DNA of 64,000 nucleotides, taken from the NCBI GenBank assembly GCA_963827685.1, contig CAWHBU010000002.1:576001-640000 (forward strand). The letters run 5' to 3'. The stretch's first letter is position 1. Each line of letters starts with the position of its first letter. Positions 1 through 64,000 of this stretch are shown here, in pieces. The notes beneath the pieces are model-generated. The model had not been told where the DNA came from and did no database searches. It saw only the letters and a list, made by a program, of their open reading frames with translations. A program made the translations under genes and the position numbers. This stretch comes from an uncultured delta proteobacterium (GTDB lineage Bacteria; Desulfobacterota; BSN033; UBA1163).

Positions 1-1686
1 AAAAGGTATCTAAGAAAAGATGCCACGGGTCAGGTTATTGAATCTCCTGATGAGATGTTTCGGCGTGTCGCCGTAAATATCGCAGAAGCAGAACGCTTTT
101 ATAATCATCGGACCTCTACTGAAGAACTTTCCGAGATTTTTTTTCGGATGATGGCATCCTTAGATTTTCTTCCTAACTCACCCTGTCTGATGAATGCAGG
201 GAGAGAACTCCAGCAGTTAGCTGCCTGCTTTGTCCTTCCCATAGAGGATTCCCTCGATGCGATCTTCGAAACCGTAAAACAAACAGCCCTTATCCATCAA
301 AGTGGAGGGGGAACGGGTTTTTCATTCAGCCATCTGAGACCGAACCGTGACACGGTTCAATCTACAGGAGGAGTCGCAAGCGGCCCCACTTCATTTATGA
401 GGGTATTTAATATGGCGACAGAGGTCATCAAACAGGGAGGGACGAGAAGAGGGGCGAACATGGGGGTGTTGAGAGTCGATCATCCGGATATCATAGAGTT
501 TATTACCATTAAGAAAAACCCGAATGAGATGACAAATTTCAACTTATCCGTGGGGATAACCCAAGAGTTTATGGAGGCTCTTGAAAAAGATGGTGAATAT
601 AGCTTGATTAATCCGAGGACTAAGAAAGAGGTCGGTCGCCAGAAGGCGAGGGAAGTATTCGAAGCCATCGTGAATGCAGCCTGGGAAACAGGGGACCCGG
701 GAGTTTTGTTTTTAGATCGGATCAATGAGGCCAATCCCACCCCACAAATGGGGGACATAGAGAGTACCAATCCGTGTGGTGAAGTCCCTCTCCTTCCGTA
801 TGAGCCATGTGTGTTAGGTTCGATCAACCTTTCCAATATGGTGACAGAAAGAAAAGGGAAGGGGGAAGTTGATTTTGAAAAGATTAAAAAGACGGTAAGA
901 GATGCAGTCCATTTTCTGGATAATGTTATAGACATGAACCAATACCCCTTGCCGCAGATCGCCCAGATGGCAAAAGGAAACCGGAAGATCGGTCTCGGGG
1001 TTATGGGATTAGCCCATTTTTTTATCCGACTGGGCATTCCTTTCCATTCGCCGAAAGCTTTGGAAGTGGCAAGAGGTTTGATGAGTTTTATTCAGCATCA
1101 AGCCAGAGAGCGATCCATGGAACTGGCTGAGGAAAGAGGAGTTTTCCCAAATTTCTTGGGTTCCATCTATAGCAGAAATGGGATGAGGTTGAGGAATGCC
1201 ACCCTGACGACGATTGCTCCTACAGGGACGCTCAGCCTAATCGCCAATTGCTCCAGTGGCATTGAGCCGATCTTTGCCATTCAATATATTCGAAGGGCCT
1301 TGGAGGGAATGGAGTTTCAAATGACCGACCCTCTCTTTCTTGAATTGGGGGAGAAAGAGGGATTTCTGAGCCGAGATCTGATGGAGTCCGTTTCGGAAGG
1401 GGCGAACCTCCGAGAGCTCTCCAATGTTCCCCAGCGTATTAAGGATCTTTTTATCACCGCTTTTGAGATCCCTCCCATCTGGCACATCAAGATCCAAGCA
1501 GCCTTTCAAGAGTATACGGATAATGCTGTATCGAAAACGATCAACTTTCCAAGAGATGCGACAAAGGATGACGTGAAAGAAGCCTATCTACTCGCTTACC
1601 GGGAAAAATGTAAGGGCATCACCGTCTATCGAAGCGGGAGTAAACCTACCCAGGTATTAGCCTGTGGAACGAAACAAGTCTGTTAA
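1..1686 (+). CDS. nrdJ: Class II (adenosylcobalamin-dependent) ribonucleotide reductase, 5'-truncated by the window edge
   Basis: Frame is open from base 1 (KRYLRKD...). Motifs PNSPCLMNAG, GGGTGF, RRGANM, TNPCGE, TTIAPTGT and a C-terminal Cys pair. Confidence 0.92.
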   Translation, partial: KRYLRKDATGQVIESPDEMFRRVAVNIAEAERFYNHRTSTEELSEIFFRMMASLDFLPNSPCLMNAGRELQQLAACFVLPIEDSLDAIFETVKQTALIHQSGGGTGFSFSHLRPNRDTVQSTGGVASGPTSFMRVFNMATEVIKQGGTRRGANMGVLRVDHPDIIEFITIKKNPNEMTNFNLSVGITQEFMEALEKDGEYSLINPRTKKEVGRQKAREVFEAIVNAAWETGDPGVLFLDRINEANPTPQMGDIESTNPCGEVPLLPYEPCVLGSINLSNMVTERKGKGEVDFEKIKKTVRDAVHFLDNVIDMNQYPLPQIAQMAKGNRKIGLGVMGLAHFFIRLGIPFHSPKALEVARGLMSFIQHQARERSMELAEERGVFPNFLGSIYSRNGMRLRNATLTTIAPTGTLSLIANCSSGIEPIFAIQYIRRALEGMEFQMTDPLFLELGEKEGFLSRDLMESVSEGANLRELSNVPQRIKDLFITAFEIPPIWHIKIQAAFQEYTDNAVSKTINFPRDATKDDVKEAYLLAYREKCKGITVYRSGSKPTQVLACGTKQVC

Positions 1687-1831
1687 GCAAAGCACGAAAT
1701 GCCAAGCACCTGCCTCCGCCGGAGCGGCTTCGCGCAGGCAGGCCAAATAACAAATAAATTCTAACCAAAGATATTTGAAATTGGAGTTTGGGGATTATTT
1801 GTGATTTGGGATTTGGAAATTGGGATTTAAG
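1687..1831. repeat. Inverted heptamer tandem array with a nested CCTGCC...GGCAGG palindrome (1709-1742)
   Basis: AAGCACG/CCAAGCA/CCAAATA units followed by complementary GATTTGG/GAAATTG units. Confidence 0.75.
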
Positions 1832-1833
1832 TC

Positions 1834-2016
1834 ATGTATCCTGTCGTCGATCAAGAAAAATGCTACGGCTGTGGGAATTGTTCCGAGATCTGTCCCAGCG
1901 AAGTCTATGAAATCGAGGAAGACAAATCCAATCCTACCCACCCTCAGGATTGTATTGAATGCTGGGCTTGCGTAAACCAATGTCCGTCGGGATCGATCCA
2001 ACTTTATGAGGATTGA
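1834..2016 (+). CDS. 2[4Fe-4S] ferredoxin
   Basis: Two CxxCxxCxxxCP motifs in 60 aa. Confidence 0.93.
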   Translation: MYPVVDQEKCYGCGNCSEICPSEVYEIEEDKSNPTHPQDCIECWACVNQCPSGSIQLYED

Positions 2017-2179
2017 CCCATTCGGCGGCGTCGAGGCCCGCCTTTAAGGGTGGGCCAAAGAAGCGCCGCTTCCTTCGGCAAGCTCAGGACACTGAGTCGA
2101 TCGAAGTGCAGGGTTAACCCCTGCCTGCGGCAGGCAGGCTGAGTCCCCGACCTTCAGATCGGGGAGTCGAAGGATTGAC
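2013..2179. repeat. TTGAC-bounded composite palindromic element (CCATTCG...CAGGGTTAACCCTGAG...GTCGAAGGA) with nested repeats
   Basis: TTGAC at 2013-2017 and 2175-2179. Same ends and central palindrome as the element at 2945-3057. Confidence 0.8.
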
Positions 2180-2218
2180 AGCACGCATCTTCCTTTCAAG
2201 TTAGTCCGTAAAAATCAC

Positions 2219-2247
2219 TTGAAAAAAGAGACTGACTTTCCTATGAT
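2219..2247 (+). promoter_or_regulatory. Sigma70-type promoter for the ispE operon
   Basis: TTGAAA-17 nt-TATGAT about 140 nt upstream of ispE. Confidence 0.6.
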
Positions 2248-2387
2248 GGAATTCGACATCTGATCTCACCTAAAAGATAGGAAATAGATATCGGGTAGGG
2301 TCCCGATTCTTCCGTGGCCGATGGGCGACTAAAATCGCTAATAGCCATATTCTCCTTGAAGGACGGGCAAAACGGAAGTTGATCGAT

Positions 2388-3353
2388 ATGACGAATTCAC
2401 TCCACCTAGAATCTCCTGCAAAAGTCAACCTAAGACTGGAAATCCTGAAGAGACGGGAGGACGGATACCATGAGTTGAGAACTGTTTTTCAGAAGATCAG
2501 CCTCCACGATACGCTCTATTTTTCTTTGAAAAAGGAAAGAGGTGTTTCCATCACGGCAGATCATCCCAAACTCCCCGTTGGAAAGAAGAATCTGGTTTAC
2601 AGAGCTGTTCAATCCATGTTGAAGGTATCCGGTTATAGGGGGGGAGTTCATGTTGAGATTGAAAAAAGAATTCCTATCGGGGCTGGACTCGGGGGGGGAG
2701 CAGTAATGCTGCCACCACCATGAAGGCACTGAATCAACTTTTAGAAATGAACCTGCCTGAGAAAGAGTTGATGGGAATGGGATTGGAGATCGGGGCAGAT
2801 GTTCCTTTCTTCTTTTTGAAAAGCGCTGCCATGGGCTCCGGGATTGGCGAACGGCTGAAAAAGGTAAAACTTCCTGATCTATGGTATGTTCTCATCTATC
2901 CCAATTTTGAGGTTTCAACGCGTTGGGCTTATCAACACTTCGTATTGACCCATTCGACCGCGCAAAACGTTAGTTTTGATAAAGGGGCAGAAAAGCACCG
3001 CTCAGGGTCAACCCTGAGCATGCACCAGCCTTTGGGCTGGGTAGCCGAAGGGTTGACAAATCAGCAATTTCATTTTAATCTTCATAAGTTTCTGAAGACT
3101 CCTGATGGAATTTCTCGCATTCTATTGAATCATTTAGAAGCAGTGGTTTCCGAAGAAATATCCTCAGATTGGCATCATGAAAAAAATCCTTCTTTCTGCT
3201 GGAGCTTTGGGCGCTATGATGACAGGCAGCGGTCCCACGGTTTTTGGGCTGTTCCCGGAGGCGAAGAGTGCAGCAGGGGCTTATGAAAAGATAAGAAAAA
3301 TGGTCGGAAGGAAAGGGTGGGTGGTTTTTAGAGCACATAGCATCATCGCATGA
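2388..3353 (+). CDS. ispE: 4-diphosphocytidyl-2-C-methyl-D-erythritol kinase; two apparent frameshifts (about 2691-2699, G-run; about 3150) and a 36-codon in-frame repeat insertion
   Basis: PAKVNL, GYHEL, KRIPIGAGLGGG|SSNAA, IGADVPFF, and a third frame giving KYPQIG...AMMTGSGPTVFGLF up to TGA at 3351-3353. Confidence 0.9.
2945..3057. repeat. TTGAC-bounded palindromic element inserted in frame in ispE
   Basis: TTGAC direct repeats are 108 bp apart. Core GCTCAGGG-TCAA-CCCTGAGC. Confidence 0.88.
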
Positions 3354-3394
3354 CGACTGGCCGTTGCGGGCCGAATAGGCAGGGTGGAGAACTG

Positions 3395-3452
3395 AGGCCA
3401 TACACCAGGCGCGACGGACGGCAAGGCCCTATACCAGGCACGATACAGGGCA
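3395..3452. repeat. Degenerate 29-bp tandem repeat (2 copies) upstream of spoVG, related to the GCCCTGTACC...GGTGCAGGGC palindrome family
   Basis: AGGCCATACACCAGGCGCGACGGACGGCA / AGGCCCTATACCAGGCACGATACAGGGCA; resembles 6388-6413 and 34251-34276. Confidence 0.55.
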
Positions 3453-3462
3453 AGGGGGCGTT

Positions 3463-3750
3463 ATGGAAGTGACAGAGGTGAGGGTTTTCCCCGTTCAGGA
3501 GGAAAGGCTCAAGGCGTACGTAGCGATCACCTTTGACCATTGTTTTGTTGTGAGGGATTTGAAAGTCATTGATGGAAATAATGGATTGTTTGTGGCAATG
3601 CCGAGCAAGAAAAGGAAGGATGGCACTTATAGGGATACCGCCCACCCCCTGAATAGCCAAACCCGGCAGATGATCGAATCCATCGTTTTAGCAGAATATG
3701 ATAAGGAAATTCGAAAAGCAGGTAACCCAATTTCAAATGCCAAGATCTAA
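3463..3750 (+). CDS. spoVG: SpoVG family nucleic-acid-binding protein
   Basis: MEVTEVRV...[10 protein letters not shown]...[19 protein letters not shown]. Confidence 0.95.
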
Positions 3751-3778
3751 TGAAATTTGACATTGTTTGATCGAAGAT

Positions 3779-3853
3779 TGGGGTGTCGTCAAGCGGTAAG
3801 ACACAGGTCTTTGGAACCTGGACTCGGAGGTTCGAATCCTCCCACCCCAGCCA
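3779..3853 (+). tRNA. tRNA-Gln (TTG)
   Basis: Acceptor stem TGGGGTG/CACCCCA, anticodon arm CAGGT-CTTTGGA-ACCTG, GGTTCGAATCC T-loop, encoded CCA. Confidence 0.97.
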
Positions 3854-3968
3854 AACTTTAAAGCATAGAGCATGGCGCATTGAGCACAGCGGAAAAAGCA
3901 TATTTCAATTCCTTTAAACGGTTTGCGCTCTGCGCTTAGCGAGTCTTTGATAAGGGGATGAGGCTCCT

Positions 3969-4942
3969 ATGAGTAAGAAAAAGGTAGTGATCAATCCAGG
4001 GCAGGATTTGAGCTGGTTAAGAATATTCACTGGAAATTCAAATACCGCCTTAGTGCAAAAGATTTGTGACCAGTTGGGGACCCCTCTTGGAAAATCTGTG
4101 GTGAGCACCTTTAGTGATGGAGAGATTCATGTTGAGATTGATGAAAGCGTGCGAGGAATGGATGTTTTCGTGATCCAGTCCATTTCTTTTCCCGTCAATG
4201 ACAATCTGATGGAGCTTCTTATTTTAATCGATGCCCTGAAAAGAGCTTCCGCGGAAAGGATTACCGCGGTGATGCCTTACTATGGCTATGCGAGACAGGA
4301 TCGTAAAGTTCTTCCTCGAGCCCCATCTCTGCCAAACTGGTTGCAGACTTGATCACGACCGCAGGGGCTTCTCGAATTCTCACGGTTGACCTTCACGCCG
4401 GTCAGATTCAGGGCTTTTTCAATATTCCGGTAGACCACTTATTTGCTGCCCCCGTGTTGTTGGATCACCTGAGGCAGCTTGGGAACGATATCGTCATCGT
4501 CTCACCGGATGCAGGAGGGGTGGAAAGGGCTCGAGCCTATGCAAAAAGATTAGAGGCTTCTCTGGCGATCATTGATAAGCGAAGAGATTCACCCAATGTC
4601 TCGCAAGTGATGAACATCATCGGAGATGTGAGTGGGATGACAGCCTTCTTGGTTGACGACATGGTCGATACAGGAGGGACATTGGTCCGGGCGGCTTATG
4701 CCGTGATTGAGAAGGGAGCGAAGACCGTCTATGCTTGCTGCACTCATCCTGTTCTCTCAGGAAAAGCCGTGAAGATAATCGCCGAGTCACCCATCGTAGA
4801 AATGATCGTCACCGATACCATTCCCCTCCGGGAGGAGGCCAAGGCGTGTCCAAAGATTAAAGTGATCTCGATATCCGGTCTCTTGGCTGACGCCATTCGT
4901 AGAACCTACGAGGATGAGTCAGTGAGTTGCCTGTTTATCTGA
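3969..4942 (+). CDS. prs: Ribose-phosphate pyrophosphokinase; apparent frameshift at C-run about 4321-4324
   Basis: [17 protein letters not shown]|[40 protein letters not shown] split over two ORFs. Confidence 0.93.
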
Positions 4943-4947
4943 ATCTC

Positions 4948-5018
4948 AAATTCCCCTCAATCCCCCTTTGCCTGCCTTTGGCAGGAAAAAGATACTAAAG
5001 GGGGACGAAGAGGGATTA
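4948..5018. repeat. CCCCCTTT...AAAGGGGG palindromic repeat with nested CCTGCC..GGCAGG
   Basis: Inverted repeat in the prs-rplY spacer; related copy at about 41715-41755. Confidence 0.6.
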
Positions 5019-5050
5019 GTATATTATTCTAATAATTAAAGGAGTGAGCC

Positions 5051-5713
5051 ATGGAAAGGCCCGTATTGACAGCAGAGATTCGGGAAGGGATAGGAAAGGA
5101 GAAGGCAAAGAAACTCCGGTTGAAAGGCCTGATCCCTGCCATTTTTTATGGACCAAGATCCCAAACCATCCCTTTGGTGATTGAATCGAAAGAATTAGCG
5201 AAAGCCCTCCAAACAGAAGCGGGGGAGAATGTCCTGATTGACCTCGACATTCGAAAGGGCGCTCAGTCAGACCGCAAGGTGGTGATGTTGAAAGACATTC
5301 AAATTGATCCTCTCCAAAGGGTAACCCTGCACACCGATTTTTATGAGGTGACCATGGATGAGATGGTCACGGTGGAAGTTCCTGTGCACCTGGTCGGGAA
5401 ACCTGAGGGGACCAAGGTGGGGGGCATCCTTGAGCAGGTCCGGAGGATGATCGAAGTCCAGTGCTTCCCCGGAGATATTCCTAAGAGCATAGATGTCGAC
5501 GTTAGTGCTTTAATGATTGGTGATTCGATTCACGTCCAAGATATTACAGTGGAGAAGGCAAAAATCGTTTCGGATACGAACTTTACCATCGCCACGGTTG
5601 TGCCTCCCGTGGCAGAAGAAAAGGTTGTGGAAGCAGTTGCTCCGGAGGCTGTTGAAGGGGCTGAGGTAAAGGAGAAGGAGGAGGAGGAAGCGGGGGAGGA
5701 GGAAAAAGAATAA
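5051..5713 (+). CDS. rplY: 50S ribosomal protein L25/Ctc
   Basis: IPAIFYG, HTDFY, acidic tail; between prs and pth. Confidence 0.96.
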   Translation: MERPVLTAEIREGIGKEKAKKLRLKGLIPAIFYGPRSQTIPLVIESKELAKALQTEAGENVLIDLDIRKGAQSDRKVVMLKDIQIDPLQRVTLHTDFYEVTMDEMVTVEVPVHLVGKPEGTKVGGILEQVRRMIEVQCFPGDIPKSIDVDVSALMIGDSIHVQDITVEKAKIVSDTNFTIATVVPPVAEEKVVEAVAPEAVEGAEVKEKEEEEAGEEEKE

Positions 5714-5719
5714 CCGAAT

Positions 5720-6286
5720 GTGAAGATCATCGTAGGACTGGGTAATCCTGGAGTCCAATATCGAATGAGCAGGCATAATATTGGATTTCAGGTAGTGGAT
5801 CATCTTGCCACCATCAACCACCTTTCTGTTCGCAGCAAACGTTTCAGATCCCTATACGGAACAGGATGGATCGATTCTCAGCAGATCGTCCTGTTGAAGC
5901 CAATGATCTTCATGAATCGGAGTGGAGAAGCGGTCAAAAAGGCGACCGATTTCTTTCACCTGAAGCTGGAGGATCTCGTCGTCGTTCATGATGATTTAGA
6001 CCTTCCTTTTGGCAGACTTCGTTTTAAACAAAGAGGGGGGGACGGAGGACATCAGGGAATTCGCTCCGTCATTGACAGAATGGGCGGAAATAGCTTTTTG
6101 AGACTGAAAGTGGGTATTGGAAGACCTCCCCAGGGGATGGATCCAGCCGAGTATGTCTTGGACGTTTTTGATAAAATTGAGCGGTCCCATTTAAATCAAA
6201 TCCTTTCCCAAGCAGCAGCATCTCTGAAGGTCATGCTTTTGGAAGGGCTTGGAAAGGCGATGAGTCAATTTCAGAAAAGGGGTTAG
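5720..6286 (+). CDS. pth: Peptidyl-tRNA hydrolase
   Basis: IVGLGNPG, RHNIGF, FMNRSG, HDDLD, GGHQG. Confidence 0.96.
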   Translation: MKIIVGLGNPGVQYRMSRHNIGFQVVDHLATINHLSVRSKRFRSLYGTGWIDSQQIVLLKPMIFMNRSGEAVKKATDFFHLKLEDLVVVHDDLDLPFGRLRFKQRGGDGGHQGIRSVIDRMGGNSFLRLKVGIGRPPQGMDPAEYVLDVFDKIERSHLNQILSQAAASLKVMLLEGLGKAMSQFQKRG

Positions 6287-6387
6287 TGGTTCGTTTCACT
6301 CTTTTGAGCTAAACCCGGCTCTATCTTGATCTTCTACTCTTGTGTAATGAAATAGGAGCCTTCAGCGAGACAAGCACCAAATTTCAA

Positions 6388-6413
6388 GCCCTGTACCTAG
6401 TAGGGTGCAGGGC
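6388..6413. repeat. GCCCTGTACC...GGTGCAGGGC palindrome inside a heptamer array
   Basis: Near-identical copy and context at 34251-34276. Confidence 0.7.
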
Positions 6414-6550
6414 AAGCACCGATTTCCAAATCATGACCTTAATCTCAATGACCCCAGGCACTTTATCAGACATATATTAAGATAGGAATCTACCGGAAAT
6501 ACACGCTAAGCGCTTGGCGCAGAGCGCACAGCGAGAGCAGGGGGGAATGA

Positions 6551-7645
6551 ATGGGTTTTCGATGCGGGATCGTCGGTCTTCCAAACGTGGGGAAGTCCAC
6601 GATATTTAATGCCCTGACTGCGGCCGGTGCAGAGGTGGCGAGTTACCGATTCTGTACGATCGATCCGAATATAGGCATTGTCCCCGTTCCGGATAAGAGG
6701 CTGGAAAGTATCGCCAAGTTGATCCATCCCAAAAAAATGATTCCCACCTCCCTCGAATTTTTCGACATTGCCGGATTGGTCAAAGGGGCAAGCAAAGGGG
6801 AGGGCCTGGGGAATCAGTTTCTGGATCACATACGGAATGTGGATGCAATTGCCCACACGGTTCGTTGCTTCAAAAATGAAAACGTGGCACATGACTTCGG
6901 TTCGATTGATCCGGTGAGGGATATTGAAGTCATCAATGTCGAACTTATTTTAGCCGACCTTCAGACCTTAGAGAGGAGAATGGCGAAGACAGAGAAGATG
7001 CATCGGGTAGGTGCCAAGGAGGCCGCCTTGGAGTTGGAGGTCTACCGAGATGTCCAACCCTTTTTGAACCAGGGCCGTAGAGCAGGGAACTTGCACGTGA
7101 CCGGCGAAAAAGAAGCGATCTTTTTGGATCTCCACCTTCTCACGGCAAAACCTGTTTTTTATGTCGCCAATGTTGATCAAAAAGAGCTCAGAGGAGAGGG
7201 GCTCTGTTTGAAGGCCATCAACGGGTGGGCACAAAAAGAGGGGAATAAAGTGGTCGTCATCTGCGGTGATCTGGAGGCAGAGCTTGGGGAATTGAAGGAA
7301 GAAGAGAGGGAAGAATTCAGAAGAGAGTTGGGTCTGGAGGGTTCAAGTTTGGAACGATTAGTTCAGGTTGGATATGAGACCCTGTCGCTGGTCACGTTTT
7401 ACACAACGGTCAGTTCTGAACTCAGAGCCTGGACCGTTTCAAATGGGACGCCAGCTCCCAAGGCGGCAGGGAAGATCCACAGCGATATGGAAAGAGGATT
7501 TATCCGCGCAGAGGTCATTTCCTTTTCTGATTTTATAGCCTGTGGCTCTGAACATATCGCGAGAGAAAAAGGACTTCTTCGCTCTGAGGGAAAAGATTAT
7601 TCTATCCGAGATGGGGATATCGTCCATTTCCGCTTTCATGTATAA
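6551..7645 (+). CDS. ychF: Redox-regulated ATPase YchF
   Basis: GIVGLPNVGKST, DIAGLV, GEGLGNQFL, IHSDMERGFIRAE. Confidence 0.97.
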   Translation: MGFRCGIVGLPNVGKSTIFNALTAAGAEVASYRFCTIDPNIGIVPVPDKRLESIAKLIHPKKMIPTSLEFFDIAGLVKGASKGEGLGNQFLDHIRNVDAIAHTVRCFKNENVAHDFGSIDPVRDIEVINVELILADLQTLERRMAKTEKMHRVGAKEAALELEVYRDVQPFLNQGRRAGNLHVTGEKEAIFLDLHLLTAKPVFYVANVDQKELRGEGLCLKAINGWAQKEGNKVVVICGDLEAELGELKEEEREEFRRELGLEGSSLERLVQVGYETLSLVTFYTTVSSELRAWTVSNGTPAPKAAGKIHSDMERGFIRAEVISFSDFIACGSEHIAREKGLLRSEGKDYSIRDGDIVHFRFHV

Positions 7646-7750
7646 ATAATTATTATAAACTTGAAGCACGAAATTGAAATGAATTAAGGGATTGCGAATT
7701 TAGGATTTTGGAATTAAATTCCCAAATTCCTAAATTCCTCAATTCCTGAC

Positions 7751-7853
7751 CGTCAAGTGCCCCTTGACCCCGCCTTGTAGGCGGGGTCAAGGGGCACAAT
7801 TAAAATGACATTTCCTTTCCGGGAAGCCCAGGCCTGTGGCCGGGGAGCTTCAT
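7751..7853 (+). mobile_element. Non-autonomous IS200/IS605-like mini element (two subterminal hairpins)
   Basis: CCCCGCCTTGTAGGCGGGG and GAAGCCC...GGGGAGCTTCAT end. Second copy at 35602-35706. Preceded by TGAC, no target duplication. Confidence 0.7.
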
Positions 7854-7885
7854 TCGAAATCCGAATTCAGGCGGAGCCAACAAGG

Positions 7886-8461
7886 ATGAGGTGCGTTCGG
7901 TATCTCTTCTATATGATTCCTATCCTTTGGGTTTTTCTCAAGGATCTGGTTTGGGAAGACCTTTCCTTAGGCGAGATTAGGACCAATTATCTTTTTGGAA
8001 AGGCCAATGCCTATGACCGGGCCAATTTTTTAAGGAGAGCGGTCAGGGTCTACAAGGAAGTATTAAGGAGAGATCCGAACAGCATTCCCGTTTTTTTGAA
8101 TCTCGGGGGGCTTTATTATCGCCGAGGCATGTTTGAGACTGCCATCCCCTATTATGAAAAGGTGATCCGTGCGAACCCAAAGCATTACCAAGGCCACTAT
8201 TGGTTGGCAATGTGTTTTTGGAGATTGCAACGATATCATGCTGCCATCAACACTCTGGAAGAGGTCATCCAATTTTTGCCGACCTTTAAAGATGCCCTCA
8301 ACCTGATGGGGGAGTGTTATGAACAAATAGGAGAATCAGCCAAAGCAGAACAATGTTATCTCAAAGCCATCGGTAGTGATCCCAATGGAATTATTATTCA
8401 TGGAGGCATGTTAGACAATTGGGCCCAAGAGAAAAAGAAGGAGGAGCGGATAAAACATTAA
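7886..8461 (+). CDS. Tetratricopeptide repeat protein
   Basis: Four TPR-like helical repeats (NLGGLYY, WLAMCFW, LMGECYE). The upstream ATG at 7805 lies inside a repeat. Confidence 0.8.
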   Translation: MRCVRYLFYMIPILWVFLKDLVWEDLSLGEIRTNYLFGKANAYDRANFLRRAVRVYKEVLRRDPNSIPVFLNLGGLYYRRGMFETAIPYYEKVIRANPKHYQGHYWLAMCFWRLQRYHAAINTLEEVIQFLPTFKDALNLMGECYEQIGESAKAEQCYLKAIGSDPNGIIIHGGMLDNWAQEKKKEERIKH

Positions 8462-8470
8462 AGATCGATC

Positions 8471-8659
8471 TCAAAAAGTCCCTTCACCTTTTTTTCTTTC
8501 CGAATTCTTCTTTGCGGCAGTAAATTTCTCTTCATCCATGATCCGGGGGGAGATGCCCTGAAATCCTCCCAAGTCGGCATCAGGAGGAAGCAGGATCCAG
8601 GCAATTCCTAATTCTTCATCGATCTTAACGATTTTGTCACCGGGTTGCAGTTTTTTCAT
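8471..8659 (-). CDS. Small hypothetical protein
   Basis: MKKLQPGDKIVKIDEELGIAW... with protein-like composition. Confidence 0.55.
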   Translation of the reverse strand: MKKLQPGDKIVKIDEELGIAWILLPPDADLGGFQGISPRIMDEEKFTAAKKNSERKKGEGTF

Positions 8660-9004
8660 AATATTCCATCTAATAAAAAATTGGTTTGCTCTTTCGTTTC
8701 TTTTATCTCCCATTTGGGAATCGATTTCAAGAGGTCAAGTGATTGGGTAGCTAAACAATTGGAATGGCTTCGTGAATTGAAAAGTGGAAGCGGATGAGAG
8801 GGAACAATATTTTAAGATCCGATGGGTGTCGGGTTGCTCGAAGTCAATTGAAGTATTTCATTTATGGCCGCCAAAACTTGACATCGTTTCGGTATCCCAA
8901 AAATGTCAATGAGAGCGGCATATTGTTCAAAATCTGACCATCTCTGTTTTGCCTCTTCAATAAAATTCCTTAAAAAAATCAATTAATAATAGGTGGATTA
9001 TCTC

Positions 9005-9020
9005 TGGCACAAAAAATGCT
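9005..9020 (+). promoter_or_regulatory. Sigma54 (-24/-12) promoter
   Basis: TGGCAC-AAAAA-ATGCT (GG-N10-GC) 60 nt before the ATG at 9081. Confidence 0.6.
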
Positions 9021-9080
9021 GCTTTTCTCTCGTGCGGGTTTAACCGCAGGTAAACACTTGATCAATTGGGAGCAGTTCAA

Positions 9081-10124
9081 ATGGTATATCACTTTGTAAT
9101 GTCTCTCATCATTACTGTCCTCTTGCTGGCCGAGGTAATACTGCCTATCATTTTGATATTGATCCTGGGATTATTGGTATGGCGTCTCATCCGTGAAAAA
9201 TGGATCAATAGAATTTTTGCGAGCCTTGTTTACGAGAAACACCCTTTTGTAAAGGAATTCTACGAAAGAGTGGGTCGTTTAGCTGAAGAGAAAGGAAATA
9301 AAGTTGTAAAGCCACTTGCCTATATTGCACTGATCTTATCCATTGCCCTCATATTTAGAACTCTGTGGCCATATGTATTCTATTACCATAGCGACACGAC
9401 CGACTCGTTTCTCAAGAATGGACTCCCTTGGATGTTTCTGTATATCGGATTGGTTTTTTTGGGTTTTGGGGTCTCCGCTTCTGTCATTTCGTCTTTACTT
9501 TTCATAAGGGAAACCAAGAAATTCGAGGTTTACAATAGAAGCATCGAGATTTATCTATTGAGTAAATACCTTGAGAACATCTTATACATCACCCTCGGAA
9601 TCGCCCTCATCATAGGGACGGTTTACGTATGGTTCTTTTTCCTGGAAAAGTTGGCACCCGTATTCAGTTACTTTGAGAATGAATCTGCATCGCTTGTAGA
9701 GCTAAAAGTTAACTTCGAAGAAATGTTGAAAACACTGAGCAGTTTATTAATCAGCTTTAGAGATCAATTTCAATACTGGTGCATCACGTCCTTTCTCATA
9801 TCCCTGGCAGGTTTTACCGTACCTTACATGTGGTTCAAGGGGAGACGATTTACTAAAATATTCCTAACACTATTCTTATCAGGAACAACCTTCTCTTACC
9901 TTGTCTCTTTTTTGGTTAAGAAATTTATCATCACTGAGCTGACTTGGATATTTGTCGCCGTGTGGACCTTTTCTGCGTTAATTACCTATATGGTCTTCCA
10001 CTTAATAAACACTATTTCGCTAAATAAAATCGTTATTTGTAGACATTGCCGAACAGAAAATGTCATCGATTCAAAGCACTGCAGCGAGTGCGGCAAAAAA
10101 CTTATTTTGGTCGCAAAGGCCTAA
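9081..10124 (+). CDS. Polytopic membrane protein with C-terminal zinc ribbon
   Basis: About 8 hydrophobic segments; terminal CRHC...CSECG; AT-rich. Confidence 0.75.
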   Translation: MVYHFVMSLIITVLLLAEVILPIILILILGLLVWRLIREKWINRIFASLVYEKHPFVKEFYERVGRLAEEKGNKVVKPLAYIALILSIALIFRTLWPYVFYYHSDTTDSFLKNGLPWMFLYIGLVFLGFGVSASVISSLLFIRETKKFEVYNRSIEIYLLSKYLENILYITLGIALIIGTVYVWFFFLEKLAPVFSYFENESASLVELKVNFEEMLKTLSSLLISFRDQFQYWCITSFLISLAGFTVPYMWFKGRRFTKIFLTLFLSGTTFSYLVSFLVKKFIITELTWIFVAVWTFSALITYMVFHLINTISLNKIVICRHCRTENVIDSKHCSECGKKLILVAKA

Positions 10125-10232
10125 TGGATAAATCAGAAAAATTCGACCGAGGGGGGGAGAGGGGTAACGTCTTTTGTATCTACAGCGCCAAGATGATCAT
10201 ACTTTAAAGGCGACCCCAAGAGATTAAAAACA

Positions 10233-10269
10233 AAGGACGGATTTGAAGTGCCTCTCCAAATCCGTCCTT
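10233..10269 (-). terminator. Rho-independent terminator
   Basis: 13-bp stem AAGGACGGATTTG/CAAATCCGTCCTT with a T-rich tail on the minus strand. Confidence 0.65.
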
Positions 10270-10296
10270 CATGATTAACTTCAATGTAATATTATC

Positions 10297-10539
10297 TTAT
10301 TTTTCCTCGGGTTTTTTCTCTCCAGAAGCAGAAGCTTCCTCCTTCCCCATCTCCAGTTTCGATTTGATCTCACTGATGAAGTAGACGAGAACGCCGGCAC
10401 CGATTAAAAGCATCAGGATGGGGACGACGGCCATCAACCCTCTGACAAACATCGACCACCATTGGAACAAAAGAAGGTAAAGTCCGATAATGATCACCAC
10501 AACTCCGATAATAATTCCCAATATATTCGACACGATCAT
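10297..10539 (-). CDS. Small two-helix membrane protein
   Basis: RBS AGGGGGTG before the ATG; two TM segments and a charged tail. Confidence 0.7.
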   Translation of the reverse strand: MIVSNILGIIIGVVVIIIGLYLLLFQWWSMFVRGLMAVVPILMLLIGAGVLVYFISEIKSKLEMGKEEASASGEKKPEEK

Positions 10540-10649
10540 CACCCCCTTTGAAGAGTTTTCTTGTTTAAGACAATTAGCAAATGATGAGAAAGAAGTCAAG
10601 GCCAATTTTAATGAACTAAGCATCTTTATTTCCGTGACAAACATAAAAT

Positions 10650-10833
10650 CCCCCCTCACCCTAGCCCTCTCCCCTTGGGGGCTGTGTCGCAATGTCATTG
10701 CGAGGGAGTGAAACGACCGAAGCAATCTCACAACGTTCCGAAAATAAAGAGATTGCCGCGCTCCCTTCGGTCGCTCGCAATGACAAGCCGAGGATTATGA
10801 CACAGTCTCTTGGGGGAGAGGGGAGGGTGAGGG
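10650..10833. repeat. Three-layer nested palindromic repeat
   Basis: Outer CCCCTCACCCTAGCCCTCTCCCC/GGGGAGAGGG...GTGAGGGG; middle GGCTGTGTCGCAA/TTATGACACAGTC; inner TGTCATTGCGAG/CTCGCAATGACA. Confidence 0.85.
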
Positions 10834-10948
10834 GAAAAATGATTCAAGATATAGACAGGGGAAAGGCATTGAGGTAATATGTATACGAACATTATCTCAG
10901 TCCCAAAAGAGAATATGGTCAGTAACGAGATTGTGAGGTGGTTTTAAC

Positions 10949-11881
10949 ATGGCTATCCATTTGAAAGGAAGATCGTTAGATAGTCTTTTCTATTTGACCA
11001 AAGAAGAGATTGAACAGATTTTAACAACGTCGGAATTACTAAAATCTCAACACCTTCGTGGAGAGGAGCACCCTTTGCTAAAGGGGAAGACATTGGCGAT
11101 GATCTTTGAGAAACCATCCACACGGACAAGGGTTTCATTTGAGGTGGGAATGTGGCAACTCGGGGGATATGCGCTTTATCTGAGTGTCAGTGATCTGCAG
11201 CTGGGCCGTGGGGAGACCATCGCTGATACGGCCCAGGTTCTCTCCCGTTATGTGGATGGGATTATGGCAAGGGTCTTTGCCCATCAGACCATCCTCGACC
11301 TGATAAAATATTCGAGAGTGCCGGTGATTAATGGGCTTTCAGACCTTACTCACCCCTGCCAAGGTCTGGCTGACCTTTTCACCATCTACGAGAGGAAGGG
11401 CCGGCTTTCAGGATTGAAACTTGCTTATGTAGGAGATGGCAATAACGTAGCCAATTCCCTCCTCTATGGTTGTTCAAAAGTCGGTATGGATATCGCTCTC
11501 GCATGCCCAAAAGGGTATGAGCCAAATCCAGAAGTTGTCGCAAAGGCGAAAGAAGAAGGGAAAAAAAGTGGTTGTAAGGTGAAGGTAACGAAAGATCCAA
11601 AAGAAGCAGTTCGAGAAGCCGATATAATTTATACGGATGTCTGGACCAGTATGGGAAAGGAAAAGGAGCACCGCAAAAGGGTGAAGATATTTAAACCCTA
11701 TCAGGTCAATGGAAAGTTGGTCAAAGAAGCGAAAGAAGATTATCTCTTCATGCATTGTTTGCCAGCCCATCGGGGGGAAGAAGTTACCGACGAAGTGGCA
11801 GATTCGGACAACAGTGTCATCTTCGATCAAGCAGAGAACAGACTTCATACACAAAAAGCACTTTTAACGCTGATTATGTAA
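10949..11881 (+). CDS. argF: Ornithine carbamoyltransferase
   Basis: KPSTRTR, HPCQ, DVWTSMG, HCLP motifs. Confidence 0.96.
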
Positions 11882-11892
11882 GGAAAGTTAAT

Positions 11893-11934
11893 AGTTCGGA
11901 GTTAGGAGTTCGGAGCTCGGAGTTAAAACTCAAA
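11893..11934. repeat. Heptamer tandem repeat GTTCGGA/GTTAGGA
   Basis: 4-5 tandem units between argF and pyrC. Confidence 0.7.
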
Positions 11935-11938
11935 ACCT

Positions 11939-13261
11939 ATGAAGCTTTTAATCGAGAAGGCAAGCTTGGTGACCACGGAACCAAGACCTCCTAAGGTATT
12001 TGATGTTTTGATTAGCGAGGGGAAGATTTGTGAGATTGCTGAGAAGATTGTAGCCCCGGAAGCCTCTACCATTGACGCACGCGGAAAAATACTGGCGCCG
12101 GGTCTCGTGGATGGTCACGTCCATTTTAGGGAACCTGGCCAGGAGTATAAAGAAGACCTCCGTACTGGCTCATTGGCCGCCGCATCCGGCGGGTTCACGA
12201 CTGTCATAGCAGAACCCAATACGACTCCTCCCATAGATACTCCAACCCGACTTCGGCGTTTGTTAAATATTGCAGAGAAAAAGAGTATCATTAACTTTTA
12301 TTCTAAGTCAGCCATAACCAAGGGGACGATGGGGTATCAGCTGGCGGATATTGGCAAGCTGAAAGAAGCCGGCGCGAGAGCCATTTCTGACGATGGAAAT
12401 CCCATCCCCAGCCATAGGCTAATGCGAAACGCACTTATCAAAGGGAAGGAATGCGGTATCCTGGTGAGTCCGCATTGCGAGGAATCAGCGCTCTATCGGG
12501 AAAGGATACTGAGGCAGCGGGAGAAACGCGGGCAGCAATCACTCTATCTTCACATGCCATATTCTTCATCCGCGGCTGGTCCTTATACGTCCGAAGCCGG
12601 GTTTATTAAGCGCGATATTGAATTGGCCGAGAAAACCGAAGCACGCCTCCATATCTCACATGTGAGCCTGGCTAAGTCGGTGGAAATCATTGCCAATGCG
12701 AAGAAGCGAGGAGTCAAGGTGACTGCAGAGGCCACCCCGCATCATCTCCTGTTAACGGAGCAAATGGCAAAAGAGATTGGACCGAACGCAAAAGTAAATC
12801 CACCCTTGAGGTCGGAAGAAGATGTGGAGGCGGTAAGGGAAGGGCTTACGAACGGCACTATCGATATTATCGCGAGTGACCATGCCCCACATTCACCCGA
12901 GGAAAAGAATCGACCTTGGGATCAAGCTCCTTTTGGCGTGATCGGTTTGGAGACAACACTTGGCTTGGTCTTAACTTATTTGGTGCGTCCAGGGATTTTG
13001 ACATTAAGTCAAGCGATCGAGAAAATAAGCATAATCCCGGCAAGGATTTTTGGACTCGATGTGCTGGGAGTTGGCACTCTCAGGCCAGGAGTGAAAGCAG
13101 ATCTGACCCTGATTGATTTGGATAGAAAATGGAAAGTGGACGTGAGTAGTTTTTACTCCAAGGGTAGAAATTGCCCTTTTAATGGCTGGGAGCTTCGTGG
13201 AAGAGCAATACTCACAATCGTCGCAGGAAGAATTGTGGCAAAGGACGGCGTGGTGATGTAA
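11939..13261 (+). CDS. pyrC: Dihydroorotase (multifunctional-complex type)
   Basis: DGHVHFREPG, PNT, HCE, KVNPPLR, SDHAPH. Confidence 0.95.
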   Translation: MKLLIEKASLVTTEPRPPKVFDVLISEGKICEIAEKIVAPEASTIDARGKILAPGLVDGHVHFREPGQEYKEDLRTGSLAAASGGFTTVIAEPNTTPPIDTPTRLRRLLNIAEKKSIINFYSKSAITKGTMGYQLADIGKLKEAGARAISDDGNPIPSHRLMRNALIKGKECGILVSPHCEESALYRERILRQREKRGQQSLYLHMPYSSSAAGPYTSEAGFIKRDIELAEKTEARLHISHVSLAKSVEIIANAKKRGVKVTAEATPHHLLLTEQMAKEIGPNAKVNPPLRSEEDVEAVREGLTNGTIDIIASDHAPHSPEEKNRPWDQAPFGVIGLETTLGLVLTYLVRPGILTLSQAIEKISIIPARIFGLDVLGVGTLRPGVKADLTLIDLDRKWKVDVSSFYSKGRNCPFNGWELRGRAILTIVAGRIVAKDGVVM

Positions 13262-13286
13262 TTTCTGTATTTCAAAGGAGGGTAAG

Positions 13287-14216
13287 ATGGTCAGCCTGAA
13301 AGGAAAAGATATCCTTCATGGGAATCAGTTTTCGAAGAAGGATATCGATGGGATTATTAGGATTGCGTCTAATTTTGAGAGGGAACTTAAGAAAAAGGAT
13401 TCTTTGACTTTATTGAAAGGAAAGATTTTGGCAACTCTTTTCTTTGAGCCAAGCACCCGGACCCGGCTCTCCTTTGAAACAGCCATGCAGCGCTTAGGAG
13501 GAGGGGTGATCAGCATGGCATCAGCAGAGAGCTCCTCAGCCGCAAAAGGCGAAACCGTTGCAGATACAGCCAGGACAGTCTCCCAATATGCAGATGTTAT
13601 CGTGATTCGTCATCCTCGTATCGGATCAGCCAAAGAAGCGGCTGATGCCGCTCCGATCCCTGTCATCAATGCAGGGGATGGGGCAGGGCAGCACCCGACT
13701 CAAGCCCTCCTTGATATTTATACCATTTATAAAGAATTGGGTTCTCTCAAGAATCTGGGGGTTTCCATGGTAGGCGATTTAAAAAACGGGCGCACGGTTC
13801 ATGCATTGGTTGAACTTTTATCTCTCTTCCGGACGAGACTCTATCTTGTCTCTCCCAGTAGTCTCCGAATGCCGGAGGAAATCGTCTCCCATCTCAAACA
13901 GAAAGGCGTTGAGATCGAAGAGACAGAGGATTTTAAGAAAGCAGCCTCGGAAAGCCATCTCGTTTACATGACGCGGATTCAAAAGGAGCGTTTTGAGAAT
14001 CTTTCTGAATATGAGCGAGTTAAAGGCTATTACATCATTGATGAGAAATTCCTGAAAGAGCTTAAAAAGAAGATCACTATTCTCCACCCACTTCCAAGGG
14101 TAGACGAGATCAGTCCGGAAGTGGATAGCTATCCCGGAGCAGCCTATTTCAGACAGGTGAAAAATGGTGTTTTTGTCAGAATGGCTTTGCTTGCCATGGT
14201 GTTGGGAAAACGTTAA
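13287..14216 (+). CDS. pyrB: Aspartate carbamoyltransferase catalytic subunit
   Basis: FFEPSTRTR, HPTQALLD, GDLKNGRT, TRIQKER, HPLP. Confidence 0.96.
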   Translation: MVSLKGKDILHGNQFSKKDIDGIIRIASNFERELKKKDSLTLLKGKILATLFFEPSTRTRLSFETAMQRLGGGVISMASAESSSAAKGETVADTARTVSQYADVIVIRHPRIGSAKEAADAAPIPVINAGDGAGQHPTQALLDIYTIYKELGSLKNLGVSMVGDLKNGRTVHALVELLSLFRTRLYLVSPSSLRMPEEIVSHLKQKGVEIEETEDFKKAASESHLVYMTRIQKERFENLSEYERVKGYYIIDEKFLKELKKKITILHPLPRVDEISPEVDSYPGAAYFRQVKNGVFVRMALLAMVLGKR

Positions 14217-14290
14217 GAATATCCCAATTCCAAACACCGATCTCCAATTCCAAATACTAGCCAAAGATATTTGAAATTTTCCCTGTATAT

Positions 14291-14395
14291 TCCCTCCCCC
14301 CTGCCTGCCGGTAGGCAGGGGGGAGGGTCAGGGTGGGGGTGGACAAAATCGATTGGTTCCCCCTCTCCTTCATCCCCTCCCACGGTGGGGAGGGG
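14291..14395. repeat. CCCTCCCC...GGGGAGGG palindromic doublet with nested CCTGCCTGCCGGTAGGCAGG (14300-14319)
   Basis: Visible inverted repeats; similar doublet at 24091-24206; same nested palindrome at 40703-40721. Confidence 0.75.
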
Positions 14396-14480
14396 ATGCT
14401 CTTAGGGAAATTGTTTTAAATGTTAGAGATAAATTCTCAATCTTCCGTGTCTACACAATTATGGCCTGACCAGTAATCCC

Positions 14481-15113
14481 TCAGATCCACTTCAACACCA
14501 CTGCAAACAAGATGAGACAGATAATGTCGAAAGCATAGATGATCCCCACCGTGCTTATCTTCCGCCGGAGGCTATCCATGTCAAACACCCAGAACGAGAC
14601 CAGAAAGAAAGGCAAGTAGCCGATCAGAAAAATCAGCCAGGGTGCTCCTGCACGCCACCACGAATAGTCCCAGGTCAATGCTCCGACTAAGTTCAACAGA
14701 ATCTCCACGAAGACGCAAAAGATCGAATTAATGATAGCGAAGAAGAGGCGGTTTGGCAGACCCAGGATTTTCAGTCGCTTGTCGGCAGGGAGCATTTTTG
14801 AGAAGGCGATGCCGGCGATCGCAAACATGAAACAGATTTCGATGCTCAGCCCGATCAGGATCAGGAAGGCTGTCTTGCCGGGGGCGCCCCATACAGGTGC
14901 GAACTGGGTGAAGTGGAAGACCAGGCCGTTCCAGATCTCGTTAAACCAATCCATCCCCCAAAAAGCTAATCCGGCGAACACCAGGCTCCAGTTTCCTCGT
15001 TCGACCTCCACCGCATAGACGTACACCGTCAGAGCAAACAGAGTAATGACGTACCATTGGAACAGACTTCCGTCGCGAAGTATGTTCAGGGCCTCCGAAG
15101 CAGCTTGTGTCAT
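14481..15113 (-). CDS. Conserved-looking integral membrane protein of unknown function
   Basis: Strong RBS AAGGAGG; about 6 TM helices; DWFNEIWN motif. Confidence 0.8.
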   Translation of the reverse strand: MTQAASEALNILRDGSLFQWYVITLFALTVYVYAVEVERGNWSLVFAGLAFWGMDWFNEIWNGLVFHFTQFAPVWGAPGKTAFLILIGLSIEICFMFAIAGIAFSKMLPADKRLKILGLPNRLFFAIINSIFCVFVEILLNLVGALTWDYSWWRAGAPWLIFLIGYLPFFLVSFWVFDMDSLRRKISTVGIIYAFDIICLILFAVVLKWI

Positions 15114-15310
15114 CTCAGACCTCCTTCGTTTAGTTGTGATTATGTTGTGATAGATAGATGCCTATGTCGCACGAGCATTATTTTCAAGTTCATTCTGTAG
15201 ATGAAGGGATTATATGTACGTGAAAGAAAGGTGTCAACCTGTTTTTGACTCAGAAGCATCGAATTGAGGGCACGTTTTCATCCAACTCATCGGATTCGGT
15301 CGAGATTGGC

Positions 15311-15325
15311 TTTTTCTACAGACTC
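15311..15325. mobile_element. Isolated IS1182-type terminal inverted repeat abutting an attC
   Basis: Reverse complement GAGTCTGTAGAAAAAGCCA matches the MITE end at 18200 (GAGCCTGTAGAAAAAGTCA) at 17/19. Confidence 0.7.
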
Positions 15326-15380
15326 AACGTCCGAGCTCAGCCGCGCACTTTTGCCCGTCGGCTGGGGCGACTTGTTCGCC
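15326..15380 (-). other. Integron attC site (end of toxin-antitoxin cassette)
   Basis: R'' GGCGAAC ... GTT; arms GCTCAGCCG/CGGCTG[G]GGC with one extra base. R'' is the exact complement of the cassette start GTTCGCC (15873-15867). Confidence 0.85.
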
Positions 15381-15570
15381 CTGCGATTCTTTTTTTCAAT
15401 TCTGCAATTCCAATAGTAGGAGCATCCTTCTCTGTCATCTTAGCTTCTCGAAGGCAGCGAAGATCTTCGTATGAAGCAAGCTCTTCCTGTATTTTCTGAA
15501 ATTCTTCATAGGGTAAAACAGCATATTCTTTTTTTCCGTTTTTTTTAATAATTTGCGCATTTACTACCAT
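15337..15570 (-). CDS. Type II antitoxin, Phd/YefM-like
   Basis: IIKKNGKKEYAVLPYEEF; RBS AAGGAG; directly downstream of a RelE gene; runs into the attC. Confidence 0.8.
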   Translation of the reverse strand: MVVNAQIIKKNGKKEYAVLPYEEFQKIQEELASYEDLRCLREAKMTEKDAPTIGIAELKKRIAGRTSRPSRRAKVRG

Positions 15571-15581
15571 AAAAACTCCTT

Positions 15582-15830
15582 TCATCTATATGCTTCTCGA
15601 CGATGACGAACCCTATAGACGACAATGTTTTTATTTTCAACCTCAAATAAAACCCTGTAATCACCTACCCGCAAACGATACTCGGGAGTAAAATTTGTAA
15701 GCCGTTTAACATCTCCCTTTAAATCAACGCTCATTGCCTCAATGCCTTTGATGATCTGTAAGTGCAAGCGTGACGAAAGACGTTCAATATCCTTCACTGC
15801 TCTTGGTTTAAATTGTATATTATATTTCAT
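15582..15830 (-). CDS. RelE/ParE family toxin
   Basis: MKYNIQFKPRAVKDIERL...YRLRVGDYRVLF...VRHRREAY. Confidence 0.9.
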   Translation of the reverse strand: MKYNIQFKPRAVKDIERLSSRLHLQIIKGIEAMSVDLKGDVKRLTNFTPEYRLRVGDYRVLFEVENKNIVVYRVRHRREAYR

Positions 15831-15866
15831 ATTTTTGCGAGCCAAATATATCTATCACATTTAGTG

Positions 15867-15929
15867 GGCGAACATCCGAGCTGAGGCCCTTTGGGCCTTC
15901 TGCTCGGCGCAAACGGGAGGTTGTTGACT
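15867..15929 (-). other. Degenerate attC-like site
   Basis: R' GTTCGCC; hairpin CCGAGC.GAGGCCC/GGGCCT..GCTCGG; possible R'' AGTCAAC, poorly paired. Confidence 0.5.
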
Positions 15930-16093
15930 AGCAGGAATTGTTCTTCCTCTGCCTGGGGGATATTCCCATCTTTCTAAATCTCTATCTTTGCTTCCTTCAT
16001 CAGATTTATTCAACTTGGTCAACAACGCTCCCTTGCTCTTATTAATATCTCAGTTTCTCAAGCCTTTTCCCGATGATCCTCCCCAGAATCTAA

Positions 16094-17680
16094 TCATTTC
16101 AGCTCCGTCACAGGCGACTCTTCTGCCCACAGGTCGTAAACGTAATTATAAAGCTGTTCGCTCACCGACACCTTGTAAGGAGTAGGGTTGATGTCCCTTA
16201 GGTAGTCTTCTCGTGTGCTCCGCAGTTGATTCAAAACATAATCCCTGGACTCATTTAACGGGACTTCCGGATAGATCCTCTTCCCATCCCAGACACAATG
16301 ATGGAGTGGAATCACTCTGGAGGGGGTGACATAGAGGCGCTTGATATGGTCAAACGGGTGATGGCATAATACACGCTTTGATGGTTCCGGTGGCTTATCT
16401 CCCACTTTTATCATCAGATCCAGCAGGCCGTACCCGTCTTCACCTAAAAGGCGGTAAGCCTCTTTCTTCCCGGGTATGGTCATTTTGCTCAATTCCTGGG
16501 AAAGTTTTATCCGAGGTATGCCTCTTGCTTCAACCAGTTTGTAGATGCATCCCATGGCAGGCTGATCATCGCACGTCACAAGATGCGTGCCTATACCAAA
16601 CGTGTCGATTTCATGGCCCTGCTGCCCGAGAGAACTCAGAATACTCCTATTAATCTCGTTGCTGGCCAGAATCAGACATTTTGAGAGATCGGAGCCAGTC
16701 CTGGCACCTATTTCATTGAGCACCTTCCTTGTTCCTCTTGAAAGGTAGGAAAGGTCTCCGGAATCCAATCTTACCCCTATGGGCCTGTACCCCAGTTTGA
16801 GAAGCCCGAGGGCCACACAAACAAAGTTAGGAACGCCTGATTTCAAGGTATCGTAGGTATCCACAAGGGCCAGAAACTCTCTGGGAAAGGCCTGGGCATA
16901 CGCAATAAAGGATGCAAGTTCTCCTTCATTTGTATGGTTGAAACCCAATTCTGCCCGGATCTCTAAAACCATTTTGACAAAATCATGGACTTTTCCGTCC
17001 GCTCCAGTAAGCGTGTGATCTTTCAAATCCTCAACACCAATAAAAGACTGAACATAAGAGTGGGCATGAGTTCCCCGTATGGGTATACCGAAAACATAGC
17101 CTGCAAGAACGTTGCTTGTCCCATCAAAGCCACCCATAAAGCTGTAACGGGAAGCTGAAAGCCCTCCATCCGGGCCTTGCGCCCTTCGTAAACCGAATTC
17201 AATTAGGCCTTTGTCAAACCCCACAGTTAAGCGATATTTAGCCGCGTTGGTTGTCATTAAGCTTGGATAATTGGTCAGCGTCAGCGTGGGAGTCTCGATC
17301 AACTGAGCAACCGCTATCGGACCTTCTACTCTCATCAAAGGCTCGCGAGGAAAAGATATCGTTCCTTCCTTGAAGGCATAAATCTTCATTCTGGAACAGT
17401 CCACGCTCTTGAGCCAGTCGAAAAAACCTCTCTCACATTGTGGCATCTGCTCCTTGAGATAGGCAACGTGATCATCGGTAAAACAGAAATTCTCAAACAG
17501 CCTGAGTTTCTCCTCGAGGCCGGCGTATATAGCGAATTCTCCCCCAAAAGGATTCTTGCGGAAGAAAAGGTCAAATACAGCCTCTTCCTCGTGCACTCCG
17601 GCTTTCCAATAAGCATAAGCCATGGTTATCTGGTAGAAATCAGTCAACATAGGATTTACCAGTTGGTTCGTTGGCTTCAT
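16094..17680 (-). CDS. pncB: Nicotinate phosphoribosyltransferase (long form)
   Basis: LTDFYQITM, EFGLRRAQG, GTHAHS, LVDTYD, RLDSGD, GIGTHL. Confidence 0.95.
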   Translation of the reverse strand: MKPTNQLVNPMLTDFYQITMAYAYWKAGVHEEEAVFDLFFRKNPFGGEFAIYAGLEEKLRLFENFCFTDDHVAYLKEQMPQCERGFFDWLKSVDCSRMKIYAFKEGTISFPREPLMRVEGPIAVAQLIETPTLTLTNYPSLMTTNAAKYRLTVGFDKGLIEFGLRRAQGPDGGLSASRYSFMGGFDGTSNVLAGYVFGIPIRGTHAHSYVQSFIGVEDLKDHTLTGADGKVHDFVKMVLEIRAELGFNHTNEGELASFIAYAQAFPREFLALVDTYDTLKSGVPNFVCVALGLLKLGYRPIGVRLDSGDLSYLSRGTRKVLNEIGARTGSDLSKCLILASNEINRSILSSLGQQGHEIDTFGIGTHLVTCDDQPAMGCIYKLVEARGIPRIKLSQELSKMTIPGKKEAYRLLGEDGYGLLDLMIKVGDKPPEPSKRVLCHHPFDHIKRLYVTPSRVIPLHHCVWDGKRIYPEVPLNESRDYVLNQLRSTREDYLRDINPTPYKVSVSEQLYNYVYDLWAEESPVTELK

Positions 17681-17758
17681 CTATCCTACTCCTTCCTACA
17701 CCTACTTTTCATCACTTCAACGTAAGGCATCTGGTTGAAGATTACCGATTGAAAGAAT

Positions 17759-17848
17759 GATTAACAACTGAGATAACCCGCGCAGGCAAGCACCTATGCC
17801 AAAAACCTGCCGCGGCTAATCCGCGTCAGGTTGATGCGGTTGTTAGTG
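17759..17848 (-). other. Integron attC site (90 bp)
   Basis: R'' CACTAAC, L'' region GCATCAACCTGAC, internal palindrome, R' GTTAATC. TCTCACTAAC is complementary over 10 bp to the cassette start at 18199. Confidence 0.85.
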
Positions 17849-17865
17849 AGAGTTTATTTTTCTCG

Positions 17866-18186
17866 TCAATCTCCTTCCCATGGAAATTTCCAAGGCGGGA
17901 TATTCATCCATTTCGGTGTTGATGTCATCTCGACCTTGCGTTTTCTTATAGTTTTTGCTGTCATGATTATGTAAACAGGGGTGGCGATAAGAAGGATAAG
18001 CAGCACCAGAAAAGTTCCGACCGGTTGACCGAAATAATTCTGATAGCCAAAGAAGTCCCGCCTGACAAAATAACCAATGCATGTTGCCCAGAGTATTGCT
18101 AGGATGATCCCTGCAATGCTAATGCCCATTATGTCAGTTTTGCGAATCTTCCGGGACTTTTTGTCTGCTGATCTCTTTTTCTTCAT
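17866..18186 (-). CDS. Cassette-encoded small membrane protein (2 TM)
   Basis: ATG 13 nt after the cassette-start GTTAGTG; stop 17 nt before the attC. Confidence 0.75.
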   Translation of the reverse strand: MKKKRSADKKSRKIRKTDIMGISIAGIILAILWATCIGYFVRRDFFGYQNYFGQPVGTFLVLLILLIATPVYIIMTAKTIRKRKVEMTSTPKWMNIPPWKFPWEGD

Positions 18187-18199
18187 TTTTCTCACTAAC

Positions 18200-18503
18200 G
18201 AGCCTGTAGAAAAAGTCACTTTTTTAAAAAGTGCTTCTTCTGCTGGATCAAAAATAGAAAATTATTTTCTGTCATCAAAAGGCTTTACAATCCTTGGTGC
18301 AATGTTTGTCTTTTCATGATATTTTTCTTACCAAAGTACCATATCACCCAATCCGGCTCCGTTCACGCAAACTCCACACCGTATCGAACGGAATAATCAT
18401 ATCTTTGTATCTCGCCATCCAGCCCCCCTAAGCGGTCCCGGCTCTCTTTGCCACTACTGATATGGCGATTTTATCATGCTTTCAAAGATTTTTCTACGGC
18501 CTC
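18200..18503 (-). mobile_element. 304-bp IS1182-family internal-deletion derivative (MITE) inserted in an attC
   Basis: TIRs GAGCCTGTAGAAAAA / TTTTTCTACGGCCTC (13/15). Relic reading MARYK-YDYS fused to ...RYGVEFA* from 18418 (one indel), resembling IS1182 transposase termini. Confidence 0.8.
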
Positions 18504-18590
18504 AAAGGGGGTGAGCTAACTACCAGATCGTAAGCTAAAGAAGAAGGGAGAAATGGGTGACACTCCTGAGAAGGAGAAAGGAGTGTACCC

Positions 18591-20537
18591 ATGGAGAATG
18601 TAGCAGGAGTTAAGAAGAAGGGCAAGAGGAAAGGAAGTCGGTATGGGAAGCGGTATGGGGTTGAGTTCAAGCTTCGGTGTGTGAAGTTACGATTAGAAGA
18701 AGGGTTACCAGTTTCTTTGTTGTCCGAGGAGGCAGGAGCCAGTAAAGATGTCATTCGTCGTTGGGTGAAGGCATATCAGGAACGGGGAGAAGCGGGGTTA
18801 CGGAATCGTATTATATCCTCGGGGAGACGACGGAAGCTTCCCGGACCAGTACGCGAGAAGATCGTCGAGATCAAGAAGCGTGAGCCTCTCTTTGGTGTCA
18901 AGCGGATTTCCCATCTTTTAAAGCGTGCGTTCTTCCTCAGCGCGAGCCCGGAGACAGTCCGTCGGACGCTGCGGGCAGAATCGTTGATTGTTCCTTCCAG
19001 AAAGAAACACCATCGCAACATCACCCGTCCTCGGTTTTTTGAGCGGTCGACACCGAATCAATTGTGGCAGTCGGACATCTTCACCTTTCGCCTGGGGGGT
19101 CGGTATGCCTATTTGATCGGGTTTATCGACGATTACTCGCGGTACATGGCGGGTTTGGAGTTATACCGGAGCCAGACGGCGGATCAGGTACTGGAGGTGT
19201 ATCGTCGGGCAGTTGGGGAGTATGGGGTACCGAAGGAGGTGTTGACAGATCGGGGACGGCAATATACGAACTGGCGGGGATCGACTCGGTTTGAGCGGGA
19301 GTTACGGAAGGACCGAGTCAGACACATTAAGTCCCAGGCCCATCATCCGATGACGCTGGGGAAGGTGGAGCGGTTTTGGAAGACGATCTATGAGGAGTTT
19401 TTGGTACGGGCGCAGTTTGGGAGTTTTGAGGAGGCGAGAGAGAGGATTCGGCAGTGGGTGCAGTATTACAATTACAAGCGGCCTCACCAGGGGATTGGAG
19501 GGCTGTGTCCTGCGGATCGGTACTTTGAGATCCAGGCAGAGCTGCGAAAGACGATGGAGCAAGGGATCGCAGAGAATGTGCTGGAGATGGCCTTGCGGGG
19601 GAAGCCGCGGGAGCCGTTTTACATGGTAGGGCGGATGGAGGGGCAGTCGGTGGTCTTACGGGCGGAGAAGGGAAAGCTGCGTTTGATGGTGGATGATGAA
19701 GAGGGCGGTGGAAAGCAGGAGATGATCTATGAAGTTGGCGCCAAAGGAGAAGAGAAAGATCGTTCTATTAAGAGGGAGGAGAGCGATGGACAAGGTAGAG
19801 AAGCCGAAGGTAGAGAGGTCAGGGATAGAGGACAAGAGAGGGAGGAAGGTTTCGGGGCACACGGCGGAGGAGAAGTGCCGGGCGGTGTTGTCGGTATGGA
19901 CGGAGAGACGCAAACCCGGAGAGGTTTGCCAGGAGTTGGGAGTCGCGTGGAGTTTATTGAACCAGTGGCAGGAGCGGGCGATGGAGGGGATGCTCTTGGC
20001 ATTGCAGTCACGGGTTGCGGTGATGGAGAAGAGAGTGGCATTGAACTCGCGTCTTGCGGTATTGTTGGAGCGGAAGAGCAAGGGAGGAGCGATGAAAGGA
20101 TTGGAGCGGCGTTTGGCGAGACTGCAGGGAAGTCCGGTGGCCAAGCCAGGAGAGTTGAAGGAGGTTGGGGCAGAGAAGAAGGTCTGACAATCTACAGGGA
20201 GATTTTGGATGGAGGAAAGGAAACGGCGGCACGAGAGGGAGAAGGAACAGAAACTTGCACGGGAGCGGGCGCTGGTGATTCTCCAGGTGCGCAGTGGAGC
20301 CTTAACTGCAAAGGAGGGAGCGCAGCGGCTGGGGGTGTCGCGCAAGACGTATTACGAGTGGGAGGAGAAGTCGCTCAAAGCCATGGCCCTGGCGTTGGAG
20401 AATCATCCTGCGGGAAGACCGCCTGTGCCTGTGGACGAAGAGAAGGAGACGCTTCTGGAGCGGATCCAGGAATTGGAGAAGAAGCTGGATGTCGCGAAGC
20501 AGACCACCAAGGTGAAAGAGTTCCTGGGGGTGTATGA
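18591..20537 (+). CDS. IS481/IS3-like DDE transposase (HTH + integrase core) with long Gly/Glu-rich tail
   Basis: PNQLWQSDIF, FIDDYSR, LTDRGRQY, GKVERFWKT, YNYKRPHQGI. Confidence 0.9.
   Translation: MENVAGVKKKGKRKGSRYGKRYGVEFKLRCVKLRLEEGLPVSLLSEEAGASKDVIRRWVKAYQERGEAGLRNRIISSGRRRKLPGPVREKIVEIKKREPLFGVKRISHLLKRAFFLSASPETVRRTLRAESLIVPSRKKHHRNITRPRFFERSTPNQLWQSDIFTFRLGGRYAYLIGFIDDYSRYMAGLELYRSQTADQVLEVYRRAVGEYGVPKEVLTDRGRQYTNWRGSTRFERELRKDRVRHIKSQAHHPMTLGKVERFWKTIYEEFLVRAQFGSFEEARERIRQWVQYYNYKRPHQGIGGLCPADRYFEIQAELRKTMEQGIAENVLEMALRGKPREPFYMVGRMEGQSVVLRAEKGKLRLMVDDEEGGGKQEMIYEVGAKGEEKDRSIKREESDGQGREAEGREVRDRGQEREEGFGAHGGGEVPGGVVGMDGETQTRRGLPGVGSRVEFIEPVAGAGDGGDALGIAVTGCGDGEESGIELASCGIVGAEEQGRSDERIGAAFGETAGKSGGQARRVEGGWGREEGLTIYREILDGGKETAAREGEGTETCTGAGAGDSPGAQWSLNCKGGSAAAGGVAQDVLRVGGEVAQSHGPGVGESSCGKTACACGRREGDASGADPGIGEEAGCREADHQGERVPGGV
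19786..20187 (+). CDS. Small HTH protein (IS3 OrfA-like), overlapping the transposase tail in another frame
   Basis: RBS GAGGGAG; HTAEEKCRAVLSVW...EVCQELGVAWSLLNQW. Confidence 0.75.
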   Translation: MDKVEKPKVERSGIEDKRGRKVSGHTAEEKCRAVLSVWTERRKPGEVCQELGVAWSLLNQWQERAMEGMLLALQSRVAVMEKRVALNSRLAVLLERKSKGGAMKGLERRLARLQGSPVAKPGELKEVGAEKKV

Positions 20538-20577
20538 GGAGTTTCGGGACCGCGGCGGCGCTAAAAAAAAACAATAG
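20209..20577 (+). CDS. HTH + coiled-coil protein (OrfA), ending in an A9 slippery site
   Basis: TAKEGAQRLGVSRKTYYEWE, leucine-zipper-like segment; A9 at 20563-20571. Confidence 0.8.
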   Translation: MEERKRRHEREKEQKLARERALVILQVRSGALTAKEGAQRLGVSRKTYYEWEEKSLKAMALALENHPAGRPPVPVDEEKETLLERIQELEKKLDVAKQTTKVKEFLGVYEEFRDRGGAKKKQ

Positions 20578-20621
20578 ATCGGCAAGAAGCGATCAGAAAG
20601 GTTGTAGAGACGATTGAGAGT

Positions 20622-21659
20622 ATGAAGGAACGGACAGGGATGCCTTATGGGATGATTTGCAAGACGCTTCAGCTCCCTTTAGCGAGTTTTAACCGGTGGC
20701 GCTTCAGGATCAAGGAAAACGTTGTTTTAATCAATCGTCCGGGTCCGAAGAAGGTACAACCGTTTGATCCTTCGGTTCTTGACACGGAGGTTCAATCGTT
20801 AGATCATGGGGTGAAGCGGAGTGTAGGAACAACCGGCTTATATCAACGGTACCGGTTTAGTGTGTCACGGCGGGAGCTGGGGCGAATGGTGGAGCGGGTA
20901 CGGCACGACCTGGAGTCGGATCGCCGTGCCCATCTTCGCTGGATCGAATGGCTGACGCCAGGGGTAGTGTGGGCTATGGACTTCACGGCATATGACCTGG
21001 GGATAGCCGGTAAAATCTATTTGCACAATACGCAGGATCTGGGCTCGCGGTACAAGTTTTTGCCGATGGCCGGAGAGTATCCGGTTGGAGAAGAGGTGGC
21101 TGGATATCTGAGCGAGAAGTTTGATCGGTATGGCACGCCTCTGGTGTTGAAGCGGGATAATGAAGGGAATATGAACCACACCGCCATCAACGATGTATTA
21201 GCCGAATCATTTGTTCTACCTTTGAACAATCCGGAGTATTATGCACCCTACAATGGAGCAATCGAAGAGTCACAACGAGAGGTGAAGACAACTCTACGGA
21301 AGAAAATTATGTTGGGTTTGCATGGCTACCGGGATCATATCGCTGCGTATGCGGAAGCTGCGGTCAATGATCTGAACCATCGGATCCGGCCTTGCCTGAA
21401 TGGGAAGACATCCTGTCAGGCATTCTTTGAATCTGGCAACAGACCGGCTTTTACGAAACGGCAAAGGAGGGGAATCTATGATTGGGTAATGGAAAGGGTG
21501 GAAAGGATTTTGTTGGCAATGAATCAATCTGGACTGGCTGTCAGAGAATCAGCCTGGAGGATCGCGGTGGAATCCTGGCTCCAATCCAGTGGACATATCA
21601 GGGTTCACATCAATAAAAAGTGTCACCCAATTTTACCCCTTTTTTTAGCTCATGAATAG
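20622..21659 (+). CDS. Second DDE integrase-core protein (OrfB), probably fused to 20209-20577 by a -1 frameshift
   Basis: VWAMDFT, QDLGSRY, KRDNEG, NGAIEE, LNHRIRP. The -1 frame is open from the A9 run to the ATG. The stop lies inside the right TIR. Confidence 0.85.
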   Translation: MKERTGMPYGMICKTLQLPLASFNRWRFRIKENVVLINRPGPKKVQPFDPSVLDTEVQSLDHGVKRSVGTTGLYQRYRFSVSRRELGRMVERVRHDLESDRRAHLRWIEWLTPGVVWAMDFTAYDLGIAGKIYLHNTQDLGSRYKFLPMAGEYPVGEEVAGYLSEKFDRYGTPLVLKRDNEGNMNHTAINDVLAESFVLPLNNPEYYAPYNGAIEESQREVKTTLRKKIMLGLHGYRDHIAAYAEAAVNDLNHRIRPCLNGKTSCQAFFESGNRPAFTKRQRRGIYDWVMERVERILLAMNQSGLAVRESAWRIAVESWLQSSGHIRVHINKKCHPILPLFLAHE

Positions 21660-21675
21660 GTAGCGTGTACGGTGA

Positions 21676-21728
21676 GCTTGAGCTAAGTGGTGGGCGCTTT
21701 GCCCATCCACTTGAGCGACTTGTTCAGC
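21676..21728 (-). other. Main body of an interrupted attC (its R' box is displaced to 18193-18199)
   Basis: GCTAAGTGG/CCACTT[G]AGC arms with an extra base, then GCGACTTGTT as in the attC at 15326. R'' GCTGAAC pairs with the cassette start GTTCGGC at 23299. Confidence 0.85.
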
Positions 21729-21732
21729 ACTA

Positions 21733-22850
21733 GTATCTACTTGACATAATAAGCGTAATATGCTAACTTTCCTGTATTATGAGCAGGAAAGCAAAAGAAA
21801 TCACGTTGGAGCCCGAGCAACGGGCTGAGTTGGATCGATTGGTTCGAACCCATACCACTCCCAAGCGTATGGCGGAGAGGGCGCAAATTATTCTCTGGGG
21901 TGCTGAAGGGCAGAGTAACACGGAGATTGCCAAAAGGCTGAGGACTCGTGTTGCACGCGTTTGCAAATGGCGTAGCCGTTTCGTCAGAGAAGGGTTGGCA
22001 GGTTTGCTTGATGAACCGCGCCCCGGGCAGCCACGTAAGTACACCGCAGAGACCGAACACACAATTCTGCGCAAGATCGATGAAGCTCCTCCGAAGGGAT
22101 ATGCCCAGTGGAACGGAAGGCTTCTGGGGGAGAGGACGAGCATCCCGGATTATGAAGTGTGGGCGGTGTTGCGCAAGTATGGGATTAGCCTTCAGAGACG
22201 GCGCAGTTGGTGTATTTCGACGGACCCTGAATTTGCACGGAAGTCCGCTGATATTGTTGGGCTTTACCTGGATCCTCCTGAGAACGCCATGGTGGTATGC
22301 ATGGATGAGAAGCCAGCCATTCAGGCGTTGGAACGGGCTCAGGGGTGGCTTAAACTGCCCAATGGCAAGGCGCTGACGGGAGCCAACCATGAGTATAGAC
22401 GGCATGGAACGAGTACCCTCTTTGCAGCCTTGAATGTGGCCACGGGACAAGTGAAGGCGGGCCATTACGGCCGCCGTTGTCGCCGGGAGTTTCTGGATTT
22501 TATGAACGAGATCGTTGCCGAACATCCGGACGAGGAAATCCATGTGATTATGGACAATTTGAAGACTCATCGACCGAAGAGGGATCATTGGATTAAACGC
22601 CATCCGAAGGTTCATTTTCATTTTACGCCCACACATGCTTCCTGGCTGAACCAGATCGAAATCTGGTTCAGTCTTCTGAGCCGCTATGCCTTGAGGGGCG
22701 CCTCCTTTACAAGCGTCCGACAGTTGCGCCAGGCGATCGATGAGTTTATTTCCGTCCATAACGAAAAGGCAGCCCCGTTTGAATGGACCAAGCGTTATGT
22801 CAAATCAGTTCACCCTAAAAATAAGTACGCTTATTTATATAATTAGATAC
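21733..22850 (+). mobile_element. IS630-family insertion sequence
   Basis: TIR GTATCTA...AATAAGCGTA at both ends; TA duplication within CTAG (21731-21732, 22851-22852). Confidence 0.92.
21779..22846 (+). CDS. IS630 transposase
   Basis: N-terminal HTH; MDEK, YRRHGT, IMDN, SWLNQIEIWF, PFEW. Confidence 0.95.
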   Translation: MSRKAKEITLEPEQRAELDRLVRTHTTPKRMAERAQIILWGAEGQSNTEIAKRLRTRVARVCKWRSRFVREGLAGLLDEPRPGQPRKYTAETEHTILRKIDEAPPKGYAQWNGRLLGERTSIPDYEVWAVLRKYGISLQRRRSWCISTDPEFARKSADIVGLYLDPPENAMVVCMDEKPAIQALERAQGWLKLPNGKALTGANHEYRRHGTSTLFAALNVATGQVKAGHYGRRCRREFLDFMNEIVAEHPDEEIHVIMDNLKTHRPKRDHWIKRHPKVHFHFTPTHASWLNQIEIWFSLLSRYALRGASFTSVRQLRQAIDEFISVHNEKAAPFEWTKRYVKSVHPKNKYAYLYN

Positions 22851-22855
22851 TAGTA

Positions 22856-23290
22856 TTATGTCCATGCCCCTGGAGATAAAGTTTTTGGTTTGTAGTTTGG
22901 ATTTGAGAAAGATTTGCAACATTCATTCCGTTTACATCTCCAACCCGATTCATCTTCTTGGAGCGGAGATTCTATGTTTGACATTAAGCATGAGCTGCAA
23001 AATGGCTCTCCTGATTTTTTATGAAAGAAAATTCCAAGCCGTTTATCGAAGCGGTAATGGCGACGTTTATTGCGAGTGAGGAGAATATAGAAAAGTGCTC
23101 CAGATAACGCCAGAAATTGTACCAGTATTATTGCAAGTAACCCTGTTTTGGATAGTTCGGGCAACACTTTTTGAAGGAATGGAAGGGAAATCTCTTTCCA
23201 CACAATGGCAAGAAGGAATCCTATCACTCCTGCTATCGCTGATAATAGGAATTCCATTAATCTTTTCTGTATTATTTCTTTTATTTTCAT
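22856..23290 (-). CDS. Cassette-encoded membrane protein with Cys-rich C-terminus
   Basis: ATG directly after GTTCGGCAC; two TM helices; CSSC...CKRNECC. Confidence 0.7.
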   Translation of the reverse strand: MKIKEIIQKRLMEFLLSAIAGVIGFLLAIVWKEISLPFLQKVLPELSKTGLLAIILVQFLALSGALFYILLTRNKRRHYRFDKRLGIFFHKKSGEPFCSSCLMSNIESPLQEDESGWRCKRNECCKSFSNPNYKPKTLSPGAWT

Positions 23291-23292
23291 GT

Positions 23293-23310
23293 GCCGAACA
23301 GATATTATGC
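23293..23310 (-). other. attI-like/dif-like simple recombination site
   Basis: GCATAATATCT|GTTCGGC; the same TAATATCTGTT core occurs at 23755-23765. Confidence 0.55.
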
Positions 23311-23354
23311 CATCCTTTGTTTTTCTTTCATAGCACGCCATCTCTGGTGAAGCC

Positions 23355-23754
23355 CTATGCCTCTATGCGTGTTGGCTGCCAACGTACATAGTTACCATCG
23401 TGAGGATTGGTATGGATAAACTGATCTGTCGCCAATTGAGATAGTCTCGACGGTTCCAACCGCACAGTTGCAAACGGGTTGTGATAGACTTCGAGACCGA
23501 GGTCATCCTGTGACGTTTCTTTGAGCACGGCAACAAAACTCAGGACACGACAGGTGTTTCTCGTTACCTTGCGTCCTCCCATAAAGCCGGCTCCCAGCGT
23601 GACAATGGTACCACCTGATGGCGCAGGAATTCCGAACCTGTATCCGTAGTCCCCGAACATGGCTTTCGTTACGGTCCAACAGTCCGGACTCTGATCCGCC
23701 ACAAAGAATTACGTGTTTCAGATTAAGAATTTCTAGTATCTCTTCTCTGTTCAT
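23355..23754 (-). pseudogene. Rearranged cassette remnant: 5' stub MNREEILEIL... joined to the 3' part of another gene
   Basis: ATG lies inside GTTATGA. The frame degenerates after about 14 codons. The downstream ORF 23355-23702 lacks a clear start or RBS. Confidence 0.45.
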
Positions 23755-23769
23755 AACAGATATTAGACG
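23751..23769 (-). other. attI-like/dif-like simple recombination site
   Basis: CGTCTAATATCT|GTTATGA, preceded by an AT-rich promoter-like tract. Confidence 0.55.
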
Positions 23770-24090
23770 GAAAAATTATATTATGATATAATAATTCTGC
23801 CTATTATTACATGCTTGATTCTCGTCTAACTTGTTAAAATAAAAAAGGGTTCTATGGTGAAAATCATGGATATCCACAATTGCTCCATAGAGTCCGGCGG
23901 ATATCTGAAGAAAGCAAAGATCAATGATTTAGTGCGGGCTCTCCGGGGCATGCAGCCCCGGTGTTCCTGGAATGATAGAACATTATCAAGAAAGGATAGA
24001 GGCGTCAAGATTTTTAGATAGCCTGTTTTTAATTCCCATCCCCTGAAACAAGTCATGTCATCCAGAACTACATGGAAAATAACCCGATTA

Positions 24091-24206
24091 TCCCTCTCTC
24101 CTATGGGGGTCGGAATGGACTCGTACCGAGGAGAGGGCTGGGGTGAGGGTGCATTATCACCTTTTTTATCCCCCTCCCCTTAATCCCCTCCCGCCAGGGG
24201 AGGGGA
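24091..24206. repeat. CCCTCTC...GAGAGGG / CCCCTCCC...GGGAGGGG palindromic doublet
   Basis: Same family as 14291-14395 and 10650-10833. Confidence 0.7.
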
Positions 24207-24293
24207 GTTTTTGGGGTTTGTCTTTTTGAATGTCTATTTTTCGGTCCTTAATTTTTCTTGACTTTCATGAAAAAATTTAATAAAAGGTGACTC

Positions 24294-24974
24294 ATGATTC
24301 TACGACTCGAAGAGATCGAAAAGATAGTTTGGGAAGAGGAAAAGCTCTTCCTGATGAAACAGGTTGGGATTCTCCTGATCAAGAACAATGCAATCAAATT
24401 TGGTGACTATATCTTAGCCTCCGGGAAGAAAAGCCCTTACTATATTGATCTGAGACAAACTATTTCCAGCCCGACCACCATGGACTGGATCGCCAATTCT
24501 TTGACCCGAATCGTCCTCAATGAAATCGGGACGGGTAAGATTGACAAGATCTTAGGAGTCCCGACGGCAGGGGTTCCGTTTGCCACAGTGGTGAGTCAGA
24601 AATTGGGCATTCCCCTGATTTACTATCGACAAGCCAGGAAAGAACACGGGGTAAGGAAGAAGGTTGAGGGTATTCTGGAACGTAACGATCGGGTTCTGGT
24701 TATCGATGATTTGATCACCACGGGTGAAAGTGTGATTGAGACAGCAGAGGTGATCAGAGATCAGGGAGGTGTGGTTAACGAACTGGTCGTACTTTTGGAT
24801 CGGGAGCAAGGGGGTCAGCAGAGACTCCGATCCTCCCGGATTGAACCTCATGCCCTGTTTAAGATTTCAGATGCCATGACGTGGCTTAACAAAGTTGGTC
24901 TCATCGAAGATAAGGTCTATGAGACATTGATCAAATATATCGAAGAAGAAAGTCAGACGGCTGCAATCAGTTGA
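24294..24974 (+). CDS. pyrE: Orotate phosphoribosyltransferase
   Basis: FGDYILASGKKSPYYIDLR, RKEHG, VIDDLITTGES, LLDREQGG. Confidence 0.95.
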   Translation: MILRLEEIEKIVWEEEKLFLMKQVGILLIKNNAIKFGDYILASGKKSPYYIDLRQTISSPTTMDWIANSLTRIVLNEIGTGKIDKILGVPTAGVPFATVVSQKLGIPLIYYRQARKEHGVRKKVEGILERNDRVLVIDDLITTGESVIETAEVIRDQGGVVNELVVLLDREQGGQQRLRSSRIEPHALFKISDAMTWLNKVGLIEDKVYETLIKYIEEESQTAAIS

Positions 24975-25002
24975 TTCTGAGCTGTCAGGCAAGAAATCAA
25001 AC

Positions 25003-25142
25003 CCCAAATCCCGATTTAGAAAAGGAAACCCTTTTGCCGACATGTCATTGCGAGCACCTGAAAGGTGCGCGGCAATCTTTCTGAAGAAAGCGAGACTGCT
25101 TCGTTTCACTCGCAGAGACAGTTTCCTAAATCGGGATTTGGG
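25003..25142. repeat. 17-bp perfect inverted repeat enclosing a TGTCATTGCGAG-family element
   Basis: CCCAAATCCCGATTTAG (25003-25019) / CTAAATCGGGATTTGGG (25126-25142); inner element 25043-25120. Confidence 0.8.
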
Positions 25143-25205
25143 TTAAACGGAAGTCGGGTTATCTTAGGTTAAAAAATTTAATCGGTTTTAAAAGGCAAGT
25201 ATATT

Positions 25206-25241
25206 AATAAAAGAGGCCCCTCGCAATGGGCCTCTTTTATT
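25206..25241. terminator. Bidirectional rho-independent terminator
   Basis: AATAAAAGAGGCCC/GGGCCTCTTTTATT between convergent genes. Confidence 0.8.
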
Positions 25242-25245
25242 TATT

Positions 25246-26739
25246 TTAGGCTATCTTTTTCTGGGCTTCTGCTTTGGCATTAGCAATGGCCTCGTCCTCT
25301 TTTTTCACATCATCTAAGGTCTTTGGTTTCACCTTATCCGGCATGGGTTCCAATCCGTACTTCCACTTCAAGAAATCTTTTCCCGTCTGGGGAAATAGCG
25401 CATAAACCAGCGTGTCACAAACATCCTTCGCCAAGCCCTCTGTCTCCTTCTTCACCTTCTCCATCTCCGGCTCAATCAAATCCGCGGGCCGACACGTAAT
25501 AGGCTCCTTGCCCCTTTTATATCCTTTCAACACTAACTTCTTGATCTCATCAGAAATGGGGAGAGGAGGTTTCCCGTAAAGACCATACACGTAATTCTGC
25601 GTCTCCATCGATACCATCTTATACCGACCAAATAAAACGTTGAGCACAGCCTGAACCCCCACAATCTGGGAAGTAGGCGTCACCAGCGGAGGATAGCCCA
25701 AATCCTTGCGGGTCTGAGGAAGCTCGGCATAAACCTCATCTAGCCGATGGAGAGCCTTCTGCTGTTTGAGTTGACTCACCATGTTCGAGATCATCCCCCC
25801 GGGTATCTGATGCCTCAGCACATTCGTATCAATCACCGCCATCTTCGTCGTATCCAAGAACTCCCGATACTTGGGCGCAATGCTTTCGATATAATCCCCA
25901 AGTTTCAAGAGCTTGTCCAGATCCAACTTCGGATCCCAAGGCGTCCCCTCCAAAGCCACCACAATCGGCTCCACCGCAGGCTGTGAAGACCTCAGTGCAA
26001 AAGGAGCTAAGGCCGTATCGACAATGTCCACCCCCGCCTCAATCGCCTTAAGATAGGTCATCGATGCCATCCCACTCGTATAATGGGTATGTAGTTGAAT
26101 GGGGATTTTAATGGTCTTCTTCAAGGCCTTTACCAACTCGTAGGCATCATAGGGAGCCAGCAACCCGGCCATATCCTTGATACAGAGGGAATCCGCTCCC
26201 ATCCCCTCCAATATCTTTGCCTTCTCAATATAGTAGTTGAGATTATAAACCGGCCCCCCCATCCTCCTCTCGGTCAAAGAATAACAGATCGTCCCCTGAA
26301 CATGCTTTCCCACCCTTTTGATCACCTTAAAGGCGGTCTCAAAGTTTCGCTCATCATTGACCGCATCAAAACAGCGGAAGATGTCAATGCCTACTTCAGC
26401 TGACTTCTCGATGAAGGCCTCCACCAGGTCATCCGGATGGTTCCGGTAAGCTACCAGATTCTGACCCCGAAGAAGCATCTGAAAGGGAGTTCTGGGCATC
26501 AATTTCTTCAACACCCTCACCCTCTCCCAGGGATCTTCTCCTAAAAACCGATGGGAAACATCAAAGGTAGCTCCTCCCCACATCTCCACCGAGTAGAACC
26601 CCACCTTATCCAGTTCCTCGGCAATGGGAATCATATCCTCTGTCCTCATTCGGGTGGCTAAACTCGATTGATGCCCATCCCGAAAGGTTGTATCCGTTAT
26701 CTTTAGAGGTTTCTTCGGTATCTTGTCCATCGCTTCCAT
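25246..26739 (-). CDS. Pyruvate carboxyltransferase (OadA/PycB/transcarboxylase 5S-like), no biotinyl domain
   Basis: FRDGHQS, WGGATFD, EDPWER, IKDMAG, HTHYTSG, PLVTPTSQIVG; lacks EAMKM. Confidence 0.9.
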   Translation of the reverse strand: MEAMDKIPKKPLKITDTTFRDGHQSSLATRMRTEDMIPIAEELDKVGFYSVEMWGGATFDVSHRFLGEDPWERVRVLKKLMPRTPFQMLLRGQNLVAYRNHPDDLVEAFIEKSAEVGIDIFRCFDAVNDERNFETAFKVIKRVGKHVQGTICYSLTERRMGGPVYNLNYYIEKAKILEGMGADSLCIKDMAGLLAPYDAYELVKALKKTIKIPIQLHTHYTSGMASMTYLKAIEAGVDIVDTALAPFALRSSQPAVEPIVVALEGTPWDPKLDLDKLLKLGDYIESIAPKYREFLDTTKMAVIDTNVLRHQIPGGMISNMVSQLKQQKALHRLDEVYAELPQTRKDLGYPPLVTPTSQIVGVQAVLNVLFGRYKMVSMETQNYVYGLYGKPPLPISDEIKKLVLKGYKRGKEPITCRPADLIEPEMEKVKKETEGLAKDVCDTLVYALFPQTGKDFLKWKYGLEPMPDKVKPKTLDDVKKEDEAIANAKAEAQKKIA

Positions 26740-27052
26740 CTTCTTCCTCCTCAACGAGCCTTTTGACACAAACAGGTATGATTTTTCCAAAACCACTTGC
26801 CACGCCGTTTGCAAATCTGTTAACATATTGAGAATTTTTTTTCAAACAAAAGCTTTCAAGTCCCATCGTATCCCAGGAGAGCTCTGAAAAACTATTATAC
26901 GCTCTCTGCATTTTACATCTGTGTAATCGGTCATAATCTGCGTAATCAGAGATTTCGAGGCTTTTTTCAGAAATCTCCCCAATTTTTCTTGACAAAAAGA
27001 GTTTTTTTCATATATTTATGTCTCTAATTTATTGGCCAAGAGCTGTAACGAT

Positions 27053-27589
27053 ATGTTTACGTTAAAATTGGACGAAATTCCGGAAGAGGGTCTGGATCTG
27101 AAGTGGCAAGAGGAAAGGGCTTCCCTGGCAACCTACCTGAAAGACCTTTCAAACATCGACTTCGACTTCGAGACCCCGCTCCAATCAGAGGTCAGGATTA
27201 AGAGGGTAGGTCGATCGATCTTAATCACAGGGAAGGTCCAGACCACTCTTCGATTGCAGTGCGTAAGGTGTTTGAAAGAATTTTCCTATCCTCTCTCCAC
27301 TGCCTTTGAACTTACCCTTCACCCCTTGAAAGAATCTCCCTCTGAGGAAGAGACTGAACTGGGGAGTGAGGAGATGGAGTCGAGTTTCTTCGAAGGAGGA
27401 GAAATTCACCTGTCCGAAATCGCCTGCGAACAGATTTTTTTGGAAATCCCTTACCAGCCCCTTTGTCGGGAGGAATGTAAAGGGCTTTGCTCGGTATGCG
27501 GGAAAGATCAAAACCTCTCTCTCTGCGAATGCGTGAAGGAGGAATGGACCTCAGGCCTTTCTGCTCTTAAGAATTTAAAACTTGATTAA
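27053..27589 (+). CDS. yceD: DUF177/YceD family protein
   Basis: CVRCL and PLCREECKGLCSVCG; upstream of rpmF. Confidence 0.9.
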   Translation: MFTLKLDEIPEEGLDLKWQEERASLATYLKDLSNIDFDFETPLQSEVRIKRVGRSILITGKVQTTLRLQCVRCLKEFSYPLSTAFELTLHPLKESPSEEETELGSEEMESSFFEGGEIHLSEIACEQIFLEIPYQPLCREECKGLCSVCGKDQNLSLCECVKEEWTSGLSALKNLKLD

Positions 27590-27690
27590 TACCGCTATAA
27601 TCTGTTATGTGGAAAAGATATAGCCATTAGGCCAAATTGTTCATTCAACATCTGACCATCATTGCAACGGATGAGAAAGGATCTATTAGA

Positions 27691-27876
27691 ATGGGAGTTC
27701 CGAAAAGGAGAACATCTTCAGCAAGAAGGGATCAACGGCGAGCCCATAAAAAATTAAGCGCTCCTAACTTCTCTTTGTGTCCTCAATGCCATGAGCCTTT
27801 ACTTCCTCACCATATTTGTCCACATTGTGGAACTTACAAAGGGAGAGAGATCATCAAGGTGGAGGAAGAGAAGTAA
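27691..27876 (+). CDS. rpmF: 50S ribosomal protein L32
   Basis: MGVPKRRTS...CPQC...HHICPHCGTY. Confidence 0.97.
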   Translation: MGVPKRRTSSARRDQRRAHKKLSAPNFSLCPQCHEPLLPHHICPHCGTYKGREIIKVEEEK

Positions 27877-28001
27877 ACCCCGTTAGAGAGGAGGGGGATT
27901 ACCCCACCTTATTGGGGAGGAATTGGAGTCTTATTTATATCATCCTCGGCCTCGAGTCGAAGCAGTCTGCTATGAATAGCGGGGCTTTCCAAGGGGGTAA
28001 A
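27874..28001. repeat. TAAACCCCGTTAGA...GGGGTAAA element
   Basis: Homologous ends to 39335-39495. Confidence 0.7.
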
Positions 28002-28033
28002 TCATTGAGGATGATATTAGGAGAACGTGCAAG

Positions 28034-29089
28034 ATGAAGATCGCGGTCGATGCAATGGGAGGGGATTTTGCCCCTCAACTGATTGTTGAAGGAGCTGTTT
28101 TAGCTGCCAAAAAATATGGCGTCAAGGTGGTTTTAGTGGGGGACGAGGATCAGGTCAGTAAAGAACTATCCCGATACCCTACCTCGAAGCTTCCTATCTA
28201 CATCCATCATGCTCCGTTTGTGGTTGCCATGCATGACTCTCCCTCTACGGTCATCCGGAGAATGAAAGATACCTCTATTAAAGTTGCCCTCGATTTGGCA
28301 AAAGAAGGGCAGGCGAACGGGGTGGTCTCCGCCGGAAATTCGGGAGCAGCCATGGCTTTGGCGATGTATATCTTGAAAAAATTGGAAGGCGTGGAACGAC
28401 CTGCTATTGCTACCATCCATCCTACCACCAAAGGCAGCACGGTCCTCATTGATTCCGGGGGCAATGTGGATTGCAAACCTTTTCATCTCGTCCAGTTTGC
28501 GATGATGGGGGACGCCTATGCAAAGTATATCCTGGGAAAAGAAGAGCCTCGAATTGGTGTTTTGAGCAATGGAGAGGAAGAGGGAAAAGGAAATGAGCTG
28601 ACACGAGAGGTCCATGACATTTTATCAGAGACCGATTTGAACTACATTGGTTATGTAGAGGGTAGGGATCTCAATAGTGGAGAGGTGGATGTGATCGTCT
28701 GTGATGGTTTTGTTGGAAATGTAGCATTAAAAACAAGTGAAGGGCTCTGGGAAACCATCCATGCCATTCTCAAATGGGAGGCACAGGATAATGTCAGGGC
28801 GAAGGCAGCTTATTTCCTGATGAGGCGGGCGATTCGCCGGTTGGAAAAAAGATTAGACTACGATGAATATGGAGGAGCTCCTCTTATAGGGATAAACGGC
28901 AATTGCGTCATCTGCCACGGTTCGTCGAATGCCAAGGCCATTATGAATGCCATTCTGTTAGCCTTGAACGTGGCCAAGAATAAATTGAATGAACATGTCA
29001 TTCAAGAGCTTAAGGAGAAAGAAGATCTGTTTCGTCTGGGACAAAAACGTCCAGAGAAGGTGAATGAGGCGGTAAAATTGATACATTGA
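28034..29089 (+). CDS. plsX: Phosphate acyltransferase
   Basis: IAVDAMGGDFAP, SAGNSGA, KGNEL, CDGFVGN, YGGAPL. Confidence 0.96.
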   Translation: MKIAVDAMGGDFAPQLIVEGAVLAAKKYGVKVVLVGDEDQVSKELSRYPTSKLPIYIHHAPFVVAMHDSPSTVIRRMKDTSIKVALDLAKEGQANGVVSAGNSGAAMALAMYILKKLEGVERPAIATIHPTTKGSTVLIDSGGNVDCKPFHLVQFAMMGDAYAKYILGKEEPRIGVLSNGEEEGKGNELTREVHDILSETDLNYIGYVEGRDLNSGEVDVIVCDGFVGNVALKTSEGLWETIHAILKWEAQDNVRAKAAYFLMRRAIRRLEKRLDYDEYGGAPLIGINGNCVICHGSSNAKAIMNAILLALNVAKNKLNEHVIQELKEKEDLFRLGQKRPEKVNEAVKLIH

Positions 29090-29193
29090 GATTTCTGAAA
29101 AAGTCCAGAAATCTCTGATTACACCGATTGTAAAACGATTACACGGAAAAGAAATGCATTGATTCGATGAATGAGGGTTAGGAGGTAGAAGGA

Positions 29194-30366
29194 TTGGATT
29201 ATTTTCTCACGCCAGAACAAAAGATGATTCGAGATTTAGCGAAGAAGGTCGCCGAAGAGAAAATGCTACCGGTCCGGGCGGACCTGGATGAGAAGGAGGA
29301 GTTCCCGTGGGAGATTATTAAAGTCAGCGCGGAAGCGGGTCTCATGGGTGTCTCCATGCCAGAAGAGTACGAGGGCTTTGGAGGAGGCGTCTTAGAATAT
29401 TGTTTGGTAGCAGAAGAATTGAGCCGTGTCTGTCTCGGAATCGCCACCAGTGTGGTCGCAAGCGGTTTGGGCGCTATGCCCATCCTGCTTTTTGGAAACC
29501 CTGAACAGAAGAAAAAATATCTCCCTGATATCGCCAAGGGGAAAAAGTTAGCTGCTTTTGGATTGACTGAGGCGGATGCGGGAAGTGATGCAGGTGCCAT
29601 CCGAACGATTGCCACCCGAAAGGGGGAGGGGTATGTTTTAAATGGAACCAAGCAGTGGATCACGAACGGTGGCGAGGCGGAGATCTACTCGATCATAGCC
29701 ATGACCGATCGGTCAAAGGGACCGAGAGGAGCAAGCGCCTTGATTGTTGAAAAGGGAACCCCGGGCTTTACTTTTGGGAAGAAAGAGAAGAAAATGGGAA
29801 TTCGGGCCTCTGCCACACGGGAGCTGGTCTTTCAGGACTGCTTTGTTCCTCAACAAAACCTCATTGGAAAAGAAGGAATGGGGTTTATCGTCACCATGAG
29901 GACGTTTGATCGAACCCGACCTGGGGTAGGCGCCCAGGGCGTTGGATTGGCCCAGGGTGCGCTCGACGAGGCGGTCCGTTATGCCAGAGAACGGGAGCAG
30001 TTTGAAAAGAAGATCATTTCTTTCCAGGCGATTCAGCACATTTTGGCCGACATGGCTACTCTCGTGGAGGCCGCGAGGGCATTGGTCTATTCTGTCGCTC
30101 GCTATATTGATCAATCGGAAAATCCCAAGGAGATTTCAAAGGTCTCCGGAATGGCCAAGGTCTTTGCCAGCGATGTCGCCATGAAAGTGACCACCGATGC
30201 GGTTCAGGTCCTCGGAGGCTATGGGTATATGAGAGATTATCCCGCCGAGAAGATGATGCGGGATGCAAAAATTCTCCAGATCTATGAAGGAACGAATCAG
30301 ATCCAGCGGAATATCATCGGTTTGGAATTGAGCAAGGAATACGCTGGGAAGAAAGGACCCCGATGA
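29194..30366 (+). CDS. Acyl-CoA dehydrogenase (short-chain/butyryl-CoA dehydrogenase-like)
   Basis: TTG start after AGGAGG; AFGLTE..AGSD, NGTKQWITNG, KMGIRAS, REQF, GGYGY, QIYEGTNQIQR. Confidence 0.93.
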   Translation: MDYFLTPEQKMIRDLAKKVAEEKMLPVRADLDEKEEFPWEIIKVSAEAGLMGVSMPEEYEGFGGGVLEYCLVAEELSRVCLGIATSVVASGLGAMPILLFGNPEQKKKYLPDIAKGKKLAAFGLTEADAGSDAGAIRTIATRKGEGYVLNGTKQWITNGGEAEIYSIIAMTDRSKGPRGASALIVEKGTPGFTFGKKEKKMGIRASATRELVFQDCFVPQQNLIGKEGMGFIVTMRTFDRTRPGVGAQGVGLAQGALDEAVRYAREREQFEKKIISFQAIQHILADMATLVEAARALVYSVARYIDQSENPKEISKVSGMAKVFASDVAMKVTTDAVQVLGGYGYMRDYPAEKMMRDAKILQIYEGTNQIQRNIIGLELSKEYAGKKGPR

Positions 30367-31292
30367 AGTCAATCGCCTTTATCTTCCCGGGGCAGGGATC
30401 CCAGTATGTGGGGATGGGAAAAGAACTTTTCGAGAACTTCGATGTGGCCAAGAAGATCTTTGAGGAGGCGGATGATACCCTTCATTTCTCTATTTCCGCA
30501 CTCTGTTTTAAGGGCCCTGAAGAAGCGTTGAAGCTGACTGAAAATACTCAACCTGCCGTGCTGACGACGAGCATTGCCGCGCTGAAAGTACTCCAGGCGG
30601 AGAAAGGTACGGCTCCTCAGTTTACTGCGGGACATAGCCTCGGAGAATACAGTGCTTTGGTCGCCTCCGGAGCGCTCACCTTTTCTGAAGCAGTGAAGAT
30701 TGTCCGTCTCCGCGGTAAATTCATGCAGGAGGCTATCCCTGTGGGAGAAGGGGCCATGGCGGCTGTCCTCGGTATGGAGCGGGAACAAGTTGAAAAGCTC
30801 TGTGAAGAAATTTCGTCCGGAGAGGTTCTCACCCCTGCCAATTTTAATAGCCCGGGTCAGATTGTCATCGCTGGTCATTCGAAAGCGGTCGAACGGGCGA
30901 TCGAGAGAGTAAAACAGGAAGGGAAGAAAGCAGTCCTCCTTCCGGTCAGTGCTCCATTCCATTCTCCTCTTATGAAACCAGCCGGGGAGCGTTTGGGGAA
31001 AGCGTTGGAGGAGATCTCCGTTGCCGATCTGAAGATTCCGGTCGTGACAAATGTCGAGGCAGAGGTTAACACTGCAAAAGATAGAGTGAAAGGATTATTG
31101 GTGGCTCAGGTATCGAGCCCTGTTCGCTGGGAAGAGTCCATCAGGAAGATGATTGAAAAGGGGATCGAGCAGGTTTTGGAAATAGGGCCCGGGAAAGTAC
31201 TCTCAGGTTTGATGAAACGGATCGATAGCCGGGTGGAGAGTAAGAATTTAGAAGATCTCCGGACCCTAAAAAGCATAGAGCATGGCGCATAG
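30363..31292 (+). CDS. fabD: Malonyl-CoA:ACP transacylase
   Basis: FPGQGSQ, GHSLGEY, SAPFHS. Confidence 0.96.
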   Translation: MKSIAFIFPGQGSQYVGMGKELFENFDVAKKIFEEADDTLHFSISALCFKGPEEALKLTENTQPAVLTTSIAALKVLQAEKGTAPQFTAGHSLGEYSALVASGALTFSEAVKIVRLRGKFMQEAIPVGEGAMAAVLGMEREQVEKLCEEISSGEVLTPANFNSPGQIVIAGHSKAVERAIERVKQEGKKAVLLPVSAPFHSPLMKPAGERLGKALEEISVADLKIPVVTNVEAEVNTAKDRVKGLLVAQVSSPVRWEESIRKMIEKGIEQVLEIGPGKVLSGLMKRIDSRVESKNLEDLRTLKSIEHGA

Positions 31293-31470
31293 AGCATAGC
31301 CATATGAAAGCACCAAATTCCAAGCACCAAATATCAAATAAGCCTCAATGACCCAAATTCGAGCCTTAAAACAAAATCGGTTTAGGTCATTGGACGTTCG
31401 CGATTGGAGCTTATTTGGGATTTGGAATTTGTGATTTGGAATTTTGGACGCTATGCGCTCAGCGCTTTGC
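31272..31470. repeat. Inverted heptamer tandem arrays (GCATAGA; AAGCACC/AAATTCC vs GATTTGG/AATTTGT)
   Basis: Tandem 7-mers followed by their complements. Confidence 0.75.
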
Positions 31471-31496
31471 GATTTTCGGATTCATGGAGGGAAGGA

Positions 31497-32237
31497 TTGA
31501 AATTGACAGGGAGAGTGGCTTTGGTGACCGGGGCGGCTCAGGGGATTGGAAAAGCAGTTGCCCTGCTCCTGGCTCGAAACGGTGCCGATATAGTTGTGTC
31601 GGATATCAATCTGGAGAAGGCTGAAGAGACGGCAAACGAAATTAGATCGATTGGGCAGAAAGCCATGGCCGTTAGGGTGGATGTGGCCAATTGGAATGAT
31701 GTAGAGCGGATGGTGGAGGTCATCTTAGAAAAGTTTGCAAAGATTGATATTTTAGTGAATAATGCCGGAATTACCCGTGATAAATTGATCCTCAGGATGA
31801 CAGAAGAGGATTGGGATGCAGTGCTCAATGTCAATCTGAAGGGGACGTTTCATTGTACCAAAGCGGTCGTCCGACACATGGCGAAACAGAGAAGCGGAAA
31901 GATAGTCAGTATTGCCTCAGTGGTGGGAGAGATGGGGAATGCCGGACAGGCGAACTATTCTGCCTCAAAGGCCGGGGTGATTGGTTTGACGAAAACCATC
32001 GCAAGGGAGTTCGCGCAGAGGGGGATCAATATCAATGCCATCGCTCCCGGATATATCGAAACCCCGATGACTGAGGTCCTTCCAGAGAAAGCGAAGGAGG
32101 AATTAAAAAAGTTGATTCCCATGGAGCGATTAGGTAAACCCGAGGATGTGGCCGAAGCCGTACTCTTCCTCGTTTCCGAAGAATCCAGTTATATTACCGG
32201 TCAGGTGTTGAATGTGAACGGTGGCATCTATATGTGA
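31497..32237 (+). CDS. fabG: 3-oxoacyl-ACP reductase
   Basis: TGAAQGIG, NNAGITRD, YSASK; TTG start after GGAGG. Confidence 0.96.
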   Translation: MKLTGRVALVTGAAQGIGKAVALLLARNGADIVVSDINLEKAEETANEIRSIGQKAMAVRVDVANWNDVERMVEVILEKFAKIDILVNNAGITRDKLILRMTEEDWDAVLNVNLKGTFHCTKAVVRHMAKQRSGKIVSIASVVGEMGNAGQANYSASKAGVIGLTKTIAREFAQRGININAIAPGYIETPMTEVLPEKAKEELKKLIPMERLGKPEDVAEAVLFLVSEESSYITGQVLNVNGGIYM

Positions 32238-32262
32238 CGAATCAAATTAAGGAGGTGATTAA

Positions 32263-32499
32263 ATGTCCATTGATAAGAGGGTCAAAGAGATTATCGTAGA
32301 GCAATTGGGTGTCAATGAAAACGAGGTGGCTCCAGAGGCTAAATTCGTTGATGACTTGGGAGCGGATTCTCTCGATTTAGTCGAGTTGGTCATGGCTTTG
32401 GAGGAGGAATATAATATAGAGATCTCCGATGAAGAGGCAGAGAAGATCCTAACCGTTGGAGATGCTATTGAATATATCCAATCCCATGTCACTCAGTAA
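32263..32499 (+). CDS. acpP: Acyl carrier protein
   Basis: DLGADSLD. Confidence 0.97.
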
Positions 32500-32538
32500 A
32501 GGTTCTCACCCGGCACATGCTGAAGGAGGTGTGAGGTT

Positions 32539-33780
32539 TTGGGAAGAAGGGTTGTTGTTACAGGGATGGGGTTGGTGATCCCCGTTGGAATCGGAGTCGA
32601 AACGGCGTGGAAAAATGTCTGTGAAGGAAAGTCAGGCATTGGCGCCCTCACGCGGTTCGATACAAACGGATTTGAGACGAAGATTGCAGGGGAGGTGAGG
32701 AACTTCAACCCGGAGTTGTACATTGATAAGAAAGAGATCAAAAAAATGGATCTCTTCATTCATTATGCCATTGCGGCCACCAAGGAAGCCTTGGACGATG
32801 CCCGGTTGACCATCACTGCGGAAAACTCTGAGCGGATCGGGGTGATCGTGGGGACAGGCTTAGGAGGATTACCGAGTCTTGAAAGATATCACAAAATCCT
32901 TCTGGAAAAGGGACCGGGCCGAATCTCGCCATTCTTCATCCCGATGCTCATTGCCAATTTGGCATCTGGACAGATTGCTATCCAGTTTGGTCCCAAGGGG
33001 CCCAACACGTGTGTGGTTACAGCCTGTGCGACAGGGGGGCATTGTATAGGGGATGCCTTTCGTGCCATTGTTTATGGAGATGCGGAAGCAATGATTGCCG
33101 GGGGCACCGAAGCCAATATTACCCCGCTCACCATTGGTGGGTTCAATGCGATGAAGGCTCTTTCTACGAGAAATGATGAGCCAGAGAAGGCCTGCCGGCC
33201 TTTTGAGAAGAATCGGGACGGCTTTGTTGTCGCAGAGGGTGCAGGAATTTTGGTTTTAGAGGAACTACAGTTTGCATTAAAGCGAAAGGCAAAGATCTAT
33301 GCGGAATTGATAGGCTACGGTTACACGGGCGATGCCTACCATATTACTGCCCCATCCCCGGATGGCGACGGTGCTGTACGATGTATGAGGATGGCGATTA
33401 AAGATGCCGGGCTGAAGCCAGAGGACATAGATTACATCAATGCCCATGGAACCTCCACCCCGCTTAATGACTTGACCGAGACAGTTGCCATTAAAAAGCT
33501 ATTCGGTGCTCATGCCAAAAAGGTACCCATCAGTGCAACCAAATCGATGACCGGCCATCTCTTAGGGGCAGCCGGAAGCACAGAAGCCATTTTCACTATT
33601 TTGGCCATTCAGAATGGGATCATGCCACCTACCATTAACTATGAGGAGCCCGACCCACAATGTGATTTAGATTATGTACCCAACGTGGCAAGACGAAAAC
33701 CTTTAAAGGTCGGCATGTCTAACGCCTTCGGATTTGGTGGTACCAATGCCGCGCTCGTCTTCAAGAAATTTGAAGGATAA
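32539..33780 (+). CDS. fabF: 3-oxoacyl-ACP synthase II
   Basis: [32 protein letters not shown]. Confidence 0.96.
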
Positions 33781-33783
33781 AGC

Positions 33784-34236
33784 ATGCAGATTGGGTTGGC
33801 CTGTGACCATGGAGGCTTCGAGCTCAAAGAAGAGCTGAAGGCCTTTTTGAAATCCCTCGGTGTCAAAGCGATTGACATGGGTACCTTCAACGAAGATTCA
33901 GTGGATTATTCAGATTTTGGAGTCTTGGTAGCGGACAAGGTCTCTCGGGGAGAATTGGAGAAGGGTATCCTCGTCTGTGGTACCGGCATTGGGATGTCCA
34001 TTGTAGCAAATAAATTTCCGAGAATCAGAGCGGCTCTGGCCAACGATCTTTATTCTTCCCGTTGCAGTCGAGAACATAATGATGCCAATATCTTGATTAT
34101 TGGTGGTAGAATTGTAGGGAAGGAACTGGCAAAAGAAATCGTGAAGGTTTGGTTGGAGACCCCTTTTGCTGGGGGGAGGCATAAAAGGCGAATAGAAAAA
34201 ATCGAGGCCCTGGAAAAGGTAAACTTTAAGAAGTAA
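33784..34236 (+). CDS. rpiB: Ribose-5-phosphate isomerase B
   Basis: DHGG, CGTGIG, HNDAN, GGRH. Confidence 0.95.
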   Translation: MQIGLACDHGGFELKEELKAFLKSLGVKAIDMGTFNEDSVDYSDFGVLVADKVSRGELEKGILVCGTGIGMSIVANKFPRIRAALANDLYSSRCSREHNDANILIIGGRIVGKELAKEIVKVWLETPFAGGRHKRRIEKIEALEKVNFKK

Positions 34237-34420
34237 GCACCAAATCCCAAGCCCTGTGCCTAATATGGTGCAGGGCAAGCACCAAATACCAAATGGCAAA
34301 TACCAAATAATTTCCAATTACCAAAATTCAAAATTTCAAACAAATGTTTAGGTCATTAAAGATTGGAATTTGTGAATTGTTTGGGATTTGAAGTTTGTCA
34401 TTTGGAACTTGGAATTTGGA
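34236..34420. repeat. Inverted heptamer array with nested GCCCTG...CAGGGC palindrome
   Basis: AAGCACC/AAATACC units and complementary GGAATTT units; palindrome at 34251-34276. Confidence 0.75.
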
Positions 34421-34443
34421 CATATCCTCTCGATGGCTCACCC

Positions 34444-34941
34444 TTGAAAGAGAAAGAGAAAAAAAAGGTTTCTTCCCATCGACCCTCCTGGGAAGAGTAT
34501 TTTATGGACATCACTCATCTCGTTGCCAAGCGATCGACCTGTCTGCGAAGGCAGGTAGGAGCTGTCCTCGTCAAAGATAAAAAGATTCTGGCTACGGGTT
34601 ACAATGGGGCTCCCTCCCGACTGGAACACTGCTTGGACGTCGGTTGTCTCCGGGAGAAACAAGGAATCCCTTCCGGGGAGCGACACGAACTCTGCCGGGG
34701 CCTCCATGGTGAGCAGAATGCAATTATCCAAGCCGCCTACCACGGAGTGGAGATTCGGGGAGCTACCCTTTACTGTACCAACCACCCCTGTATTATTTGT
34801 TCGAAAATGATCATCAATGCAGGAATTCAGAAGGTCGTCTACGAAGATGGCTATGCTGATTCCTTGGCCAGGGAGATGTTCAAAGAGTCGGGAGTTAAAA
34901 TTGAAAAGTTCGACCGAAAGAGAGTAGAAAGTGGAAGGTAG
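34444..34941 (+). CDS. dCMP deaminase (ComEB family); start uncertain
   Basis: [32 protein letters not shown]. Confidence 0.9.
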
Positions 34942-34996
34942 AGAGTGGATATAAGAAAGTCCACACACCACTTTCCACCTACGACAATCTAAAAAT

Positions 34997-35470
34997 ATGA
35001 AATGCCCCTTCTGTAACCATCCAGAAAGTAAAGTGGTCGATTCCCGATTGGGAAAAGATAAAGACACTATTCGACGAAGGAGGGAATGTCTCGGCTGCCA
35101 CAAACGATTTACCACCAGCGAGAGGGCAGAGGATGCCCTTCCATTGGTCGTGAAGAGGGATGGCCGAAGAGAACCTTTTAATCGCCTTAAGATCTTCAAC
35201 GGCCTGAAAAAGGCCTGCGAGAAGAGGCCCATCAGTATTAACGTGATTGAAAAGATTGTCAATCGTATCGAGCTCCATTTCCAGGAGAGAGGAGAAAGGG
35301 AAGTTAAGAGCACTGAGATTGGGGAGAGGGTGATGGAGGAACTCCACCGTTTAGATGGAGTGGCTTATATCCGATTCGCCTCTGTCTATCGGCAGTTCAA
35401 AGACATTCAAGAGTTCATAGATGAGTTGAAGGACCTCCTTGGGAATAAGGAAGAGGCGAAAAAGAAATAA
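34997..35470 (+). CDS. nrdR: Transcriptional repressor NrdR
   Basis: MKCPFC, RRRREC, ATP cone, AYIRFASVY. Confidence 0.97.
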
Positions 35471-35601
35471 TCTCGAAATCTGAAGCGCGAATTTCCTACC
35501 TACCGCAGACTGGCGAAGCAAGGGTTTAAAGTCCAAATGTCAAAATCCAAATGTCAAATGAATGTCAAAGCTCGAAATCCAAAGGGTCGTTGACATTTGA
35601 C

Positions 35602-35706
35602 CGGAACGTGCCCCGCAAGCCCCGCCTTGTAGGCGGGGTTAAGGGGCACAATATGGAATGATATTACAATGCCGGGAAGCCCCGCCCTGTGGGCGGGGAG
35701 CTTCAC
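35602..35706 (+). mobile_element. Non-autonomous IS200/IS605-like mini element inside a heptamer array (35530-35750)
   Basis: Follows TTGAC, ends GGGGAGCTTCAC; homologous to 7751-7853. Confidence 0.72.
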
Positions 35707-35778
35707 TTTGGATTTGATTTGACATTTGAGTTTTGGCATTTGACATTTAAGTAACCGGTTTTGTTTAAAACTTAGCTT

Positions 35779-36876
35779 ATGGACGACGAACAATGGATGA
35801 AACGAGCACTCCGGCTCGCAGAGAAAGGAAGGGGAAGAACCTCACCCAATCCCATGGTGGGTGCTATTCTGGTGAAAGATGACAAACTGGTTGGGGAAGG
35901 GTACCATGCGAAAGCAGGAGAGGCTCACGCTGAGATCATCGCACTCCAACGGGCAAGGGAAGAAGCAAGAGGAGCCATCCTTTACCTCAATCTGGAGCCC
36001 TGCACCCATTATGGAAAGACACCTCCCTGTGCTCCGCAAGTGGTCGAAGCGGGTGTGAAACGTGTGGTCGTTGGGATGGAGGATCCCAACCCATTGGTAA
36101 AAGGCAAAGGGATTGAGATTCTGAGAAGTGCCGGCCTCGATGTTGAAGTAGGGATTTTGGATAAGGAGTGTCGGAGATTAAACGAGGCCTTTTGCAAATA
36201 TATATTAAAAAAAGAGCCTTTTGTTATTTTAAAGGCTGCCGCCACGCTGGATGGCAAAATAGCTACCCGAAATGGTGATTCCAAATGGATTTCCGGAGAG
36301 ACTTCGAGACGTTTCGTCCACAAATTGAGGAGTCAAGTAGATGGAGTTCTTGTAGGCATCGGGACCGTATTGAAAGATGACCCCCAGCTTACAGCCAGGA
36401 TCAGGGGAGGAAGAGACCCCTATCGTATTGTTCTCGATAGTCGTTTGAAGATTTCAGAAGCAGCCAGAGTGATTGGAACCCTTCCTTCAAAAGCAATCGT
36501 AGCCACAACAGAGTTAGCCCCTGAAGATAAGATAGAAAGATTGGGGAAGAGAGGAGCTCGGATCTTGACCCTCGATTCCAAAGAAGGAAGGGTGAATTTG
36601 AAGTCATGTCTCTCCAAACTGGGGGAGATCGGGATGATGAGCCTTCTGGTGGAAGGAGGGAGTCAGGTCAATGGTTCGTTCTTGGATGAAGGTTTGATCG
36701 ATAAACTTCTTCTCTTTCTCTCCCCTAAATTGATCGGTGATAACCAGGCTCTGGGAATCTTTGGCGGGAGAGGAGTATCCAACCTCCAAGAGGCGATTCC
36801 TCTAAAAGAAATTAAAGCAAGAAGAATTGGAGAAGACATACTTTTAGAGGGCTATTTGGAATGGGAAATAGAGTAA
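35779..36876 (+). CDS. ribD: Riboflavin biosynthesis deaminase/reductase
   Basis: PNPMVG, HAE, LEPCTH.GKTPPC, VEGG. Confidence 0.96.
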   Translation: MDDEQWMKRALRLAEKGRGRTSPNPMVGAILVKDDKLVGEGYHAKAGEAHAEIIALQRAREEARGAILYLNLEPCTHYGKTPPCAPQVVEAGVKRVVVGMEDPNPLVKGKGIEILRSAGLDVEVGILDKECRRLNEAFCKYILKKEPFVILKAAATLDGKIATRNGDSKWISGETSRRFVHKLRSQVDGVLVGIGTVLKDDPQLTARIRGGRDPYRIVLDSRLKISEAARVIGTLPSKAIVATTELAPEDKIERLGKRGARILTLDSKEGRVNLKSCLSKLGEIGMMSLLVEGGSQVNGSFLDEGLIDKLLLFLSPKLIGDNQALGIFGGRGVSNLQEAIPLKEIKARRIGEDILLEGYLEWEIE

Positions 36877-37538
36877 TGTTCACTGGAATCATAGAAGACA
36901 AAGGGAAGGTTTTAAGGGTGGAATACCGAGGAAAAGAAAAGAGGTTGGCCATAGGATTGCCACTTTATTTGACAGAAGTGCAACTTGGTGATAGTATTAA
37001 TATAAATGGAGTTTGTTTAACCGTTGTTCAGAAGAAGGGACAGGAAATCGAACTTGATCTGTCCCAAGAGACTCTTCAAAAAACGATATTGGGGGAGTTG
37101 AGAGAAGGGAACCCAGTCAATTTGGAAAGAGCCCTGAGGCTGACAGATCGCCTGGGAGGGCATATTGTAACCGGGCACATTGATGGGATTGGGGTGATTG
37201 TTGAAAAGAGGAAGGAAAGGGATTTCTTTCAATTGAGGATAACGATTCCTGAATCCGTATCAAGGTATGTTGTACAAAAAGGGTCCATCGCCATTGACGG
37301 AATCAGCCTGACGGTGAATGAATATCAGGGAAGAGAGATTCAAATAACCCTGATTCCATACACGGTAGAGAAAACCACTCTCATGGACAAAAAGGTTGGA
37401 GATCGAGTCAATGTGGAAGCTGATATTTTGGGCAAATATGTAGAAAAGCTTTTTGCCCGGGGGGACAGGAAATCTGGTAATATAGATCTGTCTTTTTTAA
37501 TGGAGCACGGTTTTACGAAAGGAGATGGAGAGGTTTAA
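36876..37538 (+). CDS. ribE: Riboflavin synthase
   Basis: MFTGI, NGVCLT, GGHIVTGH, GISLT. Confidence 0.95.
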   Translation: MFTGIIEDKGKVLRVEYRGKEKRLAIGLPLYLTEVQLGDSININGVCLTVVQKKGQEIELDLSQETLQKTILGELREGNPVNLERALRLTDRLGGHIVTGHIDGIGVIVEKRKERDFFQLRITIPESVSRYVVQKGSIAIDGISLTVNEYQGREIQITLIPYTVEKTTLMDKKVGDRVNVEADILGKYVEKLFARGDRKSGNIDLSFLMEHGFTKGDGEV

Positions 37539-38750
37539 ATGATACATAGAATCGAGGCTGCATTAGAGGATATCCGTCAGGGGAAGATGGTGATCCTGGT
37601 CGATGACGAAGATCGGGAAAATGAAGGCGATCTCACCATGGCATCAGAGAAGGTGACGCCTGAGGCCATCAATTTTATGGCAAAGTACGGAAGGGGATTG
37701 ATTTGCCTTTCATTAACCGACGAAAGGCTCAATGAGCTTCGTCTCCCAATGATGGTCTCTGAAAATACGTCACGGTTTCAGACCGCTTTCACCGTCTCCA
37801 TCGATGCACGTAAAGGGGTCACCACGGGTATTTCAGCAGCTGACCGGGCAACCACTATTTTGACTGCTGTGGATGAAAACACCCGGCCCGAAGATTTGGT
37901 CTCACCCGGTCATATATTTCCGTTAAGAGCCAGACAGGGTGGGGTGTTGGTCCGAACCGGCCAGACTGAAGGGTCGGTCGATTTAGCGAGATTAGCAGGG
38001 CTAAAGCCGGCAGGCGTGATCTGCGAGATCATGAAAGATGATGGGACGATGGCAAGGATGCCTGATCTTCAGATCTTTGCTGAAGAACATGGGCTAAAGA
38101 TTGTAACCATTGCCGATTTGATCAAATATCGCCTGAATAAAGAGTCCCTGGTTCGAAGGATTGCCACGGCCACCCTTCCTACAAAATACGGGGGTGTGTT
38201 TACAGCCATTGCCTATGAAAACGATGTGGATTCCTATCACCACATTGCCTTGCTCAAAGGGGAGATTGGACCAGAGGACACAGTCCTGGTGAGGGTTCAT
38301 TCGCAATGTCTCACCGGTGATGTATTCGGATCGAAGCGATGCGACTGCCAAGAACAGCTTCACACGGCCATGGCGATGGTAGAAAAAGAGGGGAAAGGTG
38401 TTATCGTCTATATGAGGCAGGAGGGAAGAGGAATCGGATTGGTCAATAAACTGAGAGCTTACTGTCTTCAAGATATGGGGAAGGATACGGTGGAAGCCAA
38501 TGAGGCACTGGGATTCAAGGCTGATATGAGGGATTATGGAATCGGGGCTCAGATCCTTGCGGATCTTGGTCTTCATAAGATTCGCCTGATGACCAACAAT
38601 CCTCGAAAGATCATCGGTCTGGAAGGATATGGCATTGAGGTGGTCGAGAGGGTACCGATCGAGACAAAACCCCATCAAGAGAATATTGAATACCTTAAGG
38701 CGAAAGCAAAGAAGATGGGTCACCTGCTCTCCATCAAATCGGGAGACTGA
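37539..38750 (+). CDS. ribBA: DHBP synthase / GTP cyclohydrolase II
   Basis: [31 protein letters not shown]. Confidence 0.96.
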
Positions 38751-38836
38751 TGGTGATTGGTGACTCGTGACTCGTGATTTGATAAGAATAATGATAGGTC
38801 ATTAGCGGAGTAAGAATTTCGAATCACGAATCACTG
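38749..38836. repeat. Inverted heptamer array TGACTCG / AATCACG
   Basis: Similar array at 42876-42968. Confidence 0.65.
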
Positions 38837-38864
38837 ACACGGTTCACAATGAAAGGAGAAGAAG

Positions 38865-39347
38865 ATGGTGAAGACCTTCGAAGGCAAATTGATGGCCAAG
38901 GGACTCAAATTTGGGATTGTCTTGAGCCGATTCAATGACTTTATTGGCGAACGACTTCTGGAAGGGGCAATGGATGCCTTACGGCGAAGTGGGGCGGAGG
39001 AGGGGGATTGTGCGGTAGCTCGGGTTCCGGGGGCCTTTGAGATTCCCCTGGTTGCAAAGAAGATGGTCAAGAGCGGGCGATATGATGCCGTCATTTGCTT
39101 AGGCTCTGTGATCCGTGGAGCCACTCCTCATTTTGGTTATATTGCTAATGAGGTCACCAAAGGGATTGCCAGCCTCACCTTGGAAAGTGAAGTTCCTATC
39201 TCCTTCGGGGTGCTGATTACCGATACCATCGAACAGGCGATTGAAAGGGCAGGGACCAAAGTCGGGAACAAAGGTTTTGATGCGGCGATGTCAGCCATCG
39301 AAATGGCCAATCTCGTGAAGGAGATAGGAAAGGGTAAACCCCGTTAG
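38865..39347 (+). CDS. ribH: Lumazine synthase
   Basis: [26 protein letters not shown]. Confidence 0.96.
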
Positions 39348-39495
39348 AACGTCTGCTACTTCATAACGGGAAGGCTCACACGGGGCATTGAACCCCGTGT
39401 TCGCTCCGTTTAGAGATAAATCTCTAACGGGGTTCGCTGAAAAGGGAATAGTTTTCATCCCGGCTGCAAGCAGCGGGGTTTTCTAACGGGGTAAA
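39335..39495. repeat. TAAACCCCGTTAGA...TCTAACGGGGTAAA composite element overlapping the ribH stop
   Basis: Terminal inverted repeat plus an internal extra TCTAACGGGGT. Confidence 0.75.
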
Positions 39496-39502
39496 GGATA
39501 GT

Positions 39503-39922
39503 TTGCGGAAAAGAAGAAAATCGAGGGAGTTCGCTCTCCAGGTTCTTTATCAATTGAATATTACGAAGCAAGAGGCCGTCACGGCCCTCACTCAATTCCA
39601 GGAACATTTTTCACGCAATGGAGAAACAGATGAGTTTCTGAAACGTCTCGTCCTGGGTGTTTTGGAGCATTGCCACGAGTTCGATCGGCTCATCGAACAA
39701 TACTCAGAAAATTGGCGTTTAGATCGGATCAACATGATTGACCGAAATATCCTCCGTATGGCTCTCTTCGAACTTCTCTACTGTGAAGAGATTCCTCCTA
39801 AAGTTACCCTTAACGAAGCCATTGATCTCGGAAAACGATATGGGTCCGAAGACTCTGGAAGTTTTATCAATGGCATTTTAGACCGAATCCAGAATGAGGT
39901 TGTCCGGAAGCCCATGGAATGA
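39503..39922 (+). CDS. nusB: Transcription antitermination factor
   Basis: RRKSREFALQVLY, DRNILR, NEAIDL, FINGILD. Confidence 0.96.
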   Translation: MRKRRKSREFALQVLYQLNITKQEAVTALTQFQEHFSRNGETDEFLKRLVLGVLEHCHEFDRLIEQYSENWRLDRINMIDRNILRMALFELLYCEEIPPKVTLNEAIDLGKRYGSEDSGSFINGILDRIQNEVVRKPME

Positions 39923-40080
39923 AAATAGACTATTGGTTAAGGTCAGGAGGCCCGCTTAGTACAATGAACGATGGACAATGAACAATGAACAAAAAAGATA
40001 ATAAACTGTTCATCGTCCCTAAATAATATGGGGATCGTTACCCTAACCCAACGACCAAGGGCTTCTGATTACGAAGGAAT

Positions 40081-40650
40081 ATGGATATCATTCTTTCCAA
40101 AGAAAGGGTTGATGTTCAGGAGTGCGATGTCCTGGTCAGCGGATTTTTTATGGATGAGAGGCCACTGAAGGGATCGAGTGGCTGGATCGATTGGAGGCTC
40201 AATGGAAAATTATCTCGGCTCCTGATGGAGAAGAAGTTGACCGGCGATTGGAAGGAGGCAACTTTGATCCCCACACAGGGAAGGATTATGCCCCCGTTGA
40301 CCCTTCTCCTCGGTCTTGGAGAAATGAAAGAATACACTTATCTTCGCCTCCGGGAACTCCCTCCCCATCTCTTGGAGATCCTTAAGAAACTGGACGCTAT
40401 CAATGTTTGCCTTTCGCTTCCCTATGAAGAGAGCTACAGCGTGAGTTGTGGTAAATTGGCCGAGGTTCTCATCAAAGGGATCGCGGATTGCTTAAATCTG
40501 AGTGGATATCCATTTAATGGAGAATGGATCAAGAGACTTAGGCTTCATTTCGCGGAAGGGGAAGAGCATTTCTCAGAGATTCTTTCTGGGGTTCACACCG
40601 CCAAGTCCATTTTGACAAAACGCATTCAGGTCAGGATTTCCACTCCCTGA
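40081..40650 (+). CDS. Peptidase M17 N-terminal-domain-like protein
   Basis: DERPLKG...IDWRLNGKLS, LLLGLG; no catalytic domain. Confidence 0.65.
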   Translation: MDIILSKERVDVQECDVLVSGFFMDERPLKGSSGWIDWRLNGKLSRLLMEKKLTGDWKEATLIPTQGRIMPPLTLLLGLGEMKEYTYLRLRELPPHLLEILKKLDAINVCLSLPYEESYSVSCGKLAEVLIKGIADCLNLSGYPFNGEWIKRLRLHFAEGEEHFSEILSGVHTAKSILTKRIQVRISTP

Positions 40651-40749
40651 CAAGGCGCAAGGAGCAAAGAGTCTTAACACCACGCGGTATACCTGCTTGA
40701 GTCTGCCTGCCGGTAGGCAGGCGGTCTGCTTCATGCCATAAAGTGTTTA

Positions 40750-41697
40750 TCAATGAGTGTTTGAAAGTTTTTCTTCGAAATATTGAAGCGTTCTTCTCAG
40801 TCCTTCTTGACGACCTACTTTAGGTTTCCATCCTAATATCGTCTTTGCCTTGGTGATGTCCGGTTGTCTCACCTTGGGGTCATTCTGGGGTAAGGGGCAA
40901 AAAACAATCCGACTTTTACGTCCGGTCAAGTTGAGGATCTCTTTTGCGAAGTCCAAGATGGTAATCTCCTCAGGGTTTCCCAGGTTGACGGGGTCCGCTA
41001 CATCGGAATCAAGAAGTTTTTCGATTCCTTCGATTAAGTCATCCACATAACAGAAACTGCGGGTTTGAGTGCCGTTTCCGTAAACCGTGATATCCTCTCC
41101 TTTCAATGCCTGAACCATAAAGTTGGGCAACGCCCTTCCATCGTCAAGCCTCATACGCGGGCCATAGGTGTTGAAGATTCGTGCAATTCGGGTTTGGAGA
41201 CCGTGCGTCCGGTGGTAAGCCATGGTAATGGCTTCAGCAAACCTTTTCGCTTCATCGTAGACTCCTCTTGGTACCACAGGATCAACATTCCCCGGATACG
41301 ATTCTGGTTGGGGATGGATCATGGGGTCTCCGTAGACCTCAGACGTCGAGGCGAGGAGAAACCTTGCTTTCTTCTCCTTTGCTAAACCGAGTGCTTTATG
41401 AGTGCCCAACGATCCCACTTTCAACGTTTGAATCGGATAGTCAAGGTAATCCTTTGGACTCGCGAGGGATGCGAAGTGGAGGATATGGTTGAGTCTTCCT
41501 TCAACATGAAGGTATTCGGTCACGTCGTATTTGATAAATTTAAATCTTTCATGTTCCATTAAGTGAGCGATATTTTCAATATTCTCTTTTTTGATCAGAT
41601 TATCCATACAGATAACCTCATGCCCCTGAGCAATAAAAAAATCGCAGAGGTGGGAGCCGAGAAATCCTGCTCCTCCCGTAATCAAAGTCCTTTCCAT
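40750..41697 (-). CDS. UDP-glucuronate decarboxylase family SDR
   Basis: [37 protein letters not shown]. Confidence 0.92.
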
Positions 41698-41956
41698 TTT
41701 GTTCCTCCTGCTAAAATCCTCCCAGCCCCCCTTGCTAAAGGGGGAACAGAGGAGATAAATGATCTGCATCGTTCAAGAAAATGAACTATTACGCCTTTTC
41801 AGAAATCTTTTGATGGAGGCTTAACTATTACCATAGTCGAGAGGACTTGTAAACATGTCATTGCCAACCCTTCAACTTTCTTTTGACAATTGGTCCGAAA
41901 TAGGGTAAAAAATGATACCCGTGTAGCATTGAATCTATTCTGGAGGGGCTCGACTT

Positions 41957-42874
41957 ATGGTTCAGAAAGTGTCGAAGATCTGGATGGACGGGAAATTGAT
42001 CCCCTGGGAAGAGGCCAACGTCCACATCCTGACGCATAGTCTTCATTATGGCTTGGGAGTCTTTGAAGGAATCCGATGTTATCTTGGTCATGACGGGAAG
42101 TCCGCAGTCTTCAGATTAAGGGAGCATGTGGACCGACTCTTCGATTCTGCCCAGATCGGAGATATCAAAATCCCTTATTCCAAGAGGGAGATTGCAGAGG
42201 CCTGTAAAGAGACGTTGCGGGTGAATCGATTGAGAGAAGGTTATATCCGACCGATTGTCTTCATTGGAGAAGGGGTGATGGGGGTTTATCCTGGGGATAA
42301 TCCGATCCAGGTAGCAATTATCACATGGTCATGGGGAGCCTATCTGGGAGAAGAAGCTTTGGAGAAGGGAATTCGGGTAAAGGTTTCCTCCTACACGCGT
42401 CATCACGTCAACGTGATGATGACCAAAGCGAAGATCTGCGGGAATTATGTCAATTCGGTTATGGCTAAGAGAGAAGCGGTCAAGATGGGATATGACGAAG
42501 CCTTGATGCTCGATACGGAGGGCTATGTCTCAGAGGCCAGTGGAGAGAATATCTTCATGGTGAAAAACGGGGTGTTGAAAACCACTCCCCTCACCTCCAT
42601 TCTTTCTGGGATCACCCGCGATTCCGTGATTCAAATCGCCAAGGCAAAAAAGATCACTCTGGTGGAGGAGCGATTTACTCGAGATGAACTTTATACGGCT
42701 CAAGAAGCCTTTTTTACAGGGACGGCAGCCGAGCTGACACCTATCCGGGAAGTCGACGATCGTGTCATTGGCAATGGAAAACCAGGTCCAATAACCCGAG
42801 AACTTCAAGCCGCCTTTTTCGATATCGTCAAAGGGAAAAACCCAGAATATAGAGAGTGGCTGGACTATCTTTAA
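41957..42874 (+). CDS. ilvE: Branched-chain amino acid aminotransferase
   Basis: [32 protein letters not shown]. Confidence 0.95.
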
Positions 42875-42972
42875 ATCGTGGCCCGTGATTCGTGACTTGT
42901 GATTCGTCGAAGTCATTAAAATTATTTTTACTTCACGAATCACCAATCGCCATTAACAATTCACGAAATGAG

Positions 42973-43479
42973 ATGCATCTGATCATCGATGGCTATAATC
43001 TCCTTCACGTTAACCGCTCCTTGACCTGCCTCAATTCCACCGAACTCCGATGGGAGCGGGACCGCCTCATTGATCAACTTTCAGCCTATCAAAAACTTAA
43101 ATCCTGTGGGATGACTGTTGTTTTCGATGGATGGCAAGGAGGTTGGAACACGGAGAAAAGTGAGCATCACAGGGAGATTGAGATCATCTACTCCAAATTA
43201 GGAGAAAAGGCGGATGAGGTGATTAAACGGCTGGTCAAAGAGAAAGGTTCTGGGGCGATTGTCATTACTTCGGATCGAGATATATCAAGATTTGCTGAAC
43301 GCATGGACGTTGCCGTGATTCCCTCTGAGCCATTTCGAGAAAAGCTGGAAGTCTCTCCTAACCGGTTTGAAGAGAGCCTTGAGGAAGAGGAAGAAGAAAG
43401 AGGGGTTAGGAAAAAAGGACTCTCAAGAAGACTTTCAAAAAAGGAGAAAAGAACCAGAGCCGCCTTAAAAAAATTATGA
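42973..43479 (+). CDS. NYN domain (YacP/Rae1-like) nuclease
   Basis: LIIDGYNL, VVFDG, ADEVI, VITSD. Confidence 0.85.
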   Translation: MHLIIDGYNLLHVNRSLTCLNSTELRWERDRLIDQLSAYQKLKSCGMTVVFDGWQGGWNTEKSEHHREIEIIYSKLGEKADEVIKRLVKEKGSGAIVITSDRDISRFAERMDVAVIPSEPFREKLEVSPNRFEESLEEEEEERGVRKKGLSRRLSKKEKRTRAALKKL

Positions 43480-43575
43480 TAATTTAGGAATTACGGAATT
43501 TAGGAATTGCGAATCAAAAGATCAGAATGCCAATTCCTCAATTCCTGAATTCCTCAATCCCCCAATCCCTCAATC
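43480..43575. repeat. Inverted short tandem array GGAATT../AATTCC..
   Basis: Similar array at 7680-7750. Confidence 0.65.
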
Positions 43576-43588
43576 TCTCTGTCCGCAT

Positions 43589-44203
43589 TCAGCGGGCTTT
43601 CCACTTATTCTCTGTTCCTTGCAAAAGTCTGGAGATATTGGATTGGTGTCGATAGAGAATTATGCCGGCAATAATCACACTTACAGTGAAATAGGCCTGA
43701 GATTCATCCCTAAAAAAGGCAATCAGAATCGGAATGGTTGTTGCGCAAATGATGGATCCGAGAGAGATGTACCTCCATTTCCAAACGATCCCTGCAAACA
43801 TTAAAAGTTCAATAAGGACTGGAACCGTTGAGATCGGAAGGTAAAAACCCAAGGCGGTAGCAACGCCCTTTCCACCTTTAAACCCGAGAAAGATTGAGAA
43901 GACGTGACCGAGAAATGGACTTAACCCTGCAAGGGCTATCCATACGTCCCGCGAAAGACCCCATTGATCCGCAGGAACCAAATACATGGCGATAACCGTG
44001 GGAATCACCCCCTTTAACACATCTCCAATTAATGTCAGGATGCCTAATGACCTTCCGACGGTCCGAAAGATATTGGTCGCCCCAATATTTCTACTTCCTA
44101 TTTCTCTTGGGTCCACTTTGGAAAAGAGTTTAGTGAGAAGAAGTCCAGTGGGGACTGAACCTAAGAGATAACCAAAGAGAGCAATGAATATTCCGGTGGG
44201 CAT
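43589..44203 (-). CDS. plsY: Glycerol-3-phosphate acyltransferase
   Basis: YLLGSVP, GSRNIGATN, FKGGKGVATA, RHQSNI. Confidence 0.95.
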   Translation of the reverse strand: MPTGIFIALFGYLLGSVPTGLLLTKLFSKVDPREIGSRNIGATNIFRTVGRSLGILTLIGDVLKGVIPTVIAMYLVPADQWGLSRDVWIALAGLSPFLGHVFSIFLGFKGGKGVATALGFYLPISTVPVLIELLMFAGIVWKWRYISLGSIICATTIPILIAFFRDESQAYFTVSVIIAGIILYRHQSNISRLLQGTENKWKAR

Positions 44204-44217
44204 CGAAGCACCTCACG

Positions 44218-45117
44218 CTAAATGGCTATCCTTCTTCTCCAGTTCACGAGAAAAATCCCCATGGAGACCATGGGAAGGCCTATCATTAAAGAAACAGTCA
44301 GCTCCTCGTGGAGGAGAAGGATTCCGAAAAGAACCCCGAAGATTGGGGTGAAAAAGGTGAAAGCGGAGAGCCTGCTAACTGAATATTTGTGGATGAGCTT
44401 GAACCATACCAAATAAGTAATAAAGGCGATGATGACCGATTGATAGAAGAGAGAGGCGATGATATAAGGGTCGATCCTATAAATCCACTTCGGTTCAAGG
44501 ATGATGCTCACGGCGAGCAAAATGGGGATCGAGAAGAAAAGCTGATAAAGGAAGGTGTGTATCGGTTCAACCCTTTTTGCCATAAACTTCTTGATGTAAA
44601 GGGTTGTGGCTCCCCACAAGACGGCAGCCGTGATCTGCAAAATATCTCCCAAGAACATGGTTGTTTTGGCTGTTTTGGGTCTGCCGCCAAAGACGACGAA
44701 GATGCCAGTAAAAGCCAAGATGAGACCTAAACTTTTTGCGATGGTCAGCCGGTCCTCTTTGAGAAAGAAATGAGCCCCAATGGCCACGACAAAGGGGCTC
44801 AGATAGACGAAGAGCACAGAGCGGGCGGCATCTGTATAGAGCAAGCCGAAGTAGATACAGGCGAACTCTGCTCCAAACAAAAGACCCACCATGACCCCGT
44901 GAAAGAGCATCACATCCGTGTGGAATAACTTCTCTTCCTTCCTGAGGCAGTAGATCAGCCCACAAATTGAAGCAACGATGGATCGTAAAGTTGATGCAAA
45001 AATGGGTGAGACACCTTGATTCGAATATTTGATAACAGGATAATTAAAGCCCCAAAGCAAAGTCACGATAACCAGCGTGACAACGGCTTTAAGATCCAAA
45101 TAATCTTTGCTCTCCAT
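44218..45117 (-). CDS. EamA/DMT family transporter
   Basis: Two EamA repeats, about 10 TM. Confidence 0.9.
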   Translation of the reverse strand: MESKDYLDLKAVVTLVIVTLLWGFNYPVIKYSNQGVSPIFASTLRSIVASICGLIYCLRKEEKLFHTDVMLFHGVMVGLLFGAEFACIYFGLLYTDAARSVLFVYLSPFVVAIGAHFFLKEDRLTIAKSLGLILAFTGIFVVFGGRPKTAKTTMFLGDILQITAAVLWGATTLYIKKFMAKRVEPIHTFLYQLFFSIPILLAVSIILEPKWIYRIDPYIIASLFYQSVIIAFITYLVWFKLIHKYSVSRLSAFTFFTPIFGVLFGILLLHEELTVSLMIGLPMVSMGIFLVNWRRRIAI

Positions 45118-45401
45118 TTTTCTGTTTTTTACACCATAATAACTTTTTTTGCAATATCCATCGAATTTTTACTCCGAGGGGTATAATTTCTAATCTCAAA
45201 TCTTCGTTAACTTCATTCTACTATTTTAGTAAGCTCTTATGTTGTCTAAGGACATGTTGAGATTTGCTGAAGAATCAAGATTGAGTTAACCACTTCATAG
45301 AAGGGCTATGTTGAAATAAGATTCATTAATTCTTAGAAAAGTCTTGGACCCATCTCACACAGGGGGACTTAACGATGAAGAATTAAATCTTAGATACAGT
45401 C

Positions 45402-45635
45402 ATGAATGAGATATTCCCAAGGAAGGTGAAGGGATCCATGCTTAGCGAAGAAGTCTACGATCAACTCAAGAAGATGATTCTTTCCGAGAAATTCAAGAAG
45501 GGGCAAAGGTTAATTGAAGAGAGACTTGTTCATCGGCTAAATGTGAGCAGGAATCCTGTCCGGATAGCGTTCCTTCGTTTACGCAAGGAGAAGCTGGTTA
45601 TCTGGAAATATAGAAACGGAACTTTTGTCGCTTGA
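45402..45635 (+). CDS. GntR-family winged-HTH-only protein
   Basis: LSEEVYDQLKKMI...GQRLIE...VSRNPVR...GTFV. Confidence 0.8.
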   Translation: MNEIFPRKVKGSMLSEEVYDQLKKMILSEKFKKGQRLIEERLVHRLNVSRNPVRIAFLRLRKEKLVIWKYRNGTFVA

Positions 45636-45747
45636 GATTTTTGATCCAGAACCCGGGCAGAGAGAAAAGGTTACTTTTTGCATATTAAAGATATTGGCGT
45701 AAAGCGGAACAGTTTCTGGATCACATTTGCAAAAAACAAGTTGACTT

Positions 45748-46614
45748 TTAGGGCGGTTTTTTCCTTTTCATTTCTTCGATGTCAATATCTACCTGCTTGA
45801 GCTTCTGGATGAGATAGTTTAATTCCTCATTTTCTTCGAGAATCCCCACCCAGGTTTTTGCCTGTTCGACAAAAGAACTCTTGGGGTAGTGCTTTATCAG
45901 TCTTTTGAAATATTCCAGAGATTTTTCAAGATCCTTCTGTGGATTTCTGAAATGGGCATAAATAAGTCCTAAATTTAAAAGGGCCTCGTCTTTTGGGGAT
46001 CTGGGATCGGGCAGAGATAAAACCTTCTGGTTTTCAACAACCGCCCCCTCATAATTCCCCTGAGCAAGAAGCTTCTGACTTCGGATGACGTGCTCTCTGC
46101 CTTCTCCATATTCTTCAAATTTTGTTTCCTGTTGATTCCTTCTTCTTAGTTCCTTTAACGATTCTTTCCTCTCCTCCCAATTCTTAGCCGCCTCTCCTAA
46201 TTTTTCAGCTTTTTTAGCTGTTTCCAAATTCTCCAGAAGCACCCCCACCCATATCTTGGCTTGTTCCACCTGATGAGTTTTAGGGTAATCATTTGGTATT
46301 TTCAGAAAGAGATTAAGGGATTTTTTATAATCTCTTTTGGGATTTCCGAAATGAGCATAGACGAGACCCATATTATAAAGGGCCTCAGCTTTTAGAGGTT
46401 TGTCAAGGGGAAGAGAAAGAACCTTTTGAAACTCGTCCACGGCCCCATCGTAATTCCTCTGAGAGAGAAGTGTCTGACCGCGCAAGAGATATTCCTGGGC
46501 CTGATTTCGTAAACGGGCATTCTCAATCCCTGCGCAACTGAAAAGGGGAATAAGAATCAGGCTGGCAGTACAAAAATAAACGTACTTCCATGCCCTGATC
46601 TGCTCTCTACCCAT
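45748..46614 (-). CDS. TPR lipoprotein (two internal repeats, C-terminal coiled coil)
   Basis: Lipobox LFSC; duplicated EAL.N.GL.YAHF.NP...YPK...QAK.WVG; ends LKQVDID. Confidence 0.8.
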   Translation of the reverse strand: MGREQIRAWKYVYFCTASLILIPLFSCAGIENARLRNQAQEYLLRGQTLLSQRNYDGAVDEFQKVLSLPLDKPLKAEALYNMGLVYAHFGNPKRDYKKSLNLFLKIPNDYPKTHQVEQAKIWVGVLLENLETAKKAEKLGEAAKNWEERKESLKELRRRNQQETKFEEYGEGREHVIRSQKLLAQGNYEGAVVENQKVLSLPDPRSPKDEALLNLGLIYAHFRNPQKDLEKSLEYFKRLIKHYPKSSFVEQAKTWVGILEENEELNYLIQKLKQVDIDIEEMKRKKPP

Positions 46615-48017
46615 ATTTTGCCACCATGACGCGTTATGATCTGCTTGGCAATGGCTAAACCCAAGCCTGTCCCCTGGATTGGAGACGATCCTCCGGTAGC
46701 TGCCTGTTGAAATTTTTCGAAAATGGTGATGAGATTTCCCGGGGGTATGCCAGGACCCGTGTCCGCAACCGAAACTACCACCGCATGGTCGGCAGACCGA
46801 ACGGAAATCCTTACTCGACCCGCCTCAGGAGTGAACTTAACGGCGTTTCCAATAATATTCCGTAGCGCTTGAAGAATCCTTTCGCTGTCGATCTTTATGA
46901 CAGGCAATCCCTCCATGGCCATTACTTCAAGATGGATTTTTTTGGCTTCTACGAGAGGGCCTATCTCCTCAACCGCTTGATCAATCAGAGGACGAATATT
47001 TTTGGGCTCAAGATTAAATGACATCATTCCTGCTTCCATTTTGGAAAGGTCTAATAAGGAGTTGAGCATTCCTATCAGTCGGTTACTCTCCTTTTCGAGC
47101 ACAGTCAGGAGATTTCTTTGCCCTTCTGTAACCGGTCCTTCTGCGCCTTCCTTGAGGAGGCCTGTTCCCATTCTGATCGTAGAGAGAGGATTGCGCAACT
47201 CGTGTGCGATCGAAGAGAAAAAATCCGACTTCATCTTATCTAATTCTTTCAGCTTATTACACATGAGATTAAAAGCACCTGCTAACTCCGCTAATTCTGG
47301 TGGAGAAGAAAGGTGGAGATCCTCTTTGAAATTTCCCTTTCCGATTTCTTTGGTCTTTTTTTCAAGAAGAGAGAGGGGATGGGTAATACTTCTATTAATC
47401 AATAAAGAAATAACAATGCCAAATATCAAGAAGGCTCCGGTCATCACCATTGCCGTTCGCCACAATTTGATTCCGATCTCATGTAACCCCTTAATCTTAT
47501 CGGTGGTATTCTGCCTCATGCTCGTTTCTAATTTTCCAAGCTCATCTATGATCGATTTTGTAGCTTTTTCCTTTTCCTGGTTGAACGATTGGCGAGAATA
47601 ACTGTTGCCAGCCTTCAGATGTTCCCATTCCTTATGGACCAACGAGTGGAAAGTTTGATAGGAATCCTTAATGTTTTTCAAAGAGGTTCTCGTTTGGGAC
47701 GAATCCGCGATGGACGTCATCTCCTCCAGATATCGATCAAAATCACTCTTAAGCAGCAGAAACTCGTTGAAAAACACATCGTCTTTAGAGATGATAAATT
47801 TCCTCTCGTATCGCACCTGTGAGAAAATAATATCTGAAAGTTTAGCTGCGTCGTCAATCATCCGGTTATTGATTGTTAAAACAGATTGGGTCACTTTATT
47901 GATCCGATCCATTTGAACAATAGCGTATGTACTCATCCCTGTCACGATAGTGAAAATAATAAGGACCCCCATAATAAGTCTTGAAAATATGGTAAGTTTC
48001 ATTTTTGGGAAGTTCAT
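46557..48017 (-). CDS. Membrane-bound sensor histidine kinase (HAMP-HisKA-HATPase)
   Basis: AHELRNPL, NAVKF, DTGPG, GTGLGL. Confidence 0.95.
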   Translation of the reverse strand: MNFPKMKLTIFSRLIMGVLIIFTIVTGMSTYAIVQMDRINKVTQSVLTINNRMIDDAAKLSDIIFSQVRYERKFIISKDDVFFNEFLLLKSDFDRYLEEMTSIADSSQTRTSLKNIKDSYQTFHSLVHKEWEHLKAGNSYSRQSFNQEKEKATKSIIDELGKLETSMRQNTTDKIKGLHEIGIKLWRTAMVMTGAFLIFGIVISLLINRSITHPLSLLEKKTKEIGKGNFKEDLHLSSPPELAELAGAFNLMCNKLKELDKMKSDFFSSIAHELRNPLSTIRMGTGLLKEGAEGPVTEGQRNLLTVLEKESNRLIGMLNSLLDLSKMEAGMMSFNLEPKNIRPLIDQAVEEIGPLVEAKKIHLEVMAMEGLPVIKIDSERILQALRNIIGNAVKFTPEAGRVRISVRSADHAVVVSVADTGPGIPPGNLITIFEKFQQAATGGSSPIQGTGLGLAIAKQIITRHGGKIWVESRSGHGSTFIFVLPA

Positions 48018-48182
48018 CCTCGCAAAAGGCTAATCATTTCACCAAAGAGACTTGACCCCAATCTTAAGAACGACGCACTGTATTATACCACAAAGTAAAA
48101 ATAAATGGCATATAGAAAGAGACTTGAAGAACAAAGCTTAAGAAATCAATTTTAGGATCTCAACTCAAGAAAAAATCGCTGC

Positions 48183-48219
48183 AAAAAAAGGGCTAACCTG
48201 CCTAAGTTGCCCCTTTTTT
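48183..48219. terminator. Rho-independent terminator (bidirectional-looking)
   Basis: A7-GGGC.AAC...GTTGCCC-T6. Confidence 0.65.
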
Positions 48220-48366
48220 CTAAACCCTCAGACGGAGTCAAAGCGGCTACCCGCTGATTACAAATGGTCTTGAGACTTTATTCATGACAGTAAGTTGTCA
48301 GGTCTGTTGAAGTAAATTGTAATACAGGTTTGCGCAATTGAAAGAGTTCGTTTCCCAATATGCTTC

Positions 48367-48585
48367 TTACTCCGTAAACTTAAGAATTTCACCTGAATTT
48401 TTATCTATCGTTATCGTAGTAAAAAAGATGTCATCAGAATCCATATTCTCTCCCAAAATCGTTCTCACCCAATTCATAATCGATTCCGGGGTTATTCTTA
48501 ACGGATTCTTTCTCCTCTCAGGAAGTGTTCCAATGAGTTGGTACCCCTTTATTGGGTCACGCCAGTAGAATTCATAGGCTAGCAT
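48367..48585 (-). CDS. Small hypothetical protein
   Basis: RBS AGGGGG; MLAYEFYWRD...LIGTLPERRKNP.RIT.ESIMNW. Confidence 0.7.
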   Translation of the reverse strand: MLAYEFYWRDPIKGYQLIGTLPERRKNPLRITPESIMNWVRTILGENMDSDDIFFTTITIDKNSGEILKFTE

Positions 48586-48617
48586 TTCTACCCCCTTGGC
48601 TCTTCAGCAGAATACAT

Positions 48618-48815
48618 TTAGGCAGTTTTTGAGGAAGAGCCCTCTTGGGGCTGACGACTCTGACTAAGGCAGGCCTTCCTCATCCAGATTTTTTCTCTGG
48701 ATATACCTTCTAAATAGAATTCCTCCTGACCGTTTACCTCAACCTCAACGGTCTCGTTGAAATTTTTTTGTATGCTTTCAACAAATTGTTTTCCGTCAAT
48801 GCAACGGTAATTCAT
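48618..48815 (-). CDS. Small hypothetical protein (uncertain)
   Basis: 65-aa ORF co-oriented with its neighbours. Confidence 0.35.
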   Translation of the reverse strand: MNYRCIDGKQFVESIQKNFNETVEVEVNGQEEFYLEGISREKIWMRKACLSQSRQPQEGSSSKTA

Positions 48816-48841
48816 GCCGCTCTAATATTGATCACTTATTA

Positions 48842-49024
48842 CTACTCTTCGGTTTGCATTCTATTTCTGCGGAAGTAAGGCATAACCTCCCTTCCAAAAA
48901 TGAGGATAGTCTTTTCTATAGCGTTTGCCACCCCAAGAGCCCACTTCTTTCCGATTTTCTTTTTGAGCCAGTAATAGAAGCATATGTTTTTATTGATGAG
49001 AAAACCCTTCATCCATTTCTCCAT
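48842..49024 (-). CDS. Small hypothetical protein (uncertain)
   Basis: Lies just downstream of a sigma54 motif. Confidence 0.35.
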   Translation of the reverse strand: MEKWMKGFLINKNICFYYWLKKKIGKKWALGVANAIEKTILIFGREVMPYFRRNRMQTEE

Positions 49025-49052
49025 TGATTGGGCTAATCCTTTGCAATTAAAA

Positions 49053-49068
49053 AGCATTTTATGTGCCA
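49053..49068 (-). promoter_or_regulatory. Sigma54 (-24/-12) promoter
   Basis: TGGCAC-ATAAA-ATGCT on the minus strand. Confidence 0.6.
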
Positions 49069-49314
49069 GATCACTGGAATCATTATAAGTTCTCATAATT
49101 ATTTACTTTTTCTCAACCCACGATATTCCAACGAAAACGAAAAGTGGAAGCCTTTTCCATAAAAGTTCTAAATAGGTTCCCTCAAAAGTGAAAAATTGTT
49201 TCCGCCGTCTGGAAGATGTGGAGTCACTAAGAAGTTACTAAGAAGCCTTTTCCCGGTTGAAAAGGCAGTTTCTTACTCTTTCTTCTGTCTCCCGTAGAGG
49301 ATAAAGTAAAAATA

Positions 49315-49353
49315 AAAAAGGCAGAGCCATTTCTGACCCCGCCTTTGTTCTTT
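49315..49353 (-). terminator. Repeated terminator-like hairpin (copy 1; copy 2 at 49803-49841)
   Basis: AAAAAGGCAGAGCCATTTCTGACCCCGCCTTTGTTCTTT vs AAAAAGGCAGGACCATTTCTAACCCTGCCTTCGTTCTTT. Confidence 0.6.
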
Positions 49354-49632
49354 GACAATATATTTTTTAGAGACAGGGGAAAATGAAAAGGCCGACCGAA
49401 AGCCGGCCTCTTATGTGTGTTCTCCTCTTGGAGCAATCACCCTCTTCATTTCATCAGAAGCCCGCATTAGCCGAAGAGCCTACGCATTGAAGAGTTTCCC
49501 ATTTCTCTGCTTCGTTCTCTCTGGTTCGAATCCTTTTGGGGATTCTTACGGAGTTCTAAATCCAATCCGTCCTTTTTCTTTATATTTTCTATGGCATTAA
49601 AAGGGGGTAAAAGCCATGCCATAAAATCAGAT

Positions 49633-49701
49633 AAAAAAGGGCTGAGAGGGGGGATCTCAGCCCAAGGAGGGGGAAATGAAAAAACTGTTCATTTCTCCTG
49701 T
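49633..49701 (-). ncRNA. Candidate ~70-nt small RNA with exposed anti-Shine-Dalgarno sequence
   Basis: Extended -10 TGATATTCT (49716-49708), 5' hairpin, CTCCTT linker, GGGCTGAGA/TCTCAGCCC stem + T6. Confidence 0.45.
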
Positions 49702-50042
49702 AAATTTAGAATATCAAAGTGTGTGGAGATTTAAATACCGTGAAGGACGTATTTTATGACTGGAAAGACTGTATTTTTGAAACCATTGGACGCTATGAGA
49801 CTAAAAAGGCAGGACCATTTCTAACCCTGCCTTCGTTCTTTGGAATTGGATATTGATTTATTGTCTCCCTTGGGGATTGGGAGAAAAGCCCTCGCTTTTA
49901 GGCGAAGACTCTAGTTGACAAGTTTATAAAAACTTAATGAACAAATCAAATCTCATGCCCAGTAGAGGAAAATGAAATATATTGACAGTGAATTTATTTT
50001 GTGTATATTAGACACAAAGTGATAACGGTGGCAATAAACGAA

Positions 50043-50195
50043 ATGCGAAAAAGAATGAATTTCTATTTAGCGGAGATACAGATTAAGAGGTTAAAGTCAA
50101 TTGTTAGGAAAACAGGTCTATCCGCATCAGAAATCCTTAGGCGTGCCATTGATGAATATTGGGACAAATTTGGAAGGAAGGAGAGGAAATCATGA
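50043..50195 (+). CDS. Ribbon-helix-helix (CopG-like) protein
   Basis: KRMNFYL...LKS...TGLSASEILRRAIDEY. Confidence 0.75.
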   Translation: MRKRMNFYLAEIQIKRLKSIVRKTGLSASEILRRAIDEYWDKFGRKERKS

Positions 50196-50602
50196 GACGA
50201 GCAACTACTTTATTAGTGATCGTTTTAATGGGCGGGGTAGTTTTGTGGGTTTCTTGCTGCAGCATGGTGCCGACTGGACCAGTTGCCCCAGGCGGGGTAA
50301 GGTTAATAAGAATAGATATTCCACAGGAGGGGAGCATCAAAAGAAATTTACCCTTTGTGATGATTATTAATTTTGAGGCAGACGGTAAACCAGAGATTAG
50401 AACAGCCTGTTTCTACTGGTCAGGTGATGGGCCATACTGTTTTAAAGTGATGGATGTAGATTATGGTCCCCCAGGAACGATCAGAGTAGAGCCCCGTGCT
50501 AAAGATTCTGGCTCGTATGTATTGGAAACTTATGTTCTGTACATTCGAGACGGGAAGACACAACCGACTAAAGTAATAAGCTCTCCCATCAATATTCCGT
50601 AA
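50192..50602 (+). CDS. Putative lipoprotein/secreted protein
   Basis: Signal peptide ending in Cys; ATGA overlap with the RHH gene. Confidence 0.7.
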   Translation: MRRATTLLVIVLMGGVVLWVSCCSMVPTGPVAPGGVRLIRIDIPQEGSIKRNLPFVMIINFEADGKPEIRTACFYWSGDGPYCFKVMDVDYGPPGTIRVEPRAKDSGSYVLETYVLYIRDGKTQPTKVISSPINIP

Positions 50603-50961
50603 CGAAGGGATTTATGGCAAAGAAAATGGATAACAGGTGACTTGCGGAGAAAGCAATATTTACAAAGGAAGATTTTGGGGAGATTGTGAGGGTGGTAGAC
50701 AATAAGATGAGGCGAGAAAGGAAGTGAGAGGGTTGTTGATCGAATCAAAGGTTATTGGAAGTGATGAAGTTGATATTTACATGTCCTACAGGTACCCGGT
50801 AACCACAATGGTTCCGCATAAGAAATTTCTGTAATGAATGTCTACCTTTTCACCAAGGAAGAACTTAATGATTTTTTGAGGGATATGACCAATATGCGCA
50901 ATTCCTTAGTCTTAGTCGAGCGAGCAGAAGCAATGGCCTAAAGATGGAGGAGGTAATCCGA

Positions 50962-51384
50962 ATGAAATCACTATCAGTCAAGTTGACGGCTATCCTTTTC
51001 ATTATCGGACTTACTGTCTTTACCCATGCGGAAGCATGGGGATTTAATTGGAAGTATTATGGGTCGAATGAAGAGGGGTCGTATTTTTATGAGACAGAGA
51101 CGATGACACGCCAGTCCCAAAATATTGTCAGGGTATGTGTGCAATCAATTTATACGGAGAAAGGCATCTCTCATTGGGTGAGGGAGGGCGGAAAGCAATT
51201 TCAGAAGTTGGACTTTAGTTTGATATTGTCTGAATTTAACTGTGTCGAAAAATCAATTCGTCATTTACGTATTGTCTTTTATTCCAAGAATGGAGAAATT
51301 TTTTACCCAATCAAAAACCAAGAATGGCATCTTTTCGTTCCAGACTCAATGTCCAGGGTTTTATTCCAGGAGATATGCAAGTAA
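50962..51384 (+). CDS. Secreted protein, surface-adhesin-E-like
   Basis: Signal peptide; WKYYG...FY...EFNC...W..FVPDSM...IC. Confidence 0.65.
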   Translation: MKSLSVKLTAILFIIGLTVFTHAEAWGFNWKYYGSNEEGSYFYETETMTRQSQNIVRVCVQSIYTEKGISHWVREGGKQFQKLDFSLILSEFNCVEKSIRHLRIVFYSKNGEIFYPIKNQEWHLFVPDSMSRVLFQEICK

Positions 51385-51393
51385 TAGAGAATA

Positions 51394-51470
51394 TGGTCGG
51401 GGAGAGGAGATTTGAACTCCCGACTTCTTGGTCCCGAACCAAGCGCGCTACCAGGCTGCGCTACTCCCCG
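51394..51470 (-). tRNA. tRNA-Pro (CGG)
   Basis: CGGGGAG/CTCCCCG acceptor stem, anticodon loop TTCGGGA, GTTCAAAT T-loop, CCA. Confidence 0.97.
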
Positions 51471-51632
51471 AATCATCAAATAACGCTAAACGCATAGAGC
51501 AGAGGATACAGCGTTTTTGCATTATTAAAATACAAGATTTAATCTGAATTGTCCAGCCTTCTCTGTTGACAACCTCAGGACGGGTGGGTTAATAAAAACG
51601 AATTAAATAAAATCTATCTGCCGTTGAGGGAA

Positions 51633-52292
51633 ATGATGAAGATCGAATTCATTCAGGCAAGAGATTTGCCAGATGCGTGGTTTCAATGTGTCTATAACAT
51701 CTTCGAGAAGGGATATGAATATACCATTGACAGGGGGAGTTTTAAGGGGCAAAAAAGGATTGAATACGATTATATCGTTGTCCAAATCGCCCATCCTGGG
51801 ACGAGACCCCTGATCCCTGATATCCCTCCAGGTTGCAATGTTCCCCCTCCCACCTCCATGGAATATGTCGAGCAATATCTTGAGAAGTTGATTACCTCGA
51901 GAAAGGATGTCCACGAAACTTACACCTATGGGGAAGATCTCGAAAGGCAGATTGATGAAGTCATCCGGATGTATCGGGAGGAAGGACTGAATACCAATCA
52001 GGCTTATATGGCGGTTGGCGATGCAAGCTCGATTTTACTCCAGGACCCCCAATGCCTTCGTGGCATTGATACGCGTATTCGCTATGAAAAGCTCCATTTC
52101 ATGCTCTACTTTCGCTCGTGGGACTTATGGGCTGGATTCCCATCCAATCTCGCCGGCCTTCAGCTGCTGAAAGAGTATATGGCAAAGGAGATTGGAGTAG
52201 AGGATGGAGAGATCATCGCCTCCAGCAAGGGACTCCATATTTATGACTATTGTTGGGATCTGGCGAAGACAAGAACCGGAAGAAAAAAATAG
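51633..52292 (+). CDS. thyA: Thymidylate synthase, short archaeal-type ThyA
   Basis: YTYG, PQCL, FRSWD, FPSN, HIYD. Confidence 0.85.
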   Translation: MMKIEFIQARDLPDAWFQCVYNIFEKGYEYTIDRGSFKGQKRIEYDYIVVQIAHPGTRPLIPDIPPGCNVPPPTSMEYVEQYLEKLITSRKDVHETYTYGEDLERQIDEVIRMYREEGLNTNQAYMAVGDASSILLQDPQCLRGIDTRIRYEKLHFMLYFRSWDLWAGFPSNLAGLQLLKEYMAKEIGVEDGEIIASSKGLHIYDYCWDLAKTRTGRKK

Positions 52293-52381
52293 TACCTTTC
52301 CAAATCCTCCTAATTATTTCATCCCGTTTGGACTTAAAAAATCTGGTAACAAATCCATTTCTCAAGTAAGGAGAAGAATAT

Positions 52382-53533
52382 ATGGATTTTAGCCTTTCGA
52401 CCGAGCAAGAGATGGTGAGGGATTTGTGTAGGAATTTTGCGAAGAATGAGATTATGCCAATCGCGGAGGAACTGGATAAGACCGGTCAATTCCCTTATGA
52501 GGTATGGAAAAAAATGGGTGATTTGGGGATTTGCGGCATTCCCTTCCCTCAGGAATGCGGGGGAGGGGGATTGGATTGGCTTTCCATGATCATCGCCATC
52601 GAGGAGATCAGTCGAGGAGATGCCTCTTTGGGAAACTCCCTTTTAGATTCTGTCACGCTCGCGATGAATCTCCTCTGCACCTTCGGAACAGAGGAGCAGA
52701 AAAAGAAATGGCTCATGCCATTGGCCACAGGGGAAAAGATCGGGGCATTTGGTTTGACGGAGCCTCAGGCGGGTTCAGACGCGAGTGCCATTCAAACGAG
52801 AGCGGTCTTGGAGGATGATGAATGGGTCATCAACGGGACCAAACAATTCATCACCAATGCAGGACTTACGCATAATAGTCTGGTAATCATTGCCGCGGTG
52901 ACCGGGGTGGGGGAGAAAGGAAAGAAGAAGGCTTCCAATTTCATCATCCCGACAGGGGTGGGCGGTTACAATTTTGGACAGAAGTATAAGAAGATGGGAT
53001 ATCGATCCTCAGAGACCAGAGAGCTGATTTTTGATGACTGCCGTATTCCAAAAGAAAATATTTTGGGGAACCCTGATAAGGGAATCTCCCAATTTCTGAT
53101 GGCTCTCCAGACCAGTCGAATTGGGTTTGCTGCCCATTCTGTGGGATTGGCTCAGGCCATCTTAGATGTTTCATTGGCTTATGCGAAGGAAAGAAAGCAA
53201 TTTGGCAGAAACATCGGTGAATTTCAAGCCATTCGATTTAAATTGGCGGACATGTTGATGGAGATCGAATTAGCAAGATTGATGGTTTATAAAGCTGCCT
53301 GGCAAAAAGATCAGGATGAGAACTATTTTGCCACTTCCACTTTTGCAAAGATTTTTGCATCGGAGACAGCCAAACGATGTGCTGACAGGGGGGTCCAAAT
53401 CCATGGAGCCTATGGATTGATGGATGAATATCCGATCTCCCGTTACTGGCGCGAGGTAAAATTTGAGGAGATTCTGGAAGGGACCTCAGAAATTCAGAGG
53501 GTCAACATCGCCAGAAGAGTTTTGAAGCTTTAG
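52382..53533 (+). CDS. Acyl-CoA dehydrogenase
   Basis: AFGLTEPQAGSD, NGTKQFITN, RKQFG, ILEGTSEIQR. Confidence 0.93.
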   Translation: MDFSLSTEQEMVRDLCRNFAKNEIMPIAEELDKTGQFPYEVWKKMGDLGICGIPFPQECGGGGLDWLSMIIAIEEISRGDASLGNSLLDSVTLAMNLLCTFGTEEQKKKWLMPLATGEKIGAFGLTEPQAGSDASAIQTRAVLEDDEWVINGTKQFITNAGLTHNSLVIIAAVTGVGEKGKKKASNFIIPTGVGGYNFGQKYKKMGYRSSETRELIFDDCRIPKENILGNPDKGISQFLMALQTSRIGFAAHSVGLAQAILDVSLAYAKERKQFGRNIGEFQAIRFKLADMLMEIELARLMVYKAAWQKDQDENYFATSTFAKIFASETAKRCADRGVQIHGAYGLMDEYPISRYWREVKFEEILEGTSEIQRVNIARRVLKL

Positions 53534-53554
53534 AAAGGGATCCCAACTCCTTGC

Positions 53555-54331
53555 TTATTGATCATTGGTTCCTCTTTCCACATAAGCGTAAGCACTGTGA
53601 TTATGAATCGACTCAAAGTTTTCAGATTCCACAGTAAACCAGGTGATGTTCCCATCTCTTTTTAAACGTTTGGCTATCTCCCTCACCACATCCTCGACAA
53701 ACATCGGGTTCTCGTAGGCTTTTTCCGTCACATATTTTTCATCCGGCCTTTTTAGGATGGAATAAAGATCACAGGAGGCGCATTCCTCAACCAACTGGAT
53801 GATGTCTTCAATCCAAATGAACTTTTTAAATCGCAGATTGACCGTGACCAGGGACCTTTGATTGTGTGCCCCGAATTGGCTGATCTCTTTTGAGCAAGGG
53901 CATACAGTGGTAATCGGAACGACGATCCCAACGGAAAAGTCTTCTTTCTCGTTGCTCGAGCCGCAGAACCGACAGATATACTCCATCAAGCTCTTGGACT
54001 TCGTCACAGGAGCTTCTTTTTCGATGAAATAAGGGAATTCTACTTCCAGGTGAGCGGTCTTGGCTCTCAGCTTCCGTTTAACTTCTGTCAGGATTTTTGA
54101 GAAGGTCTTGATGGCAATATCCCCCTTGTATTTGTTGAGAATTTCCACAAAACGGCTCATATGGGTCCCCTTGAAGCGATGAGGAAGGTCGACAAACATA
54201 TTGACGTTGGCGACCGTGTGCTGGAAGCCTTTTGCTTTATCCAAAACCGTGATGGGATAACGGATATTCTTTACCCCGACTTTATTGATCTCAATTCTTC
54301 GATGATCCCTTTGATTCTGAATATCATTCAT
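53555..54331 (-). CDS. folE2: GTP cyclohydrolase IB
   Basis: KGTHMSRF, TTVCPCSKEIS, AHNQRS, ESIHNH. Confidence 0.95.
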   Translation of the reverse strand: MNDIQNQRDHRRIEINKVGVKNIRYPITVLDKAKGFQHTVANVNMFVDLPHRFKGTHMSRFVEILNKYKGDIAIKTFSKILTEVKRKLRAKTAHLEVEFPYFIEKEAPVTKSKSLMEYICRFCGSSNEKEDFSVGIVVPITTVCPCSKEISQFGAHNQRSLVTVNLRFKKFIWIEDIIQLVEECASCDLYSILKRPDEKYVTEKAYENPMFVEDVVREIAKRLKRDGNITWFTVESENFESIHNHSAYAYVERGTNDQ

Positions 54332-54333
54332 GG

Positions 54334-54705
54334 TTACCTCCCGAAATAGGTGGCGCTGGAAGTCTCCGACTCCCATGCCGTCACCTTTTTAAGGGTCCCA
54401 GGATATCCCTTCAACTCACTTTTCAGTCTATCAAAAATATATTTTGCAATATTTTCAGAAGAGGGTTCAATCCCTGAAAAAAAAGGAAGGTCATTGAGGT
54501 AAGTATGATCCAGAGGCTTCAAGACTTTTTCAAGCTTTTGTTTCAAGATTCCGAAATCGATTGCCACCCCTTCCTTCCCTAATCGGTTGGACACGACAGA
54601 GACCTCCACCTTCCAATTATGACCGTGAAGTTCTTCGCATTTTCCGTGAAGATAACGTAATCGATGGGCACCTGAGAAGTGGGAACGAACGGAGATCTCA
54701 TACAT
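54334..54705 (-). CDS. queD: 6-carboxytetrahydropterin synthase
   Basis: AHRL, CEELHGHNW, LDHTYLN, WESETS. Confidence 0.93.
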   Translation of the reverse strand: MYEISVRSHFSGAHRLRYLHGKCEELHGHNWKVEVSVVSNRLGKEGVAIDFGILKQKLEKVLKPLDHTYLNDLPFFSGIEPSSENIAKYIFDRLKSELKGYPGTLKKVTAWESETSSATYFGR

Positions 54706-54768
54706 CGCTACTTTCCTTTCTATAAATATCAGAGGGTAGGGAAGGTATAGATGCGTTCCCTACAACGT

Positions 54769-56136
54769 TTAATCCACCAATATTATCCTCACATCCATAA
54801 CATTGGTGTGAGTCGGTCCGGTGATCAAAAGGTCTCCTAATTTTTGAAAAAAAGGGTAAGCATCGTTGTTCTCAAGATGGACCTTGGGATTGAGACCCAT
54901 AGCTTTCGCTCTCTGAACGGTAGTATGGTCAGCCAGCGCCCCTGTAGCATCCGTGGGTCCGTCCGTTCCATCTGTTCCTCCACTCAGAAGGATCACCCTT
55001 TCAATCCCGCTGATCTCTAAAGCTCCTGTCAAGACAAATTCCTGGTTTCTTCCTCCGAGACCATTGCCCTTTATGGTGACAGTGGTTTCGCCTCCGGAAA
55101 GAATGCAGGCAGGCCTTGGGATTGGGTTCCCACTGGAAAGCACTTCTTTTGCAATAGCCGTATGAAATCGAGATGCCTCTCGGGTCTCACCTTCAATCGA
55201 AGAAGAGAGAATGACGGTGTTAAACCCAAGGGATTCAGCCTCCTTTTTCGCTTCCAGGAGGGCAAGGATATTCGATCCAATAAGGCTATTGTAAACTTTC
55301 TCGAAGACGATCTCTCCAGGTTTTGGTGTCTCTTCAACCTTCCCTTCTTTTCCTGATCGGAGACGTTTTTGAATCGAAGGGGAGATTTCGTTAAGCAAAT
55401 CATATTTTTTCAAGATCTCCCATGCCTCTTCAAAGGTGGAGGGGTCGGGAACAGTAGGGCCAGAGCCGATGACATCCAATTGATCTCCCACGACATCGGA
55501 CAGGATGAACGCGATGACTGTGGAAGGATAAGCCCACTTGGCAAGCCATCCTCCTTTCATCATGGAGATATGTTTGCGGATCGTGTTGATTTCTTTAATA
55601 TCTGCACCACAATCGAGAAGGAGTTGGGTCACCTCTTGTTTTTCTCTGAGATCGATGTGGTCGGCTGGAAATGGAAGGAGTGCTGAGCCGCCCCCTGAAA
55701 GGAGAAAAATCACCAAGTCTTTGGGTCCCGATTCTTTCAGCAGACGCTGGATCTTTCTTGCTCCCTCGTAGCCCTTCTGATCAGGAATGGGATGTCCTGC
55801 TTCAATAATCTTAGTTTTTTTAAGAGGGAGCAGATGTCCATATTTTGTGGTGATTACTCCTTTTGTCAACCGATCTCCAAAGATTTCTTCAATCGCCTGG
55901 GCCATAGAAGTGGAGGCTTTCCCAGAACCGACAAGGAATATCTTATCAAAGGCATTTAAATCAAAGACCTTTTCTAAATCCCCTTCCATCCTGACGGATA
56001 GACGATCCCTTTGAATTCGAATTCTATCTTTCAGGATTTTGGATGGGACGACTGCGGAGAGGGCTTTTAAAAAGATGGCCTTCGCCATTCTCTTCATTTC
56101 ATCCAAAGAAAAAGTTCCCAAAGACAGATCCTCCAT
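54769..56136 (-). CDS. Glycerate 2-kinase (MOFRL family)
   Basis: GSGKAS, SGGGSAL, SDVVGD, GGETTV, GGRNQE, TDGTDG, TNVMD. Confidence 0.93.
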   Translation of the reverse strand: MEDLSLGTFSLDEMKRMAKAIFLKALSAVVPSKILKDRIRIQRDRLSVRMEGDLEKVFDLNAFDKIFLVGSGKASTSMAQAIEEIFGDRLTKGVITTKYGHLLPLKKTKIIEAGHPIPDQKGYEGARKIQRLLKESGPKDLVIFLLSGGGSALLPFPADHIDLREKQEVTQLLLDCGADIKEINTIRKHISMMKGGWLAKWAYPSTVIAFILSDVVGDQLDVIGSGPTVPDPSTFEEAWEILKKYDLLNEISPSIQKRLRSGKEGKVEETPKPGEIVFEKVYNSLIGSNILALLEAKKEAESLGFNTVILSSSIEGETREASRFHTAIAKEVLSSGNPIPRPACILSGGETTVTIKGNGLGGRNQEFVLTGALEISGIERVILLSGGTDGTDGPTDATGALADHTTVQRAKAMGLNPKVHLENNDAYPFFQKLGDLLITGPTHTNVMDVRIILVD

Positions 56137-56253
56137 TTTAACTATTTGAAATTTATAACTCTATCCGCCTTTTTAGTCAATCCTCGAGTTTTACACTTAA
56201 TCCCCTTTCTGTTATAGTAAGGTAACGAAGTTTCGGAAGGATTTAAAGAATAG

Positions 56254-57593
56254 ATGGAGCTACCCCTTCGATACATCCTGACTGTCTCAGAACTTACCCG
56301 GGAGATCAAAGATATTCTTGAAGATAGATTTCCTGATGTCTGGATCGAGGGAGAGATTTCGAACCTTCGGATTCCTCCTTCCGGGCACATCTACTTCACT
56401 TTGAAAGATGATTTCAGCCAGATTCGTGCCGTCCTCTTTAAGATGCAGGCTCGGACTCTTCGATTCGTCCCTGAAGATGGGCTTCACATCATCGGGAGAG
56501 GAAGAGTCAGCCTCTATGAAAAGAGGGGAGACTATCAGCTGATTTTGGAATCGATTGAGCCCAAAGGGATGGGAGCCCTTCAGTTGGCTTTTCTCCAATT
56601 GAAAGAGAAACTTGAGAGGGAAGGACTTTTTGATCCGACTCTAAAAAAAACAATCCCAATGATTCCACAAAAAATTGGAATCGTCACATCTCCCACCGGA
56701 GCCGTCATCCAGGATATGCTCCATATTCTCGAGAGACGATTTAAAAATCTTCATATCCTTCTTTATCCGGTTCGGGTTCAAGGGGAGGGGGCGTCATCAG
56801 AGATCGCTGAGGCCATAAATTATTTCAATAGGTTTACAGATGCGGATGTCATGATCGTTGGCCGGGGAGGAGGATCGCTCGAAGACCTATGGGCTTTTAA
56901 TGAGGAGGTGGTGGCCAGGGCCATTTATCGCTCCAAAACCCCGATCATTTCTGCGGTAGGACACGAGACCGACTACACCATCGCAGATTTTGTAGCCGAT
57001 TTAAGAGCCCCACACCCTCTGCTGCCGCAGAATTGGTGGTCAGGGATAAAAGGGAAATAAAAAACGTCCTGCACTATTTAGAGAGCCGTTTGGAGAATCA
57101 AACGCTGCAAATGTTACAAGAATATCGAACCCATTTATCCCATCTTAAAAAGATTTTTAAAGAACCTGGAAAGAGGGTTGAAGAGTATTTTTTAAGGCTG
57201 GATGATTTTGCCAACCGACTGCGTCTTTTGGCATCATGGACTCTTAGAAGAAAGGGAGAACAGTGCCTGCATCTCAGTGAAGGTCTACTCCTCCGAAATC
57301 CAATGCAAAGGGTAAAAACCATCCGATCATCTATTTGGGAGGCAAGGAAGCGTCTGGAGCAAAACGTGAAGTATTCCATTGAGATTCAACGGCAGAGAGT
57401 TGGAGGGACTTTGGGAAAGTTAGATTCATTAAGCCCCTTATCTATTCTCAAAAGGGGATATAGTATTACACGTAAGCTCCCTTCGCTGCAAATTTTAAGG
57501 GATGCTTCCGACGTGAAAGAGGGGAATAAGGTGGAGGTGAGACTCTATGAAGGGATCTTGCTCTGCGGTGTGGAAAAAACGGAAAAGGCTTGA
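56254..57593 (+). CDS. xseA: Exodeoxyribonuclease VII large subunit; apparent frameshift at C-run about 57008-57011
   Basis: [32 protein letters not shown]|[16 protein letters not shown]. Confidence 0.93.
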
Positions 57594-57619
57594 CGATCAA
57601 AGCTTTAAAGATATAAAAT

Positions 57620-58947
57620 CAGTGCTGTCCGGTTAAGAATTGAATAAAGACAATTGGTTACAGAAATCGGGTTTTTTAATATCATCAAAAAAACCTGAAA
57701 GCACCTGATAAATGGGGTTTTTCTCGAATAAAGTGATGCTCAAGATTTGCAGGATTTCGTTGAGACTTCGGTCGAGTTTCAATTCTTTCTTGATAATAGC
57801 GGAGAGAACATAAATACTTATTGCAATCCAGATTTGGGTTTTCACTGCATTCTCGGAGGTTCCATAAAAGGATTTGATTCGAAGGTGCTGTTTGATCCAC
57901 TTGAAGAAGAGTTCCACCTGCCAGCGGCATTTGTACAGTTGGGTAATGGTCAGAGGGTTGAGCATAAAATTGTTTGTCAGGAATACGAATCGTTTGGACG
58001 TTACGATATCGAAATAGCTGATCCGGCGAAGGGGATCGGGATATTCCTGGGAGGTCTTTGGGCCATTGAGAAGAATCGTTTGATCGCTTCGGAGTCCCGT
58101 GGTTTTGTCGACGAGGCGGTAGCTTCGACGAGTGCAATCGAGATTTCTCTTGGCGCGAATGATAAAGAAGGCTGAATGGAGGGCGAACACATACAGGCGG
58201 GCAAAATCGATATAGCCGCGATCCATAATGTAAAAAGAGCCAGGCTCTAAGATCAATTGGTCGAGGAGATTGACGTCGTGAACATTGCCTTCGGTAACGC
58301 GGATAAAGCAGGGGATACTGCCATGGAGGTCCATCAGCGTATGGAGTTTGATGGCGCCTTTGCGTTTGCGAAAATGGGCCCAAGGAAAAAGCGAGAGACA
58401 GAGATCGATCGTCGTCGAATCGAAGGCATAGGCGGCTTGATCCAAGAGCACGCCGAAATCTTCTTTGGCATACAGGTACCTTGCTCTTCGGATCAGCACT
58501 TGAGCAAAATCGGCGTAGATCCGCCAGTCTCTGTTTTCGTTGGCTTCGGCCAGGGTGCTTCGAGCGACTTTGCTCCGAATCCCTACATGGTAGAGTTTGG
58601 ACTGCAAGGCGCGCAAGCACGTTTCGGTCTCGCGAAGACTTTCTCGGTAAGTAAGCTGGGCGAAGGCCATGCAGAGAAATTGATCGAAACAGGAAAATCT
58701 TCGGACTCGGTAATTGCCTTGGTATCTTCGCACACACTTGTTGAATTCGTGTTTGGGCAGAAAGTTTATGAGTTGTGAAAAGATCATTCGTCCACAGTGC
58801 ATTGACCATTCCTTTCCACTCTGAGATGGAAGTATTATGGCCAATAAAAGCAGACGATCTGAAATCGAAAACGGTCATTGTTATGTTTATCCTATTAACA
58901 TTGTTTAACATTGTCAGTTTTTAAAAATCCTTAACCGGACAGTACTG
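57620..58947 (-). mobile_element. IS4-family insertion sequence (1328 bp)
   Basis: 18-bp TIR CAGTGCTGTCCGGTTAAG (17/18 match); 9-bp target duplication ATATAAAAT (57611-57619, 58948-58956). Confidence 0.95.
57633..58802 (-). CDS. IS4 transposase (DUF4372 + DDE)
   Basis: FAQLTYRESLRE, DSTTI, DRGY, YKCRWQVELFFKWIKQ. Confidence 0.95.
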   Translation of the reverse strand: MHCGRMIFSQLINFLPKHEFNKCVRRYQGNYRVRRFSCFDQFLCMAFAQLTYRESLRETETCLRALQSKLYHVGIRSKVARSTLAEANENRDWRIYADFAQVLIRRARYLYAKEDFGVLLDQAAYAFDSTTIDLCLSLFPWAHFRKRKGAIKLHTLMDLHGSIPCFIRVTEGNVHDVNLLDQLILEPGSFYIMDRGYIDFARLYVFALHSAFFIIRAKRNLDCTRRSYRLVDKTTGLRSDQTILLNGPKTSQEYPDPLRRISYFDIVTSKRFVFLTNNFMLNPLTITQLYKCRWQVELFFKWIKQHLRIKSFYGTSENAVKTQIWIAISIYVLSAIIKKELKLDRSLNEILQILSITLFEKNPIYQVLSGFFDDIKKPDFCNQLSLFNS

Positions 58948-59028
58948 ATATAAAATATATATTTGGGTCAAATTTCTTGAGCCTCCATCCACTGGCTTGG
59001 GGGCAGGCAGGGCACGCAAGGGGTGGGA

Positions 59029-59352
59029 ATGCCAAAAGAAAAATTTGAAGATGCGCTCAATAAACTGGAAAAAATCGTTTCTAAATTAGAGGAAGGGGAT
59101 ATTCCTCTGGAAGAGTCATTGAAACTCTTTGAAGAAGGAATCCGACTTTCGCGATTTTGTAACCAGAGGCTGGATGAGGCAGAGAAGAAAGTGGAGATTC
59201 TTTTGAAGGGGAAGGATGGAGTGCTTAAGGCACATCCTTTTGATCCTTCGGCAAGCTCAGGACAAGCTCCTTCGATAAACTCGGGACAACCTTCTTCGGT
59301 CGGCTCAGGTCAGACTCCTCTGGCTGACTCGGAGGAGGAAGAGGAAGAATAG
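59029..59352 (+). CDS. xseB: Exodeoxyribonuclease VII small subunit with repeat-derived tail
   Basis: FEDALNKLEKIV...LEESLKLFEEG...LDEAEKKV. Confidence 0.94.
   Translation: MPKEKFEDALNKLEKIVSKLEEGDIPLEESLKLFEEGIRLSRFCNQRLDEAEKKVEILLKGKDGVLKAHPFDPSASSGQAPSINSGQPSSVGSGQTPLADSEEEEEE
59245..59340 (+). repeat. In-frame 24-bp tandem repeat (3-4 copies) of the CCTTCGGCAAGCTCAGGACA motif
   Basis: Encodes PSASSGQA-PSINSGQP-SSVGSGQT. 21-bp exact match (59244-59264) to intergenic 2071-2091. Confidence 0.85.
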
Positions 59353-59409
59353 GTTTGGATGGATATGAGGGGATTCCTTTCAAGAGAATATTGATTAAAG
59401 GAATAGTGA

Positions 59410-61362
59410 ATGATGACAAGAATGTTAGATCAAATACACGCGTCTCACGATGTTAAGAAATTAGACCCTGAGGAGTTGGAGAGTCTCTGCCATGAGATAC
59501 GGGAAGAGATCATCTCCGTTGTTTCGAAAAACGGAGGACACCTGGCTTCGAATCTCGGGGTGGTAGAGCTGACCACTGCCCTCCACTATGTTTTCGACTT
59601 TCCAAGGGACAAAATCATATGGGATGTGGGCCATCAAAGCTACGTCCATAAGCTTTTAACAGGGAGAAAGGATCGCTTCCATACTCTGAGACAATACGAA
59701 GGGATAAGTGGTTTTCCGAAAAGGGAAGAGAGCCCTTATGACGCCTTCGATTCCGGCCATAGCGGGACTTCTATCTCCTCAGCTCTTGGGATGGCAGAGG
59801 CCCGAAGGCTCAGAGGCGAAGAGGGAAGGGTCATCGCGGTGATCGGGGACGGGTCCATGACCGCAGGTCTTGCCTTTGAAGGCCTTAATCAAACAGGACA
59901 TATTGACCAAGATCTCATTGTTATCCTGAATGACAATGAGATGTCCATCTCTCCGAATGTCGGAGCCCTCTCCTCTTATCTGAACCGACTCATGACGGGT
60001 CAATTCGCATACCGTTTCCGAAATGAGATAAAGAATTTTTTGGAAAGCCTTCCTCCTCGGATCGGGAAGAAACTCCTTCGTTTTGCCAAACACGCAGAGG
60101 AGTCGCTAAAAGGTCTCTTAATCCCTGGACTCCTTTTTGAAGAATTGGGTCTGCAATATATCGGACCGATCGACGGCCATCGTATGGATTACCTGATTGA
60201 GACGTTTCAGAATATTAAGAAATTGCGAGGACCCATTCTCGTCCATGTGATCACCCAAAAGGGAAAAGGGTATCTCCCTGCAGAGATGAATCCTGACCGC
60301 TTTCATGGCGTCCCACCCTTTGTCATCGAGACGGGAGAACTCAGAAGCGGTCAAAACAATCCTCCTACTTATACGGATGTTTTTGGAGAAACGCTCTGCC
60401 AACTGGCGAAGGAGAATAAGCGGCTGATCGCTGTCACGGCTGCCATGCAGAGCGGAACAGGTCTGGAGGAATTTGCGAGGCAGTTTCCTGATCGATTTTA
60501 TGATATTGGCATCGCCGAACAGCATGCGGTTACTTTTGCGGCAGGGCTTGCTCTCGAGGGTATGAAGCCTGTGGTCGCCATTTATTCCACTTTTTTGCAG
60601 AGGGCTTACGACCAGGTCCTTCAGGATGTTTGTCTGCAGAACCTTCCCGTCGTCTTTGCATTAGACCGTGGAGGAATTGTGGGAGAAGATGGTCCGACTC
60701 ACCACGGTCTGTTTGATTTCTCTTATCTCCGTCACATCCCCAATCTTATCATCATGGTTCCCAAAGATGAAAACGAATTTCAACATATGATCAAGACCGC
60801 AACCGAGTGCCCTTTCCCGGCGGCATTCCGGTATCCGAGGGGAAGAGGGGTAGGAGTGAAGAGAGACGCGTCCCTTCAATCGATTGACCTTGGAAAAGGA
60901 GAGGTTCTGAGAGAGGGGCAGCACATTCTCATCATCGCTATTGGTACCACGGTTTATCCCTCACTCCGCGCCGCAGAAAAGTTGGCGGACACCGGGATTC
61001 AGGCAACCGTGATCAATAGTCGGTTTCTAAAGCCTCTGGATGGAAACCTCCTTTGCGATTGGGCGATGAGGACCGGGAAAGTCCTTACCGTTGAGGAGAA
61101 TGTTCTCCAGGGAGGCTTCGGAAGTGCGGTGCTCGAGCTTTTTCAAGAGAGAGGTCTGATTTCTATTCAAGTGAAGCGATTAGGGATCCCCGACATCTTC
61201 GTAGAACATGGGCCACAAGCTCTGCTCAGAGAAAAATATGGAATTGATGAGAATGGAATTTTTAAAGGGGTAAAGAAGATGTTTGAAGAAGAATGGTCAG
61301 GGTCTATTCATACGAACCAGTCTGAAACCTCCATGGGTGGAGATTTTCCTAACCCCAAATAG
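59410..61362 (+). CDS. dxs: 1-deoxy-D-xylulose-5-phosphate synthase
   Basis: [38 protein letters not shown]. Confidence 0.97.
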
Positions 61363-61423
61363 ATTTAGGCAATTTGTGACCCCTCAAACGGACAGGACGT
61401 CTTATCAAGTTCATCCCTGTGAA

Positions 61424-62200
61424 ATGGTGAGAAAAGAGCGTTTCGACAAACTTTTAGTAGAGAAAGGGATGGTACAAAGCCGTGAAAAGGCTATGGCCTT
61501 GATCATGGCAGGGAAAGTGGCTGTCGCAGGGAAGAGGATCGATAAACCTGGGATTCAACTAAATGTAGACGCCCAGCTCGAACTTCATGGAGGGGATTCC
61601 TCTTATGTGAGTCGGGGGGGCGAAAAAATGGAAGGTGCCCTCAAGACGTTTGGCGTTGATCCCAAGGGAATGGTCGCGATGGATGTAGGGGCTTCTACCG
61701 GAGGGTTCACAGATTGTATTCTTCAGAAAGGGGCAAACAAAGTTTATGCCGTGGATGTTGGATATGGGCAGCTGGCATGGAGACTTCAAAAAGACCCTCG
61801 AGTCGTGAACCTGGAGAGGAGAAACATTCGTTATCTAAAGAGGGAGGAGGTTCGAGAGGAAATAGATTTGATCCTTATTGATACCTCTTTCATATCCATC
61901 GAAAAATTTCTTCCTCATCTCCTCGGGTTTCTTAAAAAAGGAGGTGCCATTCTCAGCCTCATCAAACCCCAATTTGAGGTGAAAAAGGGAGAGGTGGGCA
62001 GAGGAGGGGTGGTGAGAGACAAGGCGTTGCATGAAAAAGTGATTGAAAGGATTTCAAACTTCAGTCGAGGACTGGGACTGAAAGTTCTGGGTGTCACGGA
62101 GTCTCCACTGCTCGGCCCCAAAGGGAATAAGGAGTTTTTCATTTACCTGAAAAAAGAGAATGAAGAGGATGGGCAAAACCAAGGAACCCGAACCGGCTAA
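61424..62200 (+). CDS. tlyA: TlyA family rRNA 2'-O-methyltransferase
   Basis: YVSRGGEK, DVGASTGGFTD, IKPQFE, GPKGNKEF. Confidence 0.95.
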   Translation: MVRKERFDKLLVEKGMVQSREKAMALIMAGKVAVAGKRIDKPGIQLNVDAQLELHGGDSSYVSRGGEKMEGALKTFGVDPKGMVAMDVGASTGGFTDCILQKGANKVYAVDVGYGQLAWRLQKDPRVVNLERRNIRYLKREEVREEIDLILIDTSFISIEKFLPHLLGFLKKGGAILSLIKPQFEVKKGEVGRGGVVRDKALHEKVIERISNFSRGLGLKVLGVTESPLLGPKGNKEFFIYLKKENEEDGQNQGTRTG

Positions 62201-62714
62201 ACTTTTTATGAGCGTCATTACTTTAGAAAATGACATCTTTCATCAGGGAGTGAATGACCTCCGGTCAGCCTTTGGCGAGGCCGATAGTATCAGTGAAAGG
62301 TTTCCCTTTGATTTTACCGATTATTACTCCAAGGAGATGGGAAAGCCTCTATTCCGTCACTTCATTACTTTCCAACGCCTCATACCGATCCCCATCCTTC
62401 CTGATATTAAACGGACTACCAATCACCTTGAAGAAACCTATATGACTCCTCATGGGGATCGCCGACTCAACATCGACCCGGGATACATCTGTTTAGAGCA
62501 TGTGATCCTCGCTACGACCAAGGGGTATACCCATCGGCCCTATCTCAGGGATGGCATTTATGCTGATTTAACGTTAATCTATCGGAATAAGTCCTTTCAA
62601 CCCTTGGAGTGGACCTATCCCGACTATCGACAAAAGGGGGTCATCACGCTCTTTAACCAATTTCGAAAAAAATACTTGGAAAATTTAAGAGGAGGAGAAC
62701 ACCATCCATGTTGA
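62169..62714 (+). CDS. DUF4416 family protein
   Basis: TDYY..EMG, NIDPGY, WTYPDY; upstream of yicC. Confidence 0.8.
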   Translation: MGKTKEPEPAKLFMSVITLENDIFHQGVNDLRSAFGEADSISERFPFDFTDYYSKEMGKPLFRHFITFQRLIPIPILPDIKRTTNHLEETYMTPHGDRRLNIDPGYICLEHVILATTKGYTHRPYLRDGIYADLTLIYRNKSFQPLEWTYPDYRQKGVITLFNQFRKKYLENLRGGEHHPC

Positions 62715-63586
62715 AGTCGATGACAGGTTTTGGAAGGGCAGAAGGGGATACGACCTTAGGGAAGGTGGTCGTGGAGTCTCGCTCTGTGAATCACCGATAT
62801 TGTGACATCAGCATCAAACTCCCTAAACGTCTAAGCCTTTTTGAAAACCGTGTCAAGGAAATTATCCGATCCCAACTGTCAAGAGGAAAGATCGATGTTT
62901 CGCTCAGGCTGGACAACCTCGGGGAGCAAAAAGTTCAACTCAGTGTGGACCTTGACCTTGCCGAACAGTATTATCGGGTCCTTCATGGCTTGAAGGAGAA
63001 ACTTCAATTGAAAGATGAAATTACCTTAAATTTGTTGGCCGGGGCGAAGGACTTGATTACCGCAAAAGAAGAATCGGGGGATGTCGAGCCTTACTGGCAG
63101 GAGGTTCTCCCGATTTTGAAGCAATCTCTTAAAAGCATGGACGAGATGAAACGGTTGGAGGGAGAATCCCTCACCAAAGATCTCCAACTTCGATTAGAGC
63201 ACATTGCTAAACAGTTGCAAATGATCAAACAGCAATTTCCCTCCCGGCTCCAGGACAGTCTTACCCGACTTCGTGATAGGCTTCGGTCTCTTTTGGAAGG
63301 GATGGAGATCGATTCCTCACGTTTTCAACAGGAGGTCGCCTTCATGGCAGAGAGGACGGACATCACCGAAGAGATCGTCCGGGCAGAAAGTCACTTCGCT
63401 CAATTTAACACCCTGTTAGAGGGGAAGGAGCTGGTGGGTCGGAAAATGGATTTTTTACTTCAGGAGATTCATCGGGAAGTGAACACCGTCAGTGCCAAGG
63501 CCAATGATGCAGAGATCTCCCAGAAAGTGGTAGAGATTAAGTCTGAACTGGAAAAGATTCGGGAACAGGTGCAAAACATCGAATGA
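62708..63586 (+). CDS. yicC: YicC/YloC family endoribonuclease
   Basis: SMTGFG, SVNHR, DITEEI, GRKMDFLLQE, REQVQNIE. Confidence 0.95.
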   Translation: MLKSMTGFGRAEGDTTLGKVVVESRSVNHRYCDISIKLPKRLSLFENRVKEIIRSQLSRGKIDVSLRLDNLGEQKVQLSVDLDLAEQYYRVLHGLKEKLQLKDEITLNLLAGAKDLITAKEESGDVEPYWQEVLPILKQSLKSMDEMKRLEGESLTKDLQLRLEHIAKQLQMIKQQFPSRLQDSLTRLRDRLRSLLEGMEIDSSRFQQEVAFMAERTDITEEIVRAESHFAQFNTLLEGKELVGRKMDFLLQEIHREVNTVSAKANDAEISQKVVEIKSELEKIREQVQNIE

Positions 63587-63624
63587 GTTTTGTATATGAA
63601 AAGGGTTTTGGGTTCAAGCACGAG

Positions 63625-64000
63625 ATGAGAGAAAAAGGAGCAGGATTGATTTTTGTTATTTCTGCGCCGTCAGGCACGGGGAAGACCACTTTGGTCAGAG
63701 AGGTGATCCGGCAGTTGCCGGGTCTTCAATTCTCTGTTTCCTTTACCACCCGTTTACCCCGGCCCAATGAGAAGGAGGGGGAGGACTATCATTTTGTTAC
63801 CCACTCCGTCTTTCAGAAAATGGTGGAAAAAAACGAGTTTTTAGAGTGGGCAGAGGTATTGGGGAACCGTTATGGAACACCCCGGCCGGATTTGAGAAAA
63901 TTGGTATCAGAAGAGGTCGACCTCATTCTCGATATTGATACGCAGGGAGCGAAGAAGGTCATGAAGGAGATTGGCCAACCCGTATTGATTTACCTCCTGC
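63625..64000 (+). CDS. gmk: Guanylate kinase, 3'-truncated by the window edge
   Basis: Own translation: MREKGAGLIFVISAPSGTGKTT...SVSFTTR...EGEDYHF...FLEWAEV.GNRYGT...LDIDTQGA. Confidence 0.95.
   Translation, partial: MREKGAGLIFVISAPSGTGKTTLVREVIRQLPGLQFSVSFTTRLPRPNEKEGEDYHFVTHSVFQKMVEKNEFLEWAEVLGNRYGTPRPDLRKLVSEEVDLILDIDTQGAKKVMKEIGQPVLIYLL

What the first reader, a model, noticed from the sequence alone, without database searches (positions are those of the whole stretch)
18520..21678. One element, two different DDE transposases, inserted in an attC site
Seen in the sequence: a single pair of 45-bp imperfect TIRs (33/45) that begin CTACC rather than the TG...CA typical of IS3/IS481. They enclose (i) an HTH + integrase-core IS481-like protein, (ii) a free OrfA-like HTH protein, and (iii) an IS3-style orfA/orfB pair joined by an A9 -1 slippery site. 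I found no internal IRs that would mark two nested ISs, and ORFs (ii)-(iii) overlap the tail of (i), so the unit looks co-evolved. It lies between two TGAGCTAA repeats belonging to the attC arm. A further 15 nt beyond the right IR (21664-21678) itself ends in the target-like GGTGAGCT. Established: ordinary IS3/IS481 elements have one catalytic DDE protein; heteromeric transposases are known from Tn7-type elements. Inference: this may be an undescribed family with a two-subunit transposase, possibly aimed at attC or hairpin DNA.
Basis: partly seen in the sequence, partly recalled or inferred. Interest (0 to 1): 0.8.

Follow-up and report, generated by a model that had tools for sequence, protein, structure and literature searches.

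The report
Insertion sequence with two transposases
This is a 3.16-kb jumping gene, present in several near-identical copies, that always carries two different cut-and-paste enzymes instead of the usual one and leaves no duplicated target sequence, but it is not aimed at integron attC sites.

Summary
The element is real, but its ends are misplaced in the finding. Five copies in this genome (four about 100% alike, one 83%) and about 60 relatives put the ends at window 18512-21670. The left end reads TGAGCTAA-CTACC and the right end GGTAG-CGTGTAC(A), so it is TG...CA. The left TGAGCTAA is the element's own tip, not target DNA.

All four genes are confirmed: an IS481-like transposase, two paralogous small HTH genes, and an IS3-style second transposase reached by slippage on a conserved A8-9 run.

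The two DDE genes stay adjacent down to 29-38% (ORF4) and 43-64% (ORF1) identity. They co-occur in 12 of 12 genomes of one 401-genome sample. Both keep intact DDE triads, and all four genes have dN/dS 0.08-0.33. No internal inverted repeats and no solo forms were found. "One co-evolved two-transposase unit" is therefore supported.

The attC/hairpin idea is not supported: no integron integrase, housekeeping neighbours, and a flanking hairpin in 1 of 34 copies.

Two extra findings stand out. No target-site duplication of 4 bp or more was seen in 0 of 42 copies. The IS481-like reading frame is kept open across the HTH genes.

I found no published description. ISfinder could not be queried.

The parts
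18512..21670 (+). The insertion sequence (3159 bp). At position 21671 the other copies have the terminal A of CA; the window copy has G.
   Evidence: Shared block of four near-identical copies and one 83% copy in the same genome. Ends are TG...CA in relatives.
18512..18573 (+). Left inverted repeat. It includes the TGAGCTAA tip, CTACC, AGCTAAAGAAGAAGGG and GGGTGACACT.
   Evidence: 37 of 62 positions match the reverse complement of the right end. 45-nt core. The motifs are conserved in relatives, including distant ones.
21609..21670 (+). Right inverted repeat (AGTGTCACCC ... GGTAG CGTGTAC).
18591..20537 (+). ORF1, an IS481-like DDE transposase. The conserved HTH + rve core runs to about 19745 (aa 1-385; D162, D220, E260). 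A Gly/Glu-rich tail of about 260 aa follows, read in another frame across ORF2 and ORF3.
   Evidence: for the family and triad. Coding signal up to about 19728. The frame is kept open. Tail 'dN/dS' is 1.5-2.
19786..20187 (+). ORF2, a small OrfA-like HTH protein and a paralogue of ORF3. The conserved start is ATG 19786.
   Evidence: Pfam HTH_Tnp_1. Start conserved in 7 of 7 aligned elements. 31% identical to ORF3, E 5e-6. dN/dS 0.13-0.23. Not found by tblastn in the four distant relatives, whose ORF lists show a single OrfA.
20209..20577 (+). ORF3, the OrfA of the IS3-style pair.
   Evidence: HTH hits. dN/dS 0.19-0.33.
20563..20571 (+). A9 slippage run joining ORF3 to ORF4 (-1 frame).
   Evidence: A8-A9 in 7 of 7 aligned elements and in 27 of 27 distinct junctions caught. 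The linker 20577-20621 evolves as coding in ORF4's frame.
20622..21659 (+). ORF4, the second DDE transposase (D120, D179, E215). Its frame is open from 20565.
   Evidence: Triad invariant in 35 of 35 homologues at 30-87% identity. The profile hits retroviral integrase cores, best E 1e-12. It aligns end to end with ORF1's family, hhalign 93.8%. dN/dS 0.11-0.17.
21671..21716 (.). Right flank of this copy only: GGTGAGCT (21671-78), TGAGCTAA (21679-86) and an imperfect hairpin (21682-21716). This is unique DNA between this IS and an IS630 element.
   Evidence: Unique in the genome up to about 21727. Right-flank folding z -6.7; it is the only one of 34 copies with z < -2.
18195..18505 (.). Left flank: a MITE-like 0.3-kb derivative of an IS1182-like element (not part of the finding's element).
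   Evidence: (I2).

Best explanation
Window 18512-21670 is one autonomous insertion sequence of the rve-type DDE (IS3/IS481) superfamily. It belongs to a widespread family found in MAGs labelled Thermodesulfobacteriota/delta proteobacterium and Thermodesulfovibrionia (Nitrospirota), and in sediment, wetland and soil metagenomes.

SHOWN
- It moves as a single 3.16-kb unit with TG...CA ends and inverted repeats of about 55-60 bp.
- It always carries two distantly paralogous full-length DDE transposases: an IS481-like ORF1, and an ORF4 preceded by an OrfA-type HTH gene.
- Both transposases keep their catalytic triads, and all four genes are under purifying selection.
- An A7-A9 run sits at the OrfA/ORF4 junction throughout the family.
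- The linker after the run evolves as coding sequence.
- The ORF1 frame is kept free of stops across the HTH gene(s).
- Copies show no target-site duplication.

INFERRED
- ORF3-ORF4 is made as a fusion by slippage on the A run. Slippage is probably transcriptional, because the required shift is -1 in this clade and +1 in the distant clade.
- Both transposases are needed. They may act together on the two slightly different ends, either as a mixed complex or with a division of labour. An unusual strand-transfer geometry, or insertion into breaks, would explain the missing duplication.
- The long unconserved tail of ORF1 mainly serves to carry ribosomes to the start of ORF4 (translational coupling), or it is a disordered appendage.

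The element is not inserted in an attC site. This copy sits in an IS-rich intergenic spot next to a sequence that resembles its own left tip.
For: UNIT
- 4 copies about 100% alike and 1 copy 83% alike over the full 3.16 kb, with sharp common ends.
- No internal end motifs.

PAIRING
- 10 of 14 genome loci with enough upstream DNA have all four genes; the other 4 are truncated or deleted. Six of the 10 come from one MAG.
- 39 of 41 metagenome loci have all four genes.
- Nitrospirota copies have the same order, with ORF1 67-69% and ORF4 48-50% identical to the window's.
- Relatives at 29-38% ORF4 identity still have the ORF1-like gene upstream, 43-64% identical.
- In one sample of 401 genomes, the 12 genomes with ORF1-like hits of at least 42% identity are exactly those with adjacent ORF4-like hits. 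The next ORF1 hits drop to 33-34% identity, have 349-373-aa frames and no ORF4.

CATALYSIS
- ORF4 D120/D179/E215 are invariant in 35 of 35 homologues.
- ORF1 D220/E260 are invariant and D162 is present in 16 of 17.
- The two triads align with each other.

SELECTION: dN/dS 0.08-0.33 for all four genes.

SLIPPAGE
- Conserved A8-9 run.
- Linker third-position change 0.34 against 0.13/0.14 at positions 1 and 2; open in 27 of 27 junctions.
- +1 arrangement with an A7-9 run in three of the four distant elements looked at (L048, L050, L051).

OPEN FRAME
- 0 stops observed where synonymous-codon shuffles expect 0.8-3.6, in 12 of 12 tests and 4 of 4 distant tests.
- 98 of 120 ORF1 homologues are 600 aa or longer.
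- In 59 elements the frame never stops before codon 496, and 41 of 59 stop within 150 nt upstream of ORF4.

NO DUPLICATION
- 0 of 34 copies have a match of 4 bp or more; 3 of 34 match at 2 bp against 2.1 expected.
- 8 further copies on long contigs: none, apart from one 3-nt GGG.
Against: - No experiment and no raw reads: transposition, slippage products, the ORF1 tail and any contact between the two proteins were not observed.
- ORF4's Pfam rve match is below the gathering score (19.8 against 32.6 bits), and 10 of 35 family members give no rve hit at E <= 0.01.
- Individual shuffle tests for the open frame are weak (P 0.006-0.38). The elements are related, so the tests are not independent.
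- Many flanks come from short-read metagenome contigs, which can be chimeric at repeats. The absence of a duplication rests most firmly on about 18 copies from long contigs.
- No empty site was found to show the target before insertion.
- One distant copy (L051) has Ala in place of ORF1's first Asp.
- A requirement for both enzymes is inferred only from conservation.
Confidence: 0.72

Rival explanations
1. One enzyme does the chemistry and the other is an accessory. Only ORF1 (or only OrfAB) cleaves and joins DNA. The second DDE protein acts as a regulator, inhibitor, end-binding or target-choosing factor, or as a redundant alternative transposase used under other conditions.
For: - ORF1 evolves much more slowly than ORF4: 86% against 64%, and 64% against 38%, in the same elements.
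- ORF4 is only weakly rve-like by Pfam.
- IS families commonly encode truncated or extra products that regulate (established knowledge for IS3 OrfA and IS1 InsA; recalled).
Against: - ORF4's D-D-E triad is invariant in 35 of 35 homologues down to 30% identity, and its dN/dS is 0.11-0.17. A mere DNA binder would not need this.
- ORF1's triad is also kept, in 16 of 17.
Confidence: 0.2
2. Chance nesting or juxtaposition of two ordinary insertion sequences (an IS3-like one beside or inside an IS481-like one) that happens to sit within one pair of repeats.
For: The two halves resemble two different known families. IS-in-IS nesting is common, and this very locus holds three different elements side by side.
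Against: - No internal end motifs.
- The whole unit is copied intact 4-5 times here and 5 times each in two other genomes.
- The pairing persists to 29-38% ORF4 identity.
- No solo relatives were seen in two samples of 401 genomes. The second sample was queried with the ORF4 profile only.
- The genes overlap in frame-specific ways that are conserved.
Confidence: 0.03
3. The element is specialised for attC sites or other hairpin DNA.
For: - This copy's right flank is a strong imperfect hairpin, z -6.7.
- It lies 6-8 bp from a MITE whose relatives sit beside structured palindromes ending in GTTAG(G/C)C.
- An IS481-family element that inserts into REP sequences is on record (PMC11708052, passages read).
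Against: - Only 1 of 34 copies has a structured flank.
- The flanks show no sequence consensus.
- No match to the integron-integrase model reaches its cut-off in the genome, and none lies in the window.
- The neighbours are pyrimidine, NAD and lipid housekeeping genes.
- A crude RYYYAAC...GTTRRRY scan finds 2 sites elsewhere in the window, against 4 in a shuffle.
Confidence: 0.03
4. It is an already catalogued subgroup (for instance filed under IS481 or ISNCY in ISfinder), so nothing is new except the copy.
For: - The family is abundant: 1657 ORF4 homologues at E <= 1e-3, and 598 or more metagenome stretches.
- Sources label the proteins 'transposase InsO family protein', so curators may have met it.
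Against: - Five full-text searches found no description of an IS with two DDE transposases.
- No ISfinder-style name appears among 240 listed homologues.
- No homologue of ORF4 was found in 72,556 plasmid records.
- ORF4 reaches no NCBIfam transposase cut-off.
Confidence: 0.25

Closest known systems
IS481 family
   Same: ORF1 is a single-frame HTH + rve DDE transposase that scores 219.9 bits on the NCBIfam IS481 model. The termini are TG...CA with long inverted repeats; TG..CA termini are used to define IS481-like elements in PMC10045372 (passages).
   Different: - ORF1's score is just under the 224-bit cut-off.
- The element is 3.16 kb and carries a second DDE gene plus one or two HTH genes.
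- ORF1 has a 110-280-aa overprinted tail, whereas the ordinary IS481-like hits in the same genomes have 349-373-aa frames.
- No target duplication was seen, whereas IS481 members give 2-15 bp, mostly 6 bp (PMC10045372).
IS3 family (orfA/orfB with programmed frameshift)
   Same: A small HTH OrfA is followed by a DDE OrfB in another frame, with an A-run at the junction. The ends are TG...CA.
   Different: - ORF4 scores only 27 bits on the IS3 model, against a cut-off of 160.
- The run is a plain A8-9 homopolymer, and the distant clade needs a +1 shift. This resembles the transcriptional slippage reported for IS elements and the +1 IS1447 group (PMC1088944 and PMC6211511: search listing and abstract only).
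- There is no 3-5-bp duplication (that figure is recalled).
- A second transposase is present.
Tn7-type heteromeric transposase (TnsA + TnsB)
   Same: Two different nuclease-type proteins are encoded by one element. The idea that each handles a different cleavage is the model for the 'works together' reading.
   Different: TnsA is a restriction-enzyme-like protein, not a DDE enzyme (recalled). No TnsA/TnsC/TniQ-like genes are present: only HTH and rve hits were found. Tn7 makes a 5-bp duplication (recalled).
IS21 (IstA + IstB) and other two-gene insertion sequences
   Same: The element depends on more than one gene product. IstA is also an rve-type enzyme: ORF1 gives a weak IS21 model hit of 49 bits, and PDB IS5376/IstA chains hit at E 4.5e-4.
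   Different: The helper IstB is an AAA+ ATPase (recalled), not a second DDE enzyme.
DDE transposons that leave no duplication (eukaryotic Spy; an IS481-family insertion in Pseudomonas fluorescens SBW25)
   Same: No target-site duplication. PMC10045372 lists PHIS-group elements that make none or 1-4 bp. PMC11708052 reports an IS481-family insertion with no duplication, with 4 bp carried along with the element.
   Different: These are single-transposase elements. In SBW25 the duplication-free event was tied to a large rearrangement and a REP target, which is not seen here.

Membership tests
IS481 family | Transposase matches the curated IS481 model above its cut-off | tested here: inconclusive
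   ORF1 scores 219.9 bits against a cut-off of 224, full-length match 27-311. ORF4 scores 33.2 bits.
IS481 family | One transposase gene in a single frame as the only element-encoded protein | tested here: not met
   There are four conserved genes, two of them DDE enzymes.
IS481 family | Target-site duplication of 2-15 bp, mostly 6 bp (PMC10045372) | tested here: not met
   0 of 34 copies have a match of 4 bp or more, and 2-3 bp matches are at chance level. 8 further long-contig copies show none.
IS481 / IS3 superfamily | TG...CA termini with imperfect terminal inverted repeats | tested here: met
   The window copy itself ends CG instead of CA.
IS3 family | orfA and orfB in the 0 and -1 frames with a slippery A-rich motif giving an OrfAB fusion | tested here: met
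   ORF3/ORF4 with an A9 run at 20563-20571. The run is conserved. The linker is coding in ORF4's frame. The fusion product itself was not observed.
IS3 family | Transposase matches the curated IS3 model above its cut-off | tested here: not met
   ORF4 scores 27.2 bits and ORF3 27.1 bits against a cut-off of 160. ORF1 scores 156.9 bits.
Integron attC site / gene cassette context | An integron integrase or a cassette array nearby | tested here: not met
   TIGR02249 gives 26 matches in the genome, none over the 265-bit cut-off and none inside C2:576001-640000. The best is a 119-residue fragment on another contig. The neighbours are housekeeping genes.
Integron attC site / gene cassette context | Paired RYYYAAC ... 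GTTRRRY core sites closing an imperfect palindrome of 50-150 nt | tested here: not met
   My own crude scan gives 2 hits in the window (39.8 and 43.4 kb), none at 18.5 or 21.7 kb, against 4 in a shuffled window. IntegronFinder's model was not available.
Tn7-like heteromeric transposase | A TnsA-type endonuclease with TnsB, plus TnsC/TniQ-type targeting genes | tested here: not met
   Only HTH and rve families were found in the four proteins.
Composite or nested insertion sequences | Each half is bounded by its own inverted repeats and occurs alone elsewhere | tested here: not met
   No internal end motifs. No solo relatives in two samples of 401 genomes; the second sample was queried with the ORF4 profile only. 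The exceptions are truncated or deleted copies.

The most novel reading that the evidence does not exclude
This is an undescribed insertion-sequence family whose transposition needs two paralogous DDE transposases working as one machine, for example each serving one of the two non-identical tips or one strand. That geometry would make it insert without any target duplication. The 250-codon overprinted extension of the first transposase gene would be a conserved device that couples translation of the second transposase to the first.
Probability: 0.3. Interest if true: 0.8.

Novelty: new variant of a known kind. Interest (0 to 1): 0.62.

Why it matters
Insertion sequences are the textbook case of "one element, one transposase". 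The only well-studied heteromeric transposase (Tn7) pairs a DDE enzyme with a different kind of nuclease.

A widespread, currently active family differs on three counts:
- It has kept two full DDE enzymes together since they diverged to less than 20% identity.
- It leaves no target duplication.
- It maintains a long overlapping reading frame.

Such a family would give a natural system for asking how two retroviral-integrase-like enzymes share the work of cutting and joining. It would test whether duplication-free insertion can come from DDE chemistry. It would also show how overlapping frames regulate transposase dosage.

There is a practical side too. Annotation pipelines now call ORF4 "hypothetical" and would split the element into two unrelated insertion sequences.

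Tried and rejected
- Complex prediction of the ORF1 core with ORF4: score 0.00, no verdict. It is not used either way.
- Laying public runs on the element: all runs are kept as contigs only.
  - No right-end-to-left-end junction was seen, and no usable view of the A run.
  - Two metatranscriptome runs from two studies hold contigs mostly under 95% alike (85-95%) over 28-29 of 30 bins. This is at most a weak hint that relatives are transcribed, since DNA carry-over is not excluded.
- Empty-site search in the same-genus genome G246 and same-family genome G124 with a whole copy plus flanks: the flanks are too diverged, so no empty site was found.
- tblastn of ORF4 against 72,556 plasmids: no match.
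- The idea that the outer 8 nt at each side are an 8-bp duplication: rejected. TGAGCTAA and CGTGTACA differ from each other and travel with the element in all identical copies.
- The idea that GGTGAGCT (18510-17 and 21671-78) is a true duplication: rejected. It would make TGAGCT target DNA, which the other copies and relatives contradict. It remains unexplained.
- Cross-matching left and right flanks between different copies of one genome, by eye on the outputs, to look for swapped duplications: none found.
- Structure prediction and fold search were not run. The profile hits to integrase cores made them unnecessary.
- Supplementary files of papers were not consulted. Those of PMC10045372 may list ISfinder IS481 members with extra genes.

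Full report
WHAT IS THERE

The 45-nt imperfect inverted repeat named in the finding exists (18520-18564 / 21619-21663, 73%). So do the four reading frames.
- ORF1 (18591-20537) carries HTH and integrase-core domains. It scores 219.9 bits on NCBI's IS481 model (cut-off 224) and 156.9 on the IS3 model (cut-off 160).
- ORF2 and ORF3 are small HTH proteins. They are paralogues: 31% identity over the HTH, E 5e-6.
- ORF4 (20622-21659) is a weak integrase-core match: Pfam rve E 9.7e-4, under the gathering score; IS481 model E 3.7e-8.
- Read directly, ORF3 ends GCT AAA AAA AAA CAA TAG. The -1 frame is open from 20565 into ORF4.

THE TRUE ENDS

The genome holds five copies: four about 100% identical over the whole length and one at 83%.
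- The identical copies share DNA from TGAGCTAA-CTACC (window 18512) to GGTAG-CGTGTAC (21670). This is followed by A in three copies and by G in the window copy.
- In relatives the ends read TGNNCTAACTACCAGAT ... GGTAGCNNGNACA.
- In a Nitrospirota clade they read TGTCCTAGCGACCAG ... CTAGCGTGCACA.
- The element therefore has ordinary TG...CA tips, and the left TGAGCTAA is part of it.
- The two ends match at 37 of 62 positions, and their motifs occur nowhere inside the element.

ONE UNIT OR TWO NESTED ELEMENTS?

Genome records. A pattern search found 16 loci, in MAGs labelled Thermodesulfobacteriota or delta proteobacterium and in one Thermodesulfovibrionia MAG.
- Of the 14 loci with at least about 2 kb upstream of ORF4, 10 have ORF1-ORF2-ORF3-ORF4 in the same order. 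Six of these 10 are from one MAG.
- The other four (L014, L017, L018, L020) are truncated or internally deleted.

Metagenome contigs. The 80 best loci were kept out of 598 confirmed stretches.
- 39 of the 41 loci with enough upstream DNA have all four genes.
- The two exceptions are a copy lacking the ORF1 core (L099) and one with an internal deletion (L150).

A 401-genome sample of the window's phylum.
- ORF4 matched 15 genomes.
- ORF1 matched 15 genomes at E <= 1e-40.
- The 12 genomes with ORF1-like hits of at least 42% identity are exactly those with substantial ORF4-like hits, and the two genes are adjacent.
- The three ORF4-only genomes are a contig-end fragment and two weak hits (E 2.6e-7 and 1.8e-6).
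- The three ORF1-only genomes have 33-34% identity and ordinary 349-373-aa frames.

Distant relatives (L048-L051).
- ORF4 is only 29-38% identical, yet the ORF1-like gene (43-64%) still lies directly upstream.
- They have a single OrfA in place of ORF2 + ORF3.

A 401-genome sample of Nitrospirota.
- It gave 9 genomes with matches.
- Copies with enough DNA again have the four genes, with ORF1 67-69% and ORF4 48-50% identical to the window's.

The pairing is therefore old and strict. I found no solo form.

ARE BOTH ENZYMES LIVE?

- In 35 ORF4 homologues (30-87% identity), D120, D179 and E215 are invariant.
- The family profile hits retroviral integrase catalytic cores, best E 1e-12.
- In 17 ORF1 homologues, D220 and E260 are invariant and D162 is present in 16.
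- The two families align end to end (hhalign 93.8%, 18% identity, 277 columns), with the triads superposed. ORF4 is thus a distant full-length paralogue of ORF1.
- Pairwise dN/dS against six relatives is 0.08-0.12 (ORF1 core), 0.13-0.23 (ORF2), 0.19-0.33 (ORF3) and 0.11-0.17 (ORF4).
- ORF4 homologues are numerous: 1657 at E <= 1e-3 in one collection, and 240 clusters at E <= 1e-30 in another.
- Source labels also name Anaerolineales and Candidatus Hydromicrobium, an Actinomycetota genus.

EXPRESSION SIGNALS

- The A run is A8 or A9 in 7 of 7 aligned elements and in 27 of 27 junctions caught by a pattern (A8 in 21, A9 in 6).
- The 45 nt between the run and ORF4's ATG change mostly at third positions of ORF4's frame (0.34 against 0.13 and 0.14).
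- That stretch encodes a conserved KK(P/T)xDRQEAI... peptide, although a stop closes that frame at the start of the run. It must therefore be entered from ORF3.
- In three of the four distant elements (L048, L050, L051) an A7-A9 run is present, but ORF4 lies in the +1 frame in all four.
- A conserved homopolymer that serves both directions fits transcriptional slippage. This is reported for IS elements (PMC1088944) and for a +1 IS3 group (PMC6211511). I saw only the listing and abstract starts of these two papers.

THE OVERLAPPING FRAME

- Substitutions show that ORF1's frame is the coding one up to about 19728. ORF2/ORF3's frame is the coding one from there on.
- Yet ORF1's frame stays open for 591-678 codons in 6 of 7 relatives; the seventh has a frameshift in the core.
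- Shuffling synonymous codons within ORF2 or ORF3 predicts 0.8-3.6 stops in that frame. None is seen in 12 of 12 tests (P 0.006-0.38 each). The third frame has as many stops as the shuffles predict.
- The same holds for the distant relatives: 0 observed against 0.5-2.8 expected.
- Of 120 ORF1 homologues, 98 are 600 aa or longer. Their tails are 25% Gly and 13% Glu.
- In 59 distinct elements the frame never closes before codon 496, and 41 close within 150 nt upstream of ORF4.
- Read as protein, the tail evolves with "dN/dS" 1.5-2. Openness is conserved; the sequence is not.
- My inference, which is untested: the frame delivers ribosomes to ORF4, or it encodes a disordered appendage.

TARGET AND DUPLICATION

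- Among 34 distinct copies with 60-nt flanks, none has a direct repeat of 4 bp or more at the TG/CA boundaries. Matches of 2 and 3 bp are at chance level (3 and 1, against 2.1 and 0.5 expected).
- Eight more copies on contigs of 36 kb to 2.4 Mb (seven of them 0.3 Mb or longer) show none, apart from one GGG.
- The flanks have no consensus and no excess of secondary structure. The one exception is the window copy's right flank, z -6.7.
- A side observation: the last 12 nt of the left flank match the element's own right-tip 8-mer at 6 or more of 8 positions in 7 of 39 copies, against 0 of 39 for a distal control. The window copy has the mirror case, with a left-tip-like TGAGCTAA in its right flank.
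- Insertion next to end-like sequences is known for IS3-type elements. This is recalled and was not checked.
- IS481 members normally duplicate 2-15 bp (PMC10045372, passages). A duplication-free IS481-family insertion has been reported (PMC11708052, passages).

attC

- No match to the integron-integrase model reaches its cut-off anywhere in the genome, and none lies in the window.
- The neighbours are aspartate carbamoyltransferase, dihydroorotase-like, NAPRTase, a phosphoribosyltransferase, a carboxylase subunit, YceD and PlsX.
- A crude core-site scan finds nothing here.
- The copy sits between a 0.3-kb MITE-like derivative of an IS1182-like element (18195-18505) and an IS630 element that begins near 21728. 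This is an IS-rich intergenic spot.

NOVELTY

- Five full-text searches found no description of an insertion sequence with two DDE transposases.
- Sources name the proteins only "hypothetical" or "InsO family".
- ISfinder could not be queried, so prior cataloguing is not excluded. I put that at about 25%.
- I file the element as a new variant within the IS3/IS481 superfamily, not as a member of either family. Several defining features were tested and not met.

LIMITS

- Everything is comparative.
- The complex prediction gave no verdict.
- The public runs are contigs only.

Noticed in passing
window 18195-18505; also G000 C3:132995-134803 and at least 8 other places: The left flank is a 0.3-kb MITE-like internal-deletion derivative of a 1.8-kb element. 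That element encodes a 517-aa IS1182-like transposase (256.7 bits, cut-off 270) and has GAGCCTGTAGAAAAAGTC ends. In the 10 copies examined one end is followed by AA(C/T/A), and in several by an imperfect palindrome ending in GTTAG(G/C)C-like words. This looks like a structured, attC- or REP-like target.
   Followed up: partly
window 21671-21716: The right junction of this copy is odd. The terminal A of CA is replaced by G. Then comes GGTGAGCT, which equals the 2 nt of left flank plus the first 6 nt of the element. Then TGAGCTAA, which equals the element's left tip and forms part of a native hairpin. No other copy shows this. It may be an insertion next to an end-like sequence, or a relic of an end-to-end junction, and this copy may be immobile.
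   Followed up: partly
left flanks of L007/L103, L098, L108, L130 and others: In 7 of 39 copies the 12 nt left of the element resemble the element's own right-tip 8-mer (6 or more of 8 positions), against 0 of 39 in a distal control. This gives right-tip-like / 1 nt / left-tip arrangements.
   Followed up: partly
window 21728-22850 (ORF 21779-22846): An IS630-family element (248.8 bits, cut-off 100) lies 56 nt to the right, with four further identical left ends in the genome. A 340-aa ORF on the opposite strand overlaps it and is probably spurious.
   Followed up: partly
G000 C3:782919-783275: A 141-aa open frame matches only the C-terminal third (positions 197-315) of the integron-integrase model, at 191 bits (cut-off 265). 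It is a possible integrase remnant far from the window.
   Followed up: no
L021 (1405-1857 and 3360-3956) and L199: Copies of the element are themselves interrupted or truncated by other insertions. In L021 the ORF1 core is split by about 1.5 kb; in L199 ORF1 starts at residue 168.
   Followed up: no
L005 (G000 C2:8693-11831): The 83% copy in the same genome lacks the TG at its left tip (GCCGCTAAC...). Its ORF3 runs on past the usual stop, so it may be an inactive older lineage.
   Followed up: no
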